A stretch of DNA of 20,901 nt from an uncultured virus (IMG/VR IMGVR_UViG_3300032797_000730) (taxonomy: Duplodnaviria; Heunggongvirae; Uroviricota; Caudoviricetes), in the IMG/VR virus record IMGVR_UViG_3300032797_000730. One strand, 5' to 3'. This document shows, one piece after another, positions 1 to 20,901 of the stretch. The notes beneath the pieces are model-generated. The model was not told the origin of the DNA. It ran no database searches and saw only the letters and a list, made by a program, of their open reading frames with translations. The position numbers and the translations under genes were made by a program. The stretch's first letter is position 1. Each line of letters begins with the position of its first letter.

Positions 1-925
1 CGTTGATGCACGCCATCAGGATCTCGTCACACGTCACGGCCGCCCGTATCATCTTCACGTGGTTCTCCCGCTCGTTCTCGCCATTGGCATAGTAGCTGGC
101 CTTGATCGCCTTCCACAGCTCTCCCCCTATCCTGGCCATCGAGCCTGGCAGGAACATGGCCCCTCCCTGTACCACCATGTCAAATATCTCGACGACGCCG
201 CCATCAAACAACCCATAATTGATATACTTCCCGGACGGGGCCAGCTCGTCAAACTGTTCGATGTCGCTCTCCTCGAACGACGCGAGTGGCTTCCCCATGA
301 ACAAGGACGGCTCGAACGGCGAGTAATAATACTCCAACCCAAGTTCCGACGCTATCTCGTCTACCATATCAGCGACCGTCTCGTTGAAGCAGAACATCTT
401 CTCGTAGACCTTGTCCACGCCCTCCAGGACACAGTTCACGCTAAAATCCTCCAGGTTCTCGTCATACAGGTCGGCCTCCTTCAGTGCCTTCATGGCCACC
501 TCCGTGATGGCATCCATGTAGTTCCCCGACTTCCCCAGGTCGATCATGCCCCACGTGGTGCAGTGGCAGAGCGCCCGGTATAGTGGTGGCTCGCCCGTTA
601 TCCGCAGGCACCATTCCTTGCCTGGGGCGTCTGGCTCCTCGAACCTGATGTCCGAGATGACCCATGGAATGGATCCAAGGCCACTTCCTTGTATCTTGAC
701 CCGGAACGTGTCGCCGATGCACGGCCGAGAGCGCTGGGTCGTCGTCGGGTCCATGACATAGAGGCACACCTCGATGTACGAGCCCTCCTTCCCGAACGAG
801 GAGAATATCTTCACCTCGGTCTCCTCGTTCATGATGGCCGACTCCCTGGCGAGCTCGCCGCTGTCCTCCCTCACCGGGAGCATGACGATTACCGATGTCG
901 TGTACTCGCTGCCACTCATGCTCAT
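1..925 (-). CDS. Baseplate hub protein (Mu gp44/P2 gpD/XkdQ-like), 3'-truncated by the window edge
   Basis: Absent from the ORF track; I translated it by hand. ATG at 925 overlaps the upstream stop (ATGA) and the frame is open for 308 codons to the edge (MSMSGSEYTTSVIV...). It contains NETVADMVDEIASELGLEYYY...LFMG and FLPGSMARIGGELWKA, patterns typical of contractile-tail hubs, in the expected position. Confidence 0.7.
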   Translation of the reverse strand, partial: MSMSGSEYTTSVIVMLPVREDSGELARESAIMNEETEVKIFSSFGKEGSYIEVCLYVMDPTTTQRSRPCIGDTFRVKIQGSGLGSIPWVISDIRFEEPDAPGKEWCLRITGEPPLYRALCHCTTWGMIDLGKSGNYMDAITEVAMKALKEADLYDENLEDFSVNCVLEGVDKVYEKMFCFNETVADMVDEIASELGLEYYYSPFEPSLFMGKPLASFEESDIEQFDELAPSGKYINYGLFDGGVVEIFDMVVQGGAMFLPGSMARIGGELWKAIKASYYANGENERENHVKMIRAAVTCDEILMACIN

Positions 926-2871
926 GCACCATACAACGGGTAGAAGAAGAACCCTACCATCGTGAAGTCATTTCCAGACAACTGGACGCTTTTCATGTAG
1001 AGGTACAGCTCCTCCATCACCGGCTTGTTGACGTGCATCATCCCGTCATCCTCGTCCTCGTACCAGGACGTTGGAGCGCTCGTCCCCAAATAGTACACGA
1101 GCCCAGGCTGTACCGTGAACTCAGCGATGCCGACCTTCATCTTGGGCGTGATCTGCTGCCCGGTGCCCGAACCCATTGCCATCTCCACCCGGAACGAGCA
1201 TTGAATCGGGGACGTGAACTCCAGGTAACCGTCGTGGGGTACGAGGCCAGTTATCTTGAACGCGTTGCATCCATAGATGATCGTGTTTTCCAGATCGGCT
1301 TGCTTGGCTTCCGTCGTCATGAGAACGTCCTTTATCTCGTCATAATCCTCGTCCGTCTCCGGGTTAACGACCTCCTCGCCGATATAGTGGAGGAATGATT
1401 TCCAGTCCACGAGAGGCACGTGATACTCGGTAACGCCGGTCTTTCCATTCAAGGTGACCGTCACGAGCGTCGGATCGGTGTTGAACGTCACGCCCTGCTG
1501 ATATGTCGTGGACGATGCATTCCCGTTATTTATAGAAGGGCATTGATGCGGCGCGACGACATCACCCTCCTTGGTCTCGCTGAAGAGCGACCCGCTCACC
1601 ACGTCCAGCCCCTGCGTGTTTCCCTGGTTGAGGGGCAGCGCCCTCTGCTGTTTGAATCCCGCGCTCGTGCCCTCCAGGATGCGCCCGACGATCGGGTCCG
1701 ACGAGTACCGGAGGGGCGACCAAAATGACCTCTTCATGGTGCCCCACGCGCGCCACGCGAGGTTGAACCAGAGTCCTATCTTGTCATATTCGATGACGGA
1801 CTTCGGGTCCACCCCCGTGACCTGCATCGTTTTTGCCCTGCCGGCCCCGGCGGTGTACCTCGTGCGGATTTTCATCGCCTGCTGTGTTTTGGCTATCTTT
1901 TGTTTCCTGGCAGGGGTAGGCACTTTTTTCTTCAACCTATTTATCCAGCTTTCTCTCTTCTTGATGGCGTCCTTGTTCACGGGCACGACCTCGGTGGCCG
2001 CCTCGTCCCAGTAGTACCTGGTCTTCACGGGCGGCTCCGTGTACCGCCTGAGCAGGAGATCTACTTCTATCTCGCCAAGCGCCAGGTCCTTGCGCTCGCT
2101 CTTGAGCATGGTCTCTATGTACATCCTGGGGAATATCTCGTTCCTCGTGATGACCGTGAACGTGCGCCGCTTCACGATGAGTTCCCAGTCGCCAGTATCT
2201 TTTGTACCATTTGAAAACACGGTCGTTTTTCTCTCGGAGACTTCCGCGTCCAGGAGGTCGACCTGGCTATTTGCCACCTTCTCCACTTTCATATCATTTG
2301 GCAGGATGGCGCCGTTGGGCGTGTTAAAATCTCGTGCATACGTGTCACTGAGCCCTTGATCCGCGATAAGTCCCGTCTGCACGCTATATGCACCGTCAGA
2401 CTTGAGTACCACGTCCGACCCCGGAATCTCGGCTGGCCCCGCTCCAGGAAGCTCGCTTTTCAGCATATCTTGGCGCGCCTGGTACTCGCTCCCGTAATAA
2501 TACGTCGTGTCAAGGAGCTGCAAGTACGCGGGCGCCAGGGGCCCCACCAGGGAGAACTTGATGACGAGCGAGTTCCTGGCGCCCTTCTGGAACCCCATGA
2601 GATGGGTCCCTATCCCCCTGAACCTGAGGTCCTTGTTGGACTTGCCAGACTCCAGCGTGTTCACGAGATATATCGGGAAATAGCCAAGAAGCACGTCCGG
2701 CTCCAGGTTGTTTGCTGACAGCGCCTCGAACTCGGCGATGGCGGGCAGCATGGCCATGGCATCCCTCATGGCCTGCATACTGCTGATCCAGTTCATATTA
2801 TATGTCTTTCCAATGCCAGTAAATGCATCCTTTATCCTGGCCATGTCAAAAAAGCTCGTGCTCGCCATCAT
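922..2871 (-). CDS. Tail tube initiator/Dit-like baseplate protein with additional C-terminal domain(s), 649 aa
   Basis: Long ORF coupled at both ends by ATGA overlaps and lying between TMP and hub. FTVITRNEIFPRMYIETMLKSE...IEVDLLLRRY resembles the tube-fold initiator family (P2 gpU/Mu gp43-like). Confidence 0.6.
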   Translation of the reverse strand: MMASTSFFDMARIKDAFTGIGKTYNMNWISSMQAMRDAMAMLPAIAEFEALSANNLEPDVLLGYFPIYLVNTLESGKSNKDLRFRGIGTHLMGFQKGARNSLVIKFSLVGPLAPAYLQLLDTTYYYGSEYQARQDMLKSELPGAGPAEIPGSDVVLKSDGAYSVQTGLIADQGLSDTYARDFNTPNGAILPNDMKVEKVANSQVDLLDAEVSERKTTVFSNGTKDTGDWELIVKRRTFTVITRNEIFPRMYIETMLKSERKDLALGEIEVDLLLRRYTEPPVKTRYYWDEAATEVVPVNKDAIKKRESWINRLKKKVPTPARKQKIAKTQQAMKIRTRYTAGAGRAKTMQVTGVDPKSVIEYDKIGLWFNLAWRAWGTMKRSFWSPLRYSSDPIVGRILEGTSAGFKQQRALPLNQGNTQGLDVVSGSLFSETKEGDVVAPHQCPSINNGNASSTTYQQGVTFNTDPTLVTVTLNGKTGVTEYHVPLVDWKSFLHYIGEEVVNPETDEDYDEIKDVLMTTEAKQADLENTIIYGCNAFKITGLVPHDGYLEFTSPIQCSFRVEMAMGSGTGQQITPKMKVGIAEFTVQPGLVYYLGTSAPTSWYEDEDDGMMHVNKPVMEELYLYMKSVQLSGNDFTMVGFFFYPLYGA

Positions 2872-3959
2872 TTTTTCACGCTCTTTTTATTCCTGTTAAC
2901 CTTCCCTGCAGCAGGCGTCCCCCTTACCTTGGGCGCCCCGACGTTAACTCCTGATGCCCCTGCAACCCCTTTATTCTCGGCCTGCGGCTTCTCGTCCCCG
3001 GGTTCTATCCCCGTCGCCCCGGACGATGCAGCCTTGGTAGCGGCCCTGGACGCCGCCGCCACGGTCTTCATGTACTCCTTCAAGTTGTCCATCTTGTCCC
3101 CGAGGTTCTTGGTGTTGTTGTCGATGCTGTCCACCTTCTCCCGCACCTCGTACAACCTGTCCCTCACCAGGGGCCATTCTGGAAGTATCAACGTATAAAT
3201 CGACCTCACGGCTTCCTCGCTCGCCGTTTCCCTTCTCGACGCCTTCGCCACCGCTGGCGGTGCCGCTGCCACTTGTTGTTGCTTCATCATTTCAAGCGTG
3301 GCGTCCATTATCGTTTTCACCTGCTCCACGATATCCGTTCCTTGCTGCACTTTTGACAAGGCATCGGCCGCGCCCTTTATCTCACCCACGGCGTTGTTGA
3401 CCGCTCCCACTGCCATCGTGGCCGCGGCCCCCGCATTCCTGGCATACCCGTCCATGCGCTGCCCTAAATCCTGGAGCGCCGGGCCTATCGCCGATGTCAC
3501 CGCGGCACTCACCGACGCCCCCACGTCCCCCTGTTGCTGCCATCCCTCCTGCATCTTCCCCAGCTTCTCGCTTATCCCCCTCACGGTGGCCATGTTCCCC
3601 ACCGACGTGATGTCGGCGCGTATCGCCTCCACGGCCACCCTCAAGTCATTCACCATGCCCTCGAGCCCGGCCTTGAGATTGGCGATCTCCTCCCTGGCGG
3701 TCTGGTTCAGCCCCTTCCACTGCCCGAACACGTTGGAGAACGCCTGGGCGAGCACGTCCATCACCCCTTTCAACTGTGGTGCCACCGCCACAGCCTGCTG
3801 CGCCTTCGAGCCGACGTTTGCCGCGCCAGCTGCCGCCGCGTTGACTGCAGCCAGCACGTCACCAGACACCGCGGCCACGTGGTCCATGAGCCGCACGGCT
3901 TCCGCCAGTTCCGCCACGTCCTTCACCCCTATCTTCACGGAGATGTCGTCCAGGCTCAT
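2868..3959 (-). CDS. Putative tape measure protein (short, 363 aa)
   Basis: Follows the tail chaperone. N-terminal ISVKIGVKD strand, then an Ala/Gly/Gln-rich helical sequence typical of TMPs, and a basic low-complexity C-terminus. Confidence 0.6.
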   Translation of the reverse strand: MSLDDISVKIGVKDVAELAEAVRLMDHVAAVSGDVLAAVNAAAAGAANVGSKAQQAVAVAPQLKGVMDVLAQAFSNVFGQWKGLNQTAREEIANLKAGLEGMVNDLRVAVEAIRADITSVGNMATVRGISEKLGKMQEGWQQQGDVGASVSAAVTSAIGPALQDLGQRMDGYARNAGAAATMAVGAVNNAVGEIKGAADALSKVQQGTDIVEQVKTIMDATLEMMKQQQVAAAPPAVAKASRRETASEEAVRSIYTLILPEWPLVRDRLYEVREKVDSIDNNTKNLGDKMDNLKEYMKTVAAASRAATKAASSGATGIEPGDEKPQAENKGVAGASGVNVGAPKVRGTPAAGKVNRNKKSVKK

Positions 3960-4663
3960 CTCTTCACACCCTTGGCCTTCCTCGCCTCGTCAAGCTTGGC
4001 GATGATGTCGAGCTGCGCCTTGTCATATTGCATGGTCGGCTTGAAGTCAAGTTTCTTGAGCGCCTGCGCCACGTCCGCCCCCTCCTCCTGTTTCCACTCG
4101 TTGGTGTACTTGTCAAGACTCGTGCTCAAGAAGGAGAGTTGAAGCTCGGTGAGGTCCCCGAGATTTTGAACGAGCGGCATGTCCAGTTTCCATATCGCGG
4201 TGCCAATGACCTTCCCGTCGCCCGTCTTCAAGAACGACTCCATCCTTCCTCTTGGGCAAACGCTCAGGGCGAGTACCTGCCTGGCGAACGTGTCTATTTC
4301 GAGGCAGCACGCGTCCTCGTGCAGGGCTTGTATTCCTAACGGCAGGCCGTCCTTCACCTGGCGCCATCGAGGGGGTTGGAAGTCCTTGACAGCGTGGTAG
4401 ACGATCCAGGCGTTCACGACCGATCGTATCGAGTTGACCTCCATGGCGAGCTCCACGGTCTTGAGGCCATCCATGGGGCCGCCAAGGCGGTACGTGGTAA
4501 TGAAATTGGTGGCCTCCATCGACCGGCCTTCGAGGGCCCTGGAATAGCATTCCTCGGTCTCTTTCAGCGTGAGGGGCCTGTATTCTAACGCCCCGTAATA
4601 CTGGGAATAAAAAAAAGAACGGACCTTCACGCCGTCGAGGATGGCATCGATGAGGTCGGCCAT
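3956..4663 (-). CDS. Tail assembly chaperone (single ORF, G+T-like), about 235 aa
   Basis: Lies between tube and TMP. Likely start ATG 4663 (MADLIDAILDG), or GTG 4672 overlapping the tube stop. The ORF-track extension to 4780 overlaps the tube gene. YRPLTLKE motif near the N-terminus and IWKLDMP...LGDLTELQLSFL near the C-terminus. Confidence 0.6.
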   Translation of the reverse strand: MADLIDAILDGVKVRSFFYSQYYGALEYRPLTLKETEECYSRALEGRSMEATNFITTYRLGGPMDGLKTVELAMEVNSIRSVVNAWIVYHAVKDFQPPRWRQVKDGLPLGIQALHEDACCLEIDTFARQVLALSVCPRGRMESFLKTGDGKVIGTAIWKLDMPLVQNLGDLTELQLSFLSTSLDKYTNEWKQEEGADVAQALKKLDFKPTMQYDKAQLDIIAKLDEARKAKGVKR

Positions 4664-4668
4664 GACGC

Positions 4669-5217
4669 TCACGTCGGGGTCGTCTCTTTCGCTTCCGCCG
4701 GGACCTCGCCTGCGGGCGTGATGCGCCCGTCGCCGATGATCTCGTACCCGCTGCTCGTCACGTAGCCATAGTTCAACCACGTGAATGGAACCGTCAGCAT
4801 CGGCAGGTCACCGTCCCATCGTTCGTCCATGGGGTCTGGCTTGCACCCGAACAGCGCGCGCTGGCCATAGATGAGTTGGCCAGCGCCCGCGTTCTGCTGC
4901 TGGGGCAGCTCGTCCAGGTAGATGTCAAAGAACGCGTCGTGCTGGGCGAGCCAGAGTAACATGGCGTATGCAGGCTCCGTCTGGGCAACCAGGAGCCGTC
5001 CTGATTGGCCCTCGTTTCTCCTGGTCACCATGATCTGGTTCCACACGGACAGGCCACCGCGCACGTCGTGGTTGTAGCCAATGCCATTTATCTCGACTGC
5101 TTCCACGACGGCGAGTACCACCTGCGTTGAACCGGGGTTCCCGTCCTTGACCGAAGGGTAGGACAGGGTTGCCTTCATCCGGTTATTCCAAGCTTTCTTT
5201 GCTGATTCGATTGGCAT
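4669..5217 (-). CDS. Tail tube protein, about 182 aa
   Basis: Directly after the sheath, with appropriate size and beta-rich pattern. ATG 5217 lies 8 nt after a GGTGA SD motif and 1 nt after the sheath stop. Confidence 0.65.
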   Translation of the reverse strand: MPIESAKKAWNNRMKATLSYPSVKDGNPGSTQVVLAVVEAVEINGIGYNHDVRGGLSVWNQIMVTRRNEGQSGRLLVAQTEPAYAMLLWLAQHDAFFDIYLDELPQQQNAGAGQLIYGQRALFGCKPDPMDERWDGDLPMLTVPFTWLNYGYVTSSGYEIIGDGRITPAGEVPAEAKETTPT

Positions 5218-5218
5218 T

Positions 5219-6757
5219 TTAGATATCACCCAGCGCGCTTATCACGATTGTTTCGGGGTTTGGACCCCATAGGACTTCCACTTCGATGTTGTCGACTATG
5301 CAGCTATCTTGTGCCGCCGTCACGATGTCCTGTTCCTCGTCCGTCCGCTTGGCGACCGGTATGGCGAGGTACGGTTCGATGGGGATGGTAATGCTCACGA
5401 GGCCGTCGCACCAGTCCTTCAGCTCGCATGCCTTGATCGTGGCCGTGATCACCGACTTGATGCGCCGGATGCACTCGATGTCGTACTTGAGGTTGGGCAT
5501 CAGCACCAGCTGCAAGAGGGCCGCCAGGAGGGCATGTTTTATCTGGTTGAAGCACCGGACATGGTTTTCCCTGCCATCGCGGCCTATCCCGAACGTGAAG
5601 CCATAATTCATGAACGCATCTGATCGCAGGTGCGATATTTTCACCCATGTCATTATCATGGCGGTCTTGTACGCCTGCATCTCGGACTCGTTCTCGATGG
5701 CCGTCACATTCGTACTTGGCGTGTATCCAGTGAGCGTGTCCCTCACCGCCCGCTGCCGCACGGCCGACGCTATCATGGCACTCGTGTCCCGTTCCCCGAA
5801 GTATCCCGTCGTTAACAAGGTCTGCCATTCTCCCATGACCATGATGTTCCTGCACTGGCCGAACTCGTTCGATCTCAGGCCTCCCCAGTACTCTAACGCG
5901 GCGCCCCCGTAGAACTCTGTAGGATCCGTCATGTGCTTGTTGGCTGGCAGGCCGCAGCAGAGCTGGCGGGCCCACCCGGCGGCCGTCCTGGAGTTGCAGT
6001 GTGTCAAGACGGTCTTCGCGTCGTCCATGAACGACGTGCCGCCGTAGATGCCCTGCGAGACCAGCGACCCGCTCATCTTGCCCGGATCGTAGGCCAGGCA
6101 TAGAAGCTGGATGTCCTGGTTGTTGAACAGCTTCAGCGCCTCGGCGAGCGCGACGGTCGTGTACGAGATGAGTACCTCGTCGGTGTTTAGATCCACGTCC
6201 TGCTCGACGCCGTCCCCGTTTCTCGGGTAGCCAGCGGTGAACGTGATCTTTCCCGTGTACTTCCCGGTGTCATCCGTCTCCAGCGTGTATCCCGCGCCGT
6301 CCTGGGACACCGTCTCTTCAAGATCGTCCTTTCCCTGGGCATAGTGCACCTTCACGCCCGTTATCGCGTTCACCGGGGAATTGACGGTCTTCCATTCCTT
6401 CACGCCGCCAGCCGCGAGTGCTTGCTGGTCCGTGTACGTGCCCGCCCCCTCGCCACCGTACCTGTAGAACTCCACGAACGCTGGATCCACCGGGTATTGG
6501 AGCTCGTTGAAGTAGGTGTTCATCCACTTCACGAGCGCGGTGTTGTCTGGCGCCGCGTTGTACAGCGCGAGAAAGTCGTCGAGCGTGCTGATCTTGTACC
6601 CCTGCCAGTTGGCGGGGTCAAATCTCGTGCCGCTGGCGGACAGGAACTTTGCATCGTTCGAGGCATCATAACCAATAACGCCCACGTTGCATTTTCCAAT
6701 CTCTACCCTCTGGGGTATCGGTGCCCGCGAGCTCACCCTGACATACATGTCTGCCAT
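5219..6757 (-). CDS. Contractile tail sheath protein, 512 aa
   Basis: Size and position fit. C-terminal HVRCFNQIKHALL...NLKYDIECIRRIKSVI...IEVEVLWGPNPETIVI resembles sheath C-terminal domains. AAGGAGG SD upstream. Confidence 0.75.
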   Translation of the reverse strand: MADMYVRVSSRAPIPQRVEIGKCNVGVIGYDASNDAKFLSASGTRFDPANWQGYKISTLDDFLALYNAAPDNTALVKWMNTYFNELQYPVDPAFVEFYRYGGEGAGTYTDQQALAAGGVKEWKTVNSPVNAITGVKVHYAQGKDDLEETVSQDGAGYTLETDDTGKYTGKITFTAGYPRNGDGVEQDVDLNTDEVLISYTTVALAEALKLFNNQDIQLLCLAYDPGKMSGSLVSQGIYGGTSFMDDAKTVLTHCNSRTAAGWARQLCCGLPANKHMTDPTEFYGGAALEYWGGLRSNEFGQCRNIMVMGEWQTLLTTGYFGERDTSAMIASAVRQRAVRDTLTGYTPSTNVTAIENESEMQAYKTAMIMTWVKISHLRSDAFMNYGFTFGIGRDGRENHVRCFNQIKHALLAALLQLVLMPNLKYDIECIRRIKSVITATIKACELKDWCDGLVSITIPIEPYLAIPVAKRTDEEQDIVTAAQDSCIVDNIEVEVLWGPNPETIVISALGDI

Positions 6758-6760
6758 GTC

Positions 6761-7387
6761 TCAAGTTTCCTCCTTTTGAACAGTCGTAGGTATATCTTCG
6801 TTCCCGTCGGTGGCAGAGAGCTCGATGGCCACTATCTCGCCTCCTTCGGGCACCTCCGCGTCACGCATCTTCGTCCAGTGCTCCTCGTATCGTATTTGAA
6901 ACCTGAGGAGGCGCATGGACTCGGTATTGCCATCGATAAAGTCCTGGTAATCCCTTTCATCCTCCAGCGAGTCGTCAATGACCGACCCGAAATAGTCAAG
7001 AAGGATATGATCCCAATAAGCCCGGACACGTTTTTTCACCGCGTCCAGCATGGCCTTCGTGAGGTCGCGGGCGTGGACCACCGCGTTGCCCACCTTCATT
7101 TCCCTGGCATGGAGCCGTATTTCCACGTCAGCCGTGAACGCCCTGGAAAACCACACGATGCCGCTGATGATCTCGCCCACGTTATCCATGCCCCCGTAGC
7201 CCTTCTTGTGGTCATATATTGCCACGACCGCGGTTGGCACTTCCTCGTCCTTGAACTCGTTCCCGGGGAACGAGTGAAGGGTGAATGACTTGGTGACGGT
7301 CGCTCCCTTCACGTCCTTCCCGGTGGCCGTGAATGCCACGACATGGAGGTCGTCCACGAGCGCCTCGAAGCATACCTCATCGAGCAA
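6761..7387 (-). CDS. Putative tail terminator/neck protein, about 208 aa
   Basis: Lies between head closure and sheath. TTG 7387 follows GGAGGTG by 7 nt (the ORF track starts at 7411). Alpha/beta pattern consistent with terminator-like proteins. Confidence 0.5.
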   Translation of the reverse strand: MLDEVCFEALVDDLHVVAFTATGKDVKGATVTKSFTLHSFPGNEFKDEEVPTAVVAIYDHKKGYGGMDNVGEIISGIVWFSRAFTADVEIRLHAREMKVGNAVVHARDLTKAMLDAVKKRVRAYWDHILLDYFGSVIDDSLEDERDYQDFIDGNTESMRLLRFQIRYEEHWTKMRDAEVPEGGEIVAIELSATDGNEDIPTTVQKEET

Positions 7388-8984
7388 CGCAATCCACCTC
7401 CACGTTATCAATTTTCACGACAGCGGCACTTCCCGCATATCCCGTGAATAGAACGAATTCCACGGCCGCCGTGATGCCCGAAACATCTATATCATCTACC
7501 AGGTCAACGCTACCGACCGTAACGGTCATTATCCTGTTCCTGTTCACCGATACCTTCACGTGTACCCAAGACGATGCCGTTATCGTGGTGTCGAATATCA
7601 GGCCGGTGAAGTCTTTTAAATGGAGCACGCCAGCGACACGCTCGATCACCATGTACAGTAGAATGTTGTCGTCGAGGTCGTCGATGTCGGTTATCTCGCC
7701 CAGGACTATCCTGGACACGATGCCGTCAGAATCGGCGCCCGTTATCTTGATGTCGAATTCAACCGTGGCGGCGGGCCCCTCGGCCACGTCCAGCACGTTT
7801 ATCGCCACCTGGGATGCACCCATGTACGAGCTGGTTATCGCGGTGACGTGCGTGCCGTCCGACGCCACGAGCACGCTGCCTCCAGTGGAAGGACTCCACG
7901 AGGCCTCTATGTCAGCCAGGCGATATTTTAGCTGCGTGTCGGTTTGCCGGTTGAATTTTATCGTTGAAATGTTGTTTATGGCCCATCCGGTCCAATCATC
8001 GTTGTCCTTCAAGTCACCAACGTGATCGGTGCCGTCGTCGTAGCAGTGGACATTGAGCCGGTGATGCTTGGTATCATAAATGATGTATGTTAGCCTATAA
8101 TATTTTCCCTTTGCGAACGTGAGCGTGGGGGTGAAGATAACTGGCTGAAAGCCGTCGGGGAACATCATCACCGAAAGATCGCTCACGCCGCCCTGGTCTA
8201 TCTCGGCCACGAGCACGCCCGACCCGTTGTAGAACTTGCAGAAGTGCTGCCAGCCAGATGAATCGGACATCACCATGAAATCGAAGGAGAAGGATATCTC
8301 CTCCGTGACATCCTTGGACGAGGGCGTGAACGTCGCTGCTTGCCCGTCGTCCGTGCCAGGCCATTCGAGCCTGAGCATCCTGTGGACGGCGCCTCCATAG
8401 GTCTGGTTCTCGACAACCGCCACCTCGGTGCCGACGAAGTTCTCCTTCGCCCACCTGGAGCCAACCGGGGGGGTGAAGTTGCCGAGGGCGTGCCACTCGA
8501 AATCTGGCACGTCTTCTGGCACCGTGATGGTGCAGTTTGCAGGTTCCTCGCCAATGGTGTCGTCCTCGAAGTCCCAAACCGCTTCGAGCGCGGGGTACGC
8601 GTCCCTCGTCCTGTCACAGAATAGCCTAGCGATGCGTTCCCTGGCAAGCCATGCGGGGCCCGCCACCCTGAACACCATGTTAGATTTGAAGATTTTTAGA
8701 TCCTTGGTGTCCTTCTCGGTTATACCGAGTGCCAGGAGGTCTCGCGTGACGACCTGGAATTCCGTCGCTCCCCTGAATCGCACGCCATCCTCTCCAGGAA
8801 CCATGTTTCTTGTCCTGGTGCTGGTGACGACACCACGCACGACGCCTATCGTGCTTTTCAGCGTGGAGGCTTGCTTGCCCCCGGCTCGACGCTCCCTCGT
8901 TCCCTGGAGCTCGATGATTATGGGGTCGTCCTTGTTGCGCTCGGCGTCGAATTGCACGAGCTGGAAGTCCGTCAAGAGACCCAT
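7377..8984 (-). CDS. Head-closure (stopper)-like protein fused to about 400 aa of beta-sandwich/lectin-like domains, 535 aa
   Basis: GGTGA SD 6 nt before the ATG. Basic beta-rich N-terminal ~125 aa sits in the head-closure position. It is followed by an acidic, aromatic-rich beta region beginning YPALEAVWDFEDDTIGEEP. Confidence 0.55.
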   Translation of the reverse strand: MGLLTDFQLVQFDAERNKDDPIIIELQGTRERRAGGKQASTLKSTIGVVRGVVTSTRTRNMVPGEDGVRFRGATEFQVVTRDLLALGITEKDTKDLKIFKSNMVFRVAGPAWLARERIARLFCDRTRDAYPALEAVWDFEDDTIGEEPANCTITVPEDVPDFEWHALGNFTPPVGSRWAKENFVGTEVAVVENQTYGGAVHRMLRLEWPGTDDGQAATFTPSSKDVTEEISFSFDFMVMSDSSGWQHFCKFYNGSGVLVAEIDQGGVSDLSVMMFPDGFQPVIFTPTLTFAKGKYYRLTYIIYDTKHHRLNVHCYDDGTDHVGDLKDNDDWTGWAINNISTIKFNRQTDTQLKYRLADIEASWSPSTGGSVLVASDGTHVTAITSSYMGASQVAINVLDVAEGPAATVEFDIKITGADSDGIVSRIVLGEITDIDDLDDNILLYMVIERVAGVLHLKDFTGLIFDTTITASSWVHVKVSVNRNRIMTVTVGSVDLVDDIDVSGITAAVEFVLFTGYAGSAAVVKIDNVEVDCVAR

Positions 8985-9508
8985 GACAGATCACCACCCG
9001 GGGACCTGATCAGCCACATGTTGGCTGACGGGTCGAAGTAGGCCGACCGGGTGCCGAACATGACCTCGGTGGGCCTCTCCTTCTTGAAGTAGTGACGGAA
9101 CCACTTTCGCACGAGCTCGTAGGCCATCATGCGATAAGAATCGTGAGGTAGAAGCGCGTAAAAGTTTGGAGCGTGCCCCTGGGCAAAGAAAAACATGGGG
9201 GACCACCGCTGGTACTTGGTGGTAACGTCCCCTACTTGCTGCTCGGACACGTCGCCCGTGTTCCAGTGTATCTGGCCGCGCTGGGCGATCATTTCCAAAT
9301 AAAGGGCCATGCCCGCCCCCCAGAGATAGAACTTGGAGTCGTCGAGATCCGCGAGGCTATCGAAGGTCACGTCGTGCTCCTCCACGAACCCGCTTATCCT
9401 CGCCGTTACCAGCTTGGTGAGGACGCTCGGGAGGTGATCCTCCGTGAGTCCTAGCCCCGCGTACTCGAGGTACTCCAGTACCTCTTCGAGGGTGGGCATG
9501 GTGGCCAT
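8972..9508 (-). CDS. Head-tail adaptor (SPP1 gp15/HK97 gp6-like), 178 aa
   Basis: Immediately after the MCP, with a GGAGG SD. N-terminal PTLEEVLEYL helix and SEQQVGDVTTKY beta-hairpin motif typical of adaptors. Confidence 0.7.
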   Translation of the reverse strand: MATMPTLEEVLEYLEYAGLGLTEDHLPSVLTKLVTARISGFVEEHDVTFDSLADLDDSKFYLWGAGMALYLEMIAQRGQIHWNTGDVSEQQVGDVTTKYQRWSPMFFFAQGHAPNFYALLPHDSYRMMAYELVRKWFRHYFKKERPTEVMFGTRSAYFDPSANMWLIRSPGGDLSWVS

Positions 9509-9520
9509 GTGGAAATCCTC

Positions 9521-10651
9521 CTACGCGGTGACTGGCACTGCATTGTCCAGCCGGACCATGTTGGCGAAGTCATCGACGCCTGGCGCGAATTTCAGCTCGA
9601 ACCTCGTGCGGGCAATGTGCGGGTCGTGGTCCACCCAGCTGTACTGGTAGAGGCCATTCCCGTCGTGGAACTGGTTGCAGCGGCTCGTGAACGTGAAGCC
9701 CAAGTCCGAGTTCGCCAGGAACACGAACTCGTACCCGTTTGCACGCATGAACCAGTACTTGTTGTCGTTGCCCCACTCGGCCGCCGCGTTGTCACCAAGG
9801 TTGTTTGGCGATCCCACGGTGCCGACGCTCGCCGCCTCCTCCTTGTACGTGTGGGCGGTTACCTTGAGGATCTTCATGCCGTTGTCGAGGCCAGCGTAGA
9901 ACGCCTGGAGCGTCCCGCCAGAGAGATCACGAACGTACTTGAGTCGCTCGATGATCACGCGGTGGTTCTTGAGCACCTTCGCCGTCTTGCCCCCGATGAT
10001 CATGTTATTCAAGGGCAAGTCTCCCATCCCTTCCTGGTGATCGATTGCATTGTCGATGTCCCGGAAGGGGTCCGAGTTGGTATAGTCGTTCCACGCGGCA
10101 CCGATCATGCCGTTCGCCGCGGCCGTGAGGTCGAAGTGGATCTGCCGGGTCGTCGACTGGTTGCTGAAGTTGCTGATCGCTACCGGGTTTCCCCAGAGGT
10201 AGTTCACGAGCTCCAGTTCCACCCGTCGCTCGATGGCTCTCGTGCACATCTGCGTGAGACGTTGCATGCGAACGTCGGTGCCGAAGTTGAACTGCGGCGT
10301 GAACTCCATGAGGAACTCCTCGGGCTCCATGATGAAGCCGATCTTGGTCAACCGGGTCCACCACATCTCCATGTCAGCACCGGTGCTCAGGTAGTCCTCG
10401 TTCCTGGCATACGGGCTATACATGTTGGAGATTGGTTGCGGATCGATGGTGAGCGGCCATCCAAAGCGACTAGCTCCACCACCAGGTGCGCGGATGCGCT
10501 TCATCACCGTGGAGAGCACGGGTTGCCATTTGGAGTCCCACATTCGCACCATCTCGACGAACGCGGGCGATAGCATGTTGATCGGGATCGTGGCGCCGTA
10601 AGTGAAGTTCGGCAGCTGGAGCCCGTTCACGTCATTCATGTTCCATGCCAT
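9521..10651 (-). CDS. Major capsid protein, HK97 fold (lambda gpE-like), about 376 aa
   Basis: WNDYTNSDPFRDID...NNMIIGGKTAKVLKNHRVIIERLKY matches the gpE-like MCP signature. GAGGTGA SD at 10660-10666 favours ATG 10651. Confidence 0.85.
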   Translation of the reverse strand: MAWNMNDVNGLQLPNFTYGATIPINMLSPAFVEMVRMWDSKWQPVLSTVMKRIRAPGGGASRFGWPLTIDPQPISNMYSPYARNEDYLSTGADMEMWWTRLTKIGFIMEPEEFLMEFTPQFNFGTDVRMQRLTQMCTRAIERRVELELVNYLWGNPVAISNFSNQSTTRQIHFDLTAAANGMIGAAWNDYTNSDPFRDIDNAIDHQEGMGDLPLNNMIIGGKTAKVLKNHRVIIERLKYVRDLSGGTLQAFYAGLDNGMKILKVTAHTYKEEAASVGTVGSPNNLGDNAAAEWGNDNKYWFMRANGYEFVFLANSDLGFTFTSRCNQFHDGNGLYQYSWVDHDPHIARTRFELKFAPGVDDFANMVRLDNAVPVTA

Positions 10652-10672
10652 TTTTTCATTCACCTCTTATGT

Positions 10673-11224
10673 CTATGGCCCGTTGTCGAGCCAACCCTCG
10701 CCTGCATCGTATCGATGCACCGGGTCGATCATCACTGGCCCCTTCTTGCTCCAATCAATGGGACCGTTCTTCACCTTGCCCAGGTAGGTCATCCCCGTGA
10801 TCCAGGGCACGAACCCGCGCGGGTAGGGCGCCAGCGGCTGGTTGTCATACACCCAGCCCGAGTACTTGTTGACCATGTCGCGGACACCGTGGACCACGAT
10901 GGCCACCTCCCTGCGTCCCTGCCGCCAATCGTTCGTGGACTTGTACAGCGCGTCGTATAGCGTGCGTTCGGCAGTTCCGAGCGCGCCCCGTATCGGGATC
11001 TGGTCATCAGAGACGCCTAGGCATCGTTCCTTGCTCGTGGTGTCATCGTATGGCGCCACGATGACAATCGTGTCGTACACCGGGCCGCCCGAGTATGCCC
11101 CGGGTCCCGTCGCGGTGTACTTGAGCGGGTCGCCGATGTTGATGTAGTGCGAGTCGTGCAGTCGATACCGGTTACCCTTGAGGTAATCGGCAGCTTCCGA
11201 TCTATTGTGCCTTGGGCTTCCCAT
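10673..11224 (-). CDS. Putative head decoration/cement protein, about 183 aa
   Basis: Lies between scaffold and MCP (the lambda gpD position). Gly/Pro/beta-rich. GGAGGTG SD 6 nt before ATG 11224. Confidence 0.55.
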   Translation of the reverse strand: MGSPRHNRSEAADYLKGNRYRLHDSHYINIGDPLKYTATGPGAYSGGPVYDTIVIVAPYDDTTSKERCLGVSDDQIPIRGALGTAERTLYDALYKSTNDWRQGRREVAIVVHGVRDMVNKYSGWVYDNQPLAPYPRGFVPWITGMTYLGKVKNGPIDWSKKGPVMIDPVHRYDAGEGWLDNGP

Positions 11225-11771
11225 TGTCAGCACCTCCGACTTCTAGGCCCTGCTCCTTCCAGAATGCTACCATCCTGGCCCGCAGGTCGGGCGCCACCTG
11301 TTCAAGCGCTTTCTTCACGCTCTCCGCGCTGCCCGGCGCCATTTCCAACTTCGCCTTCTTTGCCTGGTCCATCATGGCCCCAGTCGCGTCCCCCGTGGAC
11401 GTGGATGGCGAGTTTGCCTGGCTCTCCCACTTGAGTGCAGTCTTTTGGAGATACTCCAAGGTCTGCTTCTTGTAGAAGTCCTCCAGCTCCGGGCGCTTCT
11501 CGTGGGCCACTATCTTGTCCACGAGCGGCTTCTTGGTCTCCGCATAGTCGAGCCTTTCCGCCAGCGTCGTGACGCTCGCGGTGAGGCGGGCGGTCTCTGC
11601 GGCGAACCTGTCGTTCTCGGCCTTGAGGCTCTCGTATGACTTCTTGTCCTTCTCGGCGGCATCGAGCTTGGACTCGAGCTCGGTCTTCTCTTTCGTGAGC
11701 TTCTCGAGCTGTGCCTCCAGCTTCTCGTACCGCTCCTTCTCGGTTTGTTTGTCCTTTCCTTCGTCTGGCAA
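11202..11771 (-). CDS. Putative nested in-frame scaffolding protein (189 aa) from an internal start
   Basis: In-frame TTG at 11771, 7 nt after an internal GGTGA (11779-11783), exactly at the protease/coiled-coil boundary. Confidence 0.5.
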   Translation of the reverse strand: MPDEGKDKQTEKERYEKLEAQLEKLTKEKTELESKLDAAEKDKKSYESLKAENDRFAAETARLTASVTTLAERLDYAETKKPLVDKIVAHEKRPELEDFYKKQTLEYLQKTALKWESQANSPSTSTGDATGAMMDQAKKAKLEMAPGSAESVKKALEQVAPDLRARMVAFWKEQGLEVGGADNGKPKAQ

Positions 11772-12290
11772 GTCCATCTCACCTTGCTCGTTTTCATGCT
11801 GTTCCATCACGTGCCTGCACTTGACGCACGCGGGCACGTGCGTCCCGGAGGCCTCGTAGACATCCACCCAATATGCCTTGCCATCCTCCAGGTGCTGGAT
11901 GAACGCGAGCGAGATGCCAATAGGATTCTTGGCTTCCGCGCTCTCTTTCACCCAGGCCGCGAAGAGCTGCTTGTCGACAAGCTCGTGCCCGTCCGGTGCT
12001 TTGAGAGGTATCTCGTAATCGATCACGAGGTATCTCAAGTCGCCTTCTTTCTCGATGCGGCCTGCAACAGATCGGCCAAAAATAGGTATAGCCTTCTCGT
12101 CATTGGCTGCCGGGTGCCTGTGCCGAAAAAGGAGGGGCAGGCCACTGACCTGCGATAGTGCGATCTTCATCATGGGCTCGCATAGCTCGTTACTGGAAAT
12201 GCTACGGGCCGTGAACTTGAACACGTCCCCCTCCAGCCTTCCAGCGCCCACGGCTTGAAGATCCACCCGGCGCATCAATGTCGTCTTCAA
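11202..12290 (-). CDS. Prohead maturation protease fused to coiled-coil scaffold
   Basis: Protease motifs LPLLFRH, GISLAF and VYEASGTHVPAC, then a Glu/Lys-rich coiled coil. Start is either TTG 12290 (8 nt after GGTGA) or ATG 12299. Confidence 0.85.
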   Translation of the reverse strand: MKTTLMRRVDLQAVGAGRLEGDVFKFTARSISSNELCEPMMKIALSQVSGLPLLFRHRHPAANDEKAIPIFGRSVAGRIEKEGDLRYLVIDYEIPLKAPDGHELVDKQLFAAWVKESAEAKNPIGISLAFIQHLEDGKAYWVDVYEASGTHVPACVKCRHVMEQHENEQGEMDLPDEGKDKQTEKERYEKLEAQLEKLTKEKTELESKLDAAEKDKKSYESLKAENDRFAAETARLTASVTTLAERLDYAETKKPLVDKIVAHEKRPELEDFYKKQTLEYLQKTALKWESQANSPSTSTGDATGAMMDQAKKAKLEMAPGSAESVKKALEQVAPDLRARMVAFWKEQGLEVGGADNGKPKAQ

Positions 12291-12327
12291 AGGAGGCATC
12301 ACCTGCTTTAGACCAACATCCCTGGTG

Positions 12328-12335
12328 TATTTAAA
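12328..12335 (-). promoter_or_regulatory. Archaeal-type TATA box (TTTAAATA) upstream of the protease/capsid genes
   Basis: Lies in the short AT-rich gap before the protease, 28 nt upstream of ATG 12299. Identical to the boxes at 19739-19746 and 20132-20139. Confidence 0.65.
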
Positions 12336-12336
12336 A

Positions 12337-12783
12337 TTATCCCCCCGAGGCCAGGAGCACCGCCAATGCAATGCAGGTAGCGGCGTTCCCCAGCAGCCAC
12401 TCGTCCGTGTGCTTCACCGACATCCTGTTAAACTTCCCCAGGTAGATGAGATACGTCCCCTTTTTGCCCGTTTTCCCCGGTTTCACGTCACAGGCCAGGT
12501 GGGTGCCATGCGAGATCAGGAACAGGGCCGCCCCGGCGGCCTCCCTGGGCCCCGCTCCCGGTACCAGCAACACGAACCCGAGAAGGAGTATTGCTGGAAT
12601 GGCCGAATGGAAGAACCAGGACCTGTGGGCCTCCAGCCTCAGGTCCTGGTCGGCGAAGCTGAACCCGGCGAAAAACACCAGGTAGGACAGGCCTGATACC
12701 CATTCCACATGCCTGCTGGCCATGATGATGGCGAGCACGATGACGGCGGTTGTTGACGTGGCCGCGTGGCCCCAGTAATTCAT
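12337..12783 (-). CDS. Membrane-bound metal-dependent hydrolase, YdjM/DUF2227-like, 148 aa
   Basis: Start ATG 12783 overlaps the upstream stop (ATGA). Several hydrophobic segments with MxxxxH, ADQD...HRSWFFHS and HGTHLACD motifs. Confidence 0.7.
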   Translation of the reverse strand: MNYWGHAATSTTAVIVLAIIMASRHVEWVSGLSYLVFFAGFSFADQDLRLEAHRSWFFHSAIPAILLLGFVLLVPGAGPREAAGAALFLISHGTHLACDVKPGKTGKKGTYLIYLGKFNRMSVKHTDEWLLGNAATCIALAVLLASGG

Positions 12784-13055
12784 GGTTTCAACAGCCCCGC
12801 GTCGTGCTTTCTCGGATCCCACTGCCCTGGCGCCCAGTTGTTGTTGACCTTGGCGTGGAGCACCATGTTCGACTTTGGCATCTGGGCACAAAACGCGCAG
12901 AACAGGAACTGCGAATACCAGCGGCCAGTATCCTCCTGCGTCTCGCCCTTCTTCTTAGGAATGTAGAACTGGTCCTTGCAGCGTGCACACTGCAATATCA
13001 CGTATCCTTCGACATCTGGAAGCACCAGTGGCTTCCTTGGTTGTGGTTGGCTCAA
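12780..13055 (-). CDS. Small Zn-ribbon protein, 91 aa
   Basis: CARC and CAFC pairs. Coupled by 4-nt overlaps at both ends. Confidence 0.7.
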   Translation of the reverse strand: MSQPQPRKPLVLPDVEGYVILQCARCKDQFYIPKKKGETQEDTGRWYSQFLFCAFCAQMPKSNMVLHAKVNNNWAPGQWDPRKHDAGLLKP

Positions 13056-13423
13056 AATTGCTTCTCCCTCGATTTCGTCGTGGTTGCTTTCAATCCCCGC
13101 AGCCGGATGTTCTCTGGCGTGTTGGGATTATTCCTGCAGCCTGGATAGGGGCACGCGTAGAGTATTTCCTTGTCGTTCTCCTCGTAGAAATACATCTCGG
13201 TGCCGCACCAGCGGCAGCATATCTTGTTTTTCTTGAAAATGTCGTCCCAGCCCAGGACGCCAGGGGCCTGGCGGCCATGCGGCATCTCGAGCGAACCGGG
13301 TGGCTGGATGGCCCCTTTCACGGGGTCTCGTGCCTCTATCTGCTCGATGGGCGTGTTCTCGAACAGGTTGAACTTTCTCAGCCTGCTCGCCAGATCCCGT
13401 GGCTCGTCGTTTGAATGGGGCAT
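13052..13423 (-). CDS. Small Zn-ribbon protein, 123 aa
   Basis: CRWC and CPYPGC. AAGGAGG SD and TAATG overlap with the upstream gene. Confidence 0.72.
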   Translation of the reverse strand: MPHSNDEPRDLASRLRKFNLFENTPIEQIEARDPVKGAIQPPGSLEMPHGRQAPGVLGWDDIFKKNKICCRWCGTEMYFYEENDKEILYACPYPGCRNNPNTPENIRLRGLKATTTKSREKQF

Positions 13424-15630
13424 TATCGTTCCTCCTTTTTAAAAGCTGCGGCTGCCGGGAACCCGCGGGAGATGTTTTTCTCCACGACGTTCTTCATTGC
13501 GGCAACATCTTCCTCCCTGGCTATCCCTTTATCATCGATGCCGCCCACCTTTGGCGTACGGGATTTTTTGGCAGCCCTGGCCTTTTCATTGCCTTTTAGG
13601 TGGGCTGGAACGTTCACGCGGCCGCGCATCTCGATCTCGCGGGCGCCATGGATGAGCTTGTTGAAATAGTCGGCCATCACTTTTACCGTGGATCGGCGTA
13701 TCTTATCCATCACGACATGGTGCGCCAGGAAGTTGTAATTCTTGAGCAGGTAGCCCGCGATGTCGTACATCATCTTGCCGTCGACCGGGTGCCTCGCCGA
13801 GTTGGACCGGAACACGCCATAGAGGACGTACCGCCCCTCGTAGTCAACGTGCGACTCGATGGAGTTGATGAGCGTGCCCGTCCAGAGAAGGGGGTGATCG
13901 GCACTCGCGGCCGCGACGATGTGCTTGCCAGATGGGCGGACTATGGGGAACTCGTCGCCGATCTTGCGGGCGGGGAAGTCGTGCCATGTCTTGCGGCCCT
14001 TGTAGGTGCCACTGGAGTAGACCTGGCCTCCTTCCATCATTTTCCTGCGATAGGCAACAGTCCTGGCCGATAGCACGTACCCGAGCTCCCGGTGGCGGAT
14101 GGCGTCCTGGACGCCCGCCACGGCCTTGTCTCCGACCTCCTCGAGCATCGTGAACCCCAGGCGCTCCGTGACCTGCTGGCCGCCATAATTTGCCAGGTGG
14201 CCCTTTCCAGGGGAAACGGCCTCGAGGATGCGGTGTAGAACGGCAGATGCCTGCTCGGGGGTCATCTCTCCTGGCTCCAGCCACTCGGCATTCGTCTTGG
14301 GCATCACGACCCGCATTCGCTTGGTCCAGGGCTCCTTTCTCAAGAAGGGGAGCAATCTCTCTCGGGAGGGGCGCTCGCGCTTGCTCTGGTAGCCTGGCTG
14401 CTGATCGCTGATGTAGTCGTAGAGGATCTCGCCCTTTCTCATCTTGATCTCGGTGCCTAGCCTCGCCCGGATGCCAAGACGATGCTTGATGATGCCACCA
14501 TATCCTGGTTTTGGCTTGGTGCCTCGGGCGTTGCCAGTGACGATGTCCTCGATGTATTCGAGCATGATGCGGCCAGCGTGCTTCCCCTTGAGGATGGGGC
14601 GAACGCCAGTGACAGTGGCGATGGCGCCGCTCGGCAGGAGGATCTTCTCGCGGCCCCCGACGATTCGCCTGGCCATCTCGGTCGCCTGGAACGACTTGCC
14701 AGTCCTTGATGGCAGCGTGCCCTTGGGGAGGTTTGCCAGGTAGCGGCGGTAGGCAACGCCACCATACGTGCTCTCGCGGCCCTGGAACGTGTTCTTGAAC
14801 TTTCGCTTGATGGCGCGGGCGGATACCTCCTCGTGGACGGCCCAGGCAACCTCGGAAGGCACGATGACCTTCCACGTCTTTCTCTTGGTCTCCGGGTCGA
14901 TGCTCACCAGCTTGCGGCGGGCGCGGGGGAGCGTCATTCTCCGGTAGGTGGCCCCCGTGCGGGCGGCCTGGATGTAGGCGGCCTTGGAGCGAGGATTCTT
15001 CTCCACGACACCATGCCCCGTCTCGGCCCTCGTTTTCCGGTAGAGCTTCTTGTCAAGGGCGAGCGGGGGCTCCCACTTGCCGGTGGCGGGGTTCTTGACG
15101 GTCCATGGGCCGCGGTTCAATATCCTGGCAGTGATGTCGTTGGCCCGTCTCGTGTACCGCCTCAACCGGCGCTGCTCGGCGTTCGGCCCCGCGATCTTCC
15201 TCACGGCCTTCCCCACGGCCTGCCCCACCTTGCCGGGCTTTGCCAGGGAGGCGGGGCCCTGCGGGGCAGCTGGTTTTGCCATCTCGGCCTTCTTTCGCCT
15301 GTAGGTCGCTTTTATGTGGGTGGCACCGCCCCTGGCCTCCAGCCGCTCCGCGGCAGTCATTCCAGCCGCTTTCAAAGCATTGTCAAATTTTTCGGCGGCG
15401 TTTTTCACCTTGGGGTCAAATCGCTGCTTGAAAAGGAACCTTCTCGCTTCGAGGGTGATGCGATGCTTGCACGTGACCTCGTGGATGGCCTTCAACGCGT
15501 CCTTCTTAAGCGTGGCCATCCTGCCGCGGAGAAGGGCCGCCTGCTGTTCCGCAGCGCGCTTGGCCCACTCGCGCTCCTCGGCCTCCTTGGCGAGCCTCTG
15601 GGCGTCGGTTAAAGGGGGCTTGCTAACCAA
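13423..15630 (-). CDS. Very basic 735-aa protein with a C-terminal virion morphogenesis (Mu gpG/HK97 gp10-like) domain
   Basis: HPLLWTGTLINSI...VLYG matches the PLxDTGxLxxSI signature of the family. Position between portal and protease as for Mu G. The N-terminal ~480 aa are K/R/A-rich and unassigned. Confidence 0.65.
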   Translation of the reverse strand: MVSKPPLTDAQRLAKEAEEREWAKRAAEQQAALLRGRMATLKKDALKAIHEVTCKHRITLEARRFLFKQRFDPKVKNAAEKFDNALKAAGMTAAERLEARGGATHIKATYRRKKAEMAKPAAPQGPASLAKPGKVGQAVGKAVRKIAGPNAEQRRLRRYTRRANDITARILNRGPWTVKNPATGKWEPPLALDKKLYRKTRAETGHGVVEKNPRSKAAYIQAARTGATYRRMTLPRARRKLVSIDPETKRKTWKVIVPSEVAWAVHEEVSARAIKRKFKNTFQGRESTYGGVAYRRYLANLPKGTLPSRTGKSFQATEMARRIVGGREKILLPSGAIATVTGVRPILKGKHAGRIMLEYIEDIVTGNARGTKPKPGYGGIIKHRLGIRARLGTEIKMRKGEILYDYISDQQPGYQSKRERPSRERLLPFLRKEPWTKRMRVVMPKTNAEWLEPGEMTPEQASAVLHRILEAVSPGKGHLANYGGQQVTERLGFTMLEEVGDKAVAGVQDAIRHRELGYVLSARTVAYRRKMMEGGQVYSSGTYKGRKTWHDFPARKIGDEFPIVRPSGKHIVAAASADHPLLWTGTLINSIESHVDYEGRYVLYGVFRSNSARHPVDGKMMYDIAGYLLKNYNFLAHHVVMDKIRRSTVKVMADYFNKLIHGAREIEMRGRVNVPAHLKGNEKARAAKKSRTPKVGGIDDKGIAREEDVAAMKNVVEKNISRGFPAAAAFKKEER

Positions 15631-15925
15631 CCCGGCGCATCTCCCTGGCGATCACCTGCCAGCTGTCCTTTTCAACGTCACCGACCTCCTTGAAAACGGC
15701 CACCGTGATGCATGGCTTCGAGAAAGCGTCCTTCGCCTTCACGTATGCAGCGTACAACTCCTGGCGGATACGCATGGCCGCGACCATCGCCTCGTGCTCG
15801 TTCTGGGCGGTGATTTTACACGTCTTGACGATTTCACTGATTATGGAGGGGAACGAGGGGGGACGGTTCTCCATGGCGTCCTTTATAACGTCCTGGAGGA
15901 CTTTCTTGAAGGGCTCGACGGTCAT
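15623..15925 (-). CDS. Hypothetical protein, 100 aa
   Basis: Fills the gap between the portal and the 735-aa gene, overlapping both (ATGA with the portal stop). Confidence 0.7.
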   Translation of the reverse strand: MTVEPFKKVLQDVIKDAMENRPPSFPSIISEIVKTCKITAQNEHEAMVAAMRIRQELYAAYVKAKDAFSKPCITVAVFKEVGDVEKDSWQVIAREMRRVG

Positions 15926-17340
15926 TTCGCAGCACCAGCTCCACCGAATGCCGCGGGCTCTGGCTTCTTGTTGAGGTCCATGAAGTCGGATTGCATCTTC
16001 TTGGCCATGGCCTCGTCCACGTCGGCGATGTTGTCCCAGATCTCGTGCATGATGGCACGGGGCTCGTTCACGTGCTTGAACACTACATTTTTCATGCCAA
16101 TCTCGATGGCTTTCATCATGTCGAGGATGGAGATTTGCTCCATGGGGGAGAACGAGAGATGAAGTTGCTGATGAGTTACTCCATGGATGCCGTTGAACGG
16201 GAGAAGGTTGTTGATGTAGAAGTCGGTCCAGGCCCTGCTGAACCTCGTGCGGAGGCCTATATTCGTGCGGAGCCAGCCCTGCTCCAGGATGCGAGAAACG
16301 GCCAGTTCGTTGCCTGCAGCGTCTCTCTGGCCCATGGAACCGCTCAACGCGTACATGGTTTGCTTGTCCAGCATGTTGATGAACCCTGGATATACCTCAG
16401 AGGAAGCTGCAGAGTTCTTGCCGAATTCTTCGACGTGGTTGTAACCGGCGGTGACCATGGAGCCGAAGTTACGCATGTGGAGGAGGGACATCAACAGGTC
16501 TTCTACTTGCTTGGCCATCTCGGTCGGGTCCTCGGGGAATATGGTTTTGGGGTCGCCGACGTAGCCAACCTTGAAGGGGGACCAGTAGCGGTCGGAATAC
16601 ATCTTCATGTACCACAAGATCCACTGCTTGTACAGCAGGCCGTCGAGGACGGTCGAGATGGGAGGACGCTCGTAGAACTCGAACTCCATGAGGAAGCGCG
16701 GGTCGTTCGGGATGACGATGTTTGTTGGAAGGGGCATGGCGGATGCCGGGACGGTGAACTGGGAGCCGATGCCAATAGGGGTGTTTTTCAAGGCATTGTA
16801 GAAGGCGTTTTGGGAGGCGTAGGTGCCAAACCTGGTGTAGGGCTTCTGCACGTAGCCTTCCCAGCCTTTCTTGTCATCGGCGCCTTTCTCTACGGTGAGG
16901 GGGTCGACCCTCGCCATGTCGATGCCGGACTGGGAGTCGTCGGTGTACAGCAGGCGCCAGATCGAGAAGGCCTGCGTGTTGTTGTCCGTGATCGAGCGGG
17001 TGAACACGTCGTCGATGGTCTGGCGGCCAACGTTGATCTGGTTGTTGAACGCCGTGATCGTGTCGATCACCTTGTTTCTCTGGGCGGTGTCGTCGCACAC
17101 GATCTTCATGCCGTTCCCGATGATCGTGTAGGCCGTGATCGAGGAGAACGAGACCGGCACGGGGTCCTTCCAGAAGAGGATGGCCCGGTTGTTTTTCGTG
17201 TCCTGGACAGCGTTGCGAAGCAGCTCGTAGATTGCCTGGTTCTCCGAGCCCATCTGGATGACGCGGTTAAGGATGTCGACCAGCATGGGGGCGGAGTAAG
17301 TGGTGGTGGGGTTGCGGTAGATTCTCGATTGGGAAAACAC
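15922..17340 (-). CDS. Portal protein (DUF935/Mu gp29-like), 472 aa
   Basis: Follows TerL. KQWILWYMKMYSDRYWSPFKVGY, FINMLDKQTMYALSG and INNLLPFN...LSF resemble Mu-type portal motifs. Confidence 0.82.
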   Translation of the reverse strand: MFSQSRIYRNPTTTYSAPMLVDILNRVIQMGSENQAIYELLRNAVQDTKNNRAILFWKDPVPVSFSSITAYTIIGNGMKIVCDDTAQRNKVIDTITAFNNQINVGRQTIDDVFTRSITDNNTQAFSIWRLLYTDDSQSGIDMARVDPLTVEKGADDKKGWEGYVQKPYTRFGTYASQNAFYNALKNTPIGIGSQFTVPASAMPLPTNIVIPNDPRFLMEFEFYERPPISTVLDGLLYKQWILWYMKMYSDRYWSPFKVGYVGDPKTIFPEDPTEMAKQVEDLLMSLLHMRNFGSMVTAGYNHVEEFGKNSAASSEVYPGFINMLDKQTMYALSGSMGQRDAAGNELAVSRILEQGWLRTNIGLRTRFSRAWTDFYINNLLPFNGIHGVTHQQLHLSFSPMEQISILDMMKAIEIGMKNVVFKHVNEPRAIMHEIWDNIADVDEAMAKKMQSDFMDLNKKPEPAAFGGAGAAK

Positions 17341-19131
17341 TCAAATCATCCTCGTTTGACATGGTATGAAGGGCTGCTGGCCGCACGCCACGTAGGCCAA
17401 GGCGTGGGCGATGACCCTGTCATCGTGATAGGCTTGGGTGCCGTATTTCAAGGTGCGGGTGATGCCGCTCTCGGTGACCTCGTAGCCGAAGTTCAACATC
17501 TCGTTCCAGAACTCGCCGATCTCGGGGATGGAGCGGGGAGGGATGGAAAGGTCGCGGCGCTTGGAATAGCCTTCTATGAGGTAGTTGATGAGGTCTATCT
17601 TGGAGCGAACGTCGAAGATGAAGCCTTTTCGGGGGGCGGCGAAATAGGAGCCGCCTACAACGCGGCCACCGGCGAACAGCTTCTTGGCAGCCTTGTTGGA
17701 GAAGATCGAGGCACGGGAACGCATGGCCTTTAAATCATGGAATATCTCGTCCACGATGGAATCGCCGACACCGGTGGCGTCAGGGACGATCCAGATGGGG
17801 TTATAGAGTGCAACGTATTCCAAAAACGTCTTGCGGATGTCGGAATAGTCGATGCCGCCGTATTGGCCTTTGATGGTGAACATGTGGTCGAAAATGATTT
17901 TTCCCGTCTTGTAGTCCTTGTGCATGATGCACAGGACCGAGTTGTCATGGACCTTGCCAAAGTCCATTCCGATGACGTAGTTAGTGACGGTGGGGTTGGG
18001 GCGGGCCGAGTTGTTGAGCAAGGGATCGGTGGCGTTGTTGAGGAGGGTCTCGGAGAAGACGTTCATGCCCTCCATGATGATCTCGCCAAGGATTTCCTGG
18101 CGGGCGAGAGGGGTGTTGCCTGCGATGTCGAGCTCGTGCTGGATCTCCTCGGGGGTTTTCCAGCTGCAGTGCCAGGGGTCGACGGGGACCACCGTGTACT
18201 CGCCGATGCCGTAGATCCAGTCGTGGCCGCTACACGAGGGGCACGAGGGGATGCCAGCGGGGATGTCGTAGGTCGTGAACTTGTGATACCAAGGCTTGAG
18301 AACTTCGGCATCCTGCTTTAATGATTGCTGGCAGTAGATGGGGCGGCCGCGCTCGTCATGGCCGATGACGTTTTTACAAACGAGAGGGCGGGTACGCATG
18401 GCGACGAAGTAATGGGAGGCCATCTCGCCACGGGAACCGAATGGCGTGGAGAGCATGATCCAGCGCTGGCCGACGCGGCGCATGCAATACAGGATGGCGC
18501 CGCCGATTATTTCATCGGCGATGCGGGATGCCTCGTCGACGAGCCCGAGATGGATTGGCTCGCCGCGGCAGGAATCGTTCGCGGGGTAGGCGGTGAGGTT
18601 GACCTTGCCACCGATCTTGTGGAGTTCCAGCTTGTTGGAATCTTCTACCATGTAGGCGAACGGGGAGTTGTCGATGAGGCGCTTGACTCGGGCCAAAAGG
18701 GACTTGGCGCGGTTCTCGTTGATGGACCAGGTAGCGATGTTGAAGGGACGGTCCATGAAAATGAAGGCACAGGCGGCGGCACAAGCCACGCTCTCTGTTT
18801 TTCCGAACTGGCGAGGCCACATCATGACGACCTCGCGGGGGCGGATGGCCTCGGGGACGATCCAGGGGAACATGGAAATGTCGTAGCCGAACTGCACGGC
18901 GTTGATGGCTGACCTCTGGGCGGGTTCGAGGACGATGTTCTCGTCCCATTTCATGGGGTTGGGGAGGTGACGCTCGGCGAAGCGGGACCAGGAATACGCG
19001 GAGAGCTGCCATCGACGGTACTCATCAACGTCTTTCTGGGGGTCGATGCCGAGCGTGTTGAAGTATTCGGTGACGAACGACGTGTCCACGCCAGCACTGA
19101 GGCCAGCGGAGGAGAATTGAACGCTGGTCAC
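17341..19131 (-). CDS. terL: Terminase large subunit, 596 aa
   Basis: Walker A WPRQFGKT, Walker B LGLVDEA, motif III MLSTP. RNase H-like nuclease motifs IGMDFGKVHD, DATGVG and HDDRVIAHALA. Confidence 0.95.
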   Translation of the reverse strand: MTSVQFSSAGLSAGVDTSFVTEYFNTLGIDPQKDVDEYRRWQLSAYSWSRFAERHLPNPMKWDENIVLEPAQRSAINAVQFGYDISMFPWIVPEAIRPREVVMMWPRQFGKTESVACAAACAFIFMDRPFNIATWSINENRAKSLLARVKRLIDNSPFAYMVEDSNKLELHKIGGKVNLTAYPANDSCRGEPIHLGLVDEASRIADEIIGGAILYCMRRVGQRWIMLSTPFGSRGEMASHYFVAMRTRPLVCKNVIGHDERGRPIYCQQSLKQDAEVLKPWYHKFTTYDIPAGIPSCPSCSGHDWIYGIGEYTVVPVDPWHCSWKTPEEIQHELDIAGNTPLARQEILGEIIMEGMNVFSETLLNNATDPLLNNSARPNPTVTNYVIGMDFGKVHDNSVLCIMHKDYKTGKIIFDHMFTIKGQYGGIDYSDIRKTFLEYVALYNPIWIVPDATGVGDSIVDEIFHDLKAMRSRASIFSNKAAKKLFAGGRVVGGSYFAAPRKGFIFDVRSKIDLINYLIEGYSKRRDLSIPPRSIPEIGEFWNEMLNFGYEVTESGITRTLKYGTQAYHDDRVIAHALAYVACGQQPFIPCQTRMI

Positions 19132-19691
19132 AGGTTCACCACCTTGGGTTTCTTCGCCAGGAGCTCGTACTGCTCCAGTTCCTTTATCATGGCGATCTTG
19201 AACTCGTCCTTGAGCTCGGAGGAGGAGGCGATCACGGCAGCGGCAACGTCCATCTTCTTGAGCTGGACCTTGTCCTGGAAGCCAGAGGTGGACTTGTGGA
19301 GCTCGACGAGGAGCGTGCGGGCCTCTTTCATCCAGGTGGGCAGGCTATGGGGGATCTTGCTTTTCTCGTTCCATTCGATGATGAGGTTGGCGATCACGTT
19401 TTTAGTGATGAGGTAGAGCGACTGCATCTCGGCCATGGTGTCGATGGGCATCGAGGAAGCGATCTCGATGGAGATGGGGTGCATGACTATCTTCTGGGAC
19501 TCGGCCGAGGCGGCTTGGATTGCGGTTCCCTGGGGTGATGGAGGGTCGTTTTGAGAATTGAGGACGGCCCGCTTGGCGGCAGCGAGCAACTTGTCGGCCT
19601 TGGCCTTGTCGCCCTTGCGCCACTGATCGGCCCACTGGGCGAACTCGGCGAGCGAAACGTTCTTCGGGGCACCGGGATCGTCGTCGCTCAT
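19128..19691 (-). CDS. Putative terminase small subunit, about 187 aa
   Basis: Helical protein coupled to terL (GTGA overlap). Likely start ATG 19691 downstream of a TATA box. The call is positional only. Confidence 0.5.
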   Translation of the reverse strand: MSDDDPGAPKNVSLAEFAQWADQWRKGDKAKADKLLAAAKRAVLNSQNDPPSPQGTAIQAASAESQKIVMHPISIEIASSMPIDTMAEMQSLYLITKNVIANLIIEWNEKSKIPHSLPTWMKEARTLLVELHKSTSGFQDKVQLKKMDVAAAVIASSSELKDEFKIAMIKELEQYELLAKKPKVVNL

Positions 19692-19738
19692 GGGCCGCCA
19701 CTTCGAGCGTTCATCGAGGGACAGGGGCGGCTGCAGGC

Positions 19739-19746
19739 TATTTAAA
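19739..19746 (-). promoter_or_regulatory. Archaeal-type TATA box (TTTAAATA) heading the terminase operon
   Basis: Reads TTTAAATA on the minus strand, 47 nt upstream of ATG 19691. Confidence 0.65.
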
Positions 19747-19793
19747 TGTTGGCGGGGGGCAGGGGAAAATGGAAGTGGCAACAAATTTTAACA

Positions 19794-19906
19794 CGAGGTA
19801 CAGCGGGGGATGGCACCTCAAATTGTTGGAAGGGCGATTTCAAGGAAAAATAACGAGGTAAATTAATTTTTGGAGAATGGGGGGAATACCGCGAAGCGGC
19901 GAGGTA
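19794..19906. repeat. Three direct CGAGGTA repeats in an A/T-tract and G-run-rich spacer
   Basis: Exact copies at 19794-19800, 19854-19860 and 19900-19906. Confidence 0.55.
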
Positions 19907-20131
19907 CATCTACATGTGGTACCTTAAAAGTTTTCAAGGGGGGAAACACGAATTAAAAACGAGAGCAAGTTGACTCGGCATCTGCCCACGTCCTCAAAAC
20001 CGAAAGAATTACTCTTCTTAAAATTAATCCCCACGCCTTGTCGGCTTATCCCTTTTGTTAAAATCAAGCGATACTCATTATCTTTGAGTTGTTGTTATAT
20101 CTTCTTGTTATCATCTATCTCGTGCGCTATC

Positions 20132-20139
20132 TTTAAATA
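20132..20139 (+). promoter_or_regulatory. Divergent archaeal-type TATA box (TTTAAATA)
   Basis: Same octamer as the two operon promoters but on the plus strand. Predicts a transcription start near 20163-20166. Confidence 0.55.
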
Positions 20140-20163
20140 GCAAACGAGCGTGTTTGTGATCGA

Positions 20164-20901
20164 TAACAATGCAGACAACAACCTCTGTGGCGCATGAACG
20201 CATACGACATTACTTGTTATGTCGTATCGACGAATTGCAGCACGTTGTTGGTGCATTGTCATTAATCCGATATGCAATAGATGAGATGCGCCGGGCTTGT
20301 CCCGTGTACAGAAAATACGCATTGATTCAACATTACCTTATATCTCGCGTGAGGCTTGTGCGGGTAGTGCAATAGGTCTATTGCATGCGTGAGGATCAGC
20401 GGCGAGGAACCTAGTGTCCTAGTGATGCACTAACCACTATGTTCCGCATCGTGTGTACGCTTGCGAGCATGATGCGGTGGATTTAGGTGCAGATGAGGGA
20501 CGGACACTACCAAGCCGCACTGCGTATAATGGAGCATACGCATTCTCCAGTGTCGCGGAGCTCGTGCGATGCATGCTCGTATAACGTTGGAAGTGAGGGC
20601 GTCACCCGAACCAACGTCATGCTGCATGGCGAGACATCGTTCGATGCATCACGCCTTGGAGACAACCCAGTGCTCCTACGTCTTTGTTTTTTTTTGATCA
20701 TTAGGTGCTTCTCACTTAGAGTAAAACACGTGATCATAATGCTCAAACGCATGAACCAATATCGTCGCTTTGAACCCGAAGATCGATATGCACATAGCCC
20801 ATGTGTGCATCATAATCGCGGACCCTCTGGCCGATGTGTCTACTGCGGTGCTGAAGTCGGCACCCCTAACTACGCGTCAAGCGGTAACAGAAACCGCAGC
20901 C
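20164..20901 (+). ncRNA. Candidate large structured non-coding RNA (family not recognised; may extend past the window)
   Basis: No convincing ORF. Dense nested inverted repeats, including a rod at 20399-20518 and hairpins at 20202-20227, 20584-20617, 20788-20810, 20847-20864 and 20881-20897. G-U pairs favour the plus strand. Upstream TATA box. Confidence 0.55.
20169..20375 (+). CDS. Possible leaderless 68-aa ORF (doubtful)
   Basis: ATG 29 nt after the plus-strand TATA box. However, codon usage is unlike the GC3-rich viral genes and the sequence is itself hairpin-rich. Confidence 0.22.
   Translation: MQTTTSVAHERIRHYLLCRIDELQHVVGALSLIRYAIDEMRRACPVYRKYALIQHYLISRVRLVRVVQ

What the first reader, a model, noticed from the sequence alone, without database searches (positions are those of the whole stretch)
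20164..20901. Candidate large structured ncRNA transcribed divergently from the terminase operon
Seen: about 740 nt without a credible gene, downstream of a plus-strand TTTAAATA and filled with stems. These include ATACGACAT/ATGTCGTAT (20202-20227), a nested rod (20399-20518), TGCGTAT/ATACGCA (20521-20542), ACGTTGG/CCAACGT (20584-20617), CATCG/CGATG (20635-20646), ATATCG/CGATAT (20759-20789), ATGCACA/TGTGCAT (20788-20810), GGTGCTG/CGGCACC (20847-20864) and GCGGT/ACCGC (20881-20897). A long-range pairing CATGCGT (20384-20390)/ACGCATG (20747-20753) is also possible. Stem imperfections are G-U on the plus strand. Known: phages encode large ornate RNAs (GOLLD, ROOL) and phi29 a packaging RNA, but I recognise none of these here. 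Inference: a possibly undescribed viral RNA, perhaps linked to packaging or to the basic 735-aa protein.
Basis: partly seen in the sequence, partly recalled or inferred. Interest (0 to 1): 0.85.

Follow-up and report, generated by a model that had tools for sequence, protein, structure and literature searches.

The report
Conserved folded RNA beside terminase genes
Next to the packaging genes of an uncultured virus lies a roughly 530-base non-coding stretch whose central 300 bases keep the same base-pairing in a distant relative, so it is probably an undescribed folded RNA, most likely a regulatory leader, although only two copies are known and its last 160 bases are in fact a gene.

Summary
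Positions 20739-20901 encode the start of a ~108-aa CxHH...CxxC protein with a 74%-identical homologue. The remainder (20164-20697) folds no better than coding DNA of the same window: z -2.1 against a control mean of -1.5, sd 1.26. The real support is comparative. One relative (L009; terL about 75% identical) has an alignable copy, and its substitutions preserve pairing. RNAalifold z is -5.3 against column shuffles and -3.7 to -4.7 against a substitution-permutation null. Ten coding controls gave +0.6 to -2.9 and the adjacent intergenic control +0.4/-1.3. The signal sits in two domains, 20269-20386 and 20387-20568: 41 pairs, 12 changed on both sides. No Rfam family matches and no conserved ORF exists. 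The unit starts after a TTTAAATA box and ends in a weak hairpin plus T9. Three other lineages carry unrelated non-coding sequence at this spot, and all 8 contigs end here. Best reading: a new structured leader or ncRNA. Its function, strand and transcription are unproven.

The parts
19739..19746 (-). TTTAAATA box on the terS/terL side. It is one arm of the perfect inverted pair GCTATTTAAA/TTTAAATAGC and is the presumed late-operon promoter element.
   Evidence: 3 copies in the window against 0.04 expected. TTTAWATA-like boxes sit at the same place in L004, L008 and L009.
19795..19924 (.). Two palindromic boxes GAGGYAC-N9-12-GGYACCT (19795-19818 and 19901-19924) in the divergent intergenic region. 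They are probably binding sites for a dimeric DNA-binding protein. This is context, not part of the RNA.
   Evidence: 2 found, 0 expected. There are two copies in every relative that covers the spot.
20132..20139 (+). TTTAAATA box, the presumed promoter element of the non-coding unit.
   Evidence: L008 has TTTAAATA and L009 has TTTATATC at the aligned place. No sigma-70-type site is found here.
20160..20268 (+). 5' segment of the unit. It is poorly conserved and contains the perfect 9-bp hairpin 20202-20227. Most of the non-conserved 68-codon ORF (20169-20375) lies here.
   Evidence: block z -1.2/-0.3, not significant. ORF68 has no homologue and no third-position bias: mismatches 28/57, 23/56, 24/57 by codon position.
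20269..20386 (+). 5' domain. H1 is 20272-20280/20378-20386, H2 is 20285-20290/20318-20323, H3 is 20292-20295/20301-04. The window carries about 36 nt that L009 lacks.
   Evidence: H1 has 9 pairs (3 changed on both sides, 2 on one side); H3 has 1 changed on both sides. Block z is -3.7 (column shuffle, 0/60) and -2.6 (substitution permutation, 1/60).
20387..20568 (+). 3' domain. The closing helix H4 is 20387-20393/20561-20567, H9 is 20399-20402/20515-20518, hairpin H5 is 20521-20527/20536-20542, hairpin H6 is 20545-20548/20557-20560. The invariant, predicted-unpaired 14-mer CTAACCACTATGTT lies at 20430-20443.
   Evidence: pairs changed on both sides are H5 4, H4 2, H9 1, H6 1. Block z is -4.8 and -3.7 (0/60 each). 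The 14-mer is identical in L009.
20569..20656 (+). Variable linker plus the conserved hairpin H7 (20629-20638/20643-20654).
   Evidence: The block as a whole is not significant (z -1.3/-1.9).
20657..20695 (+). Weak hairpin (TGGAGAC 20657-20663 / GTCTTTG 20680-20686; 7 pairs, 3 of them G-U; 16-nt loop) followed directly by T9 (20687-20695). This is the presumed terminator or attenuator.
   Evidence: It is conserved in L009, whose contig ends inside the T run. The canonical terminator scan does not call it. Its fold is no better than shuffles.
20739..20901 (+). Protein-coding: the first 54 codons of a ~108-aa CxHH...CxxC (zinc-ribbon-like) protein. GTGATC lies 3 nt before the ATG. The gene is cut by the window end.
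   Evidence: P0001: 74% identity, E 4e-19. No Pfam or PHROG family matches.

Best explanation
Positions ~20160-20695 are a non-coding unit read on the + strand, from the TTTAAATA box (20132-20139) to a weak hairpin plus U9 (20657-20695). Its central ~300 nt (20269-20568) fold into two conserved domains. The 5' domain is closed by a 9-bp long-range helix. The 3' domain is closed by a 7-bp long-range helix and holds a rod, two hairpins and an invariant unpaired 14-mer.

The most likely role is a long structured 5' leader of the operon that runs away from terS/terL. The first gene of that operon, a small zinc-ribbon-like protein, starts 44 nt after the U run. The hairpin-U9 would stop most transcripts, and a factor or condition acting on the folded core would decide read-through (attenuation or antitermination).

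Shown: conserved pairing with compensatory changes, absence of a conserved ORF, the order of motifs, and that the downstream ORF is real.
Inferred: transcription, strand, 5' and 3' ends, and the regulatory mechanism.
For: (1) Conserved structure. RNAalifold on window 20160-20697 against L009 gives -70.3 kcal/mol.
- Column shuffles average -46.5 (z -5.3, 0 of 100 reach it).
- When L009's substitutions are permuted and the structure re-optimised, z is -3.7 to -4.7 (0 of 60 in each of 4 runs).
- Controls: 10 coding blocks of the same pair give z +0.63 to -2.94. The adjacent intergenic region gives +0.4/-1.3.

(2) Seven helices hold 41 pairs. All 82 of 82 cells are paired, 12 pairs changed on both sides and 5 on one side. 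With partners slid by 1-3 columns, only 26-54% of cells pair and 0-2 pairs show double changes. Two of the helices are long-range, with arms 97 and 167 nt apart. Palindromic protein sites cannot explain that.

(3) It is not coding.
- ORF68 has no homologue.
- Mismatches are 28/57, 23/56 and 24/57 by codon position. In the best-conserved block the nucleotides are more conserved than the peptide.
- Conserved blocks change relative frame.
- L009's 149-aa ORF has no homologue.

(4) Orientation.
- The TTTAAATA-type box is conserved upstream.
- The hairpin and T run are conserved downstream.
- The next gene is on the same strand, and no TTTAWATA-like box (up to 1 mismatch) lies anywhere in 20140-20901.
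- The MFE is lower on this strand in 5 of 5 lineages.
- 8 wobble cells in the seven helices would be A-C mismatches on the other strand.

(5) In lineage c (L008) the same promoter box is followed by ~680 nt without an ORF, and this runs straight into two small genes with GGTGA ribosome sites. That is the layout of a long leader.
Against: - Only two sequences carry the element, so covariation rests on one pairwise comparison and cannot be tested with R-scape-type statistics.
- Single-sequence stability is no better than coding background.
- The reverse strand gives an equally good consensus energy (-70.6, z -5.4), and wobble counts of the two strand-specific optima are alike (29 against 31). 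Structure alone does not fix the strand.
- No transcription data exist.
- The hairpin before the T run is weak and was not called as a terminator.
- The covariance model of the 3' domain finds nothing in the other lineages or in 100 of the 110 unrelated viral loci that share the 14-mer.
- No antiterminator or ligand is identified.
Confidence: 0.4

Rival explanations
1. A stand-alone, trans-acting non-coding RNA of about 530 nt. It would be made from the TTTAAATA promoter and ended at the U9. It would act on a host or viral target (a decoy, scaffold or antisense RNA) through its invariant unpaired 14-mer. The slot is swapped between strains because the target is under an arms race.
For: - The structural evidence is the same as for the best explanation.
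- The T run is conserved in L009. From recalled knowledge, oligo-T alone terminates archaeal transcription, and the TTTAWATA boxes look archaeal.
- The 14-mer CTAACCACTATGTT is invariant in a region that is ~50% identical and is predicted unpaired.
- Near-identical phages L004 and L007 carry unrelated sequence from ~70 nt after the presumed start.
Against: - No complementary target for the 14-mer is in the window. There are 2 matches at up to 3 mismatches, one being the motif itself, and 17 of 100 shuffles do as well.
- The downstream gene has no promoter box of its own.
- L008 has no T run before its first ORF.
- The host domain is unresolved.
Confidence: 0.25
2. There is no functional RNA. 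The apparent conserved pairing is a by-product of a two-sequence comparison in a fast-evolving spacer, or of alignment choice. The region is simply the variable spacer between two modules.
For: - There are only two sequences.
- Single-sequence z-scores are ordinary.
- Both strands score alike.
- Other lineages carry unrelated sequence.
- Pairwise shuffle tests are known, from recalled experience with RNAz-type screens, to give false positives.
Against: - Two different nulls and 12 control values (10 coding, 2 intergenic) never come near the observed z.
- 12 of 41 pairs changed on both sides while all cells stay paired.
- Blocks of 75% identity and an invariant 14-mer within a region that is otherwise ~50% identical argue for constraint.
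Confidence: 0.15
3. A DNA-level element rather than an RNA: an origin of replication, a packaging/terminus region or a recombination hot spot whose single strands fold.
For: - All 8 contigs of this virus group end 621-2778 nt upstream of terL, whatever their length.
- The region lies beside terS.
- G+C drops to 44%.
- Both strands give equal consensus energies.
Against: - The contig ends fall at different, non-homologous positions. The identical contigs L005, L006 and L008 end at 1364, 1385 and 2778 nt, so there is no fixed physical end.
- The covarying helices contain G-U type pairs (8 of 82 cells). From recalled knowledge, these stabilise RNA far better than DNA.
- No direct-repeat (iteron-like) family with more than two copies was found in 19600-20901.
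Confidence: 0.08
4. The stretch encodes one or more small proteins. One candidate is the 68-codon ORF 20169-20375, which starts 29 nt after the TTTAAATA box and could be translated from a leaderless mRNA.
For: - An ATG-started ORF begins 13-29 nt after the box in three lineages: 68 aa in the window, the last 86 codons of a 149-aa open frame in L009, and 42 aa in L008.
- The box at 12335 stands 28 nt before a real gene start.
- A 17-aa stretch is 53% identical between the window and L009.
Against: - Neither ORF has a homologue in the 5.8-billion-protein collection, whereas the neighbouring 54-aa fragment found one at once.
- There is no third-position excess of substitutions.
- No Pfam or PHROG family matches any of the ORFs tried.
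- The three ORFs are unrelated in sequence, and their lengths are what chance gives (own estimate from stop-codon frequency).
Confidence: 0.07

Closest known systems
GOLLD and ROOL large ornate RNAs of phages and prophages (seen: search listing and abstract of PMC12286853 and PMC5737381)
   Same: A several-hundred-nucleotide, multi-helix, ORF-free element carried by a virus of microbes, recognised by comparative analysis, with unknown function.
   Different: - No match to any Rfam 15 model, even at E up to 10. That GOLLD and ROOL are in that library is recalled, not checked.
- The conserved core is only ~300 nt.
- No tRNA genes are nearby (0 in the window).
- Only two copies are known.
Lambda PR' leader ('6S' RNA) with terminator tR' and Q antitermination (recalled knowledge)
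   Same: The order is promoter, then non-coding RNA, then terminator, then genes that need read-through.
   Different: - The leader here is about three times longer and has a conserved fold.
- The controlled operon is the one opposite to the terminase/structural genes.
- No antiterminator is identified.
- The terminator hairpin is weak.
Immunity RNAs embedded in operon leaders: P1/P7 c4 and P4 CI RNA (recalled knowledge)
   Same: A non-coding RNA lies just after an early promoter. Close relatives differ sharply at exactly this spot, as L004 and L007 do.
   Different: - Those RNAs are ~70-80 nt, are processed, and have antisense targets in the same transcript.
- No target for the invariant 14-mer was found here.
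- The relative G001 looks like a large virulent-type genome with its own PolB. No integrase or repressor family appeared among the 55 G001 ORFs scanned.
phi29 packaging RNA (pRNA) (recalled knowledge)
   Same: A phage non-coding RNA placed near the packaging genes or a genome end.
   Different: - No Rfam match.
- This virus has a terS-like/terL terminase pair, not the phi29-type packaging system.
- Nothing ties the element to packaging.

Membership tests
Any described RNA family (Rfam 15, 4227 models; by recollection these include GOLLD, ROOL, HEARO, OLE, pRNA, group I/II introns and riboswitches) | Match to the family's covariance model at its gathering score | tested here: not met
   - 0 matches at gathering score in the whole window.
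- In 19000-20901 at E up to 10 there are only 3 chance-level hits, 13-16 bits against cut-offs of 36-45.
- In the four relatives' loci, 1 chance hit at E up to 1.
Structured non-coding RNA (generic criteria) | Base pairs kept through compensatory changes in homologues, beyond controls | tested here: met
   - z -5.3 (column shuffle) and -3.7 to -4.7 (substitution permutation). Coding and intergenic controls range from +0.6 to -2.9.
- 12 of 41 pairs changed on both sides and 82 of 82 cells are paired.
- Caveat: only two sequences.
Structured non-coding RNA (generic criteria) | Folding energy lower than shuffles and than the genomic background | tested here: not met
   z is -2.1 (+) against a coding background mean of -1.5, sd 1.26. 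Sliding windows run from -1.5 to +1.3. The homologue L009 gives z -0.5.
Structured non-coding RNA (generic criteria) | The element is transcribed, with defined ends and strand | not testable with these tools
   No sequencing run could be listed for the stretch, so there is no transcript evidence either way.
Protein-coding gene (ORF 20169-20375) | Homologues exist and substitutions are concentrated at third codon positions | tested here: not met
   No homologue. Mismatches against L009 are 28/57, 23/56 and 24/57 at codon positions 1, 2 and 3.
Protein-coding gene (ORF 20739-20901) | A significant protein homologue covers the ORF | tested here: met
   P0001 is 108 aa, 74% identical over 98% of the 54 residues, E 4.3e-19.
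Bacterial intrinsic terminator | G+C-rich stem, loop of 3-8 nt, then a U run | tested here: not met
   - The scan finds 0 sites in 19600-20901.
- The T9 at 20687-20695 follows a 7-pair stem with 3 G-U pairs and a 16-nt loop.
- Local fold z is -0.9.
Sigma-70 promoter at 20132 | -35 and -10 hexamers with a 16-18 nt spacer | tested here: not met
   The scan finds 2 sites in the region (1.9 expected), and neither is near 20132 or 19746.
Archaeal TATA-box promoter (consensus TTTAWATA, recalled) | A TATA box about 25 nt upstream of the transcription start | tested here: inconclusive
   - Exact TTTAAATA occurs 3 times against 0.04 expected, each time before a gene start or the unit.
- It is conserved in relatives.
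- Transcription starts are not known and the host domain is unresolved.
phi29-type packaging RNA | Belongs to a phage with phi29-type packaging and matches the pRNA model | tested here: not met
   No Rfam match. The virus has a terL (phrog_2, E 1.3e-24) and a terS-like gene. The pRNA biology is recalled.

The most novel reading that the evidence does not exclude
The slot right after a conserved promoter beside terS is a strain-variable 'RNA cassette' site. Different lineages of one virus group, even 96%-identical ones, carry unrelated 400-700-nt non-coding RNAs there. The window's version is an undescribed two-domain structured RNA, possibly of an archaeal virus. It would act in trans through its invariant 14-nt loop as an immunity or counter-defence RNA. 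This would be a hypervariable non-coding RNA locus analogous to protein anti-defence islands.
Probability: 0.15. Interest if true: 0.75.

Novelty: new variant of a known kind. Interest (0 to 1): 0.45.

Why it matters
Few large structured RNAs are known from viruses of microbes, and almost none from uncultured, possibly archaeal, lineages. Here a ~300-nt fold is kept across a divergence at which the flanking spacer has lost all similarity. It therefore marks a real constraint at the boundary between the structural module and a strain-variable module. If it is a regulatory leader, it points to an unknown read-through switch for the opposite operon. If it acts in trans, it would be a new viral RNA class at a site where near-identical strains swap unrelated sequences. 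The case also shows that stem counting and single-sequence z-scores were uninformative, and that only the comparison with a relative carried weight.

Tried and rejected
- Rfam on the window and on four relatives' loci: nothing. tRNA/tmRNA scan: 0.
- No whole genome is held for the window.
- GenBank phages: no DNA match to 19700-20901 and no tblastn match to terL.
- Viral-contig scans:
  - A 33-nt hairpin string gave 0 hits.
  - The 14-mer gave 110 stretches. The loci then held (L012-L121) were screened by blastn and gave only two 19-nt matches. 100 of them (L012-L111) were scanned with model R1, giving 2 hits at E 0.44 and 0.76.
  - Two degenerate motifs from the conserved blocks gave 0 hits each.
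  - terL gave only the 70,984-nt contig. The Zn-ribbon alignment gave 0.
- Genome-contig scans: terL gave 0 relatives. The Zn-ribbon alignment gave 2 weak, probably spurious, loci.
- Covariance model R1 of the 3' domain found only its two source sequences, with default filters and with filters off. A model of the 5' domain was not built because MAFFT misaligned the 3' arm of H1 in the short sub-alignment.
- Sequencing runs: none was listed, and no RNA holder was listed.
- Strand call by G-U against A-C counts: indecisive.
- Target search for the 14-mer in the window: chance level.
- Zn-ribbon protein:
  - No Pfam or PHROG family.
  - In the representative library the only other hit is a repetitive 658-aa protein.
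  - The AlphaFold model has mean pLDDT 49.5, so no fold search was run.
- Host:
  - Atlas look-ups gave viral clusters, and 2 of 10 terL sets were labelled Bathyarchaeota.
  - Pfam on 55 ORFs of the relative G001 gave PolB, NrdD, ThyX, Dam, radical SAM, GT4 and baseplate J. None of these fixes the host.
- G001 has no homologue of the Zn-ribbon gene, of L008's two small genes, or of the distal non-coding sequences.
- Earlier-findings look-ups returned nothing relevant.
Full report
**Setting.** The window is a minus-strand structural operon of an uncultured tailed virus.
- terL lies at 17341-19131 (phrog_2, E 1.3e-24).
- A terS-like gene lies at 19131-19691. It is 53% identical to its counterpart in a relative.
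- A major head protein lies at 9521-10663.
- Cultured phages have no terL match, and no whole genome is held for the window.

The finding lies on the far side of a divergent intergenic region. That region is bounded by a perfect inverted pair, GCTATTTAAA (19737-19746) and TTTAAATAGC (20132-20141). Exact TTTAAATA occurs three times in the window against 0.04 expected.

**Checking the observation.** Two claims do not hold.

First, the last 160 nt are coding.
- The ORF from 20739 has GTGATC 3 nt upstream of its ATG.
- It is 74% identical over 54 residues to a 108-aa protein, P0001 (E 4.3e-19). Both share the motif PCVHHNRGPSGRCVYCG.
- Four of the stems, and the 3' arm of the proposed long-range pair, lie inside this gene.

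Second, the stems are not more than chance gives.
- The 738 nt fold at z -2.5 (+) and -2.2 (-).
- The non-coding part, 20164-20697, folds at z -2.1 (+) and -2.8 (-).
- 14 coding segments of the same length in the same window give mean -1.5, sd 1.26, range -4.4 to +1.0.
- Sliding 150-nt windows inside 20150-20749 give -1.5 to +1.3 on the + strand.
- The strongest local value, -3.95 at 20750-20899, is inside the gene.

**Known families.** No Rfam family matches the window at gathering score. At E up to 10 in 19000-20901 there are only three chance-level hits. The relatives' loci give nothing either. There are no tRNA or tmRNA genes.

**Relatives.** A terL-based scan of metagenome contigs confirmed 7 loci out of 97 pattern-matched stretches. 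One of them is the same 70,984-nt contig that the viral collection holds. By pairwise BLAST they form four lineages besides the window:
- L004, which is the same contig as L001 and L011.
- L007, which is 96% identical to L004 for 1033 nt upstream of terL and unrelated beyond about 1050 nt (relaxed blastn).
- L005, L006 and L008, which are identical to one another.
- L009 and L010, which are 97% identical to each other. L010 is too short to reach the region.

All lineages share the terS gene, the late-side TTTAWATA box and two palindromic boxes. Beyond the plus-side box, only L009 is alignable with the window. Identity is 75% over 20253-20333 and 59% over 20424-20692 (alignment A3). L004, L007 and L008 carry unrelated, ORF-poor sequence at the same place.

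In L008 the box TTTAAATA is followed by ~680 nt without an ORF above 50 codons starting downstream of the box. Two small genes with GGTGA ribosome sites follow.

**Is the window/L009 similarity coding?** The evidence says it is not.
- The 68-codon ORF 20169-20375 has no homologue.
- L009 has a 149-codon ORF over the region, which also has no homologue.
- The two ORFs share only a 17-residue stretch at 53% identity. That stretch lies in a block where the DNA is about 78% identical.
- Mismatches fall evenly on codon positions: 28/57, 23/56 and 24/57 overall, and 8/27, 5/26 and 5/27 in the conserved block.
- tblastx hits jump between frame pairs.
- None of the other small ORFs matches Pfam at a meaningful level.

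**Is structure conserved?** RNAalifold on window 20160-20697 against L009 1-508 (reverse strand) gives -70.3 kcal/mol with 93 pairs.

| Test | Result |
|---|---|
| Column shuffles keeping gap and identity classes, + strand | z -5.3, 0 of 100 reach the observed energy |
| Same test, - strand | z -5.4, 0 of 100 |
| Five coding blocks of the same genome pair, both strands | z +0.63 to -2.94 |
| Adjacent intergenic region 19692-20159 | z +0.4 / -1.3 |
| One sequence kept intact, the other's substitutions permuted among mismatch columns, structure re-optimised each time | z -3.7 to -4.7, 0 of 60 in each of four runs |

By block, with the column-shuffle z first and the substitution-permutation z second:
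- 20269-20386: -3.7 and -2.6.
- 20387-20568: -4.8 and -3.7.
- 20160-20268: -1.2 and -0.3, not significant.
- 20569-20697: -1.3 and -1.9, not significant.

I named seven helices from the consensus and counted them.
- They hold 41 pairs, and 82 of 82 cells are paired.
- 12 pairs changed on both sides and 5 on one side.
- With partners slid by 1-3 columns, only 26-54% of cells pair and 0-2 pairs show double changes.
- These helices were derived from the same two sequences, so the slid control is lenient. The re-optimising nulls above are the fair test.

The clearest cases are:
- H1: ATGCAATAG/CTATTGCAT in the window against GTGCGGTGG/CCATCGCGC in L009, with arms 97 and 63 nt apart.
- H5: TGCGTAT/ATACGCA against GAGGCAT/ATGCCTT.
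- H4: GCGTGAG/CTCGTGC against AAATGAG/CTCGTTT, with arms 167 nt apart.

Long-range helices with compensation cannot be explained by palindromic protein-binding sites.

**Strand and ends.** Structure alone does not decide the strand.
- Consensus energies are equal on the two strands.
- Each strand's optimum has about 30 wobble pairs.

Several points favour the + strand.
- The conserved box lies upstream.
- The hairpin plus T9 (20657-20695) is conserved in L009, whose contig stops inside the T run.
- The next gene is on the + strand, and no TTTAWATA-like box lies anywhere in 20140-20901.
- The MFE is lower on this strand in 5 of 5 lineages.
- 8 wobble cells in the seven helices would be mismatches on the other strand.

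The hairpin before the T run is weak. It has 3 G-U pairs among 7 and a 16-nt loop. It fails the terminator scan and folds no better than shuffles. No sigma-70-type site lies at either box.

From recalled knowledge, the boxes fit the archaeal TATA consensus, and oligo-T alone terminates archaeal transcription. The host domain is not settled: 2 of the 10 atlas terL sets listed are labelled Bathyarchaeota, and searches are uninformative on this.

**What it most likely is.** It is a non-coding + strand unit of ~530 nt with a conserved two-domain core of ~300 nt.

I favour a long structured leader of the divergent operon, with the hairpin-U9 as a conditional stop (0.40). The reasons are that the downstream gene lacks its own box and that lineage c has the leader layout without any stop.

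| Rival | Probability |
|---|---|
| Stand-alone trans-acting RNA using the invariant unpaired 14-mer (20430-20443) | 0.25 |
| No function, an artefact of a two-sequence comparison | 0.15 |
| DNA-level element | 0.08 |
| Small proteins | 0.07 |

**Context worth noting.** Every one of the 8 contigs of this group ends 621-2778 nt upstream of terL, at non-homologous positions. L004 and L007 switch from 96% identity to no similarity ~70 nt after the presumed start. This fits a strain-variable region that breaks assemblies better than a fixed genome end. The identical contigs L005, L006 and L008 end at 1364, 1385 and 2778 nt.

**Limits.**
- The contig that encodes P0001 could not be fetched.
- No sequencing run could be listed.
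- The literature was seen only as search listings and abstracts. No paper was read in full, and I make no claim that the element is absent from print beyond its absence from Rfam 15.

Noticed in passing
window 19795-19818 and 19901-19924; also L004, L005, L006, L007, L008, L009: Two copies per genome of the palindromic box GAGGYAC-N9-12-GGYACCT (usually followed by TAA) lie between the divergent TTTAAATA boxes. None is expected by chance. The boxes are kept in all four other lineages although the flanks have diverged. They are probably sites for a dimeric regulator of the terS/terL promoter.
   Followed up: partly
window end 20901; upstream ends of L004-L010: All 8 contigs of this virus group, 4 to 71 kb long, end 621-2778 nt upstream of terL at non-homologous positions. 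Three identical contigs end at 1364, 1385 and 2778 nt. This looks like an assembly-breaking strain-variable region rather than a fixed genome end.
   Followed up: partly
L004 about 480-512 against L007 about 370-403 (about 1033-1053 nt upstream of terL): Two contigs that are 96% identical across terS and the intergenic region become completely unrelated ~70 nt after the presumed start of the non-coding unit. This is a sharp recombination or cassette boundary.
   Followed up: partly
window 12328-12335 (-), 19739-19746 (-), 20132-20139 (+): Exact TTTAAATA occurs 3 times against 0.04 expected, each time just before a gene start or the non-coding unit. The copy at 12335 lies 28 nt before an ATG preceded by AGGTG. 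No sigma-70-type site is present at these places. The box fits the archaeal TATA consensus as I recall it. The host domain is unresolved.
   Followed up: partly
window 20750-20899, + strand: This is the strongest local folding signal of the region (z -3.95 on +, +1.35 on -; 30 shuffles). It lies inside the coding start of the zinc-ribbon-like gene. It could be mRNA structure, but no DNA homologue was available to test it.
   Followed up: no
window 20739-20901 and protein P0001: A small (~108 aa) protein with PCVHHNRGPSGRCVYCG and a helical C-terminal half. It has no Pfam or PHROG family and only one real homologue in two very large protein collections. The AlphaFold model was too poor to use (pLDDT 49.5).
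   Followed up: partly
G001 (70,984-nt relative; loci L124-L127): It encodes family B DNA polymerase, anaerobic ribonucleotide reductase NrdD, ThyX, Dam methylase, a radical SAM protein, two group-1 glycosyltransferases, an HNH endonuclease and baseplate J. This is a large virulent-type contractile-tail-like genome from an anaerobic setting. Its overall G+C is 51%, against ~58% in the window.
   Followed up: partly
window 20001-20500: G+C falls to 44% from 55-65% in the structural genes, and the GC skew changes sign near 16000.
   Followed up: no
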